This document shows positions 1 through 64,000 of a stretch of DNA of 64,000 nt, piece by piece. The stretch is from a virus. Position numbers and translations under genes: made by a program. The stretch spans positions 1-64,000 of IMG/VR virus record IMGVR_UViG_2700989228_000034. The stretch is one strand, 5' to 3'. A model generated the notes under the pieces. That model saw nothing but the letters and a program-made list of their open reading frames with translations. It did no database searches and had not been told where the DNA came from. Positions within the stretch are counted from its first letter, which is position 1; every line of letters begins with the position of its first letter.

Positions 1-173
1 ATCTCTCCCTACCTTATTGCCTTTTTCTCCTAAGCAAAAGCAAAAGTTAAATGGTTATTCATAACTATTTTTACTGAAACAATGGAAGATACAACAGTAA
101 TTATTGGTGCAAATATAGTCTTTTGGCTTGTAATTTACATCATAATGGAAAGCAAAAATCAGCAAGATAAACA

Positions 174-473
174 ATGAAAAAGCTCATTTTCTGCTTGTTT
201 ATGGCTTTATTAAGCTGTACAAGCTATGCTCAAGTAGCAAGAGAAGATAATACTTTTAAGTCTACAACTACTCAAACTACAAAGAGTGAAGGACAGCAAA
301 CTAAGTACACTTGGGAAGATAAGAAGGGTAATAAATATCCTATCTATATTACCAAGAATGGTGCAGTATATATCAACAGAAAGTCTGCAAAGACTGGAAA
401 AAACTACAAGCAGTATCTCTCAAAAGAGGTAAAAGAGCAAATACAGAAAGAATTAAACTTTAAGAAATCATGA
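174..473 (+). CDS. small secreted/lipoprotein-like protein
   Basis: N-terminal signal peptide with a lipobox-like LLSC; Lys/Thr-rich mature part. Confidence 0.35.
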   Translation: MKKLIFCLFMALLSCTSYAQVAREDNTFKSTTTQTTKSEGQQTKYTWEDKKGNKYPIYITKNGAVYINRKSAKTGKNYKQYLSKEVKEQIQKELNFKKS

Positions 474-709
474 AGAGTATTAAGTTAGTTCTCAAAGGTA
501 TATTACTATGGGTTTCAACACTCATAGTATTACTCTCTGTTTGTGGTATAGATAGTATTGCAGACAAAGGTTATGGTTGGTTCTTTGGTATGATAGTATT
601 AGATATTATGCTTATTTTAGCCTGCTTCTACACTATCACTGAAGAAGAGTACAAGATAGTGTCTGGTTATAATCTATTTAATGAGACGCTCAAACTAGAT
701 GAAGATTAG
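470..709 (+). CDS. small membrane protein (2 predicted TM helices)
   Basis: hydrophobic segments; start overlaps the stop of the previous ORF. Confidence 0.3.
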   Translation: MKSIKLVLKGILLWVSTLIVLLSVCGIDSIADKGYGWFFGMIVLDIMLILACFYTITEEEYKIVSGYNLFNETLKLDED

Positions 710-773
710 GTTTTAGTTATATAAGTTAAGATTGTTTTTAGGATGTGCTATTACTGTGAAGTAGTAGCATCTA

Positions 774-847
774 GGGTCTATAGCTCAAGTGGTTAGAGCA
801 GCACACTCATAATGTGAAGGTTTAGGGTTCAAGTCCCTATTGACCCA
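774..847 (+). tRNA. tRNA-Met/Ile2 (anticodon CAT)
   Basis: Cloverleaf read by hand: acceptor GGGTCTA/TTGACCC (6 of 7 bp), D-arm GCTC-AAGTGGTTA-GAGC, anticodon loop CTCATAA, T-arm TAGGG-TTCAAGT-CCCTA. Confidence 0.75.
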
Positions 848-867
848 CTTTAAGTTTTTAACAAAAT

Positions 868-1167
868 ATGGTACAACTTTCCATTATAATTGATGACAAC
901 AACAAGGTTGCTGTTAATCAGAGTGCTACTCCTACTAAAGTGGAGAAGAAGTCTACAATAGCTGACAAAACTTACTTTATAATAATGAGAAATTTTGATG
1001 AAAGTTCTTGGCTAGAACTAGTAACAGAGGACTTTCAGGAGGCTCTCTTTACTAAGAAGGAACTTGAGAAGAATGGAGGATTTTGTTATTCATACAGAAT
1101 CTTTGTGCAGAAGAATGGTTCTATAGTACCTTGTAATGGTGCTGACTTTGATATAGATTCACTCTAA
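868..1167 (+). CDS. hypothetical protein
   Basis: 99-aa ORF in a compact plus-strand gene array. Confidence 0.3.
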   Translation: MVQLSIIIDDNNKVAVNQSATPTKVEKKSTIADKTYFIIMRNFDESSWLELVTEDFQEALFTKKELEKNGGFCYSYRIFVQKNGSIVPCNGADFDIDSL

Positions 1168-1185
1168 CCTCTTAAAAGAAAAGTA

Positions 1186-1259
1186 GCATCCATAGCTCAA
1201 TGGATTAGAGCAACAGCCTTCTAAGCTGTAGGTTGTGAGTTCAAGCCTCACTGGATGCA
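1186..1259 (+). tRNA. tRNA-Arg (anticodon TCT)
   Basis: perfect acceptor GCATCCA/TGGATGC, D-arm GCTC-AATGGATTA-GAGC, anticodon loop CTTCTAA, T-arm GTGAG-TTCAAGC-CTCAC. Confidence 0.85.
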
Positions 1260-1300
1260 CAAAGATTACATAAGCTTTTAACACTTTAAATACTACAATT

Positions 1301-1594
1301 ATGTTCGGACAAATCACAAACAAAAAAGGAGAAAACTTGTATATTCTTACATCTGTGTCTACTAATGACATCAAGCCTTATATCACAGTAGATACTTGGG
1401 CAAAATGTAAAGAATGGTTAGAACAAATGACCGTAGAAACAGATAATGATAGGTTCTTTGCTCAACTTGTACATAAAGAAGTCGATGAAGAGTTTCATAA
1501 AGCAGAAGCATCTATGAGATGTAATAAAAAAGGCTGGGGTAGTGACTTCTTTAAGTATATAACTATTGAACCTCTCTACACACAAGCTTGGTGA
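1301..1594 (+). CDS. hypothetical protein
   Basis: 97-aa ORF. Confidence 0.3.
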   Translation: MFGQITNKKGENLYILTSVSTNDIKPYITVDTWAKCKEWLEQMTVETDNDRFFAQLVHKEVDEEFHKAEASMRCNKKGWGSDFFKYITIEPLYTQAW

Positions 1595-1918
1595 TATAAT
1601 AAATAATGACAATCAAAGAACTATATTACTTTGCAATAAACCATTCTTTATTAGATGAAGAGGTTGATGTTGTTACTAGAGAATACAATGAGGAGTTTTT
1701 GAAAGTTACTAAACCTACTAAACCATTGGATTTAAGTAAGGTTGAATATACTTTTGAAGATGTAATAGCGTTGTTTTCTAACTGACACTCTGAAAGAACT
1801 ACAGAGTGTAAAGAGCATGGTGAATCTAAAGTACTAAGCTAGCTAGTTACTTCTATAGCCATAAGTGTGAAGAAGGAATAGAAGAGGGCACACACTTGAA
1901 GAATAAAAAGCCCCAACT

Positions 1919-1990
1919 GCCCTTATAGTTCAAGGGATAGAACACAAGTTTCCTAAACTTGGAATGTAAGTTCGAGTCTTACTAAGGGCA
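1919..1990 (+). tRNA. tRNA-Arg (anticodon CCT)
   Basis: perfect acceptor GCCCTTA/TAAGGGC, D-arm GTTC-AAGGGATA-GAAC, anticodon loop TTCCTAA, T-arm GTAAG-TTCGAGT-CTTAC. Confidence 0.85.
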
Positions 1991-2027
1991 CAAAACAAGA
2001 AACAAGAATAACAAAACAAACAAGAGT

Positions 2028-2342
2028 ATGATAACAAAGAAAAGATGGACTGATAAGGAGAATAATATTCTAGTCCAGGCTATTACAGCTAATCCTCATA
2101 ATATTAAAGAAGCTTGCAAATATGCTGCAACTAAGCTTGAAGGTAGAACACCTAAAGCTTGTATAATGCATTGGTATGGAGTTATAGCTCCTGCAAATAA
2201 CCCAACTAAATTGGGTGTAAGCTTCTTAGCAGTAGGTCCTAAGACTATCTATAAGAATAGAAAGAATAGTGGGAGTTCTATTGTTCAGCCAGAGAAAAAT
2301 ACACTGTGGATTAAAATCAAGAAATTCATAGGATTAAAGTAG
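2028..2342 (+). CDS. Myb/SANT-like DNA-binding protein
   Basis: RWTDKEN..L..A...(19)..LEGRTPKAC..HWYGVI matches the Myb/SANT spacing W-x19-W-x~19-W/Y. Confidence 0.35.
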   Translation: MITKKRWTDKENNILVQAITANPHNIKEACKYAATKLEGRTPKACIMHWYGVIAPANNPTKLGVSFLAVGPKTIYKNRKNSGSSIVQPEKNTLWIKIKKFIGLK

Positions 2343-2462
2343 AACAATATTTCTCAAGGATAGACTTGTAATAGAGAATATCTTTGGGATTACTTAATAC
2401 AACTGTCACTCTAAGTTTTTATAAATAATAAAATAATAAATCATATTAAAATATAATACACT

Positions 2463-2699
2463 ATGGCAAGAAAAAGATTTAACACAGCAAGAGTATGTAC
2501 TTCAGAGAATTATGAAATATCTCATAGAGCACACAAACAAGAATTAACAATGGCACATTCTCAATTACAACAAATGCTAATAAAAGAAGAAATAGTTGTT
2601 AAAAAGACAGCTTATATTAAAGTGTTTGGTAAATTTGTGCCATTAACTAGTGTAGAAATACCTCTATATGAAGGTAAGACAGAGATAATTTGGAAGTAA
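2463..2699 (+). CDS. hypothetical protein
   Basis: 78-aa ORF; a TATCTTTG (-7-like) box lies 77 nt upstream. Confidence 0.3.
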   Translation: MARKRFNTARVCTSENYEISHRAHKQELTMAHSQLQQMLIKEEIVVKKTAYIKVFGKFVPLTSVEIPLYEGKTEIIWK

Positions 2700-2804
2700 A
2701 GTATTATAAATATTGAGACAAAAACATATATTAATGGCATAATTTTAATAGTCTCTATTACCTGTGAAGGTAGTAGAGACTTCTTAAACTTTGAAAGAAT
2801 ACAG

Positions 2805-3185
2805 ATGAAAAAATATATATTAATATTGATTTTATCAATTATAGTCAATATTCCTATCATAGGAGAAACAATAACTCATGTCACTCTCACCTATTATCAA
2901 CCAGTCAAGACTCAGTGCAATTCTGAGCCACTGGTTACTTCTGATGGTAGTAAGATAAACCTCCATCATCTTAAACATAATAAAATTAAGTGGTGTGCTG
3001 TCTCAAGAGACTTACTTTGGTTATTTCCTAAGAATAAACCTAAAAGAGTCTATATTGAAGGTTTTGGTATCTATGAGGTTAAAGATATTACTAATAAACG
3101 TTTCAAACATAGAGTTGATATATTAATACATCCGAAAAATACTAAAAGAATTTGTTTGAAAAATGTAAAAGTCAAAATATTATAA
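2805..3185 (+). CDS. hypothetical protein with N-terminal signal/TM segment; target gene of an HNH endonuclease insertion
   Basis: 126-aa ORF whose last 22 codons recur, synonymously recoded, downstream of the HNH gene at 3714-3794. Confidence 0.4.
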   Translation: MKKYILILILSIIVNIPIIGETITHVTLTYYQPVKTQCNSEPLVTSDGSKINLHHLKHNKIKWCAVSRDLLWLFPKNKPKRVYIEGFGIYEVKDITNKRFKHRVDILIHPKNTKRICLKNVKVKIL

Positions 3186-3712
3186 TGGAAGAAATATGGA
3201 AAGATATTGAACGATACAAAGGTATCTATAAAATATCCAATTTAGGAAGAGTTTATTCTATACAAAGAAAAAGGATTAAAAATACTTTTATAGATAAAGG
3301 AGGATACGTAAGAGTACAACTTTATTATAATTATACTCAAAAAGGATTTTTAGTGCATAGATTAGTGGCAGAAGCTTTTATACCAAATCCTAATAATTAT
3401 CCTCAAGTAAACCATAAAGATGAAAATAAATTAAATAATTGTGTAAATAATCTAGAATGGTGTACTAATAAGTATAACTGTAATTTTGGAACTAAACCTG
3501 AAAAATGTAGAGAGAACTCTTTAAAATTGCAAATGAATAAGAGACAAGTGACAATATATGACTTGGAAGGTCATTACATAGATACTTGTAGAAGTATGAT
3601 GGATGTTGCAAGAAAACTGAATTGTAGTTATGAAAATGTTCAATCTGCATTATATGGTAAAACTAAAACTTGTAAAGGATATATACTTAAATATAATGAA
3701 CAAACGTCATAA
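3152..3712 (+). mobile_element. HNH homing endonuclease (NUMOD4-like N-terminus + HNH_3 core)
   Basis: WKDIERYKGIYKISNLGRVYS (NUMOD4-like); HRLVAEAFIPNP...VNHKDENKLNNCVNNLEWCT (HNH_3 H-N-H). Confidence 0.7.
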
Positions 3713-3795
3713 TCATTGCATTGACATTCTTATCCATCCTAAAGATACCAGAAGAATTAAATTGGAAAAGGTTAAAGTAAAAATATTAAAATAAA

Positions 3796-3999
3796 ATGAC
3801 ATTTATAAAGATTATAATATTCCTTTTACTAACAAGTATGTTAGCTATAGGAATGATGTATGTAATAAGTACTCCTACACCTATAAAGACTCCACAAGAA
3901 TTTCAGTATAAAAAGCATGATTACATTTATTTTCCTGGTAAAGGAATTATACATTCACCAGAGTGCAAACAATGTACATTAACATTTGAAACAATATGA
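3796..3999 (+). CDS. small membrane protein
   Basis: 67 aa with an N-terminal TM helix. Confidence 0.3.
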   Translation: MTFIKIIIFLLLTSMLAIGMMYVISTPTPIKTPQEFQYKKHDYIYFPGKGIIHSPECKQCTLTFETI

Positions 4000-4244
4000 T
4001 TATATTAGGAATAATTTTATTATTATTAGGATTTATTGTATCTATAGTAATAATACTTAAAGACCAAGTTGATAAATTAGATTTAATTGGCGTATATTCC
4101 AGTGTAGCTGTAATGGTAGGAGGTACAATGATGATACGTGAAAATAACTGTCCACAAGCTATAGATGTCTATAGAGGTAAAACAACCTTACAGATAACAT
4201 ATAAAAATAATGTGCCTATAGACACAACAGTAGTTTACAAATAA
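3996..4244 (+). CDS. small membrane protein
   Basis: 82 aa, N-terminal TM helix; start overlaps the previous stop (ATGA). Confidence 0.3.
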   Translation: MIILGIILLLLGFIVSIVIILKDQVDKLDLIGVYSSVAVMVGGTMMIRENNCPQAIDVYRGKTTLQITYKNNVPIDTTVVYK

Positions 4245-4262
4245 AAAAACATTAATTAAATT

Positions 4263-4445
4263 ATGTATACTTTAGGAATACTTACCACTATTGCCATAGT
4301 TTTTGGATTTGGACTGCTAATATATGCTATATTCGAGTCTACTTTACTTGGCAATATAAAAATTGCATGTAGTGCATTTTTTGGAGGAGTTTTTGTAACA
4401 ATAGGATTAACAATACTATTATATCATATTCTATTTACTGTTTAA
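4263..4445 (+). CDS. small membrane protein (2 TM)
   Basis: 60 aa, almost entirely hydrophobic. Confidence 0.3.
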   Translation: MYTLGILTTIAIVFGFGLLIYAIFESTLLGNIKIACSAFFGGVFVTIGLTILLYHILFTV

Positions 4446-4707
4446 AATAATGATAACTTTAGAGAGGTCAACTCCATCTCAAAGAAAGAAAATAGAACTT
4501 ATTGAGAAATGGATGAACATCAAATTCAAAGGCTGTATCACTAGTAAAATAGATTGTCAACTATTTATAGATGATTACTATGAAGATGCAGTCTGTTTAC
4601 AACAAGAATACAACGAACTATGAAAGAAGAATATACATCATGGGAGTACTTCAAAGAAGATACTCCTATTCCTAACATCAAAGTAAATAATCACTAAACT
4701 AAACAAT

Positions 4708-5193
4708 ATGGAAACAAAAGAACTCAAAATACAAGTTCCAGAAGGTTATGAAATTGATAAAGAAAACTCTACATTTGAGCGTATCAAATTCAAGCCTATA
4801 AAGAAGGATATTACATATGAAGATGTGTGCAATAGTATGCTTAAAACAGGTTATTATACAGATAGTCGTGGTAACATTCTGCATGTTACAGAGTATGCTG
4901 ATGATGTCAAAATAGATAAAAATAATGCTACTAACGAAAAACAACTTAAAAAACTATTAGCACTAAATCAACTTCTTACTATTGCTGAATATTATAATAG
5001 GAATACTGCTAAATTAAATGTAAGATACCGTATATGCTATGATAGTACTAATTATTATTATAACGTAGTTCCTTACGAATCTTACAACTTTACATATAGT
5101 CTAGAAGCTCTATTTAATAATGAAGAAGATGCTCTAGCAGTAATTGATAACTCTAACTTCCGAGAAATTCTTGATACTATTTATAAAGATTAA
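4708..5193 (+). CDS. hypothetical protein
   Basis: 161-aa ORF. Confidence 0.35.
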   Translation: METKELKIQVPEGYEIDKENSTFERIKFKPIKKDITYEDVCNSMLKTGYYTDSRGNILHVTEYADDVKIDKNNATNEKQLKKLLALNQLLTIAEYYNRNTAKLNVRYRICYDSTNYYYNVVPYESYNFTYSLEALFNNEEDALAVIDNSNFREILDTIYKD

Positions 5194-5795
5194 TATTTAT
5201 GGATAAAGGTATAAAAAATTGTGAAGTATATAATATAGACATTGAAAATTGGAAAAACCATGCCTTTATTAATATAAAAGTAGAGGAGGGCTATACTATT
5301 GTCCTTATAATACATTTATAACTAAAGATTCTACCTATTATAAGAGTGAGATTAATTCAGGTAAATTTGAAATAATAGGCAAAATTAAGAATGAAGGTAA
5401 AGAATACTCTGTTCTTGGTAACTACGCATATAGTAATGGTTATCCTGGCTTGGGTAGCTTTATTTCTTATCAAAGTGTGAGTACTTCTGAAAGTAATTAT
5501 AGTGGATTTTTAGGTTGTGCCACTAAAGAGATTGCTCAACATTTCAGTAAATACTTTGGTATGCTCATTACTGAAGCCAAGTATGCAGATATGATAGACT
5601 TTGAAATCATAGAAATTAAATATCAATAATTATGGCAAAATTTACAGTAAAAGACCTTCGAGAGGCATTGAAGAACCTTGATGAAAGTAAGGAAGTTATA
5701 ATTGTAAACTCCTACTCAGGTAGTGACAAGATTGACATTGAATATATCAAGGAACTCAAAGAAAATGGTAAAGAATACTACAAAATTAATATCTA

Positions 5796-6239
5796 ATGGC
5801 AAAGATTAATTTCACAAAGGAACACTTTGATAAGATGTGCTCATTGCTTCTTACTATGTTGCTCAACAACAATACAGTAAATTCTAAGCTTGGTACACCT
5901 ATCAATGTAGTTGAGTTACTTCACACTACTACAATTAACTCTCTTAATAATATCAGACTTGCTTTATCTAATAAGATTGAGCAGCTTGAAAGTCAAGATG
6001 AGTGGATTGCAAGTGACTCTACTGCAAAGCAGTTAAATACTGCTAAAGAGCAGAAGGAGCTTGTGAACCTAGTAATAGGTTACAAGAGGTATAAAATGGA
6101 AGTTGAGGAAAATGCTCAGAAGAAAGCTATACTTACAGCTAAGCTTAAAGCTCTTAAAGAATCCCAGAAATCACCTGAAGATAAGATTAAGGAGCTTGAA
6201 GCAGAGCTTTCAGCAATAAGTGAAACTGAAACTTTCTAG
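5796..6239 (+). CDS. coiled-coil protein
   Basis: 147 aa with a Lys/Glu-rich heptad C-terminus; immediately upstream of the TROVE/vWA gene. Confidence 0.35.
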   Translation: MAKINFTKEHFDKMCSLLLTMLLNNNTVNSKLGTPINVVELLHTTTINSLNNIRLALSNKIEQLESQDEWIASDSTAKQLNTAKEQKELVNLVIGYKRYKMEVEENAQKKAILTAKLKALKESQKSPEDKIKELEAELSAISETETF

Positions 6240-6327
6240 TAGTATAAGGAAGACATATATAGTTCAAAGATAAAAAAGAATATCCTAACTACGTTACTTA
6301 CAAAAATAAAACAAAACATTAGCAAAA

Positions 6328-8151
6328 ATGGTACAGGTAAAATTAAACAAAAGTAACGATAATCCTTTTTATGGATTAAGAAGCTGCCTTAGACTCTTTC
6401 AGAGTGTAGGCAACACAATTGATGCATCATTACTTAATGCTTGTTGGTTAGAAGTTCGAGGAAATAAGGAATACAGGCAAATGTTCTTTAGTTTGCTTTT
6501 CTCAATTGGTGATATTACAGCTAGACAGCATAACATCTTTAAGGGTGTTAAGAGAGATAGTGGTGGTAATGCCAATAGAGAAGGTTTTCAAGTAGTTCTT
6601 GATTGGATGTGGAATAAACATCAAGCTCAATTTGTGAAGTTCCTTGAAGCAGGTTTATTTAATGAATATACTTGCTTTGATTTGCTGTTTAGGAATAGAG
6701 TACAAACTAAATGCTCTAGAGTTATTAGAATACACAATCTCTTTGCTGAAGTAAAATACAGAGAGGTTATTGCAAACTATCTCTATAAGGTTATTAATGG
6801 TAATAATCCTTTCAATAAAACTCTTGTTGCTAAATTCTTGACACTCCCTAGAGTAAGCAAAAGAAGTGGTCATAGCAAGATGCTTCCTGAAACTAAAAAG
6901 GTAATGGAAGATAAGGTCAAGTTACTTATAATGCTCTCAGAACTTATGGGTTGGGAGTATGAAGTAAATGATGGCTATGCTAACTTCAAGGGCTATAGGA
7001 AGTGGAGAAAGGATTATAATGGTGACCTTGAGTCAGTATTGTTCTCTACAGGCAAAATCAATGACTTTGATAAACAATCATTCATTGATTGGTTTGACAA
7101 GCTTCCTTCACAAGCAAGGTTTAGAGTTAAGAACAGAATCCTTTACAGTAAGATTAAAGATACTGAGAAGGCTAAATATCCTAAGTTCCAGCCTTGGCTT
7201 GCTGAATGGGAGAAATACAAGGAGTCTAAACAAGCTGAACAGAGAGTTCTAGAAGAAAAAGTTAGACAAGGGCAAGCTACAGAGGAAGATAAAATCAAGT
7301 TGAAGAAAGTTGCAAAGCAGGCTAAGGTCAATACAGGAGCAACTAACTTCAAAGAGCTATATAATGACATCTGTAATGATAATGTAGATAAGCTTAAGCT
7401 TGAAACATTCATGACTAAGGTTAATCTTCCTTATAATAGTCTTGTAATCATAGATGATTCAGGTTCTATGCATGGCAAACCTTTCAACTTTGCTTCATTC
7501 TTGGCTTCTGTATGTCTATGTAAGAACCCAGATGATGATGGTAGAAACTTACTTGGTTTCTTCAATACTAACAGCCACTGGCATACTTGTATAGATAGGA
7601 AGAATAATTCTATAAATTCTTTCATCAGAAGTGTGACAGTAAAGACTAAGCAAACTCCTTTTGTTGACCCTAAGAAGAGCTTCTATGAGAATTATCAATC
7701 TATCAAGAACTTCTGTAGTGCAGTATTCCAAGGTGGTGGTACTAATATTAGTAGAATACCTGATGATTTGCATAAAGAATGTCAGAAGAATCCTCAGATA
7801 CTTGATGCTCTGAAGAACTACCCTGTATGGACTATCATCAGTGATGGAGAATGGAACTCATTGTGGTCTCCTGAAGCTTCAATGAATGACTTTATGATGA
7901 GGTGTCAAAGATACTTTGGATTTAAGCCATATATTGTAGCTATTGATGTAGATGGTGGTTGGGGCTTTAGTAGTGCTTCTATCAATAGATTTGAAGGTAT
8001 TGAGAATATGATTTACATTCCTGCTAATATAGCACAGATTGAGCAGTTCTTAACTAACTTCAAAGATATGGATATTATGGATGTTTATACTCCTTTACAA
8101 TCATTGTTTAGGAGTAATAGATATGACATAGTGAGAGAGAATGTGCTTTAA
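6328..8151 (+). CDS. Ro60/TROVE-like N-domain + C-terminal von Willebrand A domain protein
   Basis: MIDAS vWA motif LVIIDDSGSMHG about 370 aa from the start, plus a TDG-type strand (WTIISDGEW). The N-domain has VLDWMWNKHQ and CFDLLFRNR, which resemble Ro60 AIADWYNEKG and HKDLLRLSH as recalled from memory. The layout, a ~370-aa helical domain followed by a vWA domain, matches Ro60/Rsr. Confidence 0.45.
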   Translation: MVQVKLNKSNDNPFYGLRSCLRLFQSVGNTIDASLLNACWLEVRGNKEYRQMFFSLLFSIGDITARQHNIFKGVKRDSGGNANREGFQVVLDWMWNKHQAQFVKFLEAGLFNEYTCFDLLFRNRVQTKCSRVIRIHNLFAEVKYREVIANYLYKVINGNNPFNKTLVAKFLTLPRVSKRSGHSKMLPETKKVMEDKVKLLIMLSELMGWEYEVNDGYANFKGYRKWRKDYNGDLESVLFSTGKINDFDKQSFIDWFDKLPSQARFRVKNRILYSKIKDTEKAKYPKFQPWLAEWEKYKESKQAEQRVLEEKVRQGQATEEDKIKLKKVAKQAKVNTGATNFKELYNDICNDNVDKLKLETFMTKVNLPYNSLVIIDDSGSMHGKPFNFASFLASVCLCKNPDDDGRNLLGFFNTNSHWHTCIDRKNNSINSFIRSVTVKTKQTPFVDPKKSFYENYQSIKNFCSAVFQGGGTNISRIPDDLHKECQKNPQILDALKNYPVWTIISDGEWNSLWSPEASMNDFMMRCQRYFGFKPYIVAIDVDGGWGFSSASINRFEGIENMIYIPANIAQIEQFLTNFKDMDIMDVYTPLQSLFRSNRYDIVRENVL

Positions 8152-8349
8152 TAGCACAAATCTATGATACTTACAACATTTTATAATTTGCTAAAATTAA
8201 GATAAAATATATATAAGTATCAATAAGGGTATAGGAGGAGTGATACCTTCTATACTCACTTCAAGACACTTACAAATTTATTTGCTTTTATAAAAAGGAT
8301 GACATAGATTTTATTATATTAGTGTCTACAAACATTCAGTCACTTACAA

Positions 8350-8428
8350 TACTAATAGCATTAGCTCATTTGGGTAGAGCATTAGACTTGTAATCTAAGG
8401 GTAGTTGGTTCAATTCCAACATGTATAT
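8350..8428 (+). ncRNA. tRNA-Thr(TGT)-like element with an unpaired acceptor stem (pseudo-tRNA or Y-RNA-like)
   Basis: canonical D-arm GCTC-ATTTGGGTA-GAGC, anticodon arm TTAGA-CTTGTAA-TCTAA and T-arm GTTGG-TTCAATT-CCAAC, but the 5' ATAGCAT cannot pair with the 3' ATGTATA. The unit is enclosed by the flanking stem AGTCACT(8338-8344)/AGTGACT(8433-8439). Confidence 0.45.
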
Positions 8429-8445
8429 AAATAGTGACTATACAA

Positions 8446-8556
8446 GGGGAAGTAGCTAAAATGGTTTAATAGTATCTTAGATACTTACAATACTAAATCA
8501 ATAAGCAATAGATTTCATAAACTATCAATATGTAGGTTTGAGTCCTACCTTCCCCA
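8446..8556 (+). ncRNA. tRNA-like RNA with a ~57-nt insertion in place of the anticodon arm
   Basis: perfect 7-bp acceptor GGGGAAG/CTTCCCC, D-arm-like GCTA-AAATGGTTTAA-TAGT, T-arm GTAGG-TTTGAGT-CCTAC; the internal region contains hairpin AGTATC-TTA-GATACT followed by TACAATACT; total 111 nt. Confidence 0.45.
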
Positions 8557-8561
8557 CTTTT

Positions 8562-8627
8562 GGCACTTACAAAAGTAACTTTGTTTAATTATTTTTGGTA
8601 CAATACATAACAAGTAGTGCCAATTTT
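8562..8627 (+). ncRNA. motif-bearing stem element without a tRNA-like core
   Basis: GGCACT-TACAAAAG...(48 nt)...AGTGCC, 6-bp closing stem. Confidence 0.3.
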
Positions 8628-8629
8628 AT

Positions 8630-8743
8630 AAGGCAGTCGTCTAGTGGTCAGGACACAGGTTAATAAATATTAGTATCTGATGATACTTACAATACTTAAA
8701 AAAATGGGTCTCTGTAACAGAAGTTCGATTCTTCTCTGCCTTA
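8630..8743 (+). ncRNA. tRNA-like RNA with a ~58-nt insertion in place of the anticodon arm
   Basis: perfect 7-bp acceptor AAGGCAG/CTGCCTT, canonical D-arm GTCT-AGTGGTCA-GGAC and T-arm AGAAG-TTCGATT-CTTCT; the internal region contains hairpin AGTATC-TGAT-GATACT followed by TACAATACTT; possible closing pairs ACAGG/TCTGT; total 114 nt. Confidence 0.5.
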
Positions 8744-8747
8744 CTTC

Positions 8748-8858
8748 AGCTACTTACAATACTATTATTTCATAGGTTCGAGTCCTATATTACCCTTCTT
8801 ATGGATAATTAGCATAGTGGTTAATGCAATACACTGTTAATGTATCAATTAAGTAGCT
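8748..8858 (+). ncRNA. circularly permuted tRNA-like RNA (Asn-GTT-like) enclosed by a 9-bp terminal stem
   Basis: Order 5'-3': stem strand AGCTACTTA; T-arm ATAGG-TTCGAGT-CCTAT; acceptor strands joined as hairpin ATTACCC-ttcttat-GGATAAT (6 of 7 bp); D-arm GCAT-AGTGGTTA-ATGC; hairpin ATACA-CTGTTAA-TGTAT; stem strand TAAGTAGCT. Confidence 0.45.
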
Positions 8859-8907
8859 ATTTTTAGAAAACATTTTTCATTTCATATTAATTTTAATAAA
8901 CAAAATT

Positions 8908-9252
8908 ATGGCAACAAACAAAAAAAATCAGATGTCTATCATCAATGAAGAGAGCATCAAGAAAACACTTGAAGCATTTAAGTCAGCTTACAAAAAGAAC
9001 AAGGAAAAGTATGTAGAAGAGAATGTTAAGGTTGAGGATGTAGTAAGCCTCACTGAAGGATTTTCTGGAAAGAATACTCTTCTTGCAACAACTGTTATCA
9101 TCTCTGTGATGCTCGCTATGCCTCCAAAAGAGTTTATGGCATTCATGGACACTGCAAAGTCAATATCTAGGGTAAAGTTACTTGAAGCTATGCAGGAAAT
9201 TCTTGAGGAGAAGGGAGTGAAGAAAGGTGCAGACAATGACATTGACAACTAA
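8908..9252 (+). CDS. hypothetical protein
   Basis: 114-aa ORF. Confidence 0.35.
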   Translation: MATNKKNQMSIINEESIKKTLEAFKSAYKKNKEKYVEENVKVEDVVSLTEGFSGKNTLLATTVIISVMLAMPPKEFMAFMDTAKSISRVKLLEAMQEILEEKGVKKGADNDIDN

Positions 9253-9255
9253 TTT

Positions 9256-9657
9256 ATGGTAGAACCAAAATTGAGTCTTATCCTAGTACTTCCAGGAAGT
9301 ACTATGGTAAGCCAGCAGGAGGCTGAAAACAAACCAAAAGAACTTACAGAGACAAATTTCTTAACTATTAAGAGCTTTGATAAAAAGTCTAAGAAGTTTA
9401 AGAAAGAAACTATTGTATTTAGAACTAGAAAGAATACTACAGTAAGACAGATATTAAAGATGTCTCAAGAAGCTTATGAAGCTATGCTTGAGGACTCAAC
9501 AAGTCCTAAGTACAACAAGGTTATTGCTAAGGTTAAAGGCAAACTTATCAGAGTGTGGGACACTATGTCAGAAGATGCTAGAATCAAGAAGCATTGTGAA
9601 CTTATTGCTCATGATATGGGTGCTATAGACTTCAGCTATAATATCCTTGGTGACTAG
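9256..9657 (+). CDS. hypothetical protein
   Basis: 133-aa ORF. Confidence 0.35.
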   Translation: MVEPKLSLILVLPGSTMVSQQEAENKPKELTETNFLTIKSFDKKSKKFKKETIVFRTRKNTTVRQILKMSQEAYEAMLEDSTSPKYNKVIAKVKGKLIRVWDTMSEDARIKKHCELIAHDMGAIDFSYNILGD

Positions 9658-9672
9658 ACCAATAGAGCTTTG

Positions 9673-9705
9673 TAGGATATAAACCCTACTTAGTTCTTCT
9701 TTTTG
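9673..9705 (+). terminator. weak rho-independent terminator candidate
   Basis: GTAGG-atataaa-CCTAC hairpin followed by a T-rich tract. Confidence 0.25.
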
Positions 9706-9722
9706 TATACAGTAGTGTAATC

Positions 9723-9911
9723 ATGAAGATATGTATTATAGTAATACTCATAATATACGTGATGGTCCTTATTAGTAAGTGTGAACCATCAATAGATGTA
9801 ATAGTACAAGGTAAAAAGTATAGGATATTATTATGGTATAATAGCTATAAGTTAGACTATTCTAATAAACCTACAGTAGTAAGAAACTACATACAACTAT
9901 TTGTAATATGA
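9723..9911 (+). CDS. small membrane protein
   Basis: 62 aa with an N-terminal TM helix. Confidence 0.3.
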   Translation: MKICIIVILIIYVMVLISKCEPSIDVIVQGKKYRILLWYNSYKLDYSNKPTVVRNYIQLFVI

Positions 9912-10114
9912 GTAAAGGGAAAAAATACAAAATACCTCATAAATACCTCAGCAAATATCCTGTAAGGAAAAGAGCTAGATATAAAGTAATGGGAGGTAAA
10001 AATGGTGAAAAAGCAAAGTTTAAGTACTTTAGACACAAAAACCTCTGGAAGACCTTAGAAGGTCATATATCTATGAGGAAGATGGTGGCTAGGTATATTT
10101 GGTTTTGGGATTAA
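9908..10114 (+). CDS. small highly basic protein
   Basis: 68 aa, Lys/Arg-rich. Confidence 0.3.
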   Translation: MSKGKKYKIPHKYLSKYPVRKRARYKVMGGKNGEKAKFKYFRHKNLWKTLEGHISMRKMVARYIWFWD

Positions 10115-10118
10115 TAAT

Positions 10119-10310
10119 ATGAGAAAATTCATTATCAAGATAGTATGTTCAGTGCTGGGTTTATTCCTAGCACTAAATGCTGTTACTCAATTACTCACCA
10201 TGAGTAACACAGCTGCTAACATTGCAGGAATTGTATTGTTAATGGTGACTATATGGACAGGTGTAGAAGTAATAATTAAATTCACTAAAACAGAAGAAAA
10301 TGAAGAGTAA
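10119..10310 (+). CDS. holin-like small membrane protein
   Basis: 63 aa with two TM helices and a charged C-terminus; upstream of the endolysin. Confidence 0.35.
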   Translation: MRKFIIKIVCSVLGLFLALNAVTQLLTMSNTAANIAGIVLLMVTIWTGVEVIIKFTKTEENEE

Positions 10311-11088
10311 AGTAATTATGATGTGCCTTATGGCAGTATTTACCATGTTGGGTATGTCCTCATGTGGTTATGAGAGAGTAGATGCAGGTTGTGAGGGTAT
10401 TAAGGTAAATCTCTATGGCTCTGAGAAAGGTGTAGATGATGTATCTTTGGTTACTGGTGCAGTATGGTATAATCCATTTACTGAGCAAGTTTATGAATAT
10501 CCTACTTATGTCCAGACAGTAGATTATCCTGCTTTCACAATTAATGCAAAGGATGGCTCAGAGTTCAGTATTGACCCTACTATTTCATTGAAAATTGCTG
10601 ATGGTAAATCACCTCAGGTATTCAAGAAATATAGAAAGGAGTTGAAGGATGTTATCAATGGGACTCTCTTTAACTATGTAAAGGATGCCTTCAGGATTCA
10701 GCTTAATAAGTACACTACTGATGAGATTGTATCAAACAGAGATATGGTAGAAAAGGCTATTGAAGCACATTTGTCTAAGGCATTGCTCAAGGAAAACTTT
10801 CAGCTTGAGCAACTTACTTCAGGTCTTAAATATCCTCAGTCTATTGTAGATGCAGTTAATGCAAAGAATGCTGCGATACAAAAAGCTCAGAAGGCTCAGA
10901 ATGAATTGGCTGTAGTAAAGGCAGAGGCAGAGAAGAAGGTAGTTGCAGCACAGGCTGAAGCAGAGGCTAATAAGCTTAGAACACAGGCTTTGACACCATT
11001 AATTCTTAAACAGCAGTGGATTGAGAAGTGGGATGGTAAGCTTCCTGTATATGGTAGTTTGCCTACATTGTTCAAAGGTATTGAGTAA
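10300..11088 (+). CDS. lipoprotein with C-terminal Ala/Glu-rich coiled-coil (spanin- or SPFH-like)
   Basis: signal peptide with lipobox (GMSSC); AQAEAEANKLRTQ coiled coil. Confidence 0.35.
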   Translation: MKSKVIMMCLMAVFTMLGMSSCGYERVDAGCEGIKVNLYGSEKGVDDVSLVTGAVWYNPFTEQVYEYPTYVQTVDYPAFTINAKDGSEFSIDPTISLKIADGKSPQVFKKYRKELKDVINGTLFNYVKDAFRIQLNKYTTDEIVSNRDMVEKAIEAHLSKALLKENFQLEQLTSGLKYPQSIVDAVNAKNAAIQKAQKAQNELAVVKAEAEKKVVAAQAEAEANKLRTQALTPLILKQQWIEKWDGKLPVYGSLPTLFKGIE

Positions 11089-11090
11089 CT

Positions 11091-11396
11091 ATGACTTGGG
11101 TTATAATTGGTTTAATATCCTTCATAATTCAAATATATGTATTAAAACACACTTATACAACCGAAGTAAAAGGTGGCACCTACTTTGACTGGGGAAAAGC
11201 TGAAAAGATAGGTACTCCATTGTGGGTAGTATTTATCATGCTGATTACCAGTATTATACCAATTATTAATATAGTAGAGGTCATTGTATTTTGGATTATA
11301 TGGTTAAAGTATTACTCAGACCCTGATAGGCGTTATAGTAATACTTGGTACACATATTGGAGATTTAAGGATAAATTCTTTTCAAGAAAGATATGA
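11091..11396 (+). CDS. membrane protein (2 TM)
   Basis: 101 aa, hydrophobic. Confidence 0.3.
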   Translation: MTWVIIGLISFIIQIYVLKHTYTTEVKGGTYFDWGKAEKIGTPLWVVFIMLITSIIPIINIVEVIVFWIIWLKYYSDPDRRYSNTWYTYWRFKDKFFSRKI

Positions 11397-11938
11397 GAAA
11401 TAAATGGTTAAAAGCACTCATTGTAACAGCTACAGTGGTGCCGTGGAGTGTAGTAATTGTATTACTCTTACAAGTCAAGAGTATAGTTTCTCAACAGCCA
11501 AAGGTTGAAACTGTCCCTGTAATAGAGGTAGCTGATACCATTATTAATGAGCAACCAAAGTTCTTCTCTCAGACCCCTAAGGAGGGTCTGGAGGAGGATT
11601 TGTCTTATTATGGTTTAGAGTATAAAGATATAGTATATGCTCAAGCAGTACTTGAAACAGGACATTTTAAGTCTAAAGTATGTTTAAATTATAATAATCT
11701 ATTTGGTCTATATGATTCAAGAAACAAGGATTATTATAAATTTAATCATTGGACTGAAAGCATTGTAGCTTATAAGGAGTGGATACAAAAGAAATATCAA
11801 CCTCCGAATAACTACTATGCTTTTCTTGAAGAGATAAACTATGCAGAAGAAAAGAATTATACAAGATTATTAAAAGAAATTGTAAAGAATAGAAACAATG
11901 ACAAGAGAAGATGTACTGAAAGAGATTCTTTCGCTTGA
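11393..11938 (+). CDS. endolysin, N-acetylglucosaminidase (GH73/FlgJ-like), signal-anchored
   Basis: N-terminal TM helix; YAQAVLETGHFKS and NNLFGLYD resemble the glucosaminidase motifs AQAxLESGWGKS / NNLFGIK. Confidence 0.55.
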   Translation: MRNKWLKALIVTATVVPWSVVIVLLLQVKSIVSQQPKVETVPVIEVADTIINEQPKFFSQTPKEGLEEDLSYYGLEYKDIVYAQAVLETGHFKSKVCLNYNNLFGLYDSRNKDYYKFNHWTESIVAYKEWIQKKYQPPNNYYAFLEEINYAEEKNYTRLLKEIVKNRNNDKRRCTERDSFA

Positions 11939-13073
11939 AGGAAATAATTGGCTACTTGAATTACCAACTGGTTTAGGTAAATCCCGATTAGCTCTAGAAA
12001 AAGTTAAATCATTAGGAGGTAAGACTCTATTGCTTGTAGTAAATAGAAATGTTCATAAGCAGAATTGGGCTGATGAAATTAAGAAGTGGTGGTCAAACTG
12101 TAATATGGAAATTACTATGACTACTTATGTTTCTCTTCCTAAATATGCAGGAAAGTATGATTGTGCTATATTTGATGAGTGTCACCATTTATCAGAAAGA
12201 TGTAGAGAAGCTTTATGTTACTTTGATATTAAGCATAGTGTACTTTTGTCAGCAACAGTAAGTAACAAGCTCAAGGATGAACTAATTGAAGTATTTGATA
12301 ATTTAACATCATATAAGAAAGACTTGAGGGATGTGATAGATGATGATATTCTACCAGACCCAATAGTATATATGTTACCATTAAATCTTAGAGCTGATTT
12401 ACCAACAGAAGTTATTTGGAAGAATCCTAAAGCTAAAGGAAGAGTAATAGAATCTTCTTGGGCTATGAGGTGGAGCTATATGAAACAAAAGACTAATCCA
12501 GTTAAGATTTATTGTACTCAAAAGCAATATATCATTGACTTGGATAACCAAATTGAGTATTGGAAAACAAGGTACTTAAGGTCAAGAAGAAAAATAGCTA
12601 AGAATAAATGGCTTAGATTATGTGGCGAGAGATTAAAGTGGTTAAGTGATAAGAAGACTCCTTATGTACAACAAATCTTGTTACACCTTGGTGAGTATAG
12701 AACATTAATATTCTGTAATAGTATTGAACAAACAGAAATGCTTGGAGAGTATTGTATTAACAGTAAAAATAAGAAGTCTGTGGAGTATCTTGAAGCCTTT
12801 AATAAAGGTAAGATAGACCACATTACTGCTTGTAATATGCTCAATGAGGGTATGAACTTAGTAGATTGTCAAGTTGGTATTTATGCTAACTTGAACAGTT
12901 CTGATACTATTGTGAAGCAAAGGATGGGTAGATTACTTAGACATAAGAATCCTGTTCTTATTGTTCCTTATTTTGTAGGCACAAGAGATGAGGAATTAGT
13001 CAATAAAATGCTTGAGAACTATAATCCTGAGCTTGTTACTGTAATTAATGATTACAAAAAGATTAAGATATGA
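11898..13073 (+). CDS. SF2 DEAH-type helicase
   Basis: motif I LPTGLGKS, motif II DECHH, motif III SAT, motif VI QRMGRLLR. Confidence 0.65.
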   Translation: MTREDVLKEILSLEGNNWLLELPTGLGKSRLALEKVKSLGGKTLLLVVNRNVHKQNWADEIKKWWSNCNMEITMTTYVSLPKYAGKYDCAIFDECHHLSERCREALCYFDIKHSVLLSATVSNKLKDELIEVFDNLTSYKKDLRDVIDDDILPDPIVYMLPLNLRADLPTEVIWKNPKAKGRVIESSWAMRWSYMKQKTNPVKIYCTQKQYIIDLDNQIEYWKTRYLRSRRKIAKNKWLRLCGERLKWLSDKKTPYVQQILLHLGEYRTLIFCNSIEQTEMLGEYCINSKNKKSVEYLEAFNKGKIDHITACNMLNEGMNLVDCQVGIYANLNSSDTIVKQRMGRLLRHKNPVLIVPYFVGTRDEELVNKMLENYNPELVTVINDYKKIKI

Positions 13074-13675
13074 AGATAACTATAGATGAGGATGCTTGTA
13101 AAAAAGTAAAACTCTCTCTTCCAGAGGTCTTATTGATTACTTTAGTGAAAACTGGAGTAGACATAGAAGCTCTATTAAAGCAAATGAAAGAGAAACAGAT
13201 ACTTGTTGAAGAGCATACTCTTTTAGGAACAAATCTTCTAGTAACCCAGAGATGGAGTGACCTTTCTGATAAGGCACTCTTATCTGCTGATAAATCAGTA
13301 CCTGACAATAAAAGACTTGAGAACCTTGCAAAATCTCTAATGGAAGTTTTTCCTGTTGGAAAGAAGGAAGGAACAAGTCAATATTGGAAAGGTAATTTAC
13401 GGGATAATACCCTTAGATTAGCTAAATTCTTTAAACTTTATGGGGATAAATATACTGATGAGCAGCTGATTGAAGCTGCTAAAAATTATGTTAGTTCCCA
13501 TAATGGAAAGTATCAATATATGAGAGTATTGAAATACTTTATTTGGAAAGACACAAGAAAAGTTAATTCTGAGGGAGAGGGTTACATTGAAGAAGTCTCT
13601 GACCTTGCTGCATTTATTGAGAATGCTAAGGATGAGAAGAATTTAAAGGATGATTGGATGTCTACAATGGTATGA
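13070..13675 (+). CDS. hypothetical protein
   Basis: 201-aa ORF, translationally coupled to its neighbours. Confidence 0.35.
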   Translation: MKITIDEDACKKVKLSLPEVLLITLVKTGVDIEALLKQMKEKQILVEEHTLLGTNLLVTQRWSDLSDKALLSADKSVPDNKRLENLAKSLMEVFPVGKKEGTSQYWKGNLRDNTLRLAKFFKLYGDKYTDEQLIEAAKNYVSSHNGKYQYMRVLKYFIWKDTRKVNSEGEGYIEEVSDLAAFIENAKDEKNLKDDWMSTMV

Positions 13676-14916
13676 GTTACTATGATAGTGTCAGGTCCTT
13701 CCTACTGAACAAAAGACAAAGAGCTTTAAGTGGTTTATATAATTGTATTCCATTCCCATTTCCTAGGTTTAAAGTATTTTTACCTGGAACTCAGATGGGA
13801 AAGTATATAATATGTACTGCTAATCAGAAAGTGGGAAAGACTAAGTTCTGTGATTTTGTTTATGTCTATGAAACTCTATTCTTTATAATGGAGCATCCTG
13901 AAGTAAAAGTAAAGATACTTTATTTCTGTCTTGAGGAAAGTCCAAGGAAGAAATATACTGAGTTTCTATGTCATTTACTTTATAGATTAGATAGGATAGA
14001 AATATCCCCAACAGAACTGGAAAGTACAGACAAAGACCATCCTGTACCTCAAGAAATACTTGATAAGCTTGATTCTGAAAGGTATCAAAGATATATCAAG
14101 AAGTTTGAAGAAATGGTAGAATATATTGATAGTGAGAAAAATCCAACTGGGGTTAACAAAAGATGTAGAGATTATGCTTTAAGTCATGGTCATCTTAACT
14201 TTAAAGAAGTAGATGTTAAGGAACTTGATGGTACTATGTCTAAAAGGAAGATTGTAGACCCAGTTAATCCATATACTTCTGATGATTCTGAAGAATATAG
14301 GATAGTAATACTTGATAATACTTCTAACTTGTCTACTGAGAGTGGAATGAAGAAGATGGAGACTGTAGAAAAGATGTCAAAGTACTTCATTACTCTTAGA
14401 GACCAATTCAATTTCACTATTGTATGTATTCAGCATCAAGCTCAAGCTCAAGAAGGTATTGAAAACTTTAAACTCAATAGGATTAAACCATCTTCTGATG
14501 GTCTTGCAGATTGTAAGACTACCACTAGAGATGCTAATATGGTAATAGGACTTTATAGTCCATTCAAGTATGGTCTTACTGAGTATGAGAAGTATGATAT
14601 TACCAAGTTTAGAAATCATATTAGGTTTATGGAAATTATTGAGGATAGAGATTATGGAGCTAATGGCAATATATGTCCTTTATACTTTGATGGTGCAGTT
14701 TCTTTCTTTAAAGAATTGCCTAAACCAGATGATTATGCAGGTATGCAGAGGGTATATGAAGTACTAGAAAGAAAGAAGAAAGCAAAGATGTCTAAGGTGA
14801 CATTGTTAGCTTTTATGTTCACAAGAATAAATAAATTTATACACAATGATTCAATTACCAACAGAAAGAAGTGTAGTAGACAACTACAATCCCAAACTAC
14901 TCATTATAATGGGTAG
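13654..14916 (+). CDS. RecA-fold ATPase, DnaB-like replicative helicase candidate
   Basis: Walker A ANQKVGKT; Walker B IVILDNTSNL; QHQAQ motif. Confidence 0.4.
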   Translation: MDVYNGMSYYDSVRSFLLNKRQRALSGLYNCIPFPFPRFKVFLPGTQMGKYIICTANQKVGKTKFCDFVYVYETLFFIMEHPEVKVKILYFCLEESPRKKYTEFLCHLLYRLDRIEISPTELESTDKDHPVPQEILDKLDSERYQRYIKKFEEMVEYIDSEKNPTGVNKRCRDYALSHGHLNFKEVDVKELDGTMSKRKIVDPVNPYTSDDSEEYRIVILDNTSNLSTESGMKKMETVEKMSKYFITLRDQFNFTIVCIQHQAQAQEGIENFKLNRIKPSSDGLADCKTTTRDANMVIGLYSPFKYGLTEYEKYDITKFRNHIRFMEIIEDRDYGANGNICPLYFDGAVSFFKELPKPDDYAGMQRVYEVLERKKKAKMSKVTLLAFMFTRINKFIHNDSITNRKKCSRQLQSQTTHYNG

Positions 14917-15652
14917 ACCAAAACAGGGAAAAAGCTCATTTATAGCAGCTATTGATGACAATCTTATTATTGACTTAGAGGATGGCTATAGAGCATTGTC
15001 TGTAATGAAAGTACAAGCTAGGTCAATGAAAGACTTGCAGGAAATTAAATCTGCTATTATAGCTAAAGGTAAAGAATTACACAAAGCTCCTTATAGGTTC
15101 ATAACTATTGATAATGCCACTAGACTTGAAGAAATGAGTATTCTCTATGCAGCAGAGCTTTATAGAAAAACTCCTATGGGAGCTGGTTGGGGTTATTTAA
15201 AGGATAATAAAGGCATGCTTTATAAAGACCCTAAGACAGGTCAACCTGTAATAGACCCTAAAGCTGATGTTAGGCTTCTACCTAATGGTAGTGGTTATCT
15301 TTACCTAAGGAAAGCTATCAGACAGATGATAGATATGTTTAAACCACTCTGTGAGACTTTAATCCTAGTTACTCATGTAAAAGATAAACAGATTAGAAAA
15401 GATTCTCAAGAAATGTCTGAAATGTCAGTAGATTTAGCTGGTAAAGCAGCAGACATTATTTGTGGAGAAGCAGATGCAATAGGATTAATCTATAGAGATG
15501 GAAATAAGACCTATATATCATTTGAAGGGGGAGATAATACAATAAGAGAGGCTAGATGCCCACACCTTAGAGGTAAGAAGATTCTAGTAGCAGAATCTAA
15601 TGAGAATAATGAAGTAAAGTTTGATGCTTCAAAGATATTTATTAACAATTAA
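14909..15652 (+). CDS. AAA_24/Sak4-like ATPase
   Basis: Walker A GRPKQGKSS; Walker B LILVTHVKD; likely start ATG 14909 inside ATGGGTAG (the ORF track gives 14846). Confidence 0.4.
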   Translation: MGRPKQGKSSFIAAIDDNLIIDLEDGYRALSVMKVQARSMKDLQEIKSAIIAKGKELHKAPYRFITIDNATRLEEMSILYAAELYRKTPMGAGWGYLKDNKGMLYKDPKTGQPVIDPKADVRLLPNGSGYLYLRKAIRQMIDMFKPLCETLILVTHVKDKQIRKDSQEMSEMSVDLAGKAADIICGEADAIGLIYRDGNKTYISFEGGDNTIREARCPHLRGKKILVAESNENNEVKFDASKIFINN

Positions 15653-15664
15653 TTATTATAAACA

Positions 15665-16054
15665 ATGACAAAGAAAGAGTTTACAAAGTTTGAGCTGGCA
15701 AGAATGAAGAGAACAGCTCAGAATGTTGAGGGTTTCCTCAAGCAGAAGAACAAGTTGGAAGAAAAGAAGGCTAAAATTGAGGAGGAGTTGGCAATTGTCA
15801 ATCAGCAGATTGAACTTACTGATGCTCCTACTGTAGCTATGACTGGTTACCACACAGAGGATATTATCAAGAAGGTAGTGACTCCTACTGACCAAGTAGA
15901 TAAGAATGGTAACATCATTAAGAAAGTTACATTTGAGTTTATCTATCCTGATACTATTGTTCCTCCTACACCTGTAGAAGAACTTGAATCAGAGGAATCA
16001 TCTAATATTGAGGATGATAATATTACAATCAATGAAAATGATTTTGCAATTTAA
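15665..16054 (+). CDS. hypothetical coiled-coil/acidic protein
   Basis: 129-aa ORF. Confidence 0.35.
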   Translation: MTKKEFTKFELARMKRTAQNVEGFLKQKNKLEEKKAKIEEELAIVNQQIELTDAPTVAMTGYHTEDIIKKVVTPTDQVDKNGNIIKKVTFEFIYPDTIVPPTPVEELESEESSNIEDDNITINENDFAI

Positions 16055-16083
16055 TTTATTAACAACTAAAATATTTATAAACA

Positions 16084-17049
16084 ATGGCAATTAGTAGAGG
16101 AAATGTCTCAAAAGAGGCTCAAGAGTTTAAAAGATATATTGGTGTTTGTCCAGTATTTGTTAAGGCAGTAAATCCTAACAAGGCAGAGCATGAGAAGCTC
16201 TTTAACACTACCTTGGAGGAAGCTCCTGTCTATGTACAGGACAAAGAGGATGCCGAGGGCAACTCTTATAAGAATGTAAGAATCAGTGTGGTAATGCAGC
16301 CTGATGTGAAGAAGATTGGCTTTGAGATGCCTCTTGTAACCATGCCTCTCTTTGTTTCTAATCAGAAGCAATTTGGTGCTAAGTCAGGTAAGTATAAGGT
16401 AGTAGATAAGTATGGTAGATTTACTTGGGCTACAGAATCTGAAATTCAGAGTAAAACTACTCCTACTTACACAGACAAGGAAACAGGAGAAACTAAGAAG
16501 TTTGATATTGATATGACTTCTGCTAGAGTTTCTTATGTAGGTGAGGAGGAACTTACTGATTTTATTAAAACATTCTTGTGCATTCCTAGTATCACTAAGT
16601 GGGACAATGATGAAGAGTGCATGGTTCCTAACAATGATGTTAAACCTGAGGAATGTGAGTGTAGGCTTGAAGCAGAATCATTTGAGAAGCTCTTCAAGGG
16701 TGATTTCTCAGAGATTAAGGAGATTCTTGGATTCCAGCCTAACAATAAGGTAAAAGTTTGTCTTGGTGTAAGAACAGATGCAAACTCTGGTAAGCTGTTC
16801 CAGTCTGTATATACTAAGAAGTTTATGAGCAATGCTTCTACAAACTATAACAGTCTTGACAAAATGCTACAGGCAGATGCTTCTTATGCTGCTGAGAATA
16901 ATAAGGTACTTAACACAGAATATTCTGCTGAGACAGTGCACGAGTATTCTGTAACTCCTACTAACTTCTCTGCTGCTCCTGAGGCTGCACCATCAGGTGA
17001 TATGCCATTTGATAGTCCTTCAGAGGATGCAACTAACCCATTTGCATAG
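16084..17049 (+). CDS. putative ssDNA-binding protein
   Basis: 321 aa, acidic C-terminal tail ending DMPFDSPSEDATNPFA, which is SSB-tail-like; sits in the replication module. Confidence 0.3.
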   Translation: MAISRGNVSKEAQEFKRYIGVCPVFVKAVNPNKAEHEKLFNTTLEEAPVYVQDKEDAEGNSYKNVRISVVMQPDVKKIGFEMPLVTMPLFVSNQKQFGAKSGKYKVVDKYGRFTWATESEIQSKTTPTYTDKETGETKKFDIDMTSARVSYVGEEELTDFIKTFLCIPSITKWDNDEECMVPNNDVKPEECECRLEAESFEKLFKGDFSEIKEILGFQPNNKVKVCLGVRTDANSGKLFQSVYTKKFMSNASTNYNSLDKMLQADASYAAENNKVLNTEYSAETVHEYSVTPTNFSAAPEAAPSGDMPFDSPSEDATNPFA

Positions 17050-17055
17050 TAAACT

Positions 17056-18039
17056 ATGATAGGTAAAGGCAGCAAATCAAAAGAACCTTATTTAAACTTG
17101 AGTAATTTAACTCAAGCTGATATTGCTGCTTACTACTTAAATATTAAGTCTATTCCTAGCTTAATACATAGTCCACTAAGGCAAGATACTAAGCCTTCTT
17201 TTGCTTTATACTGTCCTAAAGGTACTGAAGTTAATTATAGAGATTTCAGTACTGGAGAGTCAGGTACTATATGGACTTTATTAACCAAAATGTGGGACTG
17301 TAGTGTTGCTGAAGCAGCTGCTAGAGTATACAATGATTTAGGTGATAAGTCCTATGGTACTAAGGTTGGTGTTAGTAGTTTTGAGACAAGACATTGTAGG
17401 ATAAATACTCAAATTGACCTTCAATGTAAGGTAAGAGAATGGCGAGATTATGACTTAGAGTACTGGGGTTCTTATGGAATATCATTAAAATGGTTGAAAT
17501 ATGCAGATGTATATCCTATATCACATAAGATAGTTATCAAGGACAATAAGAGCTATGCTTTTGGAGCTGATAAATATGCCTATGCTTATGTAGAATTTAA
17601 AGAAGGAAGAACTACATTGAAAATATACCAACCATTTAACAAAAATGGTTTCAAATGGTCAAATAGACATGATAGGTCTGTTATTAGTCTATGGACAAAA
17701 GTGCCTAAGAAAGGAGATAAAATATGTATATGTTCATCCTTAAAAGATGCTTTATGTCTATGGGCTAATACAGGTATTCCATCTCTTGCCATTCAAGGTG
17801 AGGGCTATGGAATGAGCGATACTGCTATTAATGAACTAAAAAGAAGATTTAACAAAATCTACATCTGTCTTGATAATGATGAAGCTGGCTTAAAGGATGG
17901 AGTTCATTTAGCCAACAAAACAGGTTTTATTAATGTAGTAATTCCTCAATTCAAGGGTGGTAAGGACATCAGTGACCTATATAAGGTTCTAAGTAATAAG
18001 GAACAATTCAAACAAACAATTTTAAGTTTATTCAAATGA
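17056..18039 (+). CDS. DNA primase (Toprim domain)
   Basis: IYICLDNDEAG Toprim DxD motif; adjacent to the helicase and SSB genes. Confidence 0.55.
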   Translation: MIGKGSKSKEPYLNLSNLTQADIAAYYLNIKSIPSLIHSPLRQDTKPSFALYCPKGTEVNYRDFSTGESGTIWTLLTKMWDCSVAEAAARVYNDLGDKSYGTKVGVSSFETRHCRINTQIDLQCKVREWRDYDLEYWGSYGISLKWLKYADVYPISHKIVIKDNKSYAFGADKYAYAYVEFKEGRTTLKIYQPFNKNGFKWSNRHDRSVISLWTKVPKKGDKICICSSLKDALCLWANTGIPSLAIQGEGYGMSDTAINELKRRFNKIYICLDNDEAGLKDGVHLANKTGFINVVIPQFKGGKDISDLYKVLSNKEQFKQTILSLFK

Positions 18040-18293
18040 GTAGAAAAGAAATTTTTGCAAAGGTTAAAGAACTTAACCTTCAAGAGGAAATTGAAAAAAA
18101 GTATGGCGACCACTATACTAGAATAAGTAACACAAAACTTGAAGCTGTTATTGCAAAGCATACAGCTGAAACTTCAACTACAGGAGGAGTAGAGGATAGT
18201 TGTGGTAAGGGTTGTAAGTGTGATAGGCTCATTGAAATCTTGAGGAAGAAACACATTCTTCTTGATTCAGAGATGTCTTATATCAACTCTTAA
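18036..18293 (+). CDS. hypothetical protein
   Basis: 85-aa ORF. Confidence 0.3.
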   Translation: MSRKEIFAKVKELNLQEEIEKKYGDHYTRISNTKLEAVIAKHTAETSTTGGVEDSCGKGCKCDRLIEILRKKHILLDSEMSYINS

Positions 18294-18305
18294 CAAAGTA
18301 CTGGG

Positions 18306-18340
18306 TGAGTGGGATTTAAGTCCTACTCATCTTTTTTATT
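18306..18340 (+). terminator. rho-independent terminator
   Basis: 9-bp stem TGAGTGGGA/TCCTACTCA followed by TCTTTTTTATTT. Confidence 0.55.
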
Positions 18341-18350
18341 TCACTAAGAT

Positions 18351-20540
18351 ATGATAATAAATGCAGATAAAGGTAATATAAAAGTTTTAGGAGACATCCG
18401 AGAATTTAAGACCTCAATAGACCCAAAGAATCTTGAGTTTATTACCACATTATTGTCATCTAACTTATATTCTGACCCAGAACAATCATTCATTAGAGAG
18501 ATTGTTAGTAATGCTTGGGATAGTCATGTAGAAGCAGGAACAACAGATATTCCTGTTATTATCAGATTTAAGAGAAGTAATGATGATGGTTGTTGGGAAG
18601 TAACTATTAGAGACTTTGGTACAGGGCTTAGCCCAGAGAGATTCCAAGAAGTCTATTGCAATATTGGAAGTAGTACTAAGAGAGAAAGTAATGAGTTCAT
18701 TGGAGGTTTTGGTATTGGAAAGTACTCAAGTTTGGCTTGTACTAATACAGTATATATAACTTCTTATTATGAAGGTACAGCATTTCTCTATGTTATGGTT
18801 AAGAGTGGAAATACAATTACCACTAACTTAGTAATGAAAAAGCCAACAGAGGAAAAGAATGGTGTTGAAGTAACTATCAAGAACATACCTAATATAGTTC
18901 CATATAGGAAAGCCTTAAAGTATATAGTTTTCTTTCCTAATGTTTATGTTGATGGTATTGATAATAGATTAAATAACACTAAGCTTAAAAGATTCAATAA
19001 TTTCGCTGTAGCTTCAGAGCCTATAGATACTAAGATTCTTTTAGGTAATGTACTTTACCCTTGTAACACTAGACTTCTATCTATTACATCAGGGGACTTC
19101 TTAAAAAATATAGAATTCTCAGGAATTGTAATCAAGTTCAATGTTGGAGAGATAAGTATTACTCCTAATAGAGAGAATATCATTTATTCAAGTGATACAA
19201 TAAGCAAAATAGAAGATAGAATCAAGGCAGCTAAGGCTGAGCTGGATACTATGGTAAGTAATAAGTTTAGCAAAGACTATGATAATCTTTATGAATATTA
19301 TAAAGCAACATCAAATAAGATATGTTATAATCCTTTGGATGACTCTTATTACTGTATCAGAGGATACCCTTATTATAGAGAAAAAGGCTATTGTTCTGTC
19401 GTTGATTCTAGTACTCTAACATTTAAAGGTTCTACAATTCTTAGGGATTGTGAAGACTTCCTTAGCTCATTCTTTGGCATGAAACTTCCCAACTTTAAGG
19501 GATTATTCTATAATGATAGATTCTATCAAAATAAAATTCCATATAATGCACAGGATAGAACAAAAATGGGAGAAGCTTCAATTATTATGATTGAAAGCCC
19601 TAGATTAACAGCAGTAGCTAAGTCTTGGCTGCAAGATAACTATGACAAATATACTATAATTACTAGCTTTGACAAAGCTCAATTTACAAGTTATATAGAA
19701 GATAATGTCATAAACTTGAAATTTTCTCCATTTAAGAATGCACTTATAGACTATATGTATGACTACATTATGTCTAAAGTAAAAGTTATAAACTTAGATG
19801 CAAATGCTGAGTTTTTAGCTTATAAGGAGGAATTAAAGTCTAATAAAATACCTGTAGTTAAGATTAAAGACTTTATACTGTATATTCAGAAAAATCCTGA
19901 GTATAGAGAAAAAAGATACTTTAAGGACATTAATTGCTGTATAAAGTATATAAAGAGTCTAGAGAAAGGTGTTATACTTGCTGATATGAAGGAATCAGAC
20001 AGTTGGTATAGTATTGCAGAGGCTAGAGGATTTGTATTTATTAGAGCTAGAAAAGAGATAATAGATGCTTTTTATGAGCTTAAGCCAACATTCTTGGTTA
20101 ATAAAGACTGGGTGTTGAAAGAAGACCCTATTATAGTTAAACTTCATACAATAATTGAGTCTTTTAAGGGTGTAAGTATGCCAACTAACTATAGTGGCTC
20201 TGAAATGCTAAGCACTATTCCTATGCCATTGAAGAGTAAGTTCAAAGATATAATTGATTTCTATTATAGATATATTGGAAATAAAACTTATGTGGAAGTT
20301 GCAAGTAAATGCACAAAGATAGACTCTTATATTAAGGTAATCTGCGAGAAATTTAAGAGCCATATTGAGATATATAATAATCTTAGTAAGGAAGTTGAAC
20401 TTAAGATTGATGGAGAAGAATCTTTGAAAGGTTTACTTATGGCAGCAGTTATAGTTAAAAGCAAAGCTTATAGGATTAATCCTAAAATATATGACAAAGT
20501 AAAGAATAACAAACTTTTAAGAGTATTATGCAGAAAGTAA
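18351..20540 (+). CDS. GHKL-family (Hsp90/MutL/MORC-like) ATPase domain protein
   Basis: N-box REIVSNAWDSH; G1 IRDFGTGL; G2 GGFGIGKYSS; the remaining ~550 aa show no recognisable family signature. Confidence 0.55.
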   Translation: MIINADKGNIKVLGDIREFKTSIDPKNLEFITTLLSSNLYSDPEQSFIREIVSNAWDSHVEAGTTDIPVIIRFKRSNDDGCWEVTIRDFGTGLSPERFQEVYCNIGSSTKRESNEFIGGFGIGKYSSLACTNTVYITSYYEGTAFLYVMVKSGNTITTNLVMKKPTEEKNGVEVTIKNIPNIVPYRKALKYIVFFPNVYVDGIDNRLNNTKLKRFNNFAVASEPIDTKILLGNVLYPCNTRLLSITSGDFLKNIEFSGIVIKFNVGEISITPNRENIIYSSDTISKIEDRIKAAKAELDTMVSNKFSKDYDNLYEYYKATSNKICYNPLDDSYYCIRGYPYYREKGYCSVVDSSTLTFKGSTILRDCEDFLSSFFGMKLPNFKGLFYNDRFYQNKIPYNAQDRTKMGEASIIMIESPRLTAVAKSWLQDNYDKYTIITSFDKAQFTSYIEDNVINLKFSPFKNALIDYMYDYIMSKVKVINLDANAEFLAYKEELKSNKIPVVKIKDFILYIQKNPEYREKRYFKDINCCIKYIKSLEKGVILADMKESDSWYSIAEARGFVFIRARKEIIDAFYELKPTFLVNKDWVLKEDPIIVKLHTIIESFKGVSMPTNYSGSEMLSTIPMPLKSKFKDIIDFYYRYIGNKTYVEVASKCTKIDSYIKVICEKFKSHIEIYNNLSKEVELKIDGEESLKGLLMAAVIVKSKAYRINPKIYDKVKNNKLLRVLCRK

Positions 20541-21145
20541 TTAAGGTTGACAACAAAGTCACTGTCTTTCTTGAGAATGGAGAAATTGTAGAGAAAGAAG
20601 TTACTGAAGATGAGTTTAAGAAGGTTGTTGAAGCTCAAACAGATGAAGAAGTATTGAAACTTCTATGCCCAGAGTATCAAAAGAGTATAGAGTTACATAA
20701 CAATGCTTTGACTCTAATTGAGAAGATACAAAAGTCTAAGCTCCTCAGTATGAGAGGTGATGTTGTTTATTGGGAAGAAGTGTCTTGTCTTTCTGTGCCT
20801 GAAGAGCTTGTAAAAGCTATTATAAAGGCTGAGGAAGAGCACAATGAGTTGAAGATTTCTACTTATAGAAACTTCTGGACTCTTATGTCACTTAATCCTG
20901 ATGAAAGATGTAGGAAGAATCTATTTTGGTTCTTGCAGAAGTATGGTATGACCATTTCAAGATGTGGTTTCTTTGTTGGTTATAGAAATGTAGATAAAAC
21001 AGAGGAGGAGAATGTATTCACTGACCATCACTCCCACACTTTTAAGATTAGAATTGGTGAGATGGTTACTATGAACAGAAATAAATGTGATACTATACAG
21101 GAGAATACTTGTAGTACAGGGTTAGTGTGTAGCCCACTTTACTAG
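20528..21145 (+). CDS. hypothetical protein; probable N-terminal fragment of a gene split by a homing endonuclease insertion
   Basis: ends ...CSTGLVCSPLY followed by three in-frame stops (TAG TAA TAG); a diverged copy of the tail sequence (GDTGLACLINPA) lies 3' of the LAGLIDADG gene. Confidence 0.45.
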   Translation: MQKVIKVDNKVTVFLENGEIVEKEVTEDEFKKVVEAQTDEEVLKLLCPEYQKSIELHNNALTLIEKIQKSKLLSMRGDVVYWEEVSCLSVPEELVKAIIKAEEEHNELKISTYRNFWTLMSLNPDERCRKNLFWFLQKYGMTISRCGFFVGYRNVDKTEEENVFTDHHSHTFKIRIGEMVTMNRNKCDTIQENTCSTGLVCSPLY

Positions 21146-21434
21146 TAATAGTATTGTAAAATATTGAGTAAAATCGGTGAAATTATTTGGATAGTTGCAG
21201 AAAAGGTCGTATCTTTGCAGTATTAATGCAAAAGATATGGATTATTTGAAAATTTATTAAGAAGAGCATATTAAGAATAGGCTCTCTTATTCTCAAATTA
21301 GAGAAAAGTACAATATTTCTAGAGGAACATGGGATTATTGGATTAGACAAAAATTAGGTAAAAGTGCAGACCAAAGAAAGTATGTATGTAAAGATGATTT
21401 CTTTGATAATATAGACTCTGAAATAAAAGCCTAT

Positions 21435-22055
21435 TTGTTAGGCTTTTTGTATGCTGATGGTTATATATCAAATGATGGTAGAATAGGAATTTTATTGAAT
21501 GAAAAGGATGTAGAGATATTAGAACTTATTAAAAAATTTATAGCTCCAACATCTATTATTCAACATATAAATTACCAAAACATAAAAAGGAATCCTCAAG
21601 TAAAAATCAGGTTTAGGTCTAAAAGATTATATAAAAGATTACAAGAATTAGGCTTTACTACTGATAAGACACATACTAATTGTGATATTCTACTTAAAAT
21701 TCCATTCCAATATAAGAGAGACTTTATAAGAGGCTATACAGATGGTGACGGTTGCATTAGATTTGATAAGCAAGGAACTTGGTATAAATTAGGTATTACT
21801 TGGTGTAATGGAGTACCCAAAATATTAGAAGAAATACAGAAGTATTTTAATCAATGTAAAGGACATTTGCATCATATAAATAATTATTATACTTTATCCT
21901 ATGAAAAAAAGTCTGATGTTTTAATTATCTGTAAAAGTCTTTATGAAGGATGTACTTATTATTTGAGAAGAAAATACATAAATGCAATTAATAGTATTAA
22001 CTATTGTAACAATACCGAGCTAAAGCATAAAACTAAAGAGTTATGCTCAGTGTAA
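21435..22055 (+). mobile_element. LAGLIDADG homing endonuclease (two-motif)
   Basis: LLGFLYADGYI and IRGYTDGDGCI; the sense frame is open from 21261 without an ATG, so the real start is a non-ATG codon or undefined. Confidence 0.7.
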
Positions 22056-22346
22056 CGCATAGACAGTGAACCTTTAATGAAGAATATAATCTGTCCAAGA
22101 GTGCTCATACCCTACTTAACTGAGGGTGAAAATATATGCTGAACTATAGGGAAATCCAAATACCTATAGAATATAGAGATAAAAAGCTCTATAGATAACA
22201 AAATTGTACATATTGGAGGTAGAGGATGGCTGAAGAAGAATTACTATGGTGATACTGGATTAGCTTGTCTTATTAATCCTGCTGATGTAGTTGCTGTTCC
22301 TCCTTATGATGACTATGGAAAGCTTAGAACTTGTGCTTATCTTCCT

Positions 22347-22574
22347 ATGGATATTATACATTATGATAAAACATCAAATGTTATTCCATTGGATGTAGAA
22401 GATGGTTTTGACTGTAGTTATGTTACTAAGGTAATCTATGAAGGTACTATGGGAACAAAGGAAGATTCTACTTATAAGATTAATATTCCTGAGATACCTG
22501 GAATTACAGTTGAGAGCATACAGGATAAGCTTCTTGAGATTGCCAAGGAGTGTATTGTATGTAGAGAACTATGA
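22347..22574 (+). CDS. hypothetical protein; probable C-terminal fragment of the gene split by the LAGLIDADG insertion
   Basis: in-frame sense codons extend back to 22170 with no ATG and include DTGLACLINPADVV, which resembles the upstream ORF terminus. Confidence 0.4.
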   Translation: MDIIHYDKTSNVIPLDVEDGFDCSYVTKVIYEGTMGTKEDSTYKINIPEIPGITVESIQDKLLEIAKECIVCREL

Positions 22575-23248
22575 CAATAGATGAGTATTTTGGAGATTGG
22601 ATGAAAGTACTAGATAGAAATGAAACTATGAAGATAATGGGTTGGTTAAGAAACATTAATCAATCTACTCTATGTCCATCAATAAAAGATGTATTTAAGG
22701 CATTTAAGCTTTGTCCTTATAGTAATTGTAGAGTTATCTTTATAGGACAAGACCCATACCCTCAAAGAGGTGTGGCTCAAGGAGTTCTATTTGGTAATTC
22801 GTCTGATACTCCAGAAAATAAATTATCTCCTTCCTTGCAAATAATAAAAGAATCAGTTATAAATTTTGAGATTCCACATAATTTGATTACCTTTGACCTC
22901 ACTTTAGAGAGTTGGGCTAAACAAGGTATTCTTATGATTAATTCAGCATTGACTACAGAGGTTGGTAAAATAGGTGTTCACATGATGAAATGGAGACCCT
23001 TTATGATTGCTTTCTTAAAGCAGATGTCAATGATTAATCCAGGAATTATCTATGTTTTATTTGGTAGTCAAGCTCAGATATTAGAGCCTTATATCAATAG
23101 GAACAATTATGTGCTTAAAATTGAACATCCTGCATACTTTGCAAGGACAAATAAAAAGATGCCTTACCATATATGGAAGGATATAAATAAAATACTCTAT
23201 GACCTTTATGGAGAAAAGATAGAGTGGTTTAAAGAAGAAAAGTTTTAA
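22571..23248 (+). CDS. uracil-DNA glycosylase family-1-like protein
   Basis: VIFIGQDPYPQRGVAQGVLFGNS (GQDPY motif) and a C-terminal EHPAYFA (HPSPLS-like). Confidence 0.55.
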   Translation: MTIDEYFGDWMKVLDRNETMKIMGWLRNINQSTLCPSIKDVFKAFKLCPYSNCRVIFIGQDPYPQRGVAQGVLFGNSSDTPENKLSPSLQIIKESVINFEIPHNLITFDLTLESWAKQGILMINSALTTEVGKIGVHMMKWRPFMIAFLKQMSMINPGIIYVLFGSQAQILEPYINRNNYVLKIEHPAYFARTNKKMPYHIWKDINKILYDLYGEKIEWFKEEKF

Positions 23249-23263
23249 TTAAATACAAAGAAA

Positions 23264-23794
23264 ATGATGAAGTTTATTGTAGCCAAAAGTGGCAAAGAGA
23301 TTAATCCTGGTGATAAAATCCTTATTGTAGGAGCTGTAAATACTCCCGTTGGTATGATAAAAGCTCAGAAGATTGTTACTGTTACTAAAGAGCTTATGAG
23401 TAAGTTTATTAAGGATGGTAAAGTAAATGTAGTAGAGGAGAAGGACACTAACAAGATTTGGAGTAATGCTATTGAGAGTCTTTCTAAGAAAACTAATTGG
23501 AAGGAAGAGAAGCTTTTGAACATTCTTAATACTCTTCACCTTGCTAATCCTTGGGCTGCAACTCAGATGGTATTGAGAGAAATTGCCATTGAGCTTGATA
23601 AAAAGTATGATGACCACATCAATAAGAGTGAGAAGATTTATGCTATCTCTCCTCAGGATGGAAGGATTCATGAAATCAACAAGAAGACTGTAAAGAACTA
23701 CAAGGCATTCCCTGCTTTCAGAAGTATTGAAGATGCTAAGATTGCTTGTAGCCTTATCAGAGAGCATCTTAAATCAATTTTCAGTAATGCCTAA
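23264..23794 (+). CDS. hypothetical protein
   Basis: 176-aa ORF. Confidence 0.35.
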   Translation: MMKFIVAKSGKEINPGDKILIVGAVNTPVGMIKAQKIVTVTKELMSKFIKDGKVNVVEEKDTNKIWSNAIESLSKKTNWKEEKLLNILNTLHLANPWAATQMVLREIAIELDKKYDDHINKSEKIYAISPQDGRIHEINKKTVKNYKAFPAFRSIEDAKIACSLIREHLKSIFSNA

Positions 23795-24326
23795 AAGTAA
23801 TAAGAAAATCAGAAATGCCACAGAGTGCAAGTCTGGTAATCTGACCTTTAAATCCCAGCTTGAAAAGAGTGTTTACAATACTCTTGTAGAGCAGGGGTTT
23901 AACCCACAATATGAATATAAAACCTATACATTATGGGGTGGATTTATTCCTTTAACTCCATTCTATGATAAAGAAACAGATGCTCAACAAGCTAAAAGAA
24001 TTGAAGGTGGTAGCACTGTAAAGAATAAGATATTGGTATTAAAGACAGGTAAGATTGTTGGTATCAGATATACACCAGACTTCTACTTTAGGTATGGTAA
24101 ATTAGATGTATATATTGAAGCTAAGGGTATAGAGAATGATGTCTTCTACATAAAGAAGAAGTTGTTTAGAAAATACCTAGATGACTGGTTTATTAAGACT
24201 AAACAACATTCAATATACTTCGAGATATACACTAAGAAACAGCTACTTCAAGCTATAGAAATAATCAAGGAGTATGAACCAACTTTATCAAAGGATTCAA
24301 CAGAATCTACAATGTCTACCACCTAA
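23787..24326 (+). CDS. T7 endonuclease I-like Holliday-junction resolvase (PD-(D/E)xK)
   Basis: IRYTPDFYFRYGKLDVYIEAKG resembles T7 gp3 YTPDFLLPNGIFVETKG (recalled from memory); KSVYNTLVEQGFNPQYEYK resembles SKQLESKGIKFEYE; start taken at MPKSNKK (the track gives 23727). Confidence 0.6.
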   Translation: MPKSNKKIRNATECKSGNLTFKSQLEKSVYNTLVEQGFNPQYEYKTYTLWGGFIPLTPFYDKETDAQQAKRIEGGSTVKNKILVLKTGKIVGIRYTPDFYFRYGKLDVYIEAKGIENDVFYIKKKLFRKYLDDWFIKTKQHSIYFEIYTKKQLLQAIEIIKEYEPTLSKDSTESTMSTT

Positions 24327-24558
24327 GGATGTAGAACTATGTAATCAATTCTTAAGGAATAGACAATTCGAGAATCTTCGTGAAATAGTAGAATCTTGTC
24401 TTGTTATGAAGAAGAGAGATGATTGCAGAGATGTGCATAAAGATAAGTGGTTAAATGTGGATAGAAGTCAGTTAGAGCAGCTAACTCTTGATATAAGAGA
24501 ATATACCTCTTACTTGGATTTATCTGATATTTTTAATGACTTAGAAGAGGAATTTTAA
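24274..24558 (+). CDS. hypothetical protein
   Basis: 94-aa ORF overlapping the previous gene; the true start may be the internal ATG. Confidence 0.3.
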   Translation: MNQLYQRIQQNLQCLPPKDVELCNQFLRNRQFENLREIVESCLVMKKRDDCRDVHKDKWLNVDRSQLEQLTLDIREYTSYLDLSDIFNDLEEEF

Positions 24559-25160
24559 TGGAAAGAAAAAGCTTAAGAGACATATCTTGGCAAGGAAAGA
24601 CCTTTAGAATTATTCCTAATATAGATAGCTATGCTATTTCTAAAGATGGAGATGTTTTAGCTCTTCCTAAAGTAAGAGATGGGGAATTGTCTCAGCTAAA
24701 TAACATGATTGGCAGAAAGGGTAAATCTCAAAGAAGGTACAAAGCTAGAATTATTAAACCATCTTTTAAGGCAAAGTATTGGTATGTAAATCTTATGCAC
24801 AACGGAATTAAGAAGGACTATAGAGTTCATAGGCTAGTGTATATAGTCTATATTGGTTATATTCCAGATGATAGGGTTATAGACCATATTGATGGTAACA
24901 CTTCTAATAATAATCTTTCAAATTTGAGATGTGTAACTCAGTCTGAAAATTGTCAAAATCCTAATACTTTAAGAAAAAGATTTAAAGCTGTTTTGAAAAT
25001 TGACAAGACCTCTAAGGATATAATAGAAGAATATCAATCTATCAGAGATGCCATATTATCTTTAGGGATTCCCTATAACTCAGGAATGTCATCTCATATA
25101 GGTGATGTTTGTAAAGGAAAACGAAAATCTTGTTATGGATATGAGTGGAAATGGAAATAG
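24558..25160 (+). mobile_element. HNH homing endonuclease (NUMOD4-like + HNH_3)
   Basis: YRVHRLVYIVYIGY..DHIDGNTSNNNLSNLRCVTQSEN. The first 10 codons MERKSLRDIS duplicate the 5' end of the downstream gene (NRKSLKDIS). Confidence 0.7.
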
Positions 25161-26208
25161 AAAATCATTAAAAGATATATCTCTGAATATATCTGAAGAA
25201 GAATATAGAGCAGACCCTGCCTTGTCATATAGTACTTTAGCACGCTATGAAAGAGAAGGATTTAATAACCTAGACAAGCTATTTGATAGGATAGAAACTC
25301 CTTCTCTTGTTTTTGGCTCTTGTGTTGATACTCTTATCACTTGTAATGAAGAAGAATTTAATCAACTATTTATGGTAGCAGAGCTTGACAATAGTCTTTC
25401 AGATACTCTTGTTATCATTGTTAAGAAGCTGTTTAATGACTTCAAGGATAAATACCATGTACTAAAGGATATTCCTGATAATGATATTATAATATCTATT
25501 GAAGATATACAGTGGAATAATCATTGGTTACCAAAGACAAGAGTTAAGAAGATTAAAGAAGATTGTGCTGGATACTACGGTCTATTATACTTAGCTGATG
25601 GAAAGAAAATTATCAGTACTCAGACTTATAATGATGTTCAAAATACTGTAGATAAGCTTAAGACTTCTGATGCAACCAAATTCTACTTTGAACCAGACAG
25701 TATGTTTGATGATAGTATACAAAGGTTTTATCAGTTAAAGTTTAAAGCAACTTTTAATGGTATTAACTACAGATGTATGGCTGATGAGATAATTGTATTT
25801 CATGATAAAAAATTAGTTGTCCCTGTAGATTTGAAGACTAGTTCTAAAACAGAGTGGGATTTCTATAAGAGCTTCTTTATTGATTGGAGATATGATATTC
25901 AAGGTAGATTATACTGGAGAATAATCAGAGATAACATGAATAGAGACCCTTATTTTAAGGATTTCAAGTTAGCTCCATTCAAGTTCATAGTAGCTAACAA
26001 GAGAACTTTAACCCCACTTGTATGGAACTTTAAATCAACTGAAGCTATGGGAGACTTAACATTTGGCAAGAATGGACAGATAATTCTTAGAGACCCATTT
26101 ACAATAGGTGAGGAACTATCACATTATCTAAAGGATAAACCTACTGTTCCAGATGGTATAAGTAAGGTAAATCCTAATCAACTTGAAGATTGGATTAATA
26201 AAATATGA
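25135..26208 (+). CDS. putative PD-(D/E)xK nuclease (exonuclease-like)
   Basis: IIVFHDKKLVVPVDLKTSSK is a D..(D/E)xK-like core; start taken at MDMSGNG (the track gives 25102). Confidence 0.3.
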   Translation: MDMSGNGNRKSLKDISLNISEEEYRADPALSYSTLARYEREGFNNLDKLFDRIETPSLVFGSCVDTLITCNEEEFNQLFMVAELDNSLSDTLVIIVKKLFNDFKDKYHVLKDIPDNDIIISIEDIQWNNHWLPKTRVKKIKEDCAGYYGLLYLADGKKIISTQTYNDVQNTVDKLKTSDATKFYFEPDSMFDDSIQRFYQLKFKATFNGINYRCMADEIIVFHDKKLVVPVDLKTSSKTEWDFYKSFFIDWRYDIQGRLYWRIIRDNMNRDPYFKDFKLAPFKFIVANKRTLTPLVWNFKSTEAMGDLTFGKNGQIILRDPFTIGEELSHYLKDKPTVPDGISKVNPNQLEDWINKI

Positions 26209-28412
26209 AAATATTAAAGAGAACAAAGAAAGGCAAAACAAGCCAACTTGAAGAGTTTGATTTGAATAAAATAATCAATGCTGTCAAGAAGGCTTATGCT
26301 TCACAAGGTAGAGAACCTGATGAAGAAGTTTTGAAGGAATTAACATATATTCCTTCTTATCATGAGGGAGCTAGTGCAGTAGGAGTTACTACTATACAGA
26401 CAGAAGTAGAGAAGATTCTTATGGATTTAGCACCTTATGATGTAGCAAAAGCTTATATTATCTATAGAAATAAACATGAAGAGTCTAGATTTATTAGAGA
26501 AAGGATTGATTATATGTCTAACTATGCAGACTCTGATGATAATGCTGCTAGTTCCTCAGAGACTGACCCTAATGCTAATGTAACTCAGAAGAATGTTGCC
26601 AATCTTGATGGAGAAGTTTATAAAACAAAGAATAGAATTATTCAGAGACAGAGAATGAAGGATGAACTTAATGTCCTTTATCCAGAGGTAGCAAAGCAAT
26701 ATGAAATAGATGTTGAGAATCATATAATCTATCCTCATGATGAAGCTAGTGTGCCTACTTTGAAGTTCTATTGTCAAGCAGATACTCTTTACCCACTTAT
26801 GACAGAAGGTGTAGGTAATATAGATGGTGTGACACCAACTCCTCCTAATGATTTACAATCATTTAGTGGACAAATAACTAATCTTACCTTCTTGCTATCT
26901 TCTCAATGTAAAGGTGCAGTAGCCTTTGGAGAATATTTCATTGCTCTAAACTACTACATTATTGCAGAGTTTGGAGATAAATGGTATGAGAAACTTGATT
27001 GTGTTGTAACAAATTCTCATTGTAAGATTCAAAGAACAGTTAGAGATTTCATAGAGAAAGCTTTCAAACAATTTATCTATGGGATTAATCAACCAGCAGG
27101 AAACAGGAGCTACCAAAGCCCATTTACAAATATTTCATATTATGACCATACATACTTTAGTTCATTGTTTGGAGAATTTTGCTATCCTGATGGAACTAAG
27201 CCTGAATGGGCTGCAATTAATGTTCTTCAGAAGATGTTTATGAAGTTCTTCAATAAACTTAGAACTAAGCAGATTTTGACCTTCCCTGTTGAAACATTAG
27301 CAATGGTACATGATGGCAAGGGTATTATAGATAAGGAATATAAAGACTTCTGTGCAGAAATGTATGCAGAAGGTCATAGCTTCTTTACTTATATTTCAGA
27401 TAGTGCTGATAGTCTTGCATCATGCTGTAGATTGAGAAATGAACTTGCAGAGAATACATTTAATCCTACATCAGGTCTTACTGGTGTTATGACTGGTAGC
27501 TGCCATGTTATTACTCTTAATATTAATAGGATTGTTCAAGATTGGTTCACCTTTATTAATCACCTTCATTATGGTAATACTGGCAAAAACTTAGAACCTA
27601 ATGAAGTATTTAATAAAGATTGCTCTTTATCAAGTTACTTACTAGGCATTCTTGAAAGAGTATATAAGTATCATATAGCTTATAAGACTATGCTCTATGA
27701 ACAAGAAGAGAAGGGCATGTTTGCAGCTTGTAATGGTGGTTATATACACATGAACAAGTTGTATAGTACCATTGGTATCAATGGCTTGAATGAAGCAGCT
27801 AGATTCTTAGGTCTTAAGGTATCTAATAACCCTGAATATATTGAGTTCTTGCAGTTTATTCTTGGTACTATCAAGGAAGCAAATAAAAAAAGCTCTATAC
27901 ATGATAGTAAGAGACCTTTCTTGTTTAATTCTGAGGTAGTTCCTGCTGAATCTCTTGGTGGTAAGAATTATAGATGGGACAAAAAGGATGGCTATTGGGT
28001 CCCTGAAGATGAAAATCTTTATAACTCATATTTCTTTGATGCACATGATAATACTTCAGTACTAGATAAGATGATTTTGCATGGAAGGCAGACAGCACAA
28101 TATTGTGATGGAGGCTCAGCTTGTCATATTAATCTTGAAGACCATTTGAGTAAGAAGCAGTATCTTAAGTTGATTGAATTTGCAGTCAAAGAAGGTACTA
28201 ACTATTTTACCTTTAATATACCAAATAGTAAATGTGATGATTGTGGTTATATTACAAAGCATCCTATAACAGAATGCCCTAAGTGTCATAGCCATAACAT
28301 TACTTGGTATACTAGAGTAATAGGTTATTTGAGACCTATTAAGGCATTTGGTATTGATAGATTCATTGAAGCTGGAAAGAGAGTCTATTCTAAACTAAAA
28401 GATATATGTTAA
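26205..28412 (+). CDS. nrdD: anaerobic ribonucleoside-triphosphate reductase
   Basis: N-terminal ATP-cone-like region; C-terminal Zn ribbon CDDCGY..CPKCHS and glycyl-radical motif TRVIGYLRP. Confidence 0.8.
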   Translation: MKILKRTKKGKTSQLEEFDLNKIINAVKKAYASQGREPDEEVLKELTYIPSYHEGASAVGVTTIQTEVEKILMDLAPYDVAKAYIIYRNKHEESRFIRERIDYMSNYADSDDNAASSSETDPNANVTQKNVANLDGEVYKTKNRIIQRQRMKDELNVLYPEVAKQYEIDVENHIIYPHDEASVPTLKFYCQADTLYPLMTEGVGNIDGVTPTPPNDLQSFSGQITNLTFLLSSQCKGAVAFGEYFIALNYYIIAEFGDKWYEKLDCVVTNSHCKIQRTVRDFIEKAFKQFIYGINQPAGNRSYQSPFTNISYYDHTYFSSLFGEFCYPDGTKPEWAAINVLQKMFMKFFNKLRTKQILTFPVETLAMVHDGKGIIDKEYKDFCAEMYAEGHSFFTYISDSADSLASCCRLRNELAENTFNPTSGLTGVMTGSCHVITLNINRIVQDWFTFINHLHYGNTGKNLEPNEVFNKDCSLSSYLLGILERVYKYHIAYKTMLYEQEEKGMFAACNGGYIHMNKLYSTIGINGLNEAARFLGLKVSNNPEYIEFLQFILGTIKEANKKSSIHDSKRPFLFNSEVVPAESLGGKNYRWDKKDGYWVPEDENLYNSYFFDAHDNTSVLDKMILHGRQTAQYCDGGSACHINLEDHLSKKQYLKLIEFAVKEGTNYFTFNIPNSKCDDCGYITKHPITECPKCHSHNITWYTRVIGYLRPIKAFGIDRFIEAGKRVYSKLKDIC

Positions 28413-28876
28413 AGTATGTAGATAGTAAAGTTGTCTTTGCTGAAATTCCTGATGAAATAACTCTTGCTATTAACATATCTAATTGTCCTTGTCATTGCGA
28501 AGAATGTCATTCTCCTTATCTTGCAGATGATATAGGAGAGCCTCTTGATTTACAACACTTGACTAATCTTATTGACAATAATAGAGGCATAACTTGTGTC
28601 TGTATTATGGGAGGTGATGCTAACCCAAGTGAAGTAAATGATATTGCACAGGACATTAAGGAATACTACCCAGAATTGAAAGTAGCTTGGTATAGTGGAA
28701 GACAAGAATTAAGTAAGGATATTGATTTAGAGAATTTTGATTTTGTAAAGCTGGGACCTTATATGGAAGAACTTGGACCATTGAATAGTAAAACTACTAA
28801 TCAAGTACTTCTTGAAATAGAGGTTATTCAAGGTAAGGTCTTTACTAAGGATATAACAGCAAAGTTTTGGAAATAG
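28406..28876 (+). CDS. nrdG: anaerobic RNR activating protein (radical SAM)
   Basis: CPCHCEEC fits CxxxCxxC; overlaps the nrdD stop. Confidence 0.7.
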   Translation: MLKYVDSKVVFAEIPDEITLAINISNCPCHCEECHSPYLADDIGEPLDLQHLTNLIDNNRGITCVCIMGGDANPSEVNDIAQDIKEYYPELKVAWYSGRQELSKDIDLENFDFVKLGPYMEELGPLNSKTTNQVLLEIEVIQGKVFTKDITAKFWK

Positions 28877-29052
28877 TTAAAGTCATTACAAAAGAATACA
28901 GAGAGGGTGATAATGCAGTGAAAACTACATCTATCACCCTTTTTGGTATACCTATATTTAGGTATAAAAAATTAACAACAAACAATAAGGCTGTAGCATT
29001 TCTTACAGTTCAAAAGAAAACAACTATTAAAGGTTTTAGAAATGAAGATTAA
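28867..29052 (+). CDS. hypothetical small protein
   Basis: 61-aa ORF. Confidence 0.25.
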   Translation: MEIVKVITKEYREGDNAVKTTSITLFGIPIFRYKKLTTNNKAVAFLTVQKKTTIKGFRNED

Positions 29053-29590
29053 AGTAAAAGAAACAGTAAAAGGTTTCTATACAGAGGCTAAAGATGAGAA
29101 GGGTAACTTGGTTCCTTTCATAAATCCTATTGGTGATTGTATTGACCTTAGAGCAGCAGCAGACTATGAGTTTGAGGCTCCTCAAGCAGGTATTCTTCAT
29201 CAGAAAGATAAAGTTGAGACAAGGAATGTAAAGTTTGATGAAAAGCTTATTAAGCTTGGAATTGCAATGCAATTACCAAAGGGATTTAGTGCCAAGATTA
29301 AACAGAGAAGCTCTACTACTAAAAAGCTTAGACTTGTAATGGCTTCTTCTGGCTTTATTGACACAATATATTGTGGAGATAATGATGAGTGGGGATTCTA
29401 TTGTTATTCAGTAGATAAAACTACTATTCATAAGGGAGAGAGAATTTGTCAATTTGAAATTGTGCCTAATCAGTTTGCAACCATGTGGCAGAAACTTAAG
29501 TGGCTCTTCTCTAGTAAGATAGAGTTTGAGTGGGTTGATAAACTTGGCAATGCAGACAGAGGTGGTCATGGAAAAACAGGAGTTAAGTAA
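29042..29590 (+). CDS. dut: dUTPase-fold protein
   Basis: GFIDTIYCGDNDEWGF matches dUTPase motif III (GxIDxDYRG); sits beside the RNR genes. Confidence 0.55.
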   Translation: MKIKVKETVKGFYTEAKDEKGNLVPFINPIGDCIDLRAAADYEFEAPQAGILHQKDKVETRNVKFDEKLIKLGIAMQLPKGFSAKIKQRSSTTKKLRLVMASSGFIDTIYCGDNDEWGFYCYSVDKTTIHKGERICQFEIVPNQFATMWQKLKWLFSSKIEFEWVDKLGNADRGGHGKTGVK

Positions 29591-30102
29591 TGATATTTAA
29601 GCTAATAATTATATTTCTGCTAATTATCCTTATTACAATCTTCATAAATATGGTTGAAGACCATGAAAACTATAGGAAGATTTCATTTAAGGAGACTATG
29701 GACTTACTTAATATTCCTATTATAACCTTTGTTTGTAATGAGAAGAAGTTACATTTCCTGCTTGATTCAGGAAGTTCATATTCTCATATAAGTCCAGAAG
29801 CAGTAAGCTATATAGGAGGAAAACTAGAGAATATTGGGGGGAATGTTCAAACTGTAGGTGCAGGTGGCATACTAAACAATAATAAACATTGTATTCTTAA
29901 GTTAGAATATAATAAAGAGTTCTATGATTCTGATTTTATAGTTACAGAACAACTCGCTCAGCAGCTAGAGGCTATAAAGAAAGACTTTAACATTGAAATA
30001 TACGGAGTTCTTGGTGGAGATTTCCTTAGTAGATATGACTATGTTATAGATTTCAAAGAACTTGTAGCTTATTCTAAGAGAAAATGCAAGGGAACAAAAT
30101 AA
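29590..30102 (+). CDS. retropepsin-like aspartic protease with N-terminal membrane anchor
   Basis: TM helix; catalytic-type FLLDSGSSYS; C-terminal GVLGGDFLSRYDYVIDF, the retropepsin-type ending. Confidence 0.45.
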   Translation: MIFKLIIIFLLIILITIFINMVEDHENYRKISFKETMDLLNIPIITFVCNEKKLHFLLDSGSSYSHISPEAVSYIGGKLENIGGNVQTVGAGGILNNNKHCILKLEYNKEFYDSDFIVTEQLAQQLEAIKKDFNIEIYGVLGGDFLSRYDYVIDFKELVAYSKRKCKGTK

Positions 30103-30341
30103 AGCTACCTAATAGATATAATGAGGAAGTATATCTTGAGAAGATTGAAGACACTAAGTATAAGTTAGTACATGAGTCTTCTTATGTAAGATTAGGAACT
30201 ATTAATGGAGTGAAAGATAAATATACTTTCATTGATATTAGTGGAGGTCCTATGATTTATTTAAAAGATAAACTTCCAATTGGAGTAGTTAAATCTATTA
30301 GTATGTCTGATGGTAGTTACATAATAGAAGTTGAAACATGA
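30084..30341 (+). CDS. hypothetical protein
   Basis: 85-aa ORF. Confidence 0.3.
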   Translation: MQGNKIKLPNRYNEEVYLEKIEDTKYKLVHESSYVRLGTINGVKDKYTFIDISGGPMIYLKDKLPIGVVKSISMSDGSYIIEVET

Positions 30342-32575
30342 TTTACTTAGTAACGGGTCAAAAAACTTTATTTGAAAATGAGGCATATTCTATGATAGAT
30401 ATAGATAAATGTTTATCTCTATTATGGGATATGCCTATAATTCAAGTAGATACAGAAACTAATGGTAAAGATGCTCATATAAATAAAATATTATGTATTC
30501 AATTTGGTAATGACTTATTAGATTGTCAAATAGTAGTAGATATAAGTACAATATCTTTAAAGTTATTTAAAGAAGTTCTAGAATCTAAATATCTTATTCT
30601 TCAAAATGCTAAGTTTGATTTACAATTTCTGTACAATTTCAATATTCATCCTACTAAAATATATGATACTATGATAGTGGAGCAGTTTCTTTACTTAGGG
30701 TATCCTAGTGGATTAACTGTGAGTGAGGAAGAATACAAACGAGAAGGTTATAATTTTCCATATCATAAAAATATAAATGAAGAAACTGGCAAAGTAACTT
30801 ATACTCTTAGTTTTGCTCTTGATGCCATAGCAAATAAAAGATTAGGTATTTATATTGATAAAGAAATTAGAAGTCAGATTATTTGGAGAGGTCTAGATAC
30901 AGATGTTATAATATATGCTGCTAATGATGTTAAGTATCTAGAGAAAATAATGAGGTCACAGCTTAATGATTTAAGGAAGATTCCTAATGCCATAAAAGGT
31001 GCTAAAATAGAGTGTGACTTTACACCTGTTATAGCTTACTTGGAATGGTGTGGAATTAAACTTGATGAATCTAGATGGAGAGAGAAAATGAGGAAAGATA
31101 AAATAAAATTGTCTCAATCAGAAGATGCATTGAATAAATTTCTCTTAGAAGCTTATAATAAAGGAAATAAGAAACTAGAGCAATTTATCTATGTTAATAA
31201 TCAACCATCTTTATTTGAAGAATTTAATAAAGATTTAGGAGTTCCTCAAGTAAGAATTAACTGGTCATCAAGTCCTCAAGTTATTACAGTAGCTAAAATA
31301 CTTGGATTCAATACTCTTGTTATTGACAAAAAGACAGGAAAAGAAAAAGATAGTGCAATGGAAAAGCAACTTAAAAGTCAAAAAGGTATAAATGATGAAT
31401 TTCTTAGACTGTACTTTGGAGAGGGAGAAGAGGATGATGATAATTATTTTCCTGGATATAGTGGCAGTTACAAAGTAGTTACTTCATTTGGTCAAGGGCA
31501 TCTTAATGCTATTAATCCTAATACAGGGAGAATACATACAATTTATAGAGCTATTGGTACTATATCAGGTAGAATGTCTTCAGGAAGTGACAAAACCAAT
31601 ACTGATTTAGCAAAGTTAAAAGGACTTCCTACTAATCCTAGTGCTAAACAAAAGAAAGAGGGAAAAGGATGTACTTACCCTAATATGCAACAGCTTCCTC
31701 ATAATAAGGAAACTAGAGCTTGTTTTGTTGCAGAGAAAGGAAATTTATTCTGTTCATGTGATTATAGTGCTATGGAAGCTAGAATAGGAGCTGATGTATA
31801 TAATGAACATAAACTTCTTGATGAATTTCTATATGGCAGTGGTGATACTCATGCAGCTTATGCTAAAGCAGTATTTGCAAAAGAACTAGAAGAAATTGAT
31901 ACAAAAGATGTAAAAGCAAAAAGACCTGACCTTAGAAATAAAGTTAAGTCTGTAGAGTTTGCAGTTCAATTTGGTTCTGATGGTACTGCTGTAGCTCCAC
32001 AATTAAAGATTCCTGTAGAAGAAGCTAGACAACTTGTTATTAATCTGTTAAATGGTATGACAGGATTGAAAGCTTTCAAAGCAAAAGGTTCTAAATTTGT
32101 ATTAAACAATGGATATGTAGATATTCTTCCTCAAACAGGACACAGAGGATATTGGTATGATTGGAAACATTGGAAAGAAGTTCAGGCTGGTTATACCTCT
32201 GAATTTTGGGAAGATTATAAAAAATATCATAAAGGAACTAATGATGAAGTTTGTAAGGAAGTAAAAATTCATTTTCAAGCTAAATCTAAGTGGTGTGACA
32301 GAATGAGCTTAAACTTGCCTACACAAGGTGGAGGAGCTGTAGTATTGAAAGAAGCTATGATTACCTTATATAAATGGGTAATAGATAATGGCTACTGGGG
32401 AAAAATACTATTTTGTAATTTTACCCATGATGAATGTAATACTGAATTTCCTGAGGAATTAAAGGATACTTATCCTCAAATGGTATCTAAAATAATGCAA
32501 GAAGCAGCAGCAAAGTATTATCATAAATTACCTATTCCTGCTGCCCCAGAAGTAGATACTTGTTGGAGACATTAG
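30338..32575 (+). CDS. DNA polymerase family A (3'-5' exonuclease + polymerase)
   Basis: exonuclease motif I IQVDTETNG; motif A DYSAMEARI; motif B RPDLRNKVKSVEFAVQFG; motif C THDE. Confidence 0.8.
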   Translation: MIYLVTGQKTLFENEAYSMIDIDKCLSLLWDMPIIQVDTETNGKDAHINKILCIQFGNDLLDCQIVVDISTISLKLFKEVLESKYLILQNAKFDLQFLYNFNIHPTKIYDTMIVEQFLYLGYPSGLTVSEEEYKREGYNFPYHKNINEETGKVTYTLSFALDAIANKRLGIYIDKEIRSQIIWRGLDTDVIIYAANDVKYLEKIMRSQLNDLRKIPNAIKGAKIECDFTPVIAYLEWCGIKLDESRWREKMRKDKIKLSQSEDALNKFLLEAYNKGNKKLEQFIYVNNQPSLFEEFNKDLGVPQVRINWSSSPQVITVAKILGFNTLVIDKKTGKEKDSAMEKQLKSQKGINDEFLRLYFGEGEEDDDNYFPGYSGSYKVVTSFGQGHLNAINPNTGRIHTIYRAIGTISGRMSSGSDKTNTDLAKLKGLPTNPSAKQKKEGKGCTYPNMQQLPHNKETRACFVAEKGNLFCSCDYSAMEARIGADVYNEHKLLDEFLYGSGDTHAAYAKAVFAKELEEIDTKDVKAKRPDLRNKVKSVEFAVQFGSDGTAVAPQLKIPVEEARQLVINLLNGMTGLKAFKAKGSKFVLNNGYVDILPQTGHRGYWYDWKHWKEVQAGYTSEFWEDYKKYHKGTNDEVCKEVKIHFQAKSKWCDRMSLNLPTQGGGAVVLKEAMITLYKWVIDNGYWGKILFCNFTHDECNTEFPEELKDTYPQMVSKIMQEAAAKYYHKLPIPAAPEVDTCWRH

Positions 32576-32617
32576 TGATAATTTTGTGTACCAACACATG
32601 TTTAAAAAGAAATTATT

Positions 32618-33073
32618 ATGATTAAAAAAGGAGAAAAGTATATATGTACTAATAATGTCTACATGAGCGGAGAGGTCTATAGACCTGTTTATAGGAAGGG
32701 TAGAATTTATCAATCAGATGTAGATGACTCTTTGGTAGATGAATGTAATGAAACACACTATTGGCTAGATAGAGAACTTTTTGAAAAACACTTCAAAAAG
32801 TGTACATTACCTATTAAAAATTCATCAGATGATAGAGTAAATCATCCTTCTCATTATACTTGGCTTAAGAAGTTATGTGGTATAGAAGTAATTGATATTA
32901 CTAGACACATGAACTTTAACTTAGGAAATGTAATTAAGTATGTTCTTAGGTCAGGTCATAAATCTGAAGAAGGAATGAGTGATAAACAAAAGAGAATAGA
33001 AGACTTAAAGAAAGCTGTCTTCTATCTCAATGATGAAATAAATAGACTAGAAAATGACAAAGAAGGAGTATGA
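32618..33073 (+). CDS. DUF3310-family protein
   Basis: NHPSHY...IEVIDI...LGNVIKYVLRSGHK. Confidence 0.5.
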   Translation: MIKKGEKYICTNNVYMSGEVYRPVYRKGRIYQSDVDDSLVDECNETHYWLDRELFEKHFKKCTLPIKNSSDDRVNHPSHYTWLKKLCGIEVIDITRHMNFNLGNVIKYVLRSGHKSEEGMSDKQKRIEDLKKAVFYLNDEINRLENDKEGV

Positions 33074-33257
33074 AGAATTACACAGAGTAGTCAAAGATAA
33101 GCTAGGTCATCAACTTCATGTTGATGACTTAGTTATTGGCTATGCTTATAACTGCTGTGTGGAAATTTATAGGGTTAAAAACTGTGTAAGAAAAAAGCTC
33201 TTCTTGTTAGAGCTTCAGATAACAGATGGGATACTTATATTTATCCAGATAGGTTAA
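33054..33257 (+). CDS. hypothetical protein
   Basis: 67-aa ORF. Confidence 0.25.
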   Translation: MTKKEYEELHRVVKDKLGHQLHVDDLVIGYAYNCCVEIYRVKNCVRKKLFLLELQITDGILIFIQIG

Positions 33258-33272
33258 TTAAAATAAAAGAAG

Positions 33273-34001
33273 ATGGAATATCAGAAAATTAATACATTAT
33301 TCAAGAGGGATGGTAAAAATGTTATTATTCCCTCACAGTATACTTGTGAAGAGTTTAACTATTTAAAGGATTGTCCTTGGGAATGTACAGAGAAGATTGA
33401 TGGTACTAACATCAGAATCTATGTAACTATGGTAGCAGGAGAAGGTGAAGAACCTTGGCTTTATGGTGTGACTATTAAAGGTCGAACTAACAGAGCAGAG
33501 CTTCCTAGTAAGCTTGTCAAAAAGCTGGAGAATATCTTCTTCAAGGTAGATTGGGCTAAAGTATTTCCTGCATTGACACCTGAAGATACTGTATGTATAT
33601 ATGGTGAAGGTTATGGTGCAGGTATTCAAAAGTGTGGTGGAAAGTATATCAGCAATGATGTAGATTTCATTCTTTTTGATGTCAAGATTAATGACTGGTG
33701 GCTTAAAAGAGAAGACTGTGAAGATATTGCCAAGAAGTGCAATGTACCTATGGTTCCTCTTATTGGCTATATGACTATTCCACAGGCTGTAGAATTTGTC
33801 AAGAAAGGCTTTAAGTCTAAGATTTCTGAAGATAAAGACCTTAATGCAGAGGGTTTAGTTCTTAGAACTACCTGTGGTCTTAGATTTAGAAATGGAGAGA
33901 GAATTATTACCAAGATAAAGTACTGCGATTTTGAAAAATTTAAGGCTGTGTATGGAGATAATCCAAACCCTGAGCAGCCTGATAACCCTAATTATCAATG
34001 A
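33273..34001 (+). CDS. nucleotidyltransferase-superfamily ligase, Rnl-like RNA ligase candidate
   Basis: motif I EKIDGTNIRI (KxDG); EGLVLR (motif IV-like); ITKIKY (motif V-like); 242 aa. Confidence 0.45.
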   Translation: MEYQKINTLFKRDGKNVIIPSQYTCEEFNYLKDCPWECTEKIDGTNIRIYVTMVAGEGEEPWLYGVTIKGRTNRAELPSKLVKKLENIFFKVDWAKVFPALTPEDTVCIYGEGYGAGIQKCGGKYISNDVDFILFDVKINDWWLKREDCEDIAKKCNVPMVPLIGYMTIPQAVEFVKKGFKSKISEDKDLNAEGLVLRTTCGLRFRNGERIITKIKYCDFEKFKAVYGDNPNPEQPDNPNYQ

Positions 34002-34207
34002 AGCAATACACACAACTAGAGTTTATAAGGGTAGTAGAGAAGAATGGATTTTCTTATAGTAGGCATAGTGGTGACCATGCTATATATGTCAATGATAAGG
34101 GAAGACATATCTCTATCCCTCATAAACTAGAAAGTGTTATAGCTCGTAGACTTATTAAAGAAAATAATTTAGATATTAATATTAAAAAGCGAAGAAAAAA
34201 TGGTTGA
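33998..34207 (+). CDS. hicA: HicA-like mRNA interferase toxin
   Basis: EFIRVVEKNGFSYSRHSGDHAIYVNDKGRHISIPHKLESVIARRLIKENNL resembles the recalled HicA pattern LLEKdGw..vR.kGSHh.f.hp....vtvPhh.kdl..gtlksIlkqAgl. Confidence 0.55.
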   Translation: MKQYTQLEFIRVVEKNGFSYSRHSGDHAIYVNDKGRHISIPHKLESVIARRLIKENNLDINIKKRRKNG

Positions 34208-34508
34208 AAGTGGATATTATCCAGCAGGGGCAGAGTATGACCCTAAAGCACCTTGGAACAAGATAGACCCTGAACCAAGAAAGATTGAGGTTACTGTATC
34301 TATAACACTAAGTAAGACAGTAGAGGTAGAGGTTACTGACTATACTGCTGAAGAGAATTATGATGAAGATGGTTATAATGGTATTAGCTATGACTATTCT
34401 GAGTGTAACTTAGAGCAAGCAGTTAGAGACCAAGTAACTCTTCCTAATAGTGTAGGAGAGTTTAATGATTGGGTTGAAGATGATTTTGCAGTAAATTTGG
34501 AGGAATAA
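34200..34508 (+). CDS. acidic hypothetical protein coupled to hicA (non-HicB)
   Basis: overlaps hicA by 8 nt; no RNase-H-like HicB signature; Asp/Glu-rich. Confidence 0.3.
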   Translation: MVESGYYPAGAEYDPKAPWNKIDPEPRKIEVTVSITLSKTVEVEVTDYTAEENYDEDGYNGISYDYSECNLEQAVRDQVTLPNSVGEFNDWVEDDFAVNLEE

Positions 34509-35409
34509 TATGACATTTATAATTCATTTCAAAGATGGGCATAGGGAAACCTATAGTAACCATTATGATGAGAATGATGAGCATGAAAGAGATGGTGCAT
34601 GGGATGATGTCTATGCTACATTTCCTAATGCTGATTATATAGAATCTTTTTAATATGACTCTAAATGAATATTTATTATTAAGGTTTAATAGAAGTAACC
34701 ATCCTAAGTATAGAAAATATGCAGTAGAGTGGATAAAGAACCTTACTATAGAGCAATTATCTTACTTTAGAAAGGAAATGTCTAAATCACTTTTAATATG
34801 AAAAAATCTATTTTAGTAGCTGTAGTATATATCATACTATTTACTATAGAAATATTAGTATATTATATATCTAAAGAAAGTGTTACTTTCTTTTATGGTT
34901 TTATACTACTAATTGCATTTGTAATTACTTTTGGTAGTACTTTAGATGAGTGGAAATGAAAAGTAAATAAACTAGAATCAAAGAAATAAAAATAGGTGAT
35001 AGAACCTATGAAGTTATAGATGGTTTTACAACTCTTAAAAGTATAAATAAAAATGGAACAGCTAGTAATAATCGATAGTAATAAAATCTATATTTATAGT
35101 GAAGAAAATCATCCTATAATAAGTGCAGAAGATGCTACAACAGAAGATATAATTAGAATTCTAGGTCATGATATTAATCATGTAACTTTTGCTTGGGGTG
35201 AAGATTTTACTATAGAAAAAGATTAAAACTATGGATAAGAAGAAATTTAATTTAATACATAAAAACTTTGCTAAACCCATATTTGATATGGCAATGGTAT
35301 ATGAAAATAGTGCCTTTACCATAGAGAATAAAATTGTTAATGTCAAAGTAGTTAATGCTTTCAATGAACTAAAGAAAGCATTAGAAGAACAATTAAATGA
35401 GTATAGGTA

Positions 35410-35748
35410 ATGAATAAAGATAATCTATATACTTCTTTATGTCTTTTAATGTTCAGGTTAGAAGACATAAAGAATAATTCAATGCAGGATAAATCATTTG
35501 TTACTGCATTAACTGAAGTTCTACGTTATTTTAAAGATAATGGAGAATTAAAAGAAGCTTTTAAGTATCAAAAAACTTTAATACAAGACATAAAAGACCA
35601 ACCTTTTTATAAGAGTATGTTAGATATGTTTTGTTTAAAAATCAGTACAGAGCATCCAGATATTCCTTCTCTTAATATAGAGAAAATTATGGAAAAACAA
35701 TTCTCAGATGAGTTTATAGAAGATAAAATTAAAACTATTTTAGAGTAA
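35410..35748 (+). CDS. hypothetical protein
   Basis: 112-aa ORF. Confidence 0.3.
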   Translation: MNKDNLYTSLCLLMFRLEDIKNNSMQDKSFVTALTEVLRYFKDNGELKEAFKYQKTLIQDIKDQPFYKSMLDMFCLKISTEHPDIPSLNIEKIMEKQFSDEFIEDKIKTILE

Positions 35749-35752
35749 AATT

Positions 35753-36661
35753 ATGAAATTAATTAATCAAAGTTTTGAGATTCTTGAACAGAAAGATTTT
35801 TCTCTCAAGGGTATTAAGCAATTCATTGAAAGATGTGGGCGTGTATGCTATAAAAGTGAAGATAAAATCACTGACACTTCTTATGAAAAGTTTGTAGATA
35901 TGCTTGAGAGGAAAGACCATGCTAGACCTCTTGAGTTTGGTACAGTACATCTTAAAATGCCTTGGAGTAATTTTAATAATTTTGTAGGATTTTGTATTTC
36001 AAAAGCTGTTTGGGATAGCTGTTGGATAAAGTACCATGTAGATAGAGATTCTGAGGATAAAACTGTATACATTACAACTAATTACAGATACTATAAAAGA
36101 CTTAAATCCCTAAGACCTCTATATGGATACATTAATATAGCAGAGTTCTTTACTGAAGAAGATAATGAATATTACCCAAAAAGATATACAGTACATTTTA
36201 TTACTTCTAGAGGAATAATGGATGAATTTAGAACTCATGTAGGTCTAAGTCATCTTGCTGAAAGTACTAGATATTGTAATTATTCTAAGGATAAATTTGA
36301 TAATCAAATTACCTTTATTCAACCTTCATGGATTATCCTTGATAAAGAAATAGCTCCAATTAATGAACTCTGTCTTCTTGCAGGACAATATGATAGAGAA
36401 AATCCTAATTTAAGATATTTAGCTTCTTTGGTAGATGCTAATTATACCTATATATCATTACTAAATAAAGGTTGGACTCCTCAGCAAGCAAGAGATGTTC
36501 TTCCTTTATCAGTCAAATCAGAGCTTATCTCATGTGGTTTTGGAGATGCTTGGTGTAACTTCTTCTACAGAAGATGTGCTAAGGATGCCCATCCTATGGC
36601 TAGAGAGATTGCTATTCCATTACAAGAAAGATTTAAAGAACTTGGTTATGTTAATCAATAA
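35753..36661 (+). CDS. thyX: flavin-dependent thymidylate synthase ThyX-like
   Basis: FRTHVGLSHLAESTRY approximates the ThyX RHR...S...ESQRY signature, but divergent. Confidence 0.45.
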   Translation: MKLINQSFEILEQKDFSLKGIKQFIERCGRVCYKSEDKITDTSYEKFVDMLERKDHARPLEFGTVHLKMPWSNFNNFVGFCISKAVWDSCWIKYHVDRDSEDKTVYITTNYRYYKRLKSLRPLYGYINIAEFFTEEDNEYYPKRYTVHFITSRGIMDEFRTHVGLSHLAESTRYCNYSKDKFDNQITFIQPSWIILDKEIAPINELCLLAGQYDRENPNLRYLASLVDANYTYISLLNKGWTPQQARDVLPLSVKSELISCGFGDAWCNFFYRRCAKDAHPMAREIAIPLQERFKELGYVNQ

Positions 36662-37274
36662 TCTAGAACTAATAGTCCCTTTGCTACCAAAGAATAATCC
36701 AGAGGTATTCTGCCACATGCAAATAGTATGTAGAGCAAAAGACCATAAGGATGAAAAGGTAAAGGAAGGAGCTATTAAAACATACTTCATAAAGAATGAA
36801 GAATATCTTAGAAAAGTAATGCCTGAGGTAATTCTTCTTTGTGAGCATTATGGAGCAAGAGCTTATATTAATGTGAGTCCAAAGAGCTTTGAGAAGTTAC
36901 AGAAACTTATGTTAGTAAAGCTTGCTTCATTAGTATGTGAAGGCAATATTCAGAATCCAAGAAAGACTCTTAATAGTGTAGCAGGAACCTTAACTTCAAG
37001 GAGTCCTGTATGGATTGTAGATGTTGATAATATGGAAATAAAGGAGCTACTCTTAGGATGGTTTGATGACTATTTTAAGTTAGACCCTACATTACCATTC
37101 TGTAACACTAGGGAAGAACTATATCTTACTGGTATTATACCAACAAAACAAGGTTGTCATTTACTTATAAGACCATTTAATCTTAAAGAGTTTAATAGTA
37201 ATTTTCCTGATGTAGATGTTCATAAGAACTCTATGGGAACTTTATTGTATTATCCTAATAGTATATCAGTATAA
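36648..37274 (+). CDS. hypothetical protein
   Basis: start taken at MLINNLE, overlapping the thyX stop (the track gives 36495 inside thyX). Confidence 0.3.
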   Translation: MLINNLELIVPLLPKNNPEVFCHMQIVCRAKDHKDEKVKEGAIKTYFIKNEEYLRKVMPEVILLCEHYGARAYINVSPKSFEKLQKLMLVKLASLVCEGNIQNPRKTLNSVAGTLTSRSPVWIVDVDNMEIKELLLGWFDDYFKLDPTLPFCNTREELYLTGIIPTKQGCHLLIRPFNLKEFNSNFPDVDVHKNSMGTLLYYPNSISV

Positions 37275-37276
37275 CA

Positions 37277-38038
37277 ATGAGAACAAATTTAATTAAAAAG
37301 AAAGAAGCACCTAAGGTAGAAGAGAAAGCAGTAGATGGAATGCTTGACATGGTTATAGCATTTGATACTACAGGTTCTATGTATCATTACATTGAGGCGG
37401 TAAAAAAGTATGTTATAGACTTAATACCAAAGCTATTTGCAGCTAATCCTAAATTAAAGGTTAGTATAGTAGCATTTGGTGATTACTGTGACATGCACAG
37501 TAAGAGTGATTTTGGTGATGCTTATCAAGTTATTGATTTAACTGATAATGAAAACAAACTTATAAAATTTGTAAAGAAAGCCATAAACACAAGTGGAGGT
37601 GATAGGGATGAGTTCTATGAGCTTGTCCTAAAGAAGATTATAGAAGAAACTTCTTGGAGAGAAGGTTCTACCAAGTCTGTTTTACTTATAGCAGATGCTA
37701 ATCCTCATGGAATCGGTTACTCTTTTGGTGATATTATAATAAATAACCAAATTAATTGGAGAGAGGAAGCTAAGAAAGCTGCTGCTAAGGGTATTAAGAT
37801 TGATACTATGCAATGTGGTAGTAGCAGATGGTATAAAGAGTTATCTAAGATAACTAATGGTATTAATTTACCATTTAAAACAGATAGCAAAACTTCTCAA
37901 GTGATTGAAGCTGCTTCCTATGCAAGAGGTGGGGAATCTACTAGAGGACTATTCAAAGCAACTATGGATAGTGCTCTAGCTAGTGGTGATGCAGAAATTA
38001 GTGCTGTTTATATAGCTTATTCAAAAGAATTAGTTTAG
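37277..38038 (+). CDS. von Willebrand factor A domain protein
   Basis: MIDAS motif VIAFDTTGSM; VSIVAFGDY; LLIADANPHG. Confidence 0.65.
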   Translation: MRTNLIKKKEAPKVEEKAVDGMLDMVIAFDTTGSMYHYIEAVKKYVIDLIPKLFAANPKLKVSIVAFGDYCDMHSKSDFGDAYQVIDLTDNENKLIKFVKKAINTSGGDRDEFYELVLKKIIEETSWREGSTKSVLLIADANPHGIGYSFGDIIINNQINWREEAKKAAAKGIKIDTMQCGSSRWYKELSKITNGINLPFKTDSKTSQVIEAASYARGGESTRGLFKATMDSALASGDAEISAVYIAYSKELV

Positions 38039-38049
38039 TCAATAGAACA

Positions 38050-38676
38050 ATGAAAGTAAACATTAAAGAAATTGAAGTTGGTGACATCTTCTCAGAAGAA
38101 TCTCACTATGTAGTAAATAAGGTAGCTAAGGATAAAGTAGAATTCCTTCACCTTGAAAGTGGTAAGAAAGTCTCTCTTAGCAATGAATATGTTGCTAATC
38201 TGCTTAATACCTCTGACCAGTATGACAATGAGGTTAAGGTAAGTAAGGAAGATAAGAAGGATGGTACTCCAGGAATCAGAACTATCTTTGAAAACATCAA
38301 GTCTTCAGAGGTATTTACAGTAGTCTTTAAGAAACAGGACAAACCAAAGACCAAGAAGGCTATTGAAGCTGAGAAAGAGGCTCAGAGAGCTGAGGCTGTG
38401 GCACTTATTGATAAGGCTAAGAAAGCTAAGAAGTCAATGGCAACAGCTTATAAGGAAGCTCTTGAGTTCATTCAGAACAATCCTGTAAAGGACTATATTG
38501 AAGGTGAAGATAGAATCCTTAGAGGATATAAAATGCAGTTTGTATCTAGGGATGGCAAATACAGATGTATGGACATGGACATTACTAGAACAGACAAAGA
38601 GACAGGAGAGAGACTTGTTAATATTAACACTATCTCTCAGCTTATCTACAATGGTACTAAGTATATTGTAGACTAA
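38050..38676 (+). CDS. hypothetical Lys-rich protein
   Basis: 208-aa ORF. Confidence 0.35.
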   Translation: MKVNIKEIEVGDIFSEESHYVVNKVAKDKVEFLHLESGKKVSLSNEYVANLLNTSDQYDNEVKVSKEDKKDGTPGIRTIFENIKSSEVFTVVFKKQDKPKTKKAIEAEKEAQRAEAVALIDKAKKAKKSMATAYKEALEFIQNNPVKDYIEGEDRILRGYKMQFVSRDGKYRCMDMDITRTDKETGERLVNINTISQLIYNGTKYIVD

Positions 38677-38682
38677 TTATTA

Positions 38683-38714
38683 AGGGAAGGGCTTATACTC
38701 TTCCCTTATTTTTC
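38683..38714 (+). terminator. rho-independent terminator
   Basis: 8-bp stem AAGGGAAG/CTTCCCTT, 9-nt loop, then ATTTTTCC. Confidence 0.6.
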
Positions 38715-38744
38715 CTTAAAACAATCAACTTTTGCTCTTATTTA

Positions 38745-38776
38745 TTTGGTAAACTGAGCAAATTTAATTAACTTTG
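38745..38776 (+). promoter_or_regulatory. Bacteroidetes-type promoter (-33 TTTG / -7 TAnnTTTG)
   Basis: TTTG at 38745-38748 and TAACTTTG at 38769-38776, 20 nt apart, 24 nt upstream of the ATG of the giant ORF. Confidence 0.45.
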
Positions 38777-38799
38777 CACTAAAATTTTAATTACACTAT

Positions 38800-41700
38800 A
38801 TGGCAAATTTTTGTTATATCCCACAAAAGGGAATAGACGATGTATTAGCAGCTAAATTAGGATGGAGAGGTAATGCCAGTGATAAGTTTAACCCCTTCAG
38901 AGTTGCAACCCTTAGAGGTATGTATGATGAAGTCCATCAAAATAGTCCCCTAAATACAACTAATCTTGATGAGGCTGCATTAACTCTTGCTAAATTCAGA
39001 CAGGAGATTAAAGTTGGAAACCAAGCTAAAATTAATAGTATTGGTACTAACTTAGCTCCAAGTTATAAGAGCTTGAGGAAAGCATTTACAGCAGAGGAAC
39101 GCTTTAATAGAGTAAATATGATTGCTGCTATGTTCTCTGCTGTTGTAGATGAAATCCAAAAGAATAATCTACAGCTTAGTAGAAGAGCCATTATTGATAC
39201 AAAGGTTGGAGAGTTCAATTTATTTGAAAAGGTTTATAATCAGATAATGCAGATGCAGTCTGTGTTCAGAGCTAAAGGTGACATGGAGAAAGCTGCAAAA
39301 TTCAACCAAGTTCTCTCTAATTGGTCTGCTCTAACAGCATTTGCTAGAATGAAACTTAGAGATACTGAAGGAATTAAGTTAGGTAATAAGATGGAGTTTG
39401 TTGATGAAACAGACGAACTTAATTATGGAGATAATGACCTCTCTCAGCTTATTGACCCAAATGAGTCTGTTAGGGAAGCTTGGCAGTCATCTAATGGTTT
39501 GGAATCTTCATTTGGCTCTGTAGGACAGCAAGTAAGAAGACTTATTAGTAGTCTTCCTATTATGGAGATAGTAGATGTAGCTACTGCTGATGGTAGAGTA
39601 ATGCAAAAAGCTCAGCCTAAAAGAGATGACCTTGGATTTGTTCAAACTTTAAACCCTGTTAAAGTACATCAAGCTCTTATGGAGTTACTTAGAGGTATTA
39701 CTTCAGAAGCTCAAATGATGGGAGCTTTTAGAAACCCTAGAACTGGACAGGCTAAATCTGTATGGATGATTCCAATTTTAGATGCTCTAACAAAGAATCC
39801 TCAACTTAGAACACAATTCTTTAGAGATTTCAAGAAGAATTTCCAACCTTATTCTATTCTTATTGAGGATAAGGAGGCTTCTAAGAAAGGTCTTAGAAAA
39901 TATAAGACTAAGGTACTCAATAGAGTTGAAGATTTGTTAGGAGGAGCCTTTATGTCTAGAATTATACTTGGAAAGCCTCTTAATGAGAAAACTTCTGTCT
40001 TTGATACCAAAGGAAATGTTAATGTATCTAACTTAAAGAATACTCTAAGTCAGATAAATGAGTGGCTTGCTCAGTCTAAAGAAGACATCTTTAAGCGAAA
40101 TAAGTTCTATTCTAGAGGTGGCTCTTCTCTTGAAAGAAGAGAGTTCCTTAGAACTAGTTTAGAATCTCTTGGAGTAGAAGTAGATGTTGACACTCTAGAT
40201 GAAATAATGAACCATTCTAAAGACCTTAGAAAACTTACTAATGCTCTTCAAGAATTAGCTCAATATGGTGTATCAGAGAATCAGTTGAAGAGGCTCGAAG
40301 CTGGTGAAAAGATTTCATATAAGTCATTAGTTAGAGCTAAAGGTCAGAACTCTAGAAAAGAGGGTGTCGTTGAGGAGAAAATCAGAAAGATACATGAAAT
40401 GATTACCAAGAATAGAGAAGGCTTGAGACTTGAATCTAGAGTAAGACATAAGGATAGCAAGGGTAACAACATTACTCTGTTCTCTCAGGTAAATCCATCT
40501 TTTATGGGTGATAAGTTTGATAAGATTCAAAGCTATGTTAAAGCAAATGACAAGGCTGGTCTTAGGTCTTTTCTTACTAATGAGTACCTTGACTCTCCTT
40601 TCTTCTCCTATAAGGGTAAGGTGTTGAATAAGTGGCTTGAAGAATTACTTAAGTGCTGTGACACTCCTGTTAATGTGAGCTTAGAAGATACATTTGCTGC
40701 TCAATTTGATTATCTAAGATTCTTAGGAACCTCTGATATGAGTTTTGAGAACTTTACTAGTAAACAGCACATGATTGATATGCTTACAGAGTTCAGAAGT
40801 GACAAAGAACTTAGTAATAAAGCTGATACTGCATTATATCCTGTATTTATTCTTGGTGATAGTGGTGTAAGCAAATATATCAGAGCTAAGAGATATAGCA
40901 ATGAAGAGATTATGGATGGTCTCTATAATGCTTATGAACAGGAAAGAAGAAGACAAGAGTTAGTCAAAGCTACCAATGAATGGCTTGACTCTAAGAACTA
41001 CAGTAAAGTAGAAAACTTCTCTGATAGTGAAAATACTTTTAGTATTCTTGGATTCCTTAATAAGGACTACAAGGCATCTGATGGTACAGTAGGAAAGTAT
41101 TCTAGTATGCTTAGTGATAGACCTACTGAAACAGAAGTTAAGAAGGCTATATCTACATATTTATCTGATGCTCTTAAAGATTTCAAGAAGCAGTTAAGAA
41201 ACTTAGGTCTTCTTGAGACTGTAAAAGTAAAAGAGGTAGATAGGAATAATAACCAAGTAGAAGTTGAAAGATATACTTATCTAGGAGAAGGTGTTACATC
41301 TGAAAACTTAGATGAGAAACTTGCAGAGTTCTATAACAATGTTAAGTTTGCTACTATTAATCAGCTTCAACTTATGACTATTGATACTTCATTCTATAAA
41401 GGTACTAAAGACCTTCAGAAGAGATACAAAGAGATTCATGCTCCTGGTTCTCTATTAAGTCTTTCAGCTCTTGATAGTAATGGTAAGAAATTCTCTGAGG
41501 ATGGTATTGAAAGATGCATTTATTTTGATGATATTAATGTAAATGCAGAACAGTCAAATCCTGAATTTATGGAAGCTATTGCTGCTGTTCATGGAAAGGA
41601 TTCTGATGTATATAAAGCATACAAAAAGAATACTTTAACTGATGGACAAGGTTATAGGACTCTTAGGTCATATAGAAAAGTAATGGGTATGGCAGGACAA

Positions 41701-44700
41701 TGGACTGAAGAAATGCAAAAAGTATATGAGGCTATTGAACAGCTTAAAGCTGATTATAATGGAAAGTCTATTCCATCAGAAAAACTTGCTGAAATAGCAT
41801 CTATGGCAGTAGTATTTCAGCCTATTAAACCTTATATGTTTACTCATGAAAAACTTGCTCTTAATGACAAGGATAAAGTTATTATTCCAGTTCAGCATAA
41901 GTATGCTGAGGCAGTGTTAATTCCTGAACTCTTACCTGAGGGTAGTAAGCTTAGAGATATGGCTTATTGGATGGATGACAATAATGTAGACCTAGTTGGT
42001 TCTACTAAGATTGTTAAGGTTGGTGGATTTGGTTCTACTGATATTTCAAAAGCTTCTGATGCTAAGAGTCTAGGTGAAGCTCTAAATAAAGCTTATGTTC
42101 ATCAATTAAGCTATGGTGATTATAGAATACAGACTAATGTTCCTGAGCACATTAATAGCTCTCAGCTCTTTGGTACACAGGTTAGAAAACTTATTATGGC
42201 AAATATTATGATGGATGACTATCATTATATGAACTATATTGGTGGTGATGGTACTGTAAATCTTGGGGGAAATCATGGTAGAGTTAAACTCAATGGTAGA
42301 AATCTAGTATCATTCTATAATGGATTAATAGTTGCCAACATCTTAGAATCATTTGATAACTTTAAGGATGGTATTTCAGATGCTAATAAACTTAGTGAGA
42401 AGCTGATTCAAGGTGTTATTAACAACAGTAGAGAATCTATGGACAATGTTCTAGCCTATGCTGTTGATGATGGTAAGTTTGCTATGCCTTTGTTTGAAGG
42501 TGGTTTGGAGCATGATGCTGCTGCTATGGCTTTCAGTATGTTCAAGAAGATTGTGAATAAGCAGCAAATCAAGGGAGGTTCTGCTGTTCAGGTTTCTGCA
42601 ATGGGTATTAAAGGCTATGAAGAAGATGGAGATTTAAAATATGTAACAGATGGTAATGGAAATATTCTTTATGCAGAATGTGAAATTCCATTTGATATAT
42701 CATATAAGGATAGCGAAGGTAATGAAGTTCATCTTGATTTCAATGAATATTGTAATCCTGATGGAACTCTTAAGATGATTGAATCTGAAGGTAAGAAGAT
42801 TTCATTACTTGAACATAGATTTCCTGGTTCTACAAGTCTTCTAGCATATAGAATCCCTACTGAGAGAGACTATTCAATGCTTAATCTTAGAGTTAAAAGG
42901 TTTAGTCAAAAGACAGCAGGAGGTACTATTAAAGTACCAGCTCAAGGAACTACTATTGCAGGTTTTGACTTTGATGTTGATAAGCTCTACTTTATGAGGA
43001 GAGAGTATAAAGCATTAAAGAAACAATCTACAGATGAAGCTACTGATGCACTACTTTCTGCTGTATTCTCAGATGATACTTCTCAGCTTATAGATTTTGA
43101 AGAGTATGACTTCAACAAGTCTCCACTTGAAAATACTAGAGCTGCTAGAAATAATATGCTTATTAATCTTATTCAACAAAGATTGATGGACCCAGAGACT
43201 ATGAAGCAGAGAACAACTCCTGGTGGTTTTGCTAATGCTTCTAAGTCTGCTAGAATCATGAGAGAGTTACTATATGGTAGTACTGATGGTATTATAGATG
43301 ATAATAAGAAGGTTAATTGGGAAGCTCTTAATAATAGAGCTAAGGATAAATCCAGTGACCCAGAACCTAATTATGACCCTTCTGACCCTATGACTATTAT
43401 TACTTATAATCAGCAAAATCAAGTAGCAGGTAAGCTTATTGGTATATTCGCTAATCAAAATACTAATCATGCTTTTGCTAGTCTTATGAAATCTTTCAAG
43501 ATTTCTAAGCCTATTGAATTTGCTGGTCATAGTTATGGTGATGGTAGATTTAGTGACTTCCTTCATGCTCCTAATGGAGTTGATGTAGACTTGAATGTAG
43601 CTGAATTTCTGGCTGCTTCTGTGGATGCTGTAAAAGACCCTGTTCTTAACTTTATGAATCTTAATACTCTTACTGCTGATGCAGGTGCAGTTCTTGCTAG
43701 AATTGGTTATACTACTACTGAAATTGGTATGCTGTTTAATCAGCCTATTATCAAAGAGGTATGTGAATATAGCTTTAATAATAATGTAGGAATTGATACT
43801 GCTATTAGAGAGATACGAGAAAAATATAAGAATCAAGGTGCATCTGTCAAAAGTAGAAAGGAGCCTTTAAATCCTGAACATTTCTCTATGGATAAACTTG
43901 CTAAGAATATTTTGAATGATAGAGTTCTTAGAGAGAAAGGTAGTAATGTTATGGATAATAATACATTTGCTACTGAACAACTTGAAGTTCTTGATTTGTT
44001 CAATGATATTTCAGCAGTTGCTAATGATGTATCTGAGTTTGTGACATCAACAAAGTTTACTGCATCCAATGCAGTTGGCTCTACATTTGGTGACCTTTAT
44101 GCTCAGCAGCTTAAAGTCCAAAAGTATCTTAGTGAAGTTGGTACTGATGCAAGTCATGTTGAGATGGAAGTAACAGATAAGCTTGACTCTCCTATTATGA
44201 ATGATAACAGTCTTACTACTATGAGTAATTCAGATTACCTTGATACTATGATGGGAAATCCATTTGCTTATGAGCAGGCTATGTTTGATGCTAATAGAAA
44301 GTCATTAGAGATTCTAAGCAGATATTTTCCTTATAATAAGAGGGCTTATGTTAATGCTAGAAATACTCTAAATGAACTTGTCAATTATGGAAGTCTTGAT
44401 GCTGATACTATAAATAGTATTCATAGTGATATGATGGTCTACTTGCTAAGTAATCAAGAAAGAAGTGAATTTAATGGTTCTCTTCCTAAGCAAACTCAGC
44501 ATGGTTTGATGACTACAAGAGAGTATTACACTAAATGGTTTGCAAAAGATTTGCTTAATCACTTAGAGGCTAATCCTCAAATGAAGTCTATGCCTATCTT
44601 TGCTTATATGCTTCCTGAAGTTAAAGAAGTTAAGAATCCTGCTACTGGTGAAAGTACTGATGAAATTAGTATTAATATCCAAGGTATTGGAGGATTAGCT

Positions 44701-45645
44701 CCTTATATGAAGGATGAAATTAGAGAAAGCTGGGCAGACTTAGCAAGAAATCCTAAGACTTCACAGATTGCCACTGACTTGTTCTTATATAACTTCTATA
44801 AGTTAGGTTTTAATTTTAGCCCTAAAGCTTTTATGAACCTTGCTCCTACTGAAGTTAAAGAGAACATTAAAGTGCCAACTACTGATGGTGATAGAAGCTA
44901 TGTAGACTTTATGAATGATATAATGGAAGATAAGTTCAACATCAATGCTGAAACATTTGCTAGACAGTATATGCTTAATCACTTAGATAATAAGAGATTT
45001 GGCTTAGATGCTAAGAGTAAAACTGTTCTAAATATTCTCAAGCCACTTGCTATTCAGGCTGGTGTTGCTAGAAATGAATTTACCTTAGATTTGTCAAAGA
45101 TTGATAAAGAAAATGGTAAGTACTTCATTTTAAAAGAGAATAAGATGGCTAAGTCAAGACAATTTGTTCCTATGATTAAGATTAATACTGGTCAAGGTCA
45201 AGTTGTTTACATGGCAGATAGTTTTGATGAAACAAAAACTTCTATAATGACATATCATAAGGTAGATAAACTTGGTACTAAAGGTCAATCTCTACAGTAT
45301 TTTGGTGATAATATTGCTTCAAATATAGAAGAAGATACAAAAACATCAGAATCTTTTGAAGATGGTTCTACAGCAAAGAGGTTAGAAGAAAGAAAACCTA
45401 CTGTAGAAGGATTTGATAGAAAAGCTGTTATAAATGAAATAGCAGAAGAAATGAGTAAAGCCTATGAGAAAGCAGGTATCAGAGATGACCAAGGAGAACT
45501 TTATACAGCAAATGCTCTTAAGGCTGCTTTAGGTAATACTGAAGAGGCTAATTTGAAAGCTTCTGTAGAAGAGCTTAGACAAGCTTGTAGAGTAGATGGT
45601 GTTATAGTTCTTGATGAGAATGGTAATCCAATGAAAGCATGTTAG
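38800..45645 (+). CDS. giant virion-associated protein, candidate crAss-type multisubunit-like RNA polymerase
   Basis: 2281 aa; the candidate catalytic metal-binding motif GFDFDVDKLY is of the DxDxD type; gene order and size are typical of crAss-like virion RNA polymerase genes. Confidence 0.45.
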   Translation: MANFCYIPQKGIDDVLAAKLGWRGNASDKFNPFRVATLRGMYDEVHQNSPLNTTNLDEAALTLAKFRQEIKVGNQAKINSIGTNLAPSYKSLRKAFTAEERFNRVNMIAAMFSAVVDEIQKNNLQLSRRAIIDTKVGEFNLFEKVYNQIMQMQSVFRAKGDMEKAAKFNQVLSNWSALTAFARMKLRDTEGIKLGNKMEFVDETDELNYGDNDLSQLIDPNESVREAWQSSNGLESSFGSVGQQVRRLISSLPIMEIVDVATADGRVMQKAQPKRDDLGFVQTLNPVKVHQALMELLRGITSEAQMMGAFRNPRTGQAKSVWMIPILDALTKNPQLRTQFFRDFKKNFQPYSILIEDKEASKKGLRKYKTKVLNRVEDLLGGAFMSRIILGKPLNEKTSVFDTKGNVNVSNLKNTLSQINEWLAQSKEDIFKRNKFYSRGGSSLERREFLRTSLESLGVEVDVDTLDEIMNHSKDLRKLTNALQELAQYGVSENQLKRLEAGEKISYKSLVRAKGQNSRKEGVVEEKIRKIHEMITKNREGLRLESRVRHKDSKGNNITLFSQVNPSFMGDKFDKIQSYVKANDKAGLRSFLTNEYLDSPFFSYKGKVLNKWLEELLKCCDTPVNVSLEDTFAAQFDYLRFLGTSDMSFENFTSKQHMIDMLTEFRSDKELSNKADTALYPVFILGDSGVSKYIRAKRYSNEEIMDGLYNAYEQERRRQELVKATNEWLDSKNYSKVENFSDSENTFSILGFLNKDYKASDGTVGKYSSMLSDRPTETEVKKAISTYLSDALKDFKKQLRNLGLLETVKVKEVDRNNNQVEVERYTYLGEGVTSENLDEKLAEFYNNVKFATINQLQLMTIDTSFYKGTKDLQKRYKEIHAPGSLLSLSALDSNGKKFSEDGIERCIYFDDINVNAEQSNPEFMEAIAAVHGKDSDVYKAYKKNTLTDGQGYRTLRSYRKVMGMAGQWTEEMQKVYEAIEQLKADYNGKSIPSEKLAEIASMAVVFQPIKPYMFTHEKLALNDKDKVIIPVQHKYAEAVLIPELLPEGSKLRDMAYWMDDNNVDLVGSTKIVKVGGFGSTDISKASDAKSLGEALNKAYVHQLSYGDYRIQTNVPEHINSSQLFGTQVRKLIMANIMMDDYHYMNYIGGDGTVNLGGNHGRVKLNGRNLVSFYNGLIVANILESFDNFKDGISDANKLSEKLIQGVINNSRESMDNVLAYAVDDGKFAMPLFEGGLEHDAAAMAFSMFKKIVNKQQIKGGSAVQVSAMGIKGYEEDGDLKYVTDGNGNILYAECEIPFDISYKDSEGNEVHLDFNEYCNPDGTLKMIESEGKKISLLEHRFPGSTSLLAYRIPTERDYSMLNLRVKRFSQKTAGGTIKVPAQGTTIAGFDFDVDKLYFMRREYKALKKQSTDEATDALLSAVFSDDTSQLIDFEEYDFNKSPLENTRAARNNMLINLIQQRLMDPETMKQRTTPGGFANASKSARIMRELLYGSTDGIIDDNKKVNWEALNNRAKDKSSDPEPNYDPSDPMTIITYNQQNQVAGKLIGIFANQNTNHAFASLMKSFKISKPIEFAGHSYGDGRFSDFLHAPNGVDVDLNVAEFLAASVDAVKDPVLNFMNLNTLTADAGAVLARIGYTTTEIGMLFNQPIIKEVCEYSFNNNVGIDTAIREIREKYKNQGASVKSRKEPLNPEHFSMDKLAKNILNDRVLREKGSNVMDNNTFATEQLEVLDLFNDISAVANDVSEFVTSTKFTASNAVGSTFGDLYAQQLKVQKYLSEVGTDASHVEMEVTDKLDSPIMNDNSLTTMSNSDYLDTMMGNPFAYEQAMFDANRKSLEILSRYFPYNKRAYVNARNTLNELVNYGSLDADTINSIHSDMMVYLLSNQERSEFNGSLPKQTQHGLMTTREYYTKWFAKDLLNHLEANPQMKSMPIFAYMLPEVKEVKNPATGESTDEISINIQGIGGLAPYMKDEIRESWADLARNPKTSQIATDLFLYNFYKLGFNFSPKAFMNLAPTEVKENIKVPTTDGDRSYVDFMNDIMEDKFNINAETFARQYMLNHLDNKRFGLDAKSKTVLNILKPLAIQAGVARNEFTLDLSKIDKENGKYFILKENKMAKSRQFVPMIKINTGQGQVVYMADSFDETKTSIMTYHKVDKLGTKGQSLQYFGDNIASNIEEDTKTSESFEDGSTAKRLEERKPTVEGFDRKAVINEIAEEMSKAYEKAGIRDDQGELYTANALKAALGNTEEANLKASVEELRQACRVDGVIVLDENGNPMKAC

Positions 45646-45655
45646 TTTATAAGAT

Positions 45656-48600
45656 ATGAGTAATAGTTGTTCAATTATTGGTCATGTCAAAAACTCTAAA
45701 GGTGAAGTGGTTGAAAGCAGGTTATGGAATAACCTGCTTCACCACCTCTCTGATAGAGGTTTGACAAAGGAGTTTTACAGAGTTGGCACTGACAAAAACT
45801 TCCTAGACAAAGTTAGGGATAAAGCCAAATTTGATGAAAATGGTGAGATAACATTTAACTCACTAAGGAAACTTGCCAAGATAGATATTAAGCAAGAAAA
45901 GTTACTATCAACTCTAAATAAAGATATTGGTAGTGGCTTAATGGAGTATGATGATGCCTTAGGAAAACTTACAAGTTTTAATAGAGATAGTCAATTTAAT
46001 GATGAATATATGGCTACTATTAAGAAGGTAGGTAATCAGTATGAATTATCAGTAGTTCCTAAAACTAAGGCTAATCAAGCTGCTCTTGAGCAAGAAATTG
46101 CAAATAGGACTCTTAGAGACCGTCTAATGTATCATCTGAATAAAGCAGGAGTTTCTGTTGAGTTCTTTAATAATGATGATAAAGTAGATGGAAGATATAG
46201 TACTGTAAATGCAAAGAAAGCTGCTGATGGAATGTATAATCTTATTAGGGTTGCTCATGGAGAGCATATTACTCCTGTATTAGCAGAAGAGGCAGGTCAC
46301 TTTGCAGTAGCATCTCTAGGTAATAGTCCGTTAGTGGAAAGACTTACTAGCCTTCTCACTCCAGATGTACAAGAAAAAATATTTGGAGAAGAGTATAGTA
46401 GTAAAGTTATGGGTGCAAACAGTAAAAGAGAAACTGCTGGGCATCTTGTTGGTCAAGCTATAATGGATGAAGTAGATAAGACTACTCCTTGGGGAAGACT
46501 TGCTGATAGAGTTGTTAGTCTTGCAAAAAAGGTATTCTATTCATTCAAAGGTAATGATATTGCTAAAGCAACTATAGAAGCAGAAGATATTGCTAAGAGG
46601 ATTGCAAGAGATTTTATGTCTGAGAATCCACAAGGCAACATTGATAATGCTCTTGAAATAAGAGAAACCCTATACAGTGCTAATAGTTCCCTTAATACAA
46701 AGGTATTTAGAACTGTTGTTAATAATCTAGCTCTGACAGCTGCTAAGCTTAAAGCTATAAGTAATGATGCTCTTACAGCCAAAGTAAATGCTGTATTAGG
46801 TGTAGCAGAGTCAGGAAGACTAACTGCAATTAACGCTGCTCCTAATACTACTTTATCTGATAACATAGCACTCGATGGAATAGCAGAAGCTCTATCAATG
46901 ATAAGTGATATGATAGGGCAAGGCAAGGAAATTAATAATCTATTGGATTCTGTTGACTTCCTTAATACTGCGGATTTCTATAATAATATGTCAGATAATG
47001 GTAGGAAACTTAGACAAGTTCATACTTTTGTGAGTGCAAGTATCAATCTAGAAAGATTAGTTACTGAAGCCATGAACATATTGCCAGGCAAAGAATTATT
47101 GACAGGAGATACTAGTAATATTCAAATTACAGACTCTGTTGGTAATATTCAAACAATAGATTTAACTAAGGTAGCAAGAGAGCTTGAAAGGGCTAATAAT
47201 TACTTAATGGCAGAGTTAATGACAAAAGAAAAGCAATTCTTCCTTAAGTTCTGTGAAAGTACTTTAGGCTCTAAATATGTATATAGAGCCTCTAAAGTTA
47301 TATGGAATATGAAGCATCAGAAAAAGAATCCTGATGGAAAAACAAAGAGAATATTTCTACAAAAAGGAGGTAGAGTTGACCTAAGTTCTGTACTAGAGAG
47401 TATGGAGAGTGATATTAATATGTTTGAAAGGTTTTTAGGTTCTATGTCTAATAATCCTGATATTATAGGTCAAATTGCAGATAAGGCTACTAAGATGGCT
47501 AATATGCAAGCTGATAACCTAACTAATCTTGCTTGGGATGAACTTAGAGTTCTAGAAAAAAGATTTAATGCTATTGAAGGAGTAAAGCAATCAGACCTTT
47601 TTGAAAGATTTGATGATGGAACCCTTACTGGAAATATAATTTCAGAATATCATTGGGGAGAATATGAGAGAGATTGGAAAGAGTTTAAAGATGCTGAATT
47701 TGAAAATTTCAAGAACAGTATTCCTAATATAGATGACCTTACAGAATTTGAAAAAGCTTTAAGATGGGACACATATTTTAGACCATTAGCTAAAGATTGG
47801 CATAAATTGAATAGTACTTGGGATTCAAATCAAATGAAGTATATTCCTAATGACCAATATAGGAATTATAACTTTGATACTCTTATGTCTAACCATCAAG
47901 GATTAAGAGCTTGGTACAATGACTTTATGATATTAAAAACAGGTCTTGATGATAGATTACCTGAAGGCAGCACATTGGCAGTAAGAATGCCTCAATTCAA
48001 AGGTACTTTTACTAATATTGTCAGAAATCAGAATAGTGGAACTAGTAAGGCAATAGGTAGTGCTCTAAGAAGTAAACTAAGGGATACCTTCTGTGAAAGT
48101 AGTGAAGACACTGATTTTGGTAGTGACCAAACATATAATTCTGAAGAAGAGGAGAGATTTGCTAATAGTTTAGCACATGAAAAGGAAAATATTAACAGAT
48201 TACCTTTATATGGTATAAATAAGCTACAAGATATGAATGAATTATCTACTGATATATTTCATTCTACTTTAGCTTATGCTGGTATGGCTAATACCTATCT
48301 AGCAATGAATCAAGTTGTAGATACTCTTGAAGTTGGTAGAGAAGTTCTATCTGAAAGAAAAGTTGAGGATGATAAATCTGAGAAGGATAGAGCTTTAACT
48401 AAAAAGGGCACTTCTAAAGCATATAATAGATACTTAAAATTTCTAGATAAGCAAGTCTATGGTGTTAGTTCTAGTAAAACTAAGATATTTAAGGGTATAA
48501 TAGTTGAGAAGGTTGTTTCTACTTTATCTAGCTTTGCTTCCAAATATTTTCTAGGTGGTAATGTTGTAGGTGGTTCTGTTAATACTATGACTGGTTTTAA

Positions 48601-50068
48601 TGAAATATTCAAGGAGGCAATAGCAGCTGAGTATTTCAATCTAAAAGAGTTTGGTATGGCAAATAAACTATATTTTAGTAGCTTTGGAAAGAATTGGTGG
48701 AACTATGGTAAAGAGTTTAAAGAAGATAAGGTAAACCTTTTCATGAGGCACTTTAATGTATTAGGAGAGAGTAGAACTAAACAAAGAGATTGGCATACTG
48801 TTAATTCCAAGTCTAGAAGGCTCTATAATATGTTTAATGAAAGTATATTCTTACCATATAAGTCAGGAGACCACTATATGCAATCTATATCATACTTGGC
48901 AAGTGCATATAAAACTAAAGTATATGATACAAGTGGTAAAAGAATATCCTTATGGGAAGCTTATCAAGTTGTAGATAATGAGGATACTCAAGGTAATAAA
49001 GGTGGTAAAACATTAGCTCTTAATGGTACTTTCTATAAGAATAAAGAAGGGGCAAAAGAACATAAGTTGATTACATCTATACTATCTCAATTGCAAAATC
49101 CAGCAAGTGCTGGACCATTTGGAGCAATAATTCATCTTACTCAAGAACAACAGGATTATCTCAATAGAAAAGGCTATAATATAGCAGATACTGAAAATAC
49201 TATACATTCATTGGAAGATGATGCTTATAACTTAACATGGAATATTGATGATGAATCAGCCTTTATGGATAAGTGTAGAGAAATTAACAATAGAATGCAT
49301 GGTATCTATAATAATCAAGATAAGGTTGCTTTTCAACAGAATTGGTTTGGTAATGCTGTCTTAGCTATGAGGGGTTATGCCCTTGGTATGATTGAAAGAA
49401 GGTATGCACCTGGTCATTATAGTGTTGCCTTGGGACATGATGTGGAAGGTTCTCTTAACACTCTTGGTAAGGTTATTTGGAATGGTTTTACTGATAAAGG
49501 TGGCTTTATGATGACCATGAGAGCAATATGTCTACCTATGACAAAAAGAGCTAAACTTGATATGTATAGAGCAGGATTCTCTGAGAACCAAGTTGCTAAT
49601 ATGAGAAGAAACTTTGGTGATGCTTTATTAATCAGTCTACTAGTACTAGTGAAAGCTCTAACAGCTAAGGGAGATGGTGATGATGACGATGATGATGAAG
49701 ATAATCAAGTTGCAGGTATTCTCTATTACTTTGCAAGCAGATTAAATAGGGAGCAACAAGCATATAACACTCCTATGGGATTATGGACTGAATCATCCAC
49801 TCTTACTGACTTAACTCCTGTTGGTATGGCTGCACTTATTGATATAACTAAAATGGGTATACAGTTTGGTGGTCTTCCATTTGCTGATGAAGATGATTCA
49901 AACTTCTATTATCAGTCTGACAAAGAAGACAGATATGAAAAGGGAGATGCTAAAGCCTATGTTCACTTCTGGAGAATGTTTCCATATCTCAGAAGTGTAT
50001 ATACATTTGAACAGCCGTATGAAGCAGCAAAATCCTATGAGTATGGTCAAAGATTAAGAGAAAGATAA
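45656..50068 (+). CDS. giant protein (1470 aa), probable second virion/ejected RNA polymerase-associated protein
   Basis: translationally adjacent to the previous giant ORF; contains a poly-Asp tract GDGDDDDDDEDN. Confidence 0.35.
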   Translation: MSNSCSIIGHVKNSKGEVVESRLWNNLLHHLSDRGLTKEFYRVGTDKNFLDKVRDKAKFDENGEITFNSLRKLAKIDIKQEKLLSTLNKDIGSGLMEYDDALGKLTSFNRDSQFNDEYMATIKKVGNQYELSVVPKTKANQAALEQEIANRTLRDRLMYHLNKAGVSVEFFNNDDKVDGRYSTVNAKKAADGMYNLIRVAHGEHITPVLAEEAGHFAVASLGNSPLVERLTSLLTPDVQEKIFGEEYSSKVMGANSKRETAGHLVGQAIMDEVDKTTPWGRLADRVVSLAKKVFYSFKGNDIAKATIEAEDIAKRIARDFMSENPQGNIDNALEIRETLYSANSSLNTKVFRTVVNNLALTAAKLKAISNDALTAKVNAVLGVAESGRLTAINAAPNTTLSDNIALDGIAEALSMISDMIGQGKEINNLLDSVDFLNTADFYNNMSDNGRKLRQVHTFVSASINLERLVTEAMNILPGKELLTGDTSNIQITDSVGNIQTIDLTKVARELERANNYLMAELMTKEKQFFLKFCESTLGSKYVYRASKVIWNMKHQKKNPDGKTKRIFLQKGGRVDLSSVLESMESDINMFERFLGSMSNNPDIIGQIADKATKMANMQADNLTNLAWDELRVLEKRFNAIEGVKQSDLFERFDDGTLTGNIISEYHWGEYERDWKEFKDAEFENFKNSIPNIDDLTEFEKALRWDTYFRPLAKDWHKLNSTWDSNQMKYIPNDQYRNYNFDTLMSNHQGLRAWYNDFMILKTGLDDRLPEGSTLAVRMPQFKGTFTNIVRNQNSGTSKAIGSALRSKLRDTFCESSEDTDFGSDQTYNSEEEERFANSLAHEKENINRLPLYGINKLQDMNELSTDIFHSTLAYAGMANTYLAMNQVVDTLEVGREVLSERKVEDDKSEKDRALTKKGTSKAYNRYLKFLDKQVYGVSSSKTKIFKGIIVEKVVSTLSSFASKYFLGGNVVGGSVNTMTGFNEIFKEAIAAEYFNLKEFGMANKLYFSSFGKNWWNYGKEFKEDKVNLFMRHFNVLGESRTKQRDWHTVNSKSRRLYNMFNESIFLPYKSGDHYMQSISYLASAYKTKVYDTSGKRISLWEAYQVVDNEDTQGNKGGKTLALNGTFYKNKEGAKEHKLITSILSQLQNPASAGPFGAIIHLTQEQQDYLNRKGYNIADTENTIHSLEDDAYNLTWNIDDESAFMDKCREINNRMHGIYNNQDKVAFQQNWFGNAVLAMRGYALGMIERRYAPGHYSVALGHDVEGSLNTLGKVIWNGFTDKGGFMMTMRAICLPMTKRAKLDMYRAGFSENQVANMRRNFGDALLISLLVLVKALTAKGDGDDDDDDEDNQVAGILYYFASRLNREQQAYNTPMGLWTESSTLTDLTPVGMAALIDITKMGIQFGGLPFADEDDSNFYYQSDKEDRYEKGDAKAYVHFWRMFPYLRSVYTFEQPYEAAKSYEYGQRLRER

Positions 50069-50073
50069 TAACT

Positions 50074-50125
50074 ATAAAATAAAAAGGGTAGAGAGGTTAA
50101 TCCTCCCTACCCTTTCTTTTTTTTC
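50074..50125. terminator. bidirectional rho-independent terminator at the convergence point
   Basis: A-run, then GGGTAGAGAGG-ttaat-CCTCCCTACCC (10 of 11 bp), then TTTCTTTTTTTT; it serves the plus gene ending at 50068 and the minus gene ending at 50133. Confidence 0.65.
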
Positions 50126-50132
50126 AAAAGCT

Positions 50133-53100
50133 TTATAATCCTAAACAATTTAGTTTATGCTTCATTTCTTCATCCTCAAGTGAGGACCAAGAAGTCTCAT
50201 TGAAACCTTGCATTTCAATTCCTTCTCTTTGTTCCTGAGTTAAATTATTCCATTGATATTCCTCTGGTATAGGTGTAGACCTAGTTGTAATATCCATATT
50301 GAAATTATTCAGTTCAGTAGAATCCATTCCAAACATCTCCCCTAAGTAACTGTCACTAAATGAAGTTCCTAAAATAGGGTCTATAGTCTCAGTTGAAGGC
50401 TCTGAAGGTATAGCTTCTGTTGGTTTAGCTTCATCATTAGTTTCTGCTTTGACAGCATTTTCAACTTCACCAAACATTGCTCTTTCTTCATCTGTCATTT
50501 TCTCCCAAACTATATGAGGTTCTGTATAATTTACTGCAATAGTATCTTGCAATGTAGGATTTGCACCTGTATAGTTTTTACCATCAATCATTAACTGATT
50601 AGCCTTTTCAGGAGATACTGAATAATCTGCTGAACCATTCTTCCAACCTGATGGAGCTGGGTATTCAACACCAATAGGAATTAAATTAAGTGATTTAACT
50701 TGTATTCCATATTTACTTTCTAAGAACTTCTTATACAAAGACAGCTGTCTTGAATATTTCTCTTGTTTATGTTGGTCTATACCACTTCTATTTGTCTTCA
50801 TATCAAAGATAAAGAAGTTTCCATTTCCATCATAAGCAAGTAAGTCAAGTGTACCTGCAACATCTACTGTATGTATCTTACCATTTGAATCCAATACATC
50901 TAATGAACCTGTAACTGTTACATCTCTTGGAATTATTGTAAGACCATTTGATATAAAGTTATTTCTAAGACTCATTAATTGTTCTTTGAACTTTTGTAGT
51001 GCTTCTTTTGTGGCATTTGGATAATTTTCAGCTAATTGCTCAGATGTCATATTATCTAATTTTCCAGCAAAGAAATCTCTAACAAATTCATCAAAGCCTG
51101 TACCTATATTAGTAGAAGGTACAACCCAAGGACTATTAGGGTCAAATCTTTCTCCATCTTTTTCATCAGCACTAATCATTGATGTAACTCTAGCTAAGAA
51201 TTTACCTGTCCTAGTATCTCTATAGCCAGATTCATCTTTTAGTTTTTCAATGTGTTTTGAATCTTCAATTATTTTTTCAACGACAGCAGCAACTCTTTCT
51301 CTTGCAGGATTAGTAGGAATACTAGGTTTACCATCAAGAATTACACCAGTATCAGTAACTATAGCATTACCTGATTTTACCTGACCTTCTGCAATAGTAG
51401 GAGTAGTAATAGGCTGTTGAGGTTGTGCATTTACTGCATTAGCAGTTTCCGTAAATGCAGGAGTACCATCAGCTTTAAATGGATTTTGAACTGCAATACC
51501 TTGTATTCTATAATTAAAAGTTGTGGCAGCAGCTCCTAATATACCATCCTCATATATGTCACTAATATTATCAGCAGCAGCCTTACTTTCAGATGTTTTT
51601 TCAGCATCAGAATATAGAACATTCCATTTAGCAAATGAATCATTAGCATTAGTCATCCTAACATTCCAGCCTTCATCTAATATTAAATTCTTAAGGAAAT
51701 CTTCTTGACAAGATTTAATATCTTCTGCTGTCATTCCACTATTAAATGTAGCTAATGGAATTACCTCAGAGGTGTTAGAATTTACAAGGCTTAAATCCAT
51801 TATTCTGTTATCACCATCAACTTCAGATATAGGAGTTATCCTATATTCCCACCCATCTTTTATAGGGATATTAATGAAATTATCAATCTTCTTTTGAAGA
51901 TTACTAGCCATAGTTTGCAATGCTTCAGCAGTTGCTTCTGTAGGGACTATTTGACCATCAATTTCTTCATAGACTAAATCATCTGAATTAAAACTTTTTA
52001 CAAAGTTTTCTAATGCTTTAGCAGCTCTAGATGTTCTACTATTAAAGTTTATAATATCTCCATCTCTAGCTTCATCTTCAAAGGTATTATCAGAATTTCT
52101 AGCAGTACTTTCATTAATGGGACTTACAAATATTTCTATTTGATTGAACCTTCCATTCAAGGTTGGTTGATTAAACACTAATGCTTTTCTACCACCTATC
52201 ATTTTAGTTCCAAGTCCTTTTAGGAAATTTCTCTTTGCCTTCTGATATGCAGGATTTCTCCTCCTTTGCTTCTTATTTTGTGACTCTAGTGGAGTTCTTT
52301 CATCCTGACTTAGGTCATTTATTGCAATATCAGTAACATTATTTCTACCTCTATAATTTATATCTGCTGAATAGGCTTTTGGCTTTCCATAAGCTTTAGT
52401 TACAATAGCTTTACCATTAATGGATATTAATTGAGTTCCAGTATTACTTTGAGCAGCATTTCTAATAGGAGCCATGTGTGTAGAACCTGCACTTCCTAAA
52501 TGATTAGTTGAAGACATTATACTAATAGGTTGGTATTTCCTATCTCCAATAACAACAGGACCATTCTTAGATTCTACCACTGCAATAATTGGCATAGACA
52601 CTTCAGGGTTATAAGTATAGCCATTAGATTCCATATCTTGCTTTACTGCATTGGAAAATTCTTCATCTGTGATAAAGAATATATCTGGATTGTTATCCAA
52701 TATTCCGTTTCTTAAGGCTTCTTCTATATTATACTTCTCGTAGTATTTTATAGTAGGACTATTAGGAAATCTTTGTCTAATGTTATCAATGTTTACACTA
52801 GCTATAAAAGATGAGCTACTGTTTGCATTAGGAAACATATTATAGTTAGAATTTAACTGTCTGTTAGTATTATCTAACTGCTGTCTTTTTTTATCAAAAA
52901 GAGGTGACTTAGACTTCTTCTCCTCTGTTACAGATTGTTCAGAGACTTTAGCTGCCTTAACCTTTGCAGCTATCTGTCTTAGGAAATCAGCTCTTGGGTC
53001 TGTTCCATCTTCAGAGTTAGTCTCTCTTGTATTAGCTGAAGATATAAGAGCACCTACAAAGTCTTCTACATTTTCAAATGAATTTATACTTAGACCTTCA

Positions 53101-56100
53101 ATAAATTGTCTTACATCACTCTTTACATTAGAATCTCTATCAGGTTGGTTTTTAGCTATATTAAGAGCTATCTCTGCTGCTTTAGCAACATCTTCATTAC
53201 TATTATCAGCAAAAGCTTGTATTATTGGATTTCTTTCCTCATTACTAGTAGCATTATTAGTAGGCTGATTACCTGCTGTTTTAGTTTGTGCTGTTTCAGT
53301 AGGCATATCTTCATTACTAATTACTGAACCATCACCAGCAATATAACCACCTTCAGGAGTACTACTTCCTGCTATATCAAAGATACTCTTAGTCTTAGTT
53401 TCTGTTGCTCCCTTTTGTACTACTGGCTCTGGATTAGCAATAGGAGCAGACTGTTCTGGTGTAGTAGGAGTTACTTCTATAGGAGCTTCATTAGCCTCTC
53501 TTTGAGCATTCTCCTTATTGTAAGTAGCCATTACATCATTAAAGTTCTGTATAGCTTCTCCAATACTTGTAAAGGCTGTTTGTTCTGCTTCAGGTATAGT
53601 AGAATTAACTTCTTCCACATATTTTCTGAACTCAGATACACCATTTTCATCTACTGCTGACAGAGCACTTACTACAGCTTGATTATCATTAAAGTCAATT
53701 CCTTTATCAGATAAGTAAGTTATAGTATGAGCAAACATTTCTTTATCATTATCTGACATATCTTTATGATTATCAGAACTAGAAACTTGCTCTATAAGGT
53801 CTTGAAGCATTTGTCTCTCTTGACTATATCTTTCAAAGTTAGCATTATCCTTATCTCTGAAAGCTCTTGTAATTAATGATTGCTCTCTAAATGAACTCTC
53901 ATTATACATTTTGTCCATTTCTCTAGCAAAAGTAGCATAGTCTTGAATATTATTCATTGCTTGATACTTTCTCCTAGAGGCTATATCAGCAGCAGACTGT
54001 CTAGCATTATAGACATAGTTATTGAAACTATCTGGGTCACTTAATATAGCTTGATACTGAGCATTAAATGTATCAATAGAGTTCTTAATTCTTCCAGCAT
54101 CTATTATCTTATCAAGAAAATTTTCATCCTGTGTAGTTCCTTGATTAACAAGATTATTTATTACAGCTTGCTGTTCTTCACTATAGAAAGGCTTCTCTTC
54201 AGCCTTAACAGCATCAAGTTCTTTCTGAACTTTAGATATTTCTACATCTAGCTTTTGTACTTGCTTATTATGTCCCTTCTTTACCCTGCCATTGTCCTTT
54301 ATATACTTTGATTTCTGTTCATTAAGAGATTCTATTCTAGTATTAAGTTCATCAACTCTTCTATTATATTCTTCTCTACCACCATGAGTAGCTACATAAG
54401 TCTTTTGCTTACCCTTTCTAAGCATTATAGACCTAGATATAGGGTCAAGGTTCATGATTTCCTCTTCACTAAGAACTTCAGAGGTACCTTCTTCAATATC
54501 ATTAATTGCATCAAGTCTTTTAAGCTCTTTCTCAAGAGATTTACTCTTAGCTTTTTTATCCTTTAGGATATTCTTTTCATTGTTAGTAAGATTCTTCCTA
54601 CCAGTAATGTTCTTAATATCTTCCTTGATAGAATCAAGACTTTTCTGAATTTCAGCCTGTCTCTTTTTAGCTTCTGCAATAGAGTTATAGTCAGCTAAGA
54701 TTTCTTTCTGTTTTGCATTTAATGTAGAACTATGTTCTACTGAATTTCCTATCTGAATATTTGCAAGCTCTTCTTTTAACTTTTGTTCTCTCTGATGCCA
54801 ATCTTTAAGCATCATTTGACCATATATAAGAGATTGTTTAGTGTCCTCATCAACATTACCAAGTAACTTATCTACTCTATCTGATTCTTGTTGAACAGTA
54901 TCAAGAGTAGATAGCATCTTATTTGCATTTGATTTTAAAGTCTTAAGAATGTCTTCATCACTTTGGTTTTCATCAGAGGTATTAACATTATCCCTCATTG
55001 CAGATATATATTTTTCTGCTAGTTCTGAACCTTCTTCAAGATTTGCAACCTCTGTAAGCTGATTAAGATAAGTATCATAATATTGAGTACCCTGAAGTTT
55101 TTGTAACATAAAAGCATCACTAATAGTCTTACCTAGAGCACTATTTCTATAACCAAATTCATCACTGCCAAGACCTGCGTCACCCATAGATTTAGCCCAG
55201 TTAAAAGTTCCAACTAGACCATCAAATTTATCTTTATTGTTAGGGTCCCTAAGCCACTCTTGTAATACTTGAGCAGCCTCTTCAGCTTGATGCTGTTGAA
55301 TTTGATTCTCTCTATGAGCTTGGAATAAACCACTTCTCCAAGGAGTAATTCTTCTAAGTCTTTCCCAATTAGATTCCAATTCACCTTTCTCATTAAGACC
55401 TCTACCAAAGTAAGTAGTTTCTGCTTTACCATCAACTATTCTACCTGTTCTAGTTTTGTGACCTAATGATGGAGTTCCCATTACAGAAGATATAGCTCCA
55501 TATATACCAGATTTAATAGTTTCTTTATCAGTAGCAGAACCTGTAAATGCTGTCCAAGCAGCTCCCCAATCACTTGAGAAATTATCTCCTACTGCTGCAC
55601 TACCATCACCTTTATATTTATTGTCAATAAATTGGTGTATATTATTTTCTGCACCACCTCTCATAGTAGCATCAGAAATACTCTGCATATATTCTTCACC
55701 AAATTCACCAATAGGCTCCTTAATTAGATTCCAAGCTTTCTTACCTATACCAAATCTAGGAGTTACAGTTGTTGTAGCTCCACTACCTGTAATATTAAAA
55801 TCAGGTCTAGGCTGTGCCCAACCAAATAATTTAGACTTAGATAGTGCATTTCTAACTGATGGAGCCTGTAGACCTGCTTTCAAGGTACTATTTATCATAC
55901 CATTGATAAGAGAGTTTACATAGAAGTTATTTATTCCTGCTTTTGTTGCAGCATATTCAACTTGCTTTAGAGACTCTTCATACTTAGGAGAATATTCATT
56001 CCATACTTGCTGATAAATCTGATTAATATCATATAATTTACCAGTCTTCTTATCTTTGTATTTAACTACTTGTCTAGTACCATCAGCACCATCTTTTATC

Positions 56101-57239
56101 ATTACTTGGTCATATTGCCCAAGTCTTCTATTAACTTCAGCACCTACTTCCTGTTGATGTATCTGCTGTACAGCTTGTAGACCATCCTCTTCTGCTTGTT
56201 GTTTGGTATTAAGACCCTCAGAGAGACCTTCCATAGTACCCACCATACCTGGTATAATAAACTTATTAGTAAGGTTCTCTGCTTTCTGTAGCTTAGTAAG
56301 AGCACTTGTTAATGCTTCACCTGTCTTAATTGCTTTAGTTGCTGTGCCTAAACCTTTAAATAGTATAGAAGCAAGCTTAGCCTCTCCTGCTCCTGCAAAC
56401 ATTGATGCAAGAGTAAAACCACCTGACTGTAATGCTACCCAAGGAGTAGCTGAACTTAACAAACTATTTTCCTGGTCATCACTCTCTACAATCTGTAAAT
56501 CTGATATTCCAAGTTCTTTAGCCTCCTTTAATCTTTCTGGTAGAACAGTACCATATTGAACTATATCATTACCATATCTAGTCCAGTCATTATCCATAAC
56601 TGAGTTCATAAAGTTATCCCAACTATTAAGGTTTGGATTATCTTTATAATCTCCATCAAAATAATCTACTGCACCCTTCACTGAACCTAGTAAGCTTATA
56701 ACAGCACCAGCAGCAGAGGCTCCCATACCAGCAAGACCATACCAAGCTTGTTCATACCAAGGCTGATTTTTAGCTACATTATTCTTAATGGCATTGTCAA
56801 GCATTGCATTAGCAGTTGCGCCATTATCTTTATATGTAGCATTAGCAGCTTGATAAGAAGCTGCAAGTTCAGCCCAGTCCATGTCACTTAAGTCTACATA
56901 GCTAGAATATCCATACTTCTTAAACCAAGGAGATACTTTTGCAGCTATCTCCTTTATATTCATTGGATTACCAACTCTATTTCTATCCCTATCAATATGA
57001 TATTCATCTTTATATTGCTGTAACATATCTTGATAGGTATTCTGCATTATAGCATTTGTATCACTAAGACCTTGAAAATATTGCCTATTTGAAGGCATAT
57101 TAAGGTTAATAGGAGTAACCATTAAGTTACTCCCATTTTGTTGTGCTATTGCTTGTTTATCAGATTGACTTCTGTCATTAGCTGTCAATCCTCTTAATCC
57201 TAAATTTCCTAATGTTGGCATAATTATTGACTTACACAA
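50133..57239 (-). CDS. giant structural protein (2368 aa) with long coiled-coil region; tail- or ejection-associated
   Basis: uninterrupted minus-strand ORF; Lys/Glu heptad-rich middle region; operon with the downstream minus-strand genes. Confidence 0.4.
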   Translation of the reverse strand: MCKSIIMPTLGNLGLRGLTANDRSQSDKQAIAQQNGSNLMVTPINLNMPSNRQYFQGLSDTNAIMQNTYQDMLQQYKDEYHIDRDRNRVGNPMNIKEIAAKVSPWFKKYGYSSYVDLSDMDWAELAASYQAANATYKDNGATANAMLDNAIKNNVAKNQPWYEQAWYGLAGMGASAAGAVISLLGSVKGAVDYFDGDYKDNPNLNSWDNFMNSVMDNDWTRYGNDIVQYGTVLPERLKEAKELGISDLQIVESDDQENSLLSSATPWVALQSGGFTLASMFAGAGEAKLASILFKGLGTATKAIKTGEALTSALTKLQKAENLTNKFIIPGMVGTMEGLSEGLNTKQQAEEDGLQAVQQIHQQEVGAEVNRRLGQYDQVMIKDGADGTRQVVKYKDKKTGKLYDINQIYQQVWNEYSPKYEESLKQVEYAATKAGINNFYVNSLINGMINSTLKAGLQAPSVRNALSKSKLFGWAQPRPDFNITGSGATTTVTPRFGIGKKAWNLIKEPIGEFGEEYMQSISDATMRGGAENNIHQFIDNKYKGDGSAAVGDNFSSDWGAAWTAFTGSATDKETIKSGIYGAISSVMGTPSLGHKTRTGRIVDGKAETTYFGRGLNEKGELESNWERLRRITPWRSGLFQAHRENQIQQHQAEEAAQVLQEWLRDPNNKDKFDGLVGTFNWAKSMGDAGLGSDEFGYRNSALGKTISDAFMLQKLQGTQYYDTYLNQLTEVANLEEGSELAEKYISAMRDNVNTSDENQSDEDILKTLKSNANKMLSTLDTVQQESDRVDKLLGNVDEDTKQSLIYGQMMLKDWHQREQKLKEELANIQIGNSVEHSSTLNAKQKEILADYNSIAEAKKRQAEIQKSLDSIKEDIKNITGRKNLTNNEKNILKDKKAKSKSLEKELKRLDAINDIEEGTSEVLSEEEIMNLDPISRSIMLRKGKQKTYVATHGGREEYNRRVDELNTRIESLNEQKSKYIKDNGRVKKGHNKQVQKLDVEISKVQKELDAVKAEEKPFYSEEQQAVINNLVNQGTTQDENFLDKIIDAGRIKNSIDTFNAQYQAILSDPDSFNNYVYNARQSAADIASRRKYQAMNNIQDYATFAREMDKMYNESSFREQSLITRAFRDKDNANFERYSQERQMLQDLIEQVSSSDNHKDMSDNDKEMFAHTITYLSDKGIDFNDNQAVVSALSAVDENGVSEFRKYVEEVNSTIPEAEQTAFTSIGEAIQNFNDVMATYNKENAQREANEAPIEVTPTTPEQSAPIANPEPVVQKGATETKTKSIFDIAGSSTPEGGYIAGDGSVISNEDMPTETAQTKTAGNQPTNNATSNEERNPIIQAFADNSNEDVAKAAEIALNIAKNQPDRDSNVKSDVRQFIEGLSINSFENVEDFVGALISSANTRETNSEDGTDPRADFLRQIAAKVKAAKVSEQSVTEEKKSKSPLFDKKRQQLDNTNRQLNSNYNMFPNANSSSSFIASVNIDNIRQRFPNSPTIKYYEKYNIEEALRNGILDNNPDIFFITDEEFSNAVKQDMESNGYTYNPEVSMPIIAVVESKNGPVVIGDRKYQPISIMSSTNHLGSAGSTHMAPIRNAAQSNTGTQLISINGKAIVTKAYGKPKAYSADINYRGRNNVTDIAINDLSQDERTPLESQNKKQRRRNPAYQKAKRNFLKGLGTKMIGGRKALVFNQPTLNGRFNQIEIFVSPINESTARNSDNTFEDEARDGDIINFNSRTSRAAKALENFVKSFNSDDLVYEEIDGQIVPTEATAEALQTMASNLQKKIDNFINIPIKDGWEYRITPISEVDGDNRIMDLSLVNSNTSEVIPLATFNSGMTAEDIKSCQEDFLKNLILDEGWNVRMTNANDSFAKWNVLYSDAEKTSESKAAADNISDIYEDGILGAAATTFNYRIQGIAVQNPFKADGTPAFTETANAVNAQPQQPITTPTIAEGQVKSGNAIVTDTGVILDGKPSIPTNPARERVAAVVEKIIEDSKHIEKLKDESGYRDTRTGKFLARVTSMISADEKDGERFDPNSPWVVPSTNIGTGFDEFVRDFFAGKLDNMTSEQLAENYPNATKEALQKFKEQLMSLRNNFISNGLTIIPRDVTVTGSLDVLDSNGKIHTVDVAGTLDLLAYDGNGNFFIFDMKTNRSGIDQHKQEKYSRQLSLYKKFLESKYGIQVKSLNLIPIGVEYPAPSGWKNGSADYSVSPEKANQLMIDGKNYTGANPTLQDTIAVNYTEPHIVWEKMTDEERAMFGEVENAVKAETNDEAKPTEAIPSEPSTETIDPILGTSFSDSYLGEMFGMDSTELNNFNMDITTRSTPIPEEYQWNNLTQEQREGIEMQGFNETSWSSLEDEEMKHKLNCLGL

Positions 57240-58708
57240 ATTACATAATCATAGTCTTCTCCAGAAGTACCATTACCTCTAGAGTGAACTCTCACTATTT
57301 GAATATCTTGTCCTTCCCTTATATTTGAAGTTTGTAGCTGTTTAGCTAAAGCCTCTTTAGCTTTTTGAGGAATTGATGGATAATCATTATTTGGACCTGG
57401 GTCTACATAAGTTACATCTTTCTGATTTAGATTATAGTTTCCCCAATACCAACTTGACCTTAATTTACTCCTAGTTCCACCTAGTCCTACACCTTGTAGG
57501 TCATCTCCTTGCTCTCCTGTACTCCAAGTTCCATCAAGTTTAGCAAGACCAAATAAAGGAGTATAACCTAGTTTCTCCATACTATTAGATTGTCCTTTAA
57601 CACTAGAAACTTTCTTAAAGTCACTTTGACTATTTCCCATATTATCTACAGGAATAGACTTAGTACCACCTTGATTACCAGTTCCTACCTTTGAAACATT
57701 TCCATTTTGTCCTTGCATTACTCTGCCATTTTTATCAACTACCATCCCAATCTTAGGGTCATAGTAACTACCTGTACCCTTTCCATCAGCACCAATTATT
57801 TCTCTAGGTACAGTTTGTTCTCTTTGAAATGCTTGTGTAGCTTCTCTTTCACTCTTTTGGAACTCTTGAGCTGCCTTCTGTCTATCCATAGCATGAGCAT
57901 TACTTAGATTTTCTTGTGCTCTCCAGTTATTAACTAACTGAGCTTCATCTTGACCTACAGCATTCCATAATCCTTGTCTTGCATAATTATATGCTTGTTG
58001 TATAGTTGATTTACTTCCCCAATCCTTTACTCCTGTAGCATCCATAGTAGACTCTACTAAATTAGTTAATACAGGGGAAGCATCTGGATTATTCATGATA
58101 GCTGCAAGAACTGCTCTGCTACTGAATCCTCTTTGTTTAACATACTCATAATAGTCACCTCCTACAAGTTTTCTCATCCTTTCAGGGTTATCTCTAAACT
58201 CCTTAGCTAAAGCAGAAGCACCTGCTGCTACTTGTGCAGTTAATGTAGCTCCACTTATTCCCTTTCCATAGTCAGCAGAAGGATTATGAATAAATTCATC
58301 TAAGCTCATATCTGATGCTCTTCTTTGCCATAATCTTGTTGGGTCTTGAGCTTCTATTTTTCTTTGTTCATCAGCTAATTCTTTTCTTCTATTAGCAGCA
58401 TTTTCTATAGGCTTAATATCACTAGCATATCTTCTTTTCATAGCAAGGAGTTGACTCCTATTTTGGAGAGTCATTCCCTTGCTAAAATCATCTACTATAT
58501 TATTTAAATCATTAGCATACTTGCTATACATTGCATAAGCTTCAGGACTCTGTGTCTGATTTGCAATGTCTTTCCATTGTTCTGTTTGAGCAGCTAAGTT
58601 AGAGTAGTCTGCCTCTACCTTATCATAAGCCTCCTTATATTGTACTAAAGGCTTAATAAGCTCATCATAAGAGAATGGTCTAAATTTACTATCTATAACT
58701 AACTGCAT
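57224..58708 (-). CDS. structural protein (494 aa)
   Basis: overlaps neighbouring minus-strand genes by a few nt. Confidence 0.4.
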   Translation of the reverse strand: MQLVIDSKFRPFSYDELIKPLVQYKEAYDKVEADYSNLAAQTEQWKDIANQTQSPEAYAMYSKYANDLNNIVDDFSKGMTLQNRSQLLAMKRRYASDIKPIENAANRRKELADEQRKIEAQDPTRLWQRRASDMSLDEFIHNPSADYGKGISGATLTAQVAAGASALAKEFRDNPERMRKLVGGDYYEYVKQRGFSSRAVLAAIMNNPDASPVLTNLVESTMDATGVKDWGSKSTIQQAYNYARQGLWNAVGQDEAQLVNNWRAQENLSNAHAMDRQKAAQEFQKSEREATQAFQREQTVPREIIGADGKGTGSYYDPKIGMVVDKNGRVMQGQNGNVSKVGTGNQGGTKSIPVDNMGNSQSDFKKVSSVKGQSNSMEKLGYTPLFGLAKLDGTWSTGEQGDDLQGVGLGGTRSKLRSSWYWGNYNLNQKDVTYVDPGPNNDYPSIPQKAKEALAKQLQTSNIREGQDIQIVRVHSRGNGTSGEDYDYVICVSQ

Positions 58709-58709
58709 A

Positions 58710-61409
58710 TTACTCTCTTGTTAAACTTTTTGACTTTTTCTTCTTAGTCTTTGACTTTATAAGGTTGAACCCTTCTGCTTGTGCTCTAGACATAGGACCA
58801 GGAGCACCAGTAGCATAAAGTTGTCTTACCATGTTCATACCTTTATTCTCATAACCTATATCACCAAGAGAAGATAAAAATCCACTTAGATTAGCAGATT
58901 TAGCAGCTTCAGCAGCCATTCTAGCCCTCTGTCTCATTTCAGCAGCAGCCATTGTACCTCTAAGAGCATAATCTCTTGCATTTGCATAGGCTTGTTGATT
59001 AGCCATATCAGCTTGTAGTTTACCTTGTGAATTAGCTTGATTAGTAGCTCTATTAAAGTCTTCAACTTGCTGTCTTTGTGCTAAGTTATATTCCTCAGCT
59101 TGTCTAAACAAGTCACCTAATTTACTTTGAGCATTATAATCAGCAGCAAGAATACCTGCCATTGCACTGCCCCTGTTACCTCCACTTAGATTAGTTAAAG
59201 TTCTTCTTGTAGCACTAGCTTCTGCTCTAAGCTTGTTAGTAGCATAATCTCTATCAAGTGGTTTATAAGTAAGTTTATTACCAATAGGATTCCATGATAC
59301 AGGCATATAAGAACTCCCTTTTGTAGCTGCTTCTATTTGAGCTGCTTCAGTATAATCTGGTTTATTAGTAATACCCAAAGCATCTGTCAATGCTGCCATA
59401 CCTAAGCCAATAGCAGGAGCGAATCTCCAACCTTCATAACTATTTTTAATCTCTTGAGTATCTTCAGATTCATCTTTAGGTTTACTTTCATCATAGTAGT
59501 AATCAGTATAGATAGTATCTCCTTCTTTAGGTCTCTCTTGTTTTCCTTTAAAATTGTAAGTAGGAAAAGCTTCAGTAAAAGTACGACCTTTATACTGACC
59601 TTTATCAGCAAAACCTTCCCAAGGAGTTATTTCCATAGGAGTTACAGTAGGATTACCATTTGCATCTGTACCTCTTAAGAAGTATCTATTAGCTCTCTTC
59701 AAAGGAGTTGCAGCATCATTGAAGAATTGGTGCATAAAGCCTGGATTGCTATCAGTTGCTAACTTTCTAATCTCTGGTAAAGCAGCATCGGTAAGATTAG
59801 TACTAGCTACTTTATACTGAGGATTAGCAGCATAGAAAGCATCAATAGCTTTCCATCTATCAGTATTTTTATTAGCATTGTTAGTATAATATTTATATTG
59901 CTCATTAAAGGCATTATTTATATCAGCAATGCTCATACTATTGACCTTATCTAAATAGCTTTTAGTATAATTATTATTACTATCAAACCATCCACCATTA
60001 TACCCCGGCACATAATTATAAGGAGTATATGAAAAACCTCCTATACCTTCTTTTGCTATATCAAGAAGTTCATTATCATTTGGGGCTATTGTCCAATTAG
60101 GAGTTTGTCCTCCATTTATTTCATAAGGATTTCTACCATAGTTATCCAGAAATTGATTATAAGTACCATCACCATCAAATAACATTCCCATCTTACCACC
60201 ATGAGCATACTGTACTCCTTCTTGTCTTGCTTGTTTCTTTTGCCTTACTTCTTCCTGAACAGTAGCTAAATCAGACATTATTTCTTGTAAAGTTTCTTGA
60301 CTAATAGGGTCATTAGGTCTTTCCTCTGATACCTTAGCTAATTTCTTGCTAGCTTCAGCAAAGGTCAATTTATCTCCAAGCTTGTATTTATTTCTTATAG
60401 CTTTTGGTACTAACAGTCTCCTACTGAATACATAATCATTGAATATAGTTTCACCTTCCTCAACTAAGTTAGGTTTACCATCAGGAGCTATACCCATAGG
60501 AACACCTTCATAAGGATTACTTTCATGTGTACCTCCTTCGTCAATAAACATAAGTCCTGTAGAAAAGTCTCCACCATTAGTATTTAGCTCACCACCAAAA
60601 GCATGATGCCATTTTGCTGCATTCTGAGCAAATATTGCTCTCTTTCTAGTTAATGGGTTTTTACTATGTGTTAGTTCCTCTGTACTCTTTCCAGTTCTTT
60701 TTTTAGTAGCATTGAATTTACCTCTATTATCTGGGTTGATGTGAATACTTCCACCATCAGCATATTGATTAAGAAGTCCACCAAAAGCAGCAGATGTAGC
60801 TAGTGCATTATCTAGTTGAGTATCTGCTATATTACCTATAGTATTATCTGATGTTCTATTAGCATAACTATAAGCATCTTTTAACTCTGCTTGTAATGCA
60901 GCATTCTTCCCTCTAGCTTTTCCCTTACTGAAAAGACCTCCCTTATAAGCATTAACATTAAAGTTAATGGCATCAGGTCCCATTAAAGACTCATCATCAA
61001 AAGAAGTTGCACCAGCTGCTGCTGTAGCAGAATCATTGAGAGCACTAATACCTTTATTGACTCTATTAATTTCAGCTTGATTAGCTTTCATTCCAAAAAG
61101 AGCATTAACACCACCTCCTACAATATTAAGAACACCCTTAGCAAACCCTCCAAGTACAGGAATAGCACCAAGAGCATTACCTACTCCACTAATAGCATTT
61201 CCAGCTCCAGAACTTAAGCCTCCAGAGATAGCATTTCCTACAAGTCCTCCAACTGCACCAGCTGCTACATTTGCTATACCCATAGTTCCACCAGCTTTAT
61301 CTAAAGCTTTTTTAAGAAAATTGGAACTTCCAGCTTCATCTACACCAGAGTATAAATGCTTAGGTACTGTTAGTAGCCTATTTTTATGTGTAAATTTTAT
61401 CTTATCCAT
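58710..61409 (-). CDS. structural protein (899 aa) with Gly-rich N-terminal repeats (tail fibre/needle-like)
   Basis: GGLVGNAISGGLSSGAGNAISGVGNALGA repeats; many Asn/Tyr-rich segments. Confidence 0.4.
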   Translation of the reverse strand: MDKIKFTHKNRLLTVPKHLYSGVDEAGSSNFLKKALDKAGGTMGIANVAAGAVGGLVGNAISGGLSSGAGNAISGVGNALGAIPVLGGFAKGVLNIVGGGVNALFGMKANQAEINRVNKGISALNDSATAAAGATSFDDESLMGPDAINFNVNAYKGGLFSKGKARGKNAALQAELKDAYSYANRTSDNTIGNIADTQLDNALATSAAFGGLLNQYADGGSIHINPDNRGKFNATKKRTGKSTEELTHSKNPLTRKRAIFAQNAAKWHHAFGGELNTNGGDFSTGLMFIDEGGTHESNPYEGVPMGIAPDGKPNLVEEGETIFNDYVFSRRLLVPKAIRNKYKLGDKLTFAEASKKLAKVSEERPNDPISQETLQEIMSDLATVQEEVRQKKQARQEGVQYAHGGKMGMLFDGDGTYNQFLDNYGRNPYEINGGQTPNWTIAPNDNELLDIAKEGIGGFSYTPYNYVPGYNGGWFDSNNNYTKSYLDKVNSMSIADINNAFNEQYKYYTNNANKNTDRWKAIDAFYAANPQYKVASTNLTDAALPEIRKLATDSNPGFMHQFFNDAATPLKRANRYFLRGTDANGNPTVTPMEITPWEGFADKGQYKGRTFTEAFPTYNFKGKQERPKEGDTIYTDYYYDESKPKDESEDTQEIKNSYEGWRFAPAIGLGMAALTDALGITNKPDYTEAAQIEAATKGSSYMPVSWNPIGNKLTYKPLDRDYATNKLRAEASATRRTLTNLSGGNRGSAMAGILAADYNAQSKLGDLFRQAEEYNLAQRQQVEDFNRATNQANSQGKLQADMANQQAYANARDYALRGTMAAAEMRQRARMAAEAAKSANLSGFLSSLGDIGYENKGMNMVRQLYATGAPGPMSRAQAEGFNLIKSKTKKKKSKSLTRE

Positions 61410-61511
61410 ATTATAAATTATATTATACTACAAAGGTAGTAAAATTTATTTAATCTGCCAAGAGATTTAATAAAAGTTACTACCTTCTATTATAAATTTA
61501 GTCTATAAGAA

Positions 61512-63941
61512 CTAAATAAAGTATTGTACATTAGCATCATGGAATTGAATAAATCCATTATTGCCATTATTATATCTTGGTGCAGCACCAAGTTTTATCT
61601 TACACCATGTATTTCTAATCCTGTCTCTTCTATTGTGAGCATCTCTTGGAACTTGTATTCTCCATACCCTAAACTTCTTCTTTAAGTTAGATGGAATATT
61701 GCCTTTATTCTTCAGTAATACCTCACCAGTATCTTGATATTCATCCCAAACTCTAATGTAATCAAAAGGACACTCAGATGATAATATACTATCAAGTTTA
61801 TCAGACCATCTATCTGCTCTAAAGTCAATATTATTGAATATCTTATCCATTGGTGTAATGCCTTTACTACTACCATTAGATACAAAGGTTAGGTCATAGC
61901 CATAGTACTCACCAAAGAAATAGTTATAATCCCCAGCAAACATCTCATTTAGATAGTTGTTCTTTATACAATAGAACTTATCAACTACATTAAACATAGT
62001 GGGAGTATTGCTATAAGGCATATATGATACAAACTGACCTACTACCTCATTATAGCATAATGATTCAGTCTTTGTAGTGATATATAAGTCATTATTATTC
62101 TTATCATAGAATACTTTAATGGTGTAATTATCAGGCTTCCATATAGAAGTATCTTGCTTACTTAACCATGTAACCATATTCTTCTGTAGAGATAAGTCAG
62201 CTAGCCCATTACTATTAATAGCTTGTAAATGTCCCCCTACTGAGTCAATGAAATATAGTGCTTGAGGTGTAGGACATATAGCATATTTATTTATACATCC
62301 TACTCCATCAGAGATATATCTCTTGCCATCAACCTTATAGTTGTTAGCTATTTCAATAGGTACACCATCAGATGTTGGAATTTGAACTCTTGAGTTGAAT
62401 AATATACCACAGATACCACTATCTTGGAAACAATAGATACTATCATTCCAAGTATTAAGAGACCTAATTTGTCCTTTGGAACCATCCATACTATATGTGG
62501 AAGCAAGTGTTACAGATGTCCAAGGGTCAATATCAGAACCTTGAGCTTTTTCAGTACTCCAAGTAATCTGATTAGGAAATTCATTTAACTTGTAAAAGTC
62601 ATCATCCAAGATTCTATAAGAGAAGAAGTTATCTCTTTGAGAATATACAGGATTAAATAGATTAAAGTTGATTGGAGACATATTAGTGTTATCCATCTGA
62701 CCTCTATTTCTATCATATCTACCATCAATGTTAAGCCTTGTTTCTAGCATGAATGAACCTATCTCAACAATCTGATTAGTGTCTTCTCTTGTGAATGGAT
62801 AAGTTTTTAGACAGTCATATCTACTATACCAAGTATCTCCATATTCAAATACTAAAGTTCCTGTTGATGCTGTTGAAATAGCTTTACCAGCAGGAATCCA
62901 AATATTAGCTCTTAAAGCATCAAGCCTTTGACCTCCAAACATAGTATTAGCATTATACTTTCTACACAGTTCTACTACTGGCAATACTGAGTTATTATTA
63001 GTAGTAGCTAGGTTGGAATAAGCAAAGCACTTTAATACAATATGAGGAGTGGATTTATATTTCATTCTAACAGCTTCTTTCTTGATAGCTAGAGTAGGAA
63101 TAGAATCTGCAATCCTACTATTAGTTCTTACCCATAACCATGCCCCTTTATCTTTAACATAAACCCTTTTATATATACCTTGATTATCTGCTCCATCCTC
63201 CCTTTTAGACCAAGTTTTCCACCAAGAAATACTATCAAACTTAGTAATTGCCTCAGTAGTAATGTACTTTGTACCATCATTAGATTCAGAAGCTTGTGTA
63301 CCAAAGGCAAAATAACTTCCTTCTCCAGCATCAGAAGAAAGTAAAGTATCTATATTTCCCTCATAAATATTATTTCCTACCTTTACAATAGCAACTTCAT
63401 TACTATTAAATACTTGAGGAGTGCCATAGACAGTCCTTGTACTAGAACTCTCATTCCAAATAGTAGATGCTGAGAATCTTAGGTTAGATATTACTTTCTT
63501 ACTAAGTTCAGCACTTCTTAAGCCACCTCCTGCTGGTCTATTACAGTCATTATTTAAAGAGCCATTCCTTTGCCAAGGATATACTAGCCACTTTGCAGAA
63601 CTTCTTTGTTTGTCATAGGCTCTAAATTTACTACCCTTGTCATAGTCATCTACAAGGCAGTCATCATAGAATAATCCACTAATAATTCCTTTTGAACCAT
63701 TATCATCAGTAAATGACTTGTGAGTAAATCCTGAACCACTATTACTAATAGTAGGAGTAGAAGTCTGTATATCTATATCACTACTACAAGAAGTTATTGC
63801 TGCTACACCTACATCCAACAAAGACACCCCAGTTAAGTCTATATTATAAATAGCCTCATCAAAGTCTAGCTCTGGAGAGTGAAGAGTTACAAATCCCCAA
63901 TCAATTTTAAACTGATTATCAGTATTAAACTGACCTTGCAC
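61512..63941 (-). CDS. structural protein (at least 809 aa), tail-fibre-like; may extend beyond the window
   Basis: long minus-strand ORF reaching to within 59 nt of the window edge. Confidence 0.35.
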   Translation of the reverse strand: MQGQFNTDNQFKIDWGFVTLHSPELDFDEAIYNIDLTGVSLLDVGVAAITSCSSDIDIQTSTPTISNSGSGFTHKSFTDDNGSKGIISGLFYDDCLVDDYDKGSKFRAYDKQRSSAKWLVYPWQRNGSLNNDCNRPAGGGLRSAELSKKVISNLRFSASTIWNESSSTRTVYGTPQVFNSNEVAIVKVGNNIYEGNIDTLLSSDAGEGSYFAFGTQASESNDGTKYITTEAITKFDSISWWKTWSKREDGADNQGIYKRVYVKDKGAWLWVRTNSRIADSIPTLAIKKEAVRMKYKSTPHIVLKCFAYSNLATTNNNSVLPVVELCRKYNANTMFGGQRLDALRANIWIPAGKAISTASTGTLVFEYGDTWYSRYDCLKTYPFTREDTNQIVEIGSFMLETRLNIDGRYDRNRGQMDNTNMSPINFNLFNPVYSQRDNFFSYRILDDDFYKLNEFPNQITWSTEKAQGSDIDPWTSVTLASTYSMDGSKGQIRSLNTWNDSIYCFQDSGICGILFNSRVQIPTSDGVPIEIANNYKVDGKRYISDGVGCINKYAICPTPQALYFIDSVGGHLQAINSNGLADLSLQKNMVTWLSKQDTSIWKPDNYTIKVFYDKNNNDLYITTKTESLCYNEVVGQFVSYMPYSNTPTMFNVVDKFYCIKNNYLNEMFAGDYNYFFGEYYGYDLTFVSNGSSKGITPMDKIFNNIDFRADRWSDKLDSILSSECPFDYIRVWDEYQDTGEVLLKNKGNIPSNLKKKFRVWRIQVPRDAHNRRDRIRNTWCKIKLGAAPRYNNGNNGFIQFHDANVQYFI

Positions 63942-64000
63942 TTCTACACTTCTAATAATTTTTGGGTCCCAATTTAAATTATTATTTGTATAAGGAATAC

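Follow-up and report, generated by a model that had tools for sequence, protein, structure and literature searches.

The window, a 64,000-nucleotide stretch of the IMG/VR virus record IMGVR_UViG_2700989228_000034 (positions 1 to 64,000), derives from a crAss-like phage of the Steigviridae type. A gene encoding a 607-aa Ro60-like protein was followed on the same strand by seven small RNA units within positions 8165-8858. Each unit contained one copy of a shared module, a 7-bp helix (xGNNACU/AGUNNCx) followed by UACAA, referred to here as the handle. An eighth copy surrounded the ribosome-binding region and AUG of the protein gene. The features of the locus were:

6292-6358, + strand: handle enclosing the translation start of the 607-aa open reading frame (ORF), with an exact 7-bp partner; 5' arm CGTTACT (6292-6298), UACAA (6299-6303), 3' arm AGTAACG (6352-6358).
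6328-8151, + strand: Ro60-like protein gene, 607 aa; diverged TROVE-like helical N-terminal part (residues ~1-365) and vWA domain with complete MIDAS (~366-607).
8165-8222, + strand: first short bracketed unit, directly 3' of the stop codon, with no tRNA inside; TGATACT and UACAA, ~44 nt of content, AGTATCA.
8264-8327, + strand: second short bracketed unit; AGACACT and UACAA, ~50 nt of content, AGTGTCT.
8338-8439, + strand: bracketed tRNA unit; AGTCACT and UACAAUACUAAU, tRNA-Thr(UGU)-like body at 8355-8427 (Rfam tRNA, 54.6 bits), AUAAAU, AGTGACT; RNAalifold was run on 17 such units.
8446-8556, + strand: tRNA with internal handle (Rfam tRNA, 41.4 bits, with a 37-nt insertion; MFE fold).
8560-8623, + strand: third short bracketed unit; TTGGCACT and UACAA, 48 nt of content, AGTGCCAA (8 bp).
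8630-8743, + strand: tRNA-like RNA with an anticodon-loop insert (Rfam tRNA, 42.7 bits, with a 51-nt insertion).
8748-8858, + strand: circularly permuted tRNA-Asn(GUU), from the MFE fold, Rfam (tRNA match at 8803-8879, 34.9 bits) and re-permutation with ARAGORN; AGCTACT and UACAA leader, T arm (8772-8788), acceptor 3' strand and discriminator (8789-8796), 6-nt linker (8797-8802), acceptor 5' strand, D arm and anticodon arm (8803-8845), CAAUUA, AGTAGCT (8852-8858).

The ORF had the layout proposed in the first-pass annotation, a helical N-terminal domain followed by a vWA domain with a MIDAS. The strings quoted there (LVIIDDSGSMHG, TIISDGEW, VLDWMWNKHQ and CFDLLFRNR) were all found in the translation, and an AF2 model (pLDDT 88.4) placed ~365 mostly helical N-terminal residues before an alpha/beta vWA fold. 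The complete MIDAS motif (DxSxS...T...D) in the C-terminal vWA domain is a feature of the Ro60/TROVE family; its residues D376, S378, S380, T472 and D506 were invariant in 45 homologues with identity down to 20%. The Ro60 identity suggested by the same annotation was upheld by profile comparisons but not by Pfam. Pfam TROVE (PF05731), the model named there for checking the protein, did not match the 607-aa protein at E<=10 or any of the 45 family members at E<=1, and two positive controls passed (phiLo Ro60, 28 bits; crAss001 Gp96, 49 bits). PHROG 850 matched the protein (E 5.5e-5, residues 77-403) and 40 of the 45 family members (best E 3.7e-21), with alignments collinear over most of the profile (e.g., 72-546 against 75-446 of 476). 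Members of this PHROG included the structurally and biochemically characterised phiLo Ro60 (E 5e-38) as well as crAss001 Gp96. Comparison with eight phage TROVE proteins by hhalign gave a probability of 97.7% (E 1.4e-12; query 294-600, template 211-457) over the vWA domain and ~80 TROVE residues, leaving the first ~290 residues unaligned. In both comparisons, profile-level homology to an experimentally validated Ro60 extended beyond the vWA domain. These sequence profiles support the 607-aa protein as a remote, strongly diverged homologue of the Ro60 family.

The handle helix contained fixed G-C, A-U, C-G and U-A pairs, while two to three pairs covaried freely. The UACAA was single-stranded and lay on one strand only, 3' of the helix arm. 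Three forms were seen: a leader and trailer helix bracketing a tRNA or a short spacer RNA; a hairpin lying within the D-loop, anticodon loop or variable arm of a tRNA; and a helix that joins the ends of a tRNA gene in circularly permuted order. Among relatives, 129 of 166 ACTTACAA motifs had an exact 7-mer partner, compared with 6 on average and at most 14 in permuted controls. RNAalifold on the 17 bracketed tRNA units recovered the terminal helix with 0 broken pairs and three compensatory columns. Single mismatches in the helix were mostly G.U (~15) and rarely A.C (1), an excess indicating that pairing occurs in plus-strand RNA. Across 50 distinct loci (protein identity down to 28%), the motif was found 311 times, 301 times on the plus strand and 10 times on the minus strand. 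The module, common to the four tRNA-like elements, the three short non-tRNA units and the ORF leader, was absent from the first-pass annotation, and the combination of helix and UACAA appears to be undescribed.

An ordinary phage tRNA cluster with decayed pseudogenes could also carry a repeated motif, as a transcription signal or cassette end unrelated to the protein. In the first case the motif would act as promoter or terminator of a phage or host RNA polymerase and may resemble the hairpin-type signals of phage N4; in the second it would be the inverted repeat at the end of a small DNA cassette or mobile element. The motif does precede genes and tRNAs on the transcribed strand, and the early promoters of the crAss-like virion RNA polymerase, an enzyme that prefers single-stranded templates, are undefined (bioRxiv 10.1101/2020.03.07.982082). 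In different phages, arms that share their variable bases enclose different contents, as cassettes would; the arms of unit 8264-8327 enclose tRNA-Lys and tRNA-Thr in L001 and L003. HNH and NUMOD1 homing-endonuclease domains were also encoded nearby in relatives. A promoter, however, has no need of the perfect covariation seen between handle partners 40-115 nt apart, and the G.U excess points to the sense-strand RNA. The 3' arm of the leader copy sits within coding sequence, and sigma-70-like sites were not enriched in the region. The motif was confined to the surroundings of this gene family in relatives of 28 to 96% identity, and paired copies within the window occurred only at this locus. 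Stems that covary and anticodons that make sense persist in the interrupted and permuted units, which are therefore not decayed. This explanation was judged very improbable.

All four tRNA-like elements that the first-pass annotation had placed after the ORF matched the Rfam tRNA model above its gathering score of 29 bits. The model fitted them only with 37- or 51-nt insertions, a gapped acceptor stem or a missing T arm; ARAGORN called none of the four in 8330-8880, and none formed the canonical continuous cloverleaf of ~72-90 nt with a 7-nt anticodon loop. The earlier statement that none is a normal tRNA agrees with the ARAGORN result, but the body at 8355-8427 is a near-normal tRNA-Thr(UGU). 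Its acceptor stem, formerly described as unpaired, pairs when one purine is bulged in the 3' strand (read from the sequence), as it does in L005.

Two elements had been thought to carry inserts of ~57 nt in place of the anticodon arm. This description roughly suits 8630-8743, in which a 51-nt insert replaces the anticodon loop and the acceptor, D and T arms and anticodon stem are intact. The insert comprises a hairpin, AGUAUC-UGAU-GAUACU (8672-8687), followed by UACAA (8688-8692). The anticodon stem covaries relative to L005 (CAGG/UCUG vs UAGG/CCUA; two sequences, read by eye), and no anticodon was identifiable in this unit, with in-silico deletion tests giving none consistently. It does not suit 8446-8556, in which the insert measures 37 nt and lies in the D-loop. 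There the hairpin AGUAUC-UUA-GAUACU (8471-8485) and UACAA (8486-8490) sit within an outer helix, the acceptor stem is GGGGAAG/CUUCCCC, and an imperfect CAU anticodon arm is kept. Deleting the insert in silico gave Met(CAU) for this unit, and Lys(UUU) in L005 and L009. Among the short units, 8165-8222 had the same position and the same arms in relatives, and the content of 8560-8623 varied between relatives and was not conserved.

The remaining element had been read as circularly permuted within a 9-bp terminal stem, in agreement with the MFE fold (8748-8756/8850-8858, 9 bp) and with ARAGORN, which called a 73-nt tRNA-Asn(GUU) after in-silico re-permutation. Altogether, the arrays held 7-10 RNAs per genome. 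ARAGORN called a tRNA in 27 of the 70 long bracketed units analysed in relatives, six of these calls having an anticodon loop of 8 or 6 nt, and in-silico removal or re-permutation restored canonical tRNAs for many amino acids. Genuine tRNAs with plausible anticodons make up many of the units in relatives, so the array RNAs are not simply non-coding Y RNAs. A search for Rfam Y_RNA/YrlA, likewise named as a check in the earlier annotation, found no match in 8100-8960 (cmscan, E<=10), where only tRNA and two chance matches were returned.

Alternatively, the module could direct RNA processing or splicing, a function that the bulge-helix-bulge (BHB) motif has in archaea. An endonuclease would cut at the module and a ligase (e.g., host RtcB) would join the ends. 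Interrupted genes would thereby lose their inserts by splicing, transcripts of permuted genes would become circles that RNase P then opens, and tRNAs in brackets would be freed from a polycistron. This process would use the Ro60-like protein as scaffold or chaperone, or have nothing to do with it, and the copy in the mRNA would provide feedback through self-cleavage. Archaeal and algal discontinuous tRNA genes include BHB introns at non-canonical positions, split tRNAs, and the permuted tRNAs of Cyanidioschyzon merolae and Thermofilum (PMC4090602). As in those genes, one small RNA structural module was found at every discontinuity, together with inserts at several internal positions, circular permutation and leader-trailer stems. 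The module positions (acceptor ends, D-loop, anticodon loop, variable loop and permuted termini) match the spectrum of BHB contexts, and the recovery of canonical tRNAs in silico fits a signal of this kind. An RNA whose anticodon loop is replaced by an insert cannot decode unless it is spliced, and the acceptor linkers of permuted genes, only 1-7 nt long, demand cleavage. In Salmonella, rsr and the Y RNA genes lie in one operon with rtcB/rtcA (PMC7790460).

The BHB geometry itself was nevertheless absent, the module being an uninterrupted 7-8-bp helix (7 bp in its basic form) with unpaired UACAA on one side only. Unlike the archaeal and algal genes, these belong to a phage genome and a bacterial host (Bacteroidales), and no splicing endonuclease or RNA ligase domains were found in ten neighbouring ORFs or in the neighbours of relatives. 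The distance from module to exon border was not fixed (leaders 9-21 nt, trailers 1-13 nt). Cutting the copy inside the ORF would destroy the mRNA, and short units with non-conserved content would yield no product. A processing signal appears rather unlikely, although it is the strongest of the alternatives.

The array adjoined the protein gene, upstream or downstream, in all 50 distinct loci, and 25 of the 26 genuine matches in a pattern scan of IMG/VR lay on contigs encoding the protein. In crAss001 and cr106_1, which encode a canonical TROVE protein, the same architecture was built on another motif, a helix followed by UACUUCAA. These patterns bear on whether a host factor, and not the phage protein, recognises the handle while the Ro60-like protein acts on other RNAs. 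The handle would then be a decoy or substrate for an endoribonuclease (a MazF/PemK-type toxin with single-stranded ACA-/UAC-sites) or be read by a host tRNA-processing enzyme. MazF-family toxins have short, single-stranded recognition sites containing ACA or UAC, which the invariant single-stranded UACAA beside the helix resembles, and phage tRNA arrays are counter-measures to host tRNA nucleases. The sequence-specific covarying helix, the strict genomic coupling to the protein family and the change of motif along with protein subtype would all go unexplained, and a host factor is accordingly an improbable reader of the handle.

The genes for Y RNAs lie next to that for Ro60; these RNAs bind by means of a stem and conserved motif, and they often include tRNA-like domains in which the T arm comes first and the D arm second (PMC4201824). 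In the Thermus phage phiLo, Ro60 binds the adjacent Y-like RNAs Yrl1 and Yrl2 (PMC12135203). The present locus resembles these systems (PMC4201824, PMC12135203) in having a protein of the same PHROG, with a mostly helical N-terminal part and a vWA/MIDAS domain, beside several small RNAs, each with a stem of conserved pairs and an adjoining conserved single-stranded motif. The YrlA arrangement, in which the acceptor stem is closed and the T arm precedes the D arm, was found in 8748-8858 and ~30 units in relatives. YrlA of M. smegmatis is cut by RNase P and receives CCA (PMC4201824). In contrast to Ro60 and phiLo, the protein is too diverged for Pfam TROVE and ~100 aa longer. The array motif is UACAA after a G-N-Y-A-C-U helix, compared with the GGUCCGA/CGAA type of Y RNAs, and the RNAs are more numerous than the 1-4 of Ro60/Y systems. 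Most array units, unlike YrlA, keep a complete anticodon arm with a normal anticodon. Further differences from Ro60/Y systems are the placement of the handle in the D-loop, anticodon loop, variable arm or acceptor ends and the copy enclosing the start codon of the protein.

The closest counterpart is crAss001 Gp96 (Steigviridae). The first-pass annotation was aware of no described Ro60-Y-RNA-like module in crAss-like phages, but the TROVE protein of crAss001 is already known, as are phage Ro60-Y RNA pairs; Gp96 is the product of an early gene and a 'possible ribonucleoprotein component' (PMC8375218, PMC10136315). The 607-aa protein shares its PHROG and occupies the same genomic slot, between a tRNA-Arg/HNH region and SPFH, glucosaminidase and helicase genes. 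Gp96 is likewise followed by a ~900-nt unannotated gap with tRNA-like RNAs bearing large inserts, in which the module of helix and UACUUCAA is repeated in bracket and hairpin forms as here. Gp96 differs in being a canonical TROVE protein of 472 aa, in lacking BLAST similarity to the 607-aa protein, in the motif of its RNAs (UACUUCAA vs UACAA), and in its 5' leader, where no motif was seen. We know of no description of RNA partners of Gp96.

A bacterial precedent for the permuted gene of a tRNA-like molecule is found in the circularly permuted two-piece tmRNA genes of alpha-proteobacteria and cyanobacteria, whose transcript is cut at the acceptor end into two base-paired pieces without ligation. 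The permuted genes described here encode tRNAs and have a shared handle motif and a candidate Ro60 partner, neither of which tmRNA has. As far as we could find, permuted or interrupted tRNA genes with intact anticodons are apparently unreported in phages or bacteria.

At the start of the protein gene, the leader and ATG (6328) sit in the loop of the handle, the 3' arm of which spans codons 9-11. In 41 of the 50 distinct relatives, the motif lay <=120 nt upstream of the ATG with a partner of at least 6 bp downstream, and the outermost pair varied among loci from C-G to U-A or U.G. This placement suggests a simple autoregulatory circuit, in which the protein would bind the copy around its own start codon and limit its own translation.

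Taken jointly, the demonstrated protein homology, RNA structure and covariation, and genomic coupling point to an early-region module of crAss-like phages in which a diverged Ro60 is paired with a small-RNA array sharing one putative protein-binding handle. We assign this reading a probability of roughly 55%. The module is most likely a handle bound by the Ro60-like protein, much as Ro60 binds the conserved stem and neighbouring nucleotides of Y RNAs. Binding would assemble RNPs with phage tRNAs, tRNA precursors and tRNA mimics, and by analogy with bacterial Ro60/Y RNA/exonuclease complexes these RNPs probably function in early infection to mature the phage tRNA set, control its quality or protect it. 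The locus thus has the appearance of a Ro60-Y RNA partnership in a new, tRNA-based form. Several observations weigh against this reading: the Pfam TROVE result across the 45 family members and the N-terminal residues left unaligned by hhalign; the departure of UACAA from the canonical Y RNA site and the negative Rfam Y_RNA/YrlA search; the many units with normal anticodons for many amino acids; and L049, in which handle-bracketed tRNAs were present and no protein gene was detected within the 14.5 kb examined. A handle found at many positions of the tRNA body also fits a processing signal that works independently of position better than an RNP of fixed architecture, and the short acceptor linkers call for cleavage to free the acceptor ends, implying real tRNA function.

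A bolder and more tentative proposal is that Crassvirales of Bacteroidales express much of their tRNA set from discontinuous genes, permuted or interrupted in the D-loop, anticodon loop or variable arm, with each break marked by the non-BHB helix-UACAA. The mature forms might be two-piece or extended tRNAs clamped by the helix and the Ro60-like protein, or tRNAs spliced via a cut-and-ligate pathway new to bacteria.

Conservation of Ro60 and Y RNAs extends from bacteria to humans, in whom Ro60 is a major autoantigen in lupus and Sjogren syndrome. To our knowledge, the molecular job of Ro60 and Y RNAs in bacteria and phages is poorly defined. Here there are many candidate partners, most of them recognisable tRNAs, and covariation resolves their handle to single nucleotides, which turns the role of Ro60 into a concrete question of tRNA maturation, protection or timing. 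crAss001 on Bacteroides intestinalis provides a cultured relative for testing. Since standard tRNA finders miss permuted and interrupted genes, the tRNA inventories of crAss-like phages are probably undercounted, including those used for explaining stop-codon recoding. If the discontinuous-gene proposal is true, with either outcome, bacteria and phages would have their first known system of permuted or split tRNA genes, and Ro60 would gain a defined role in tRNA biogenesis.

The 607-aa ORF named in the first-pass annotation was present at 6328-8151 on the plus strand and contained the strings quoted there. Its assignment to Ro60 was not recovered by curated models: Pfam gave no TROVE match for the 607-aa protein or for 45 homologues. 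By Pfam, TROVE and DUF2828 were absent from the protein and 55 homologues, which gave just weak VWA_2, DUF7788, and vWA_Ro60 hints, and there was no Pfam vWA call for the 607-aa protein itself. Searching the PDB with the protein by phmmer returned no relevant match; with the family profile, the MIDAS region alone was matched, and Ro60 entries (E 0.03-3.4) were not significant. PHROG 850 ("RNA-binding protein") was matched by residues 77-403 of the protein and by 40 of 45 family members (best E 3.7e-21), with alignments collinear over most of the profile. The same profile was matched by the Ro60 of Thermus phage phiLo (5e-38; Pfam TROVE also passed), which has been crystallised and binds Y RNA (PMC12135203), and by Gp96, the TROVE protein of crAss001 (9e-33; Pfam TROVE passed at 49 bits). 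When the family profile was compared with a profile of eight phage TROVE proteins, the probability was 97.7% (E 1.4e-12) over the entire vWA domain and ~80 residues upstream. The AF2 model in use, built on 45 diverse sequences, was confident (pLDDT 88.4, pTM 0.82); 13 close sequences gave a poor model (pLDDT 68.6). All five MIDAS residues were invariant among the 45 homologues. This remote-homology evidence is consistent with Ro60 kinship of the 607-aa protein, despite its being missed by curated models. The family is narrow, since an exhaustive representative search yielded just 181 clusters among 1.8 billion representatives, and it was abundant in ~100-kb crAss-like contigs. A tblastn search of INPHARED (~50,000 deposited phage genomes) with the 607-aa protein gave no match.

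All four odd tRNA-like elements described downstream of the ORF in the first-pass annotation were matched by the Rfam tRNA model and are therefore real. The kinship with Y RNAs proposed there found no counterpart in Rfam: Y_RNA, YrlA, intron, and ribozyme families had no match in the RNA region after the ORF even at E<=10. ARAGORN called three canonical tRNAs only in the window, all within 774-1991 and none downstream of the ORF. The RNA elements share a module, termed the handle, that consists of a 7-bp helix followed by single-stranded UACAA.

Features of the locus and canonical tRNAs of the window
774-848, tRNA-Met(CAU), without handle
1186-1260, tRNA-Arg(UCU), without handle
1919-1991, tRNA-Arg(CCU), without handle
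6292-6358, bracket (arms pair) around the leader, AUG, and codons 1-11 of the ORF
6328-8151, plus strand, 607-aa ORF
8165-8222, 8264-8327, and 8560-8623, short brackets with 44-50 nt of non-conserved content
8338-8439, bracketed tRNA-Thr(UGU), tRNA at 8355-8427 (Rfam tRNA 54.6 bits)
8446-8556, tRNA with a D-loop hairpin (Rfam tRNA 41.4 bits, 37-nt D-loop insertion)
8630-8743, tRNA body with a hairpin replacing the anticodon loop (Rfam tRNA 42.7 bits, 51-nt insertion)
8748-8858, bracketed circularly permuted tRNA (Rfam tRNA match at 8803-8879, 34.9 bits, T arm not in the right place)

By reading of the sequence, the acceptor stem of tRNA-Thr(UGU) pairs given one bulged purine in the 3' strand, as it does in a related locus (L005), with which the anticodon stem of the element at 8630-8743 also covaries. 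The element described earlier as circularly permuted became a clean 73-nt tRNA-Asn(GUU) once 8748-8858 was re-permuted in silico. The canonical tRNAs without a handle lie 4-5 kb upstream, so the phage has both tagged and untagged tRNAs.

The sequence ACTTACAA was found eight times in 8140-8910 and once 32 nt upstream of the ORF ATG, and likewise in relatives; no paired copies occurred elsewhere in the 64-kb window. The four to five bases preceding ACT were variable and always complementary to one of two partners, located either 36-116 nt downstream of the motif (bracket form) or ~15 nt upstream of it (hairpin form). Among 166 motifs from 25 non-redundant sources, 129 had an exact Watson-Crick 7-mer partner. 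When arms were swapped between instances a mean of 6 and a maximum of 14 partners were found, and a direct-repeat control gave 1. The consensus was (a)G-N-Y-A-C-U followed by UACAA(ua) on one strand and A-G-U-R-N-C-(u) on the other, with four invariant pairs: G-C, A-U, C-G, and U-A. From 17 bracketed tRNAs of 14 sources, RNAalifold predicted the terminal helix unaided, with 0 broken pairs and compensatory changes in three columns, and recovered the D, anticodon, and T arms alongside. In its hairpin form the module is seated on top of an outer helix, which turns UACAAU(A) into a 3'-side internal loop. An example read from the sequence is the tRNA-Arg(ACG) of locus L001, AAAAUUGA-aca-AGUGACA-cac-UGUCACU-uacaaua-UCAAUUUU; the MFE fold of the window hairpin unit had the same design.

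One-mismatch helices were mostly G.U (~15) and rarely A.C (1), with the remainder mostly at the last pair. This excess of G.U over A.C points to pairing in plus-strand RNA and counts against a DNA-level or promoter reading. A promoter role for ACTTACAA was rejected in view of the long-range covariation, the G.U bias, and the location of a partner inside the ORF. In the study of phage phi14:2, no common motif was found upstream of early transcripts. Readings of the module as a promoter or terminator, as a mobile cassette, or as a decoy for host nuclease are less likely.

In total, 113 bracket-form elements had an exact partner: 43 were short and without a tRNA, and 70 were long. Among the 70 long elements, ARAGORN called 27 as tRNAs, including six whose anticodon loop has 8 or 6 nt. 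In an enlarged set, 32 of 94 long elements contained an ordinary tRNA, with the following identities: Lys, Ile, Thr, Gln, Pro, Asn, Ser, Leu, Asp, and a tca anticodon. These had a leader of 9-21 nt beginning with UACAA and a trailer of 1-13 nt, mostly 1-5. In-silico re-permutation that placed the junction in the variable loop turned about twenty further long elements into canonical tRNAs, each with one consistent anticodon (Asn, Asp, Ile, Cys, Thr, Phe, Lys, Ser, Val, Leu, His, and Tyr), and about ten were permuted at the anticodon loop. Deleting hairpin inserts in silico restored tRNAs with intact anticodon arms where the insert interrupted the D-loop, the D-arm or, for Leu and Ser, the natural variable arm. 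A second class of insert replaces the anticodon loop, and its deletion left no consistent anticodon. The array thus appears to comprise the phage tRNA set, or part of it, together with tRNA mimics and short RNAs, all under one common tag.

Several handle-bracketed tRNAs had 8-nt anticodon loops (ARAGORN "anticodons" cggg, tttg, ttct, and ttgg) or a 6-nt loop and could be frameshift-type or non-decoding: L001 6874-6949, L003 6208-6283, L018 ~4991-5059 and ~5785-5857, and L029 1595-1665. ARAGORN called handle-bracketed tRNAs "SeC(tca)" at L076 ~2218-2320 and L086 ~2386-2490. A UCA anticodon would read UGA, and these tRNAs may be opal suppressors, relevant to how crAss-like phages recode stop codons.

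In the permuted genes, the linker between the 3' and 5' acceptor ends was 1-7 nt, a length at which the acceptor stem would hardly be able to form before cleavage, presumably by RNase P. In the tRNA-like domain of bacterial YrlA the T arm precedes the D arm, and one YrlA is an RNase P substrate to which CCA is added (PMC4201824). The short linkers, and the presence of the module at every kind of discontinuity, would suit a position-independent processing or splicing signal like the bulge-helix-bulge (BHB) motif of archaeal tRNAs. This is the main rival to a protein-binding handle; it is rather unlikely, as BHB geometry was absent, distances to exon borders followed no fixed rule, no nuclease or ligase domain was found among ten adjacent ORFs or the neighbours in relatives, and a copy of the module is located within the ORF. 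Both readings could hold together, given that in bacteria Ro60 proteins aid the maturation of RNA by exonucleases. The inserts were too short for group I introns, lacked bulges, and had no Rfam intron or ribozyme match; their reading as group I or BHB introns was rejected, as was that of ACTTACAA as an anticodon loop.

Across 50 distinct loci (protein identity 28-96%), the motif occurred 301 times on the strand of the gene vs. 10 times on the opposite strand. In 40 loci at least four copies were present on the gene's strand, and in 41 a leader copy with a downstream partner was no more than 120 nt from the ATG. In the most diverged loci the array was upstream of the gene instead of downstream, still adjoining it. 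An independent test for the leader helix assumed a constant codon offset for the 3' arm; owing to N-terminal indels, it succeeded in only ~22 of 35 loci. Scanning IMG/VR with a pattern for one arm type gave 29 hits, of which 26 were genuine and 25 of these were on contigs encoding the protein; hits in L054, L058, and L064 were dismissed as chance matches in coding DNA. The exception was contig IMGVR_UViG_3300045988_126148 (L049), on which no 607-aa homologue was detected within the 14.5 kb examined.

Two handle-bracketed tRNAs and a tmRNA lie at 4400-6060 of L049, near a 463-aa ORF without a PHROG match. In several related crAss-like phages a tmRNA lies 1-2 kb upstream of the Ro60-like or TROVE gene.

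tmRNA positions in related loci
L016, 1295-1690
L018, 1292-1681
L027, 1981-2468
L029, 1689-2201
L049, ~4653-5077
L074, 1-231

The tRNA beside the tmRNA (Pro/Arg-like) was bracketed by an AGTCACT...AGTGACT handle in L029, L049, L047, and L066. A group I intron (Rfam 99.9 bits) was found at 1695-1935 of L019, ~1 kb upstream of the Ro60-like gene.

In crAss001, Gp96 lies between a tRNA-Arg/HNH region and genes for an SPFH protein, a peptidoglycan hydrolase, and an HKD nuclease/helicase. The window had a matching order: tRNA-Arg, small ORFs, the 607-aa ORF, 750 nt of RNA genes, a Band_7 protein, a glucosaminidase, and a helicase. The module was absent at the syntenic position of cr116_1, a closer relative and the nearest deposited genome. 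Since crAss001 shares the slot and cr116_1 is without the module, the Ro60-like module behaves as a cassette of the early region that can be exchanged and that exists in at least two protein versions. At 10039-10920, cr116_1 (L042) has an unrelated 293-aa hypothetical gene instead, without an RNA array, and its DNA just downstream of the syntenic site was 88.7% identical to the window.

The module of crAss001 and cr106_1, which encode canonical TROVE proteins, has the same design as in the 607-aa phages but differs in its single-stranded motif: UACUUCAA comes after a helix whose end is ACU or AGU, and bracket and hairpin forms both occur. It was found within tRNA-like RNAs carrying an insert of 82 nt, and the stems show covariation between the two phages. 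RNA motif and protein subtype thus change together. The unannotated gap of ~900 nt after Gp96 (L073 15966-16870, minus strand; crAss001 record 95965-96869) contained at least two tRNA-like RNAs, one at Rfam tRNA 46.6 bits with an 82-nt insert, and four copies of the helix and UACUUCAA module, indicating that this cultured model phage has the same kind of array. Annotated tRNAs also lie 50-300 nt downstream of the TROVE gene in the unrelated phages Rhizobium RHph_TM21B (L103 1738-1821) and Streptomyces BRock (L105 2002-2074). These cases hint at a general connection of Ro60 with tRNA genes among phages.

In known cases, Ro60 recognises Y RNAs encoded beside its gene by a conserved stem and the neighbouring nucleotides, and the phiLo Ro60 binds host PNPase as well as adjoining Y-like RNAs (PMC12135203). 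The simplest reading, to which we give a probability of roughly 55%, is that the helix-UACAA module is a binding handle of the diverged 607-aa Ro60 and that the array RNAs would be its partners, with the copy around its own start codon allowing negative autoregulation.

Ro60-Y RNA pairs are already known in other phages, and the TROVE protein of crAss001 is on record, both as the product of an early gene and as a "possible ribonucleoprotein component" (PMC8375218, PMC10136315). On DUF2828, Ro60 in crAss-like phages, and permuted or split phage tRNAs, the literature gave just the mention of this crAss001 "TROVE domain protein". We found no published description in the searchable literature of the diverged 607-aa family, of the helix-UACAA (or UACUUCAA) handle, of arrays of bracketed, interrupted, and permuted tRNA genes, or of a handle on the leader of a Ro60-like protein itself. 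The way in which the tRNA genes are organised has a substantial chance of being itself new for bacteria and phages.

What the first reader, a model, noticed from the sequence alone, without database searches (positions are those of the whole stretch)
8748..8858. Circularly permuted tRNA-Asn-like element closed by a 9-bp terminal stem
Read 5' to 3', the order is: AGCTACTTA, a spacer, the T-arm (ATAGG-TTCGAGT-CCTAT), then ATTACCC-ttcttat-GGATAAT, which are the two acceptor strands joined into a hairpin. Next come a canonical D-arm (GCAT-AGTGGTTA-ATGC) and a perfect anticodon-type hairpin ATACA-CTGTTAA-TGTAT with U33, GUU and A37. The element ends with TAAGTAGCT, the exact complement of the 5' nine nucleotides. 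So the T-arm half precedes the D/anticodon half. This topology is known for permuted tRNA genes of Cyanidioschyzon merolae and for the tRNA-like domain of bacterial YrlA Y RNAs. It would be unprecedented, or at least unusual, in a phage. CAAT appears at both stem junctions.
Basis: seen in the sequence. Interest (0 to 1): 0.75.

Follow-up and report, generated by a model that had tools for sequence, protein, structure and literature searches.

The report
Permuted tRNA-like RNA beside phage Ro60
A crAss-like gut phage carries a real, conserved tRNA look-alike whose two halves are in swapped order; it lies in a cluster of odd tRNAs just behind a Ro60-like RNA-binding protein gene, so it is most likely a Y-RNA-type tRNA mimic, which is a known kind of RNA in an unusually complete form.

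Summary
Window 8748-8858 reads terminal-stem strand, T arm, closed 7-bp acceptor hairpin, D arm, anticodon arm, terminal-stem strand. Rejoining the halves in silico gives tRNA-Asn(GUU). Across 14 orthologues from crAss-like phages, 98% of cells pair and 18 of 28 pairs show compensatory changes.

It is not an isolated oddity. It is the last unit of an RNA cluster (8165-8858) lying directly behind, and on the same strand as, a 607-aa ORF. That ORF's high-confidence model matches Ro60 best. Its syntenic counterpart in crAss001 is a bona fide TROVE protein.

Every RNA in the cluster carries one copy of a module: helix GNYACU/AGURNC followed by UACAAUAYU. The module brackets ordinary tRNAs, sits as a hairpin inside two tRNAs, brackets the permuted element, and brackets the Ro60-like gene's own start codon. 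In a related phage the same module brackets an Rfam YrlA match.

Best reading: a YrlA-class Y RNA, a type already reported next to Ro60 in phages. This is a new variant: it has a full anticodon arm whose triplet varies between near-identical phages, its stem sits at the variable-arm position, and it lacks the GNCGAA motif. A functional permuted or two-piece tRNA is not excluded.

The parts
6291..6358 (+). Module around the start of the Ro60-like ORF: S5 CGTTACT 6291-6297, then TACAAAAAT, ATG at 6328, S3 AGTAACG 6352-6358. Candidate autoregulatory operator.
   Evidence: The same arrangement is found in 8 of 9 loci: S5 is always GTTACT at -33 to -44, and S3 AGTAAC sits at +21 or +24 with its synonymous sites fixed.
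6328..8151 (+). 607-aa Ro60-like protein: helical repeats followed by a C-terminal vWA domain with a DxSxS MIDAS motif at D376-S380.
8165..8222 (+). Unit 1: TGATACTTA ... TAAGTATCA stem with the motif and no tRNA inside. It is 'empty' in every cluster examined.
8264..8327 (+). Unit 2: AGACACT ... AGTGTCT stem with the motif. It is empty here, but holds a tRNA (Lys or Thr anticodon) in L004, L036, L128 and L129.
8338..8439 (+). Unit 3: AGTCACT-TACAATACT, then a tRNA (8355-8427, anticodon UGU), then AGTGACT. The module pairs the leader with the trailer.
   Evidence: Rfam tRNA 54.6 bits. Stem. Model R1 scores this unit 30.7 bits.
8446..8556 (+). tRNA-like gene with the module as a hairpin in the D-loop region: AGTATC-TTA-GATACT at 8471-8485, TACAATACT at 8486-8494. 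It has an 8-nt anticodon loop, TTTCATAA.
   Evidence: Rfam tRNA 41.4 bits with a 37-nt insertion. Conserved in L003, L004, L006 and L008.
8560..8623 (+). Unit 4: TTGGCACT ... AGTGCCAA stem with the motif. The tRNA is mostly deleted here and intact in L003, L004 and L008.
8630..8743 (+). tRNA-like gene whose anticodon loop is replaced by 51 nt that hold the module hairpin: AGTATC-TGAT-GATACT at 8672-8687, TACAATACT at 8688-8696.
   Evidence: Rfam tRNA 42.7 bits.
8748..8858 (+). The finding: the permuted tRNA-like element. Layout: S5 8748-8756; motif CAATACT 8757-8763; T arm 8772-8788; acceptor 3' strand 8789-8795; loop 8796-8802; acceptor 5' strand 8803-8809; D arm 8812-8827; anticodon arm 8829-8845 (GTT at 8836-8838); S3 8850-8858.
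   Evidence: (121.5 bits).

Best explanation
The element is a Y-RNA-type tRNA mimic (YrlA class) of a crAss-like phage. It is transcribed with the other RNAs of the cluster downstream of the phage's Ro60-like gene.

Shown:
- It folds into a complete tRNA cloverleaf in permuted order.
- The acceptor stem is capped by a variable 5-11 nt loop.
- The 5' and 3' ends pair in a stem that emerges where a tRNA's variable arm would be.
- That stem plus the adjoining single strand (5'-GNYACUUACAAUAYU / AGURNC-3') is a module present once in every RNA of the cluster, and once around the start codon of the Ro60-like gene.

Inferred:
- The module is the docking site of the Ro60-like protein. Ro60 would then carry a set of tRNA-shaped RNAs and repress its own translation through the copy on its mRNA.
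- The 7-bp acceptor hairpin is opened by RNase P and 3' trimming or CCA addition, as shown for M. smegmatis YrlA. This would give a Ro60-bound, two-piece, full-length tRNA mimic displaying an anticodon loop.
- The mimic would tether Ro60 to, or decoy, host proteins that recognise tRNAs. Its anticodon triplet changes quickly between phage strains.
For: 1. The structure is conserved with covariation in all five helices: 98.2% of cells paired, 18 of 28 compensatory pairs, 0 of 500 shuffles. RNAalifold finds the same structure independently.

2. Ro60 link.
- ORF 6328-8151 ends 597 nt upstream on the same strand.
- It matches phrog_850. That family also holds crAss001 Gp96, a Pfam TROVE + vWA_Ro60 protein at the same genomic position, next to an analogous cluster.
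- Four of six weak PDB sequence hits of the family profile are Ro60.

3. Gene and cluster occur together.
- All 13 clusters examined lie directly downstream of an orthologue.
- The closest GenBank relatives, cr116_1 and IAS virus, lack both.

4. In L143 the orthologue (62% identical) is followed by an Rfam YrlA match (46 bits, E=3e-9). That match is itself bracketed by AGTTACT-TACAATATT...AGTAACT, the same module. My model R1 also hits that locus.

5. The layout matches published YrlA: T arm, acceptor-like stem-loop, D arm, closed by the RNA's ends, within 4 kb of Ro60 on the same strand. M. smegmatis YrlA has a 7-bp acceptor stem, is cut by RNase P and receives CCA (PMC4201824).

6. The module seems to matter by itself. 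Stems and motif are kept intact and complementary in 'empty' units that have lost their tRNA. A copy also encloses the start codon of the Ro60-like ORF in 8 of 9 loci.

7. The anticodon arm is dispensable in some lineages, while T arm, acceptor hairpin and D arm stay: L003, L133, and the rumen forms with a V hairpin followed by T arm, acceptor hairpin and D arm.

8. Neighbouring tRNAs of this cluster are aberrant (8- or 6-nt anticodon loops, irregular acceptor stems, inserts). The phage's other three tRNAs, at 774-1991, are canonical and lack the module.
Against: - No binding data exist. Assigning the module to Ro60 rests on linkage and position only.
- The published Ro60-binding hallmark GNCGAAN0-1G (CGAA) is absent from 8151-8910.
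- Rfam YrlA does not match the window element even at E<=10. The L143 match is below the family's gathering score (46 vs 69 bits).
- The element has features a mere mimic would not need. It has a canonical 7-nt loop with invariant U33 and near-invariant positions 32, 37 and 38, and variation is confined to the three anticodon positions.
- A discriminator+CCA is encoded right after the acceptor 3' strand in 11 of 41 relatives, against about 0.4 expected. Both points suit a real tRNA at least as well.
Confidence: 0.55

Rival explanations
1. It is a genuine permuted tRNA gene that yields a working decoder. One route is cleavage at the terminal stem, ligation to a circle and opening of the acceptor loop, as in Cyanidioschyzon. 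The other needs no ligation: a two-piece tRNA held together by the acceptor stem and the 7-9 bp 'variable-arm' helix, like the two-piece tmRNAs made from permuted ssrA genes. The hairpin versions of the module inside tRNAs 8446-8556 and 8630-8743 would then be a new kind of small intron, removed by the same machinery.
For: - Rejoined in silico, it is a canonical tRNA.
- All tRNA arms covary.
- Loops keep C/U32, U33, A37 and A38, while only positions 34-36 change. This repeats in other families, for example UGA/GCA/GAA and CGU/UGU/CAU on otherwise conserved bodies.
- The anticodons in the close group (Asn, Ile, Lys, Asp) read A- or G-initial codons. I expect these to be common in an AT-rich phage, but I did not measure codon usage.
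- N-CCA is encoded after the acceptor strand in 11 of 41 relatives, P about 1e-13.
- In class II Ser-like tRNAs of L128 and L138, the anticodon UGA sits at 34-36 and the module begins at position 37, the classical intron site.
Against: - There is no bulge-helix-bulge motif. I know of no splicing endonuclease in Bacteroides hosts, and no homologue of the crAss001 polynucleotide kinase lies in this 64-kb window. Ligase genes were not searched for.
- Orthologues lose the anticodon arm (L003, L133, the rumen forms) or the T arm and acceptor hairpin (L136), while the module persists.
- One constant body with Asn, Ile, Lys, Asp and opal-suppressor anticodons is hard to reconcile with correct aminoacylation.
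- A3-C70 is mismatched in the window copy.
- 'Empty' units keep the module, which a pure processing signal would not predict.
Confidence: 0.25
2. The module is a processing or stability signal read by some factor other than Ro60, such as a host or phage endoribonuclease that cuts next to the helix. The adjacency to the Ro60-like gene is only conserved gene order.
For: - The module always faces the tRNA body in the same polarity, whether at leader/trailer, D loop, anticodon loop or variable region. This is what a structure-specific nuclease would need.
- The motif differs between crAss001 (UACUUCAA) and this clade (UACAAUAYU).
Against: - No candidate enzyme was identified.
- A cleavage signal around the start codon of the adjacent gene would destroy that mRNA.
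- Presence and absence track the Ro60-like gene.
- Empty units retain the module.
Confidence: 0.12
3. It is a non-functional relic: the 3' part of one tRNA gene followed by the 5' part of the next, left by duplication and deletion. Or the inverted repeats are DNA-level cassette boundaries for recombination.
For: - Tandem tRNA genes do give partial hits to my model (L155, L145). Chen et al. warn of this artefact.
- Cassette content varies between phages, and L138 is a chimera of two elements.
Against: - The acceptor strands are complementary to each other, with 5 of 7 pairs showing compensatory changes.
- At least three sequence families exist across human-gut and rumen phages.
- No recombinase is nearby.
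- The stems covary pairwise per unit, which indicates a structural rather than a sequence-recognition constraint.
Confidence: 0.05

Closest known systems
YrlA Y RNAs (Rfam RF02553; Chen et al. 2014, PMC4201824), including those of mycobacteriophages
   Same: Encoded next to a Ro60 orthologue on the same strand. The 5' and 3' ends form the closing stem. The tRNA-like domain runs T arm, acceptor-like stem-loop, 'UA', D arm. The acceptor stem is 7 bp, as in M. smegmatis YrlA, which RNase P cuts and which receives CCA.
   Different: YrlA has no anticodon arm, because its Ro60-binding stem takes the place of the anticodon stem. Here a complete anticodon arm is present and the closing stem leaves from the variable-arm position. 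The GNCGAAN0-1G motif is absent and is replaced by GNYACUUACAAUAYU. RF02553 does not score the window element. The same closing module is also attached to ordinary tRNAs and inserted into others.
Circularly permuted tRNA genes of Cyanidioschyzon merolae, some green algae and Thermofilum (from my own knowledge: Soma et al. 2007; Chan et al. 2011)
   Same: The 3' half lies upstream of the 5' half. Leader and trailer pair. Rejoining gives a canonical tRNA. An intervening loop sits at the acceptor end.
   Different: Those use a bulge-helix-bulge motif, the archaeal/eukaryal splicing endonuclease and a ligase, and pass through a circular intermediate. None of these is evident here, the host is a bacterium, and some orthologues lack the anticodon arm.
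Two-piece tmRNA from permuted ssrA genes (alpha-proteobacteria, cyanobacteria; from my own knowledge)
   Same: A bacterial precedent for a permuted tRNA-like gene whose acceptor-end loop is cut out, leaving two RNA chains held by base pairing, with no ligation.
   Different: It is a tmRNA, not a tRNA with an anticodon. It has no Ro60 link.
Thermus phage phiLo Ro60 with Yrl1/Yrl2 (PMC12135203)
   Same: A phage-encoded Ro60 with adjacent small RNAs closed by a 5'-3' stem. It binds host PNPase and damps its activity, which is a candidate function here.
   Different: The phiLo RNAs were defined by the CGAA motif, lie upstream of the gene, and were not described as tRNA-like in the passages I read.
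D. radiodurans Yrn1
   Same: A Y RNA for which a possible 5-bp 'anticodon arm' was noted (PMC4201824).
   Different: Its loop is 6 nt, it has no full D arm, and its arm order differs.

Membership tests
YrlA-type Y RNA | Encoded within about 4 kb of a Ro60 orthologue, on the same strand | tested here: met
YrlA-type Y RNA | The 5' and 3' ends pair into a closing stem | tested here: met
   9 bp in the window. Of 7 aligned pairs, 2 show compensatory changes and 99% of cells pair.
YrlA-type Y RNA | tRNA-like domain in the order T arm, acceptor-like stem-loop, D arm | tested here: met
YrlA-type Y RNA | GNCGAAN0-1G (CGAA) Ro60-binding motif in the 5' strand | tested here: not met
   No G.CGAA anywhere in 8151-8910.
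YrlA-type Y RNA | The closing stem occupies the anticodon-stem position, with no anticodon arm | tested here: not met
   A full 5-bp/7-nt anticodon arm is present at 8829-8845, and the stem leaves from the variable-loop position.
YrlA-type Y RNA | Reaches the Rfam RF02553 gathering score | tested here: not met
   No hit at E<=10 in 8250-8950. The related phage locus L143 scores 46.2 bits (E=3e-9), below the cutoff of 69.
YrlA-type Y RNA | Bound by Ro60 in cells | not testable with these tools
   Needs RIP, CLIP or EMSA.
Permuted tRNA gene (Cyanidioschyzon type) | The 3' half precedes the 5' half, and rejoining gives a canonical cloverleaf | tested here: met
   ARAGORN calls tRNA-Asn(gtt) for 22 of 22 rejoined variants.
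Permuted tRNA gene (Cyanidioschyzon type) | Bulge-helix-bulge motif where leader and trailer pair | tested here: not met
   By inspection: a continuous 7-9 bp helix is flanked by 4 nt and 15 nt single strands. There are no 3-nt bulges 4 bp apart.
Permuted tRNA gene (Cyanidioschyzon type) | Matures to a continuous, CCA-ended, chargeable tRNA through a circular intermediate | not testable with these tools
   Indirect evidence only: N-CCA is encoded in the loop of 11 of 41 relatives, but not in the window copy.
Permuted tRNA gene (Cyanidioschyzon type) | All tRNA arms are retained in orthologues | tested here: not met
   The anticodon arm is lost in L003 and L133, and in the rumen forms with a V hairpin, T arm, acceptor hairpin and D arm. 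The T arm and acceptor hairpin are lost in L136.
Ro60/TROVE protein (for ORF 6328-8151) | Matches Pfam TROVE (PF05731) | tested here: not met
   No hit for the ORF, 25 close homologues or 10 distant homologues.
Ro60/TROVE protein (for ORF 6328-8151) | Helical-repeat domain plus C-terminal vWA domain with MIDAS, and Ro60 as the best structural match | tested here: met

The most novel reading that the evidence does not exclude
crAss-like phages encode complete, circularly permuted tRNAs, often several per genome. These would be matured (opened at the acceptor loop, possibly kept as two chains by a variable-arm-like helix, or circularised and religated) into chargeable adaptors whose anticodon is swapped rapidly between strains. 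The same helix-plus-motif module would act as a new class of small intervening sequence in the D loop and anticodon loop of other phage tRNAs. A dedicated Ro60-like protein would serve as chaperone, scaffold and autoregulator. That would make these the first permuted or split tRNAs and the first non-group-I tRNA 'introns' in the bacterial/phage world.
Probability: 0.2. Interest if true: 0.9.

Novelty: new variant of a known kind. Interest (0 to 1): 0.62.

Why it matters
Crassvirales are the most abundant phages of the human gut, and their RNA biology is almost unexplored. I found no paper that links them to Ro60 or Y RNAs.

If the reading is right, these phages carry a Ro60 particle loaded with a whole panel of tRNA-shaped RNAs. 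One type is a full permuted tRNA with a fast-changing anticodon. This extends the Y-RNA concept from partial tRNA mimicry to complete tRNAs.

It also offers a defined candidate protein-binding module (GNYACUUACAAUAYU/AGURNC) for testing how bacterial-type Ro60 proteins choose RNAs. It further points to a possible role in the conflict over host tRNA-targeting defences or RNA decay.

ΦcrAss001, which is cultured, has an analogous unannotated cluster next to its TROVE gene, so the question is directly testable.

From my own knowledge, gut-commensal Ro60 orthologues have been discussed as triggers of anti-Ro60 autoimmunity. An abundant phage-borne Ro60-like protein is relevant background to that discussion.

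Tried and rejected
- **Promoter idea for ACTTACAAT.** The motif is confined to the cluster and the Ro60 gene leader. Exact 12-mers occur 4 times, all in 8342-8763. The sigma-70-type scan is not enriched. The upstream strand covaries with a partner, so it must be transcribed or structural.
- **Bulge-helix-bulge.** Not present.
- **Hammerhead core.** CUGAUGA at 8677-8683 is absent from orthologues (L004 has CUAAUGA). There are no ribozyme hits in Rfam.
- **IS200/IS605-type TTAC target or hairpin ends.** No second hairpin and no transposase.
- **Group I intron.** The inserts are 37-51 nt.
- **Rfam YrlA on the window.** No hit.
- **Pfam TROVE on the ORF and its homologues.** No hit.
- **tblastn of the ORF against 50,697 phage records.** No match.
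- **First AF2 model from a shallow alignment.** It was poor (pTM 0.46), and Foldseek against the PDB gave nothing below E=1e-3. This was replaced by a deeper alignment.
- **hhalign against crAss001 Gp96.** Only the vWA start aligns.
- **Search for a polynucleotide-kinase homologue in the window.** None found.
- **14-mer scan of IMG/VR.** It returned mostly chance hits. An exact 34-mer of the D and anticodon arms found nothing because the anticodon varies.
- **Fixed splice rule.** I could not derive one that regenerates canonical loops from the hairpin-bearing tRNAs.

Full report
**1. What is there**

The parts are:
- AGCTACTTA
- a 15-nt spacer
- T arm ATAGG-TTCGAGT-CCTAT
- ATTACCC-ttcttat-GGATAAT
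- TA
- D arm GCAT-AGTGGTTA-ATGC
- A
- anticodon arm ATACA-CTGTTAA-TGTAT
- CAAT
- TAAGTAGCT

The acceptor hairpin has one A-C mismatch.

ARAGORN does not call it. Rfam's tRNA model aligns only the 5' half, skipping the T arm (8803-8879, 34.9 bits). Joining the two halves in silico with any of 22 short junctions gives tRNA-Asn(gtt) in ARAGORN. Single-sequence folding is not significant (z = -1.2), so the case rests on comparison with relatives.

**2. It is conserved and it covaries**

The window is a crAss-like phage of Steigviridae/Asinivirinae, 91% identical to cr116_1 over shared genes.

Orthologous elements were found in three ways:
- in IMG/VR contigs
- in contigs fetched through the neighbouring protein
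- in a metagenome scan with the D-arm 20-mer

An alignment of 14 elements (A2) gives these results:
- 98.2% of cells pair, against 28-38% with slid partners.
- 18 of 28 pairs have changes on both sides.
- 0 of 500 shuffles are as good.
- All five helices contribute.

RNAalifold predicts the same 28 pairs unaided.

A simple permuted-tRNA scanner run over 1.27 Mb of mostly unrelated viral DNA gave 10 true hits and 1 false hit. A covariance model built from A2 finds several further copies per genome in rumen and animal crAss-like contigs, at 50-82 bits. The element is real and belongs to a widespread family.

**3. Context changes the interpretation**

The 757-nt non-coding stretch 8152-8907 holds four Rfam tRNA matches and seven copies of ACTTACAA. 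Each copy is preceded by GNY and has a partner AGURNC, forming a 6-9 bp helix.

The module (helix plus UACAAUAYU) occurs in three topologies:
- **Bracketing a unit.** The units are 8165-8222, 8264-8327, 8338-8439 (with a normal tRNA), 8560-8623, and 8748-8858 (the permuted element).
- **As a capped hairpin inside a tRNA.** One sits in the D-loop region of 8446-8556. The other replaces the anticodon loop of 8630-8743.
- **Around the start codon of the upstream ORF** (section 4).

In all cases the conserved ACU/AGU end of the helix and the motif face the tRNA body.

Across 13 clusters I counted 93 modules:
- 59 bracketing: 19 with an ARAGORN tRNA inside, 11 with a permuted element, 29 empty or other
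- 28 internal hairpins
- 6 without a partner

Units that are empty in this window hold tRNAs in relatives (L004, L003), yet their stems and motif stay intact. Many tRNAs of these clusters have 8- or 6-nt anticodon loops. The phage's three other tRNAs (774-1991) are canonical and carry no module.

**4. The neighbouring gene is Ro60-like**

ORF 6328-8151 (607 aa) lies immediately upstream on the same strand. Evidence for Ro60 likeness:
- It matches phrog_850 'RNA-binding protein' (E=5.5e-5).
- crAss001 Gp96, at the syntenic position next to an analogous unannotated cluster (motif UACUUCAA four times, plus tRNAs with inserts of about 82-90 nt), matches phrog_850 at 9e-33, Pfam TROVE at 5.5e-13 and vWA_Ro60.
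- A deep alignment (61 sequences down to 20% identity) gave an AlphaFold model with pLDDT 90.4 and pTM 0.84.

Caveats:
- Pfam TROVE is not matched by this family.
- Profile comparisons reach Ro60 or Gp96 only through the vWA start.

I therefore call the protein Ro60-like by fold, architecture and synteny, not by sequence-family membership.

Gene and RNA cluster travel together. Every cluster found lies behind an orthologue, and cr116_1 and IAS virus lack both.

The same module also encloses the ORF's own start: CGTTACT-TACAAAAAT at 6291, ATG at 6328, AGTAACG at 6352. This holds in 8 of 9 loci, with the synonymous sites fixed. This is the classic layout of an autoregulatory operator. That function is an inference.

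**5. Link to YrlA**

Chen et al. (PMC4201824) showed the following:
- Ro60 genes of 254 bacteria and 22 phages are flanked, on the same strand and within 4 kb, by YrlA RNAs.
- A YrlA RNA has a closing stem made of the two RNA ends around a T arm, an acceptor-like stem-loop and a D arm.
- M. smegmatis YrlA, with a 7-bp acceptor stem, is cut by RNase P and receives CCA.

In L143 the ORF orthologue is 62% identical. It is followed by an Rfam YrlA match (46 bits, E=3e-9, below the gathering score). That match is itself bracketed by AGTTACT-TACAATATT...AGTAACT.

The window element therefore has YrlA's layout and genomic setting. It differs in four respects:
- It keeps a full anticodon arm.
- The closing stem leaves from the variable-arm position.
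- GNCGAA is absent.
- RF02553 does not score it.

**6. Features pointing towards a real tRNA**

In seven near-identical orthologues the three anticodon positions are all variable (GUU, UCA, GAU, UUU, GUC). Only 17 of 105 other columns vary (Fisher p=0.006), and U33 is invariant. Other families show the same pattern.

Eleven of 41 distinct elements encode discriminator+CCA right after the acceptor 3' strand, against about 0.4 expected. The window copy does not. None of the six tRNA 3' ends I checked by eye in this window (the three canonical tRNAs, and those at 8355, 8446 and 8630) is followed by an encoded CCA either.

These facts say that the acceptor loop is probably opened to a tRNA-like 3' end, and that the anticodon matters. 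They fit either a Ro60-bound two-piece mimic or a working (split or religated) tRNA.

Arguments against a plain decoder:
- The anticodon arm, or the T arm with the acceptor hairpin, is lost in some lineages while the module stays.
- A single body carries five different anticodons.
- No splicing machinery is known for the host.

**7. Verdict**

Shown:
- a conserved, covarying, complete permuted cloverleaf
- membership in a module-bearing RNA cluster linked to a Ro60-like gene

Inferred:
- The module is the Ro60-like protein's docking site and operator.
- The acceptor loop is processed.
- The function is tRNA mimicry (tether or decoy).

Confidence is 0.55 for the Y-RNA reading and 0.25 for a functional permuted or split tRNA. 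The remainder goes to a processing-signal-only reading or a relic.

The kind is known (phage YrlA next to Ro60). The variant appears new: full anticodon arm, new stem motif, and a module shared with ordinary and interrupted tRNAs. I found no report of it for Crassvirales.

Noticed in passing
window 8446-8556 and 8630-8743: Two tRNA-like genes are interrupted by short inserts of 37 and 51 nt. Each insert holds the hairpin AGTATC-loop-GATACT followed by TACAATACT. One insert lies in the D-loop region and the other replaces the anticodon loop. ARAGORN misses both. The inserts are conserved in related phages. They are too short for group I introns, and no consistent splice rule could be derived.
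   Followed up: partly
window 6291-6358: The helix-plus-motif module encloses the ribosome-binding region and ATG of the Ro60-like ORF, with S3 formed by codons S9-N10. It is conserved in 8 of 9 orthologous loci and looks like an autoregulatory operator.
   Followed up: partly
window 8165-8222, 8264-8327, 8560-8623: Three 'empty' units keep a perfectly paired stem and the motif but contain no tRNA. Units 2 and 4 hold tRNAs in L004, L003 and L008. Unit 1 is empty in all 13 clusters, though in some of them (L004, L036, L128) its interior shares a short CATAGATTA stretch.
   Followed up: partly
window 8229-8255: A strong hairpin GTATAGGAGG-agtgata-CCTTCTATAC lies between units 1 and 2. It is kept with compensatory changes in L004 (ATGTAGGAGG/CCTCCTACAT) and L036. 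No T-run follows it. Its function is unknown.
   Followed up: no
window 8355-8427: This tRNA (anticodon UGU; Rfam 54.6 bits) has an irregular acceptor stem, with a bulge or shifted register, in the window and its relatives. ARAGORN does not call it.
   Followed up: no
L127 (crAss001, NC_049977) 35965-36871, minus strand: The cultured reference phage has an unannotated RNA cluster between Gp95 and the TROVE protein Gp96. It holds four copies of (ACT/AGT)-TACTTCAA, each with a partner strand, and at least one tRNA with an 82-nt insert (36454-36597; Rfam 46.6 bits). No YrlA hit was found there.
   Followed up: partly
L148, L161, L165, L174, L177, L179, L137, L159, L142, L151: In 11 of 41 permuted elements the acceptor 3' strand is followed by N-CCA within the capping loop. 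Five more have CCA with no discriminator. This implies the loop is cut to a tRNA-type 3' end.
   Followed up: yes
L138 4457-4571: This is a chimeric permuted element. Its 5' part comes from the AGATACTT family and its 3' part from the AGCTACTT family, leaving one A-G mismatch in the closing stem. It apparently arose by deletion between two neighbouring permuted elements of the kind seen in L036.
   Followed up: no
L140 4416-4540 and L137 4188-4300: These class II (long variable arm, Ser-like) tRNAs carry the module in the anticodon loop and read UUA at positions 34-36, which would be an ochre-suppressor anticodon. L128 and L138 have UGA (Ser) at the same place.
   Followed up: no
L174 2851-3217: A tmRNA gene (Rfam 68.6 bits) lies inside the tRNA array of a rumen phage contig that also carries permuted elements.
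   Followed up: no
window 742-772: A hairpin (GATGTGCTATTACT-GTGA-AGTAGTAGCATC) lies just upstream of the canonical tRNA-Met at 774. It runs in the opposite polarity to the module (ACT-loop-AGT).
   Followed up: no

Follow-up and report, generated by a model that had tools for sequence, protein, structure and literature searches.

In Aeromonas phage Aeh1 the endonuclease gene mobE lies between the two halves of nrdA; no intron RNA is involved, and each half is translated separately. The td intron of phage T4 carries its ORF in P6a, whereas the ORF of the intron described here is placed in the P5a loop. Phage introns of subgroup IA with endonuclease ORFs interrupt protein genes, as in T4 (td, nrdB and sunY), Staphylococcus phage Twort, K-like phages and SPO1-type Bacillus phages (PMC3984707). 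They are characterized by a 5' splice site marked by a U-G wobble, an omega-G, P7.1/P7.2 between P7 and P3', in-frame stops soon past the 5' splice site, an endonuclease ORF in a peripheral loop that partly overlaps the core, and co-conversion of the flanking exons resulting from homing. The endonucleases found more commonly in phage introns are of the GIY-YIG, HNH, PD-(D/E)xK and EDxHD types (PMC3984707). In addition, a study that identified group I introns of crAss-like phages through protein domains placed them mainly in the Delta and Zeta groups, the interrupted genes being MCP, PolB, primase and the like (Yutin et al., 2021, PMC7886860).

The stretch of DNA analyzed here (the window; 64,000 nucleotides of IMG/VR record IMGVR_UViG_2700989228_000034) holds an intron that resembles the IA introns of phages in all of these traits, but its endonuclease is of the LAGLIDADG type. 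In contrast to the crAss-like introns of that study, its host is a Steigviridae phage related to cr116_1 and IAS virus, the gene is rIIB, and its RNA structure is resolved. As in Aeh1, a conserved gene is in two halves with an endonuclease gene between them. The likeness to nrdA/mobE suggested in the original prediction nevertheless breaks down, since a ribozyme is present and the downstream half lacks a start codon.

The interrupted rIIB-like gene

The interrupted gene is rIIB-like and belongs to a crAss-like gut phage (Steigviridae, Pamirivirus-like). There is little doubt that a mobile group I intron of 1084 nt (21123-22206) breaks it between the first and second bases of codon 199. The locus is composed of:

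20528..21122, + strand: exon 1, rIIB-like, codons 1-198 and the first base of codon 199 (RIIB matches phrog_609/phrog_2886)
21123..22206, + strand: group I intron, 1084 nt, presumed IA-type, phase 1 (Leu codon split T/TA), placed by intron-less alleles and the U(-1)/omega-G rule
21237..22055, + strand: homing-endonuclease gene, 272 codons, N-terminal helix-turn-helix and two-motif LAGLIDADG (Pfam, phrog_4645)
22207..22574, + strand: exon 2, rIIB-like, remainder of codon 199 to the stop (intact-gene alignment)

The RIIB profile phrog_2886 is matched at adjacent positions by the upstream (192-284) and downstream (285-329) pieces, and so is phrog_609 (819-997, then 993-1046). Intact homologues of both pieces, which the original prediction had advised looking for, were found as a single uninterrupted gene of 963 nt in the intron-less cr116_1 and IAS virus, the cr116_1 CDS being 94.5% identical to that of the window. 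Exon 1 can be aligned base for base with both intact genes through ...ACAGGGT, and the window allele differs from them by one exact extra block of 1084 nt (21123-22206). Excision of this block yields an in-frame ORF of 963 nt (320 aa), the length of the cr116_1 and IAS virus genes, which reads CSTGL-HIGGRGWLKK at the junction and is there identical in peptide sequence to IAS virus.

The open reading frames seen earlier were also observed by us, namely a 205-aa ORF (20528-21145) ending in ...CSTGLVCSPLY and followed by in-frame TAG TAA TAG (21143-21151), and an open frame without a start codon (22170-22346) continuous with a 75-aa ORF (22347-22574). An exact-protein look-up with the 205-aa ORF gave no record. 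The first 140 nt of exon 2 are without a start codon, and the 75-aa ORF is merely the tail of that exon. No ATG, GTG or TTG occurs in 22170-22346, yet codons 200-245, a conserved run of 46 (22207-22346), show purifying selection, which makes sense only if splicing joins them to exon 1. The earlier proposal that an endonuclease splits a host gene in two ORFs thus stands as far as a LAGLIDADG-bearing mobile element and a single rIIB-like gene behind the 205-aa and 75-aa pieces are concerned, but not with regard to two separately translated proteins. The junction, previously placed from about 21130 to about 22257, was about 50 nt off and lies at 21122/22207. The supposed diverged target duplication (TGLVCSPLY / TGLACLINPA) does not exist either: intact intron-less homologues have both CS(S/T)GLHIGG and GDTGLACLINPA, about 15 residues apart, so the second TGL is native downstream rIIB sequence, and VCSPLY is read-through of the intron helices P1/P2. 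Homing by double-strand-break repair is not known to make duplications.

Ribozyme structure and intron family

All helices from P1 to P9.1 are fully paired in the window intron, and the group I core, for which folding was proposed as a check in the original prediction, is complete from P2 to P9.1, including P3 and P7. The elements are as follows, all on the + strand:

21119..21135: P1, exon GGGU and intron UA with the internal guide UAGCCC; 6/6 pairs, recovered by MFE folding
21140..21153: P2 hairpin UACUA-GUAA-UAGUA, the apex of which gives the in-frame stops TAG TAA TAG (21143-21151)
21165..21179: P3 5' strand UGAGU (21165-69), J3/4 AAAA and P4 5' strand UCGGUG (21174-79)
21183..21196: P5 (UUAU) and P5a (GAUAGUU) 5' strands, partners at 21999-22009; 4/4 and 7/7 pairs
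22011..22206: 3' ribozyme domain (conservation, RNAalifold, covariance model), consisting of the next four lines
22013-18: J5/4 and P4'; 22019-51: P6; J6/7 GUAAC
22057-61 / 22135-39: P7; 22062-66 / 22091-95: P7.1; 22072-82: P7.2
22103-07: P3'; 22109-27: P8
22144-69: P9; 22172-93: P9.1; 22206: omega-G

The last exon base at the 5' boundary is a U that forms a wobble with a G in P1 (U21122-G21132), the exon portion of P1 being only 4 bp, and the last intron base is the omega-G. As an alternative, GUGUA (21127-21131) can form P10 (5/5) with the first bases of exon 2, UACAU (22207-22211). Guide sequences vary among the homologous introns, each matching its own exon. The GUAA-capped P2 hairpin is also present in cr111_1 and Dulem virus 41. 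The P3 and P4 5' strands pair across the ORF with 22103-07 and 22013-18, respectively, and the ORF itself is housed in the loop closed by P5/P5a, with its final 45 nt overlapping P5', P4', P6 and J6/7. Two other kinds of element were considered and rejected: an intein, given the in-frame stops in the insertion (three of them, seven codons past the junction), and a group II intron, given that a reverse transcriptase is absent.

The 3' core (last 195 nt) was found by blastn to be conserved in unrelated phages, namely those of Staphylococcus, Bacillus, Clostridium, Clostridioides and Enterocloster, and also in further crAss-like phages. On a MAFFT alignment, RNAalifold finds P6, P7, P7.1, P8 and P9.1, and compensation is seen in 20 of 32 pairs. 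A covariance model (R1), built without the window from seven homologous introns of other phages only, matches 22011-22205 with 165.8 bits (E 8e-41), a score that falls among those of the introns it was trained on. Over 15 family members 96.3% of the cells are paired and 31 of 42 pairs are compensatory, changed on both sides, counts somewhat inflated by the fitting of the underlying alignment (A7) to the model, a bias of which the MAFFT/RNAalifold result is free; none of 500 shuffles reached this value, and slid controls gave 29-45%. As a MAFFT alignment of "mini-introns" put P8 and P9 out of register, the covariance-model alignment was used, and P3 and P4 were counted by script: the long-range pseudoknot helix P3 forms 5/5 pairs in 11 introns and shows compensatory changes, whereas P4 is almost invariant. 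The MFE z-score of the 3' domain is -2.8.

The Rfam group I model (Intron_gpI, RF00028) gave no match, either in the whole window at the gathering threshold or in 20900-22500 at E <= 10. It was also silent on four homologous loci, including annotated split genes and ORF-less introns, which indicates insensitivity of the model rather than absence of an intron. The hairpins P7.1 and P7.2 between P7 and P3', a feature of subgroup IA, covary. From these hairpins and the Michel-Westhof scheme we take the intron to be probably of subgroup IA, an assignment that does not distinguish IA1, IA2 and IA3. P7.1/P7.2 are listed among the class-defining elements (PMC3984707).

The ribozyme family was also found in the following phages (host gene in brackets):

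Staphylococcus phage 6ec (terL); bajarodcaudo virus 1 (MCP); bajarodcaudo virus 2; Clostridioides phage pCD1602_4
Bacillus phage PJN02 (RecD helicase); Dulem virus 41 (pol/primase); cr111_1 (major head protein)

The 3' core of the family members is 67-78% identical to that of the window, with J3/4-P4, P7, J8/7 and the GAUAACAAAAU(U)G tail in common and with helix positions that are identical and covary, while the host genes are different and the guide sequences are fitted to each exon. In annotated records the core lies between the halves of split genes (terL, MCP, RecD helicase, pol/primase), and several of these records are annotated with an "intron-associated endonuclease". The cargo also differs, since bajarodcaudo virus 2 has none, 6ec has an "endodeoxyribonuclease" ORF in P5, and a GIY-YIG-type ORF starts inside P7.2 in cr111_1 and in intron b of bajarodcaudo virus 1. 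As far as our searches show, a rIIB-like host gene and the Steigviridae crAss-like lineage are new for this intron family.

Standard group I chemistry would account for the maturation of the transcript. In the pre-mRNA the guide UAGCCC would pair with the exon end GGGU (P1), and an exogenous guanosine bound at P7 would attack after U21122. The released exon end, with exon 2 aligned by P10, would then attack after omega-G 22206, and ligation of ...GGGU to UACAU... would give the 320-aa rIIB protein. Without splicing only the truncated 205-aa product would be expected, its frame ended by the stops of the P2 hairpin. The original prediction had set its split gene against a group I intron that splices the region precisely, and as far as computation goes it is the latter that is indicated.

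The endonuclease gene, homing and alternative readings

The two-motif LAGLIDADG-type frame reported earlier, running to 22055, is readily seen (LLGFLYADGY and FIRGYTDGDGC), and it matches the Pfam families LAGLIDADG_3 (PF14528, 5e-07) and LAGLIDADG_1 (PF00961, 6e-05), both past the cut-offs, as well as phrog_4645 (4e-42). A search of PDB and NCBIfam returned a sole, weak match (PDB 2dch). It had also been noticed that 58 open codons without an ATG precede the first possible start of the frame; this start is TTG 21435, and the open codons were found to include no GTG or TTG either. The apparently missing start is explained by an in-frame TAA at codon 8 (21258-21260) after the actual start, ATG 21237, and homologues found by tblastn can be aligned across the TAA from residue 2 onward. 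At this codon the only other copy of the intron, in IMG/VR contig L013, has GAA, and its 272-aa ORF is intact, differing from the window synonymously at 38 codons and non-synonymously at 15. The window copy, owing to the TAA, has no intact translatable endonuclease ORF. The endonuclease gene is recently broken, by a knockout that is one mutation old.

Regarding mobility, the intron occupies the identical site in L013 (to which contig L016 is 100% identical) and is missing from cr116_1 and IAS virus. The nearest relative is without the intron and a more distant phage has it, and presence and absence do not follow host phylogeny. A 25-mer of the intron was found in IMG/VR and JGI metagenomes, collections that do not hold the source contig of the window itself, in one other genome only. 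An exact 20-mer across the 5' junction had no match in IMG/VR, because the only other intron copy differs in the P1 loop. Between the window and L013 the intron is 93% identical (95% in the 5' and 3' ribozyme segments), compared with 81% for the exons, and the P5a pair G21194-C22001 is A-U in L013. Moreover, in the 45-nt bin spanning the junction identity to cr116_1 drops to 78%, while identity to L013 climbs to 93%. The excess of intron over exon identity and this reversal near the junction indicate homing with co-conversion. The intact enzyme, helix-turn-helix plus double LAGLIDADG, encoded in the P5a loop, would cut intron-less rIIB alleles, and recombinational repair would drive homing. 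In the window its activity would be lost, and the intron is probably still competent for splicing yet no longer self-mobile.

It may alternatively be considered that the endonuclease is still made and the intron fully mobile, the TAA being an assembly error or being overcome by read-through or by re-initiation at a non-canonical start (e.g., ATT 21270). The 272-codon frame is otherwise intact, its divergence from L013 is mostly synonymous (38 vs. 15 codons), and recoding of TAG or TGA is known in crAss-like phages (PMC7886860). However, reassignment is reported there for UGA and UAG only, not TAA (PMC7886860), a suppressor tRNA for TAA was looked for in the window and none was found, and no ATG, GTG or TTG precedes TTG 21435, itself inside the first LAGLIDADG helix. 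We thus regard a still functional gene as rather unlikely. It would be very improbable, on the other hand, that splicing was impaired or lost along with the endonuclease, making rIIB effectively a pseudogene in this phage. Genes of the rIIB type are, on the example of T4, often dispensable accessory genes in phages, which would permit such decay, and the nonsense codon at position 8 of the endonuclease gene may point the same way. Furthermore, some LAGLIDADG proteins are maturases (PMC3984707), and loss of the protein could then reduce splicing. Nevertheless, the ribozyme helices are all intact with a core score as high as in other family members, the 5' and 3' ribozyme segments are as close to L013 as stated above, the rIIB frame is conserved and open in both exons and has exactly the expected length, and ORF-less family members (bajarodcaudo virus 2, 248 nt) imply that the fold does not in general depend on an intron-encoded protein. 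Finally, an Aeh1-like arrangement, in which a free-standing LAGLIDADG gene with a diverged target duplication has split rIIB into two independently translated, reassembling polypeptides, fits the two ORFs flanking the endonuclease gene and the TGL close to the end of the first piece, which recurs in the downstream frame, but can be dismissed as exceedingly improbable, as the 75-aa ORF would lose 46 conserved codons under purifying selection, both TGL motifs belong to intact intron-less proteins, about 114 nt before the ORF (21123-21236), 151 nt after it (22056-22206) and its last 45 nt form a conserved, covarying ribozyme, and removal of the insertion leaves exactly the length of the intact gene.

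Meaning for crAss-like phages and the intron family

The locus holds a clear but ordinary mobile intron and no new kind of biology. Its value is that of a clean example of homing: a close relative is without the intron, a distant one has it, a co-conversion tract is present, and the endonuclease knockout is one mutation old. The proper annotation would be one spliced rIIB-like CDS, join(20528..21122,22207..22574), with an intron and an endonuclease pseudogene; it would replace the two "genes" of 205 and 75 aa and the frame that has no start codon. Furthermore, R1 found additional family members in fetched phage loci, while the Rfam group I model found none in the loci tested, and R1 could help to annotate fragmented genes of gut phage genomes.

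In a wider reading, which we offer tentatively as a possibility, these introns may constitute a distinct, unmodelled IA-type lineage that moves between phages of Firmicutes and Bacteroidota and swaps its cargo. This reading rests on the near-invariance of J3/4-P4, P7 and the GAUAACAAAAU(U)G tail in a family that the curated Rfam group I model fails to detect. If it is true, the endonuclease cargo would change loops, with LAGLIDADG in P5a, GIY-YIG in P7.2 or none at all, and in Pamirivirus-like crAss phages the rIIA-rIIB-UDG block would act as a local hotspot with a different intron in each relative. The window copy would then stand at the first step of the decay cycle of homing endonucleases, just after inactivation of the enzyme.

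An interrupted rIIB gene

The original prediction read this region as a gene apparently split into two ORFs by a LAGLIDADG endonuclease, with a diverged duplication of the target. Our analysis retains the single interrupted gene, while the split and the duplication give way to a standard mobile intron, an exact group I insertion of 1084 nt. The reading frames described initially were all recovered: the 205-aa ORF (20528-21145) ending in ...CSTGLVCSPLY and followed by TAG TAA TAG, the LAGLIDADG frame running to 22055 with TTG 21435 as its first ATG/GTG/TTG, and the open frame without a start (22170-22346) that continues into the 75-aa ORF (22347-22574). The features of the region are as follows.

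18351-20540, rIIA-like gene upstream of the rIIB region, 729 aa, intact ORF
20528-21122, (+), rIIB exon 1
21123-22206, (+), group I intron, IA type
22207-22574, (+), rIIB exon 2
22571-23248, uracil-DNA glycosylase gene (UDG), next after the rIIB region, intact

Both the 205-aa ORF and the frame beyond the insertion match RIIB families, at adjoining profile positions (phrog_2886, 192-284 and then 285-329). The search for intact homologues in related phages, proposed at the outset, was successful, as both uncultured phage cr116_1 (Steigviridae, Pamirivirus) and IAS virus carry an uninterrupted rIIB-like gene of 963 nt (320 aa). Aligned to these intron-less genes, the window agrees as far as ...ACAGGGT (21122) and picks up again at TACATATTGGAGG (22207). 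Excision of 21123-22206 (1084 nt) yields a 963-nt ORF, the junction peptide of which (CSTGL-HIGGRGWLKK) is the same as in IAS virus. The predicted spliced junction is ...ACAGGGT^TACATATTGG; the intron-less site is CTTGCAGTTCTGGTT^TGCACATCGGGGG in cr116_1 and CTTGTAGTACAGGGT^TACATATTGGAGG as reconstructed. A two-base TA repeat leaves the boundary ambiguous from the alignment alone; only 21123-22206 gives a U before the 5' splice site plus a G at the intron end.

The supposed target duplication did not hold, given that intact proteins carry both CS(S/T)GLHIGG and GDTGLACLINPA, and "VCSPLY" is translated intron sequence. No start codon occurs within codons 200-245 (22207-22346), where changes are mostly synonymous (14 synonymous and 4 non-synonymous codons against IAS virus); their translation must therefore carry on from exon 1.

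The window belongs to a crAss-like phage. Its segment 20000-23300 is 94% identical to cr116_1 and 79% to IAS virus, each match being in two pieces that cover 67% of the query. The end of rIIA and the beginning of rIIB, from its start ATG, overlap by 13 nt (20528-20540), and the start of UDG shares ATGA with the stop of rIIB (22571-22574), overlaps that suggest translational coupling along rIIA-rIIB-UDG. Elsewhere in the window, Rfam calls six tRNAs within 774-8879 (at 774, 1186, 1919, 8355, 8446, and 8803), only the first three of which (Met, Arg, Arg) are called by ARAGORN. At 111 nt, the Rfam match at 8446-8556 has a length that points to an inserted sequence or an atypical arm.

Ribozyme fold and intron family

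The insertion 21123-22206 is a group I intron. In our hand-derived model every helix is fully paired in the window; the P3-P7 core, which the original prediction proposed to look for by folding, is among them, and covariation across introns supports the P3/P7 pseudoknot.

Elements of the modeled ribozyme (^, splice site)
P1: GGGU^UA with UAGCCC; U-G at the splice site
P10: GUGUA with exon-2 UACAU
P2: UACUA-GUAA-UAGUA; the triple stop is its apex
P3: UGAGU / GCUCA
J3/4: AAAA
P4: UCGGUG / UACCGA
P5, P5a: both enclose the ORF
P6: 22019-22051
J6/7: GUAAC
P7: GCAUA / UAUGC
P7.1, P7.2: between P7 and P3'
P8, P9, P9.1: 22109-22193
Intron tail: GAUAACAAAAUUG, last base G22206

Single-sequence folding yields P1, P2, P7.1, P8, P9, and P9.1 along with the greater part of P6; the z-score of the 3' domain is -2.8. 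We take the J3/4-P4, P4', J6/7-P7 and J8/7-P7' stretches to resemble the classical P, Q, R, and S elements. The Rfam group I model gave no match at the window intron or in the homologous loci; because the latter were also missed, we treat this result as low sensitivity.

In a blastn search with the intron alone, its last ~195 nt recur in Staphylococcus, Bacillus, Clostridium, Clostridioides, and Enterocloster phages, as well as in other crAss-like phages, with an identity of 67-78%. In the annotated records examined, this conserved 3' segment is located just 5' of the downstream half of a split gene: terL (phage 6ec), MCP (bajarodcaudo virus 1), RecD helicase (PJN02), pol/primase (Dulem virus 41), and major head protein (cr111_1). 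In several of these records, an intron or homing endonuclease is annotated between the gene halves. The bajarodcaudo virus 2 intron is ORF-less (248 nt), and its removal likewise restores a reading frame.

Applied to eight 3' domains in a plain MAFFT alignment, RNAalifold predicts P6, P7, P7.1, P8, and P9.1, with 20 of 32 pairs compensated. R1, a covariance model trained on seven homologues with the window excluded, matches 22011-22205 over its full length (165.8 bits, E 8e-41; its training sequences score 145-199 bits). Among its 15 best matches, standard pairs occupy 96.3% of cells and both sides change in 31 of 42 pairs; this pairing was equalled by 0 of 500 shuffles and fell to 29-45% when partners were slid out of register. 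That 15-sequence alignment is fitted to the model, while the MAFFT/RNAalifold alignment is not. Reaching across the ORF, the long-range P3 makes a pseudoknot with P7; in eleven introns it pairs 5/5, compensatory changes included, and P4 is nearly invariant. Guide sequences vary by intron, each fitting its own exon (CAUGGU/GCCAUG, GACGGU/GCCGUC, GGAGAU/GUCUCC, GCGGU/GCCGC). A weak R1 match at window 50129-50260 (- strand; 13.6 bits, E 0.23) is probably due to chance.

In the cr111_1 major head gene (L012 1751-2618) the endonuclease ORF begins inside P7.2 (ATG in GAAACUAUG) and not in P5, and the ORF of the bajarodcaudo virus 1 MCP intron (L004 3054-3874) likewise begins in P7.2, with its ATG in GAAACUAUG. 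The N-termini of both look like GIY-YIG-type sequences, and therefore cargo type and loop vary within one intron family. The unannotated Clostridioides phage pCD1602_4 carries two closely related, ORF-less copies ~500 nt apart (L006 about 1900-2187 and about 2430-2697), apparently inside one long structural gene.

Endonuclease and homing

The endonuclease combines an N-terminal helix-turn-helix with two LAGLIDADG motifs. The start found missing in the original prediction is accounted for by the in-frame ATG 21237 followed by an in-frame TAA (MDYLKIY-TAA-EEHIKN...). Its intron-encoded homologues in Staphylococcus phages can be aligned with it through this stop, beginning at residue 2. L013 (IMGVR_UViG_3300045988_108820, identical to OCLL01000003.1), one other genome in which this intron occupies the identical position in rIIB, keeps the 272-aa ORF intact; it reads MNFLKIYEEEHIKN..., with GAA in place of TAA. 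Elsewhere the two ORFs differ at 38 synonymous and 15 non-synonymous codons; therefore, either the knockout is recent or the TAA is an assembly error. The P5a loop contains the ORF, of which the final 45 nt pass through P5', P4', and P6; the UAA of J6/7 serves as its stop codon. Such ORF/ribozyme overlap needs controlled expression (PMC3984707). Directly 5' of ATG 21237, two short hairpins (21197-21236; UGCAGAA...UCUUUGCA and UUUGCA-GUAUUAA-UGCAAA) could limit endonuclease translation.

Between the window and L013 the intron is 93% identical (about 95% in ribozyme parts) and the rIIB exons 81%, while the exons are 94.5% identical to those of cr116_1, which lacks the intron. In the 45-nt bin spanning the junction, identity is 78% to cr116_1 and 93% to L013. 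This pattern is that expected of homing with co-conversion of flanking markers, a mechanism reviewed in PMC3984707. In P5a, the window pair G21194-C22001 is replaced by A-U in L013, a compensatory change.

Other introns occur in neighboring genes. The rIIA gene of cr116_1, beside rIIB, is split into an rIIA-like piece, an "intron-encoded endonuclease" (an existing GenBank annotation), and a 3' part (L014, MT774389.1 19000-24000, 1608-4814); R1 matches this insertion weakly (21 bits, L001 41-221). In the window rIIA is intact; close relatives thus bear different introns in adjacent rII genes. In L013, the UDG gene is broken exactly at the GQD^PYP motif (3812-5420) by another intron of the window's ribozyme family (R1 match 4739-4919, 86.7 bits), carrying a different LAGLIDADG ORF of 233 aa.

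Group I introns that carry homing endonucleases are a classical feature of phages (PMC3984707), and in crAss-like phages group I introns have been reported mainly from the Delta and Zeta groups (PMC7886860). Our searches turned up no earlier description of an intron within an rIIB-like gene; rIIB is a new host site, and the mechanism is not new. The finding itself is genuine and has a good explanation.
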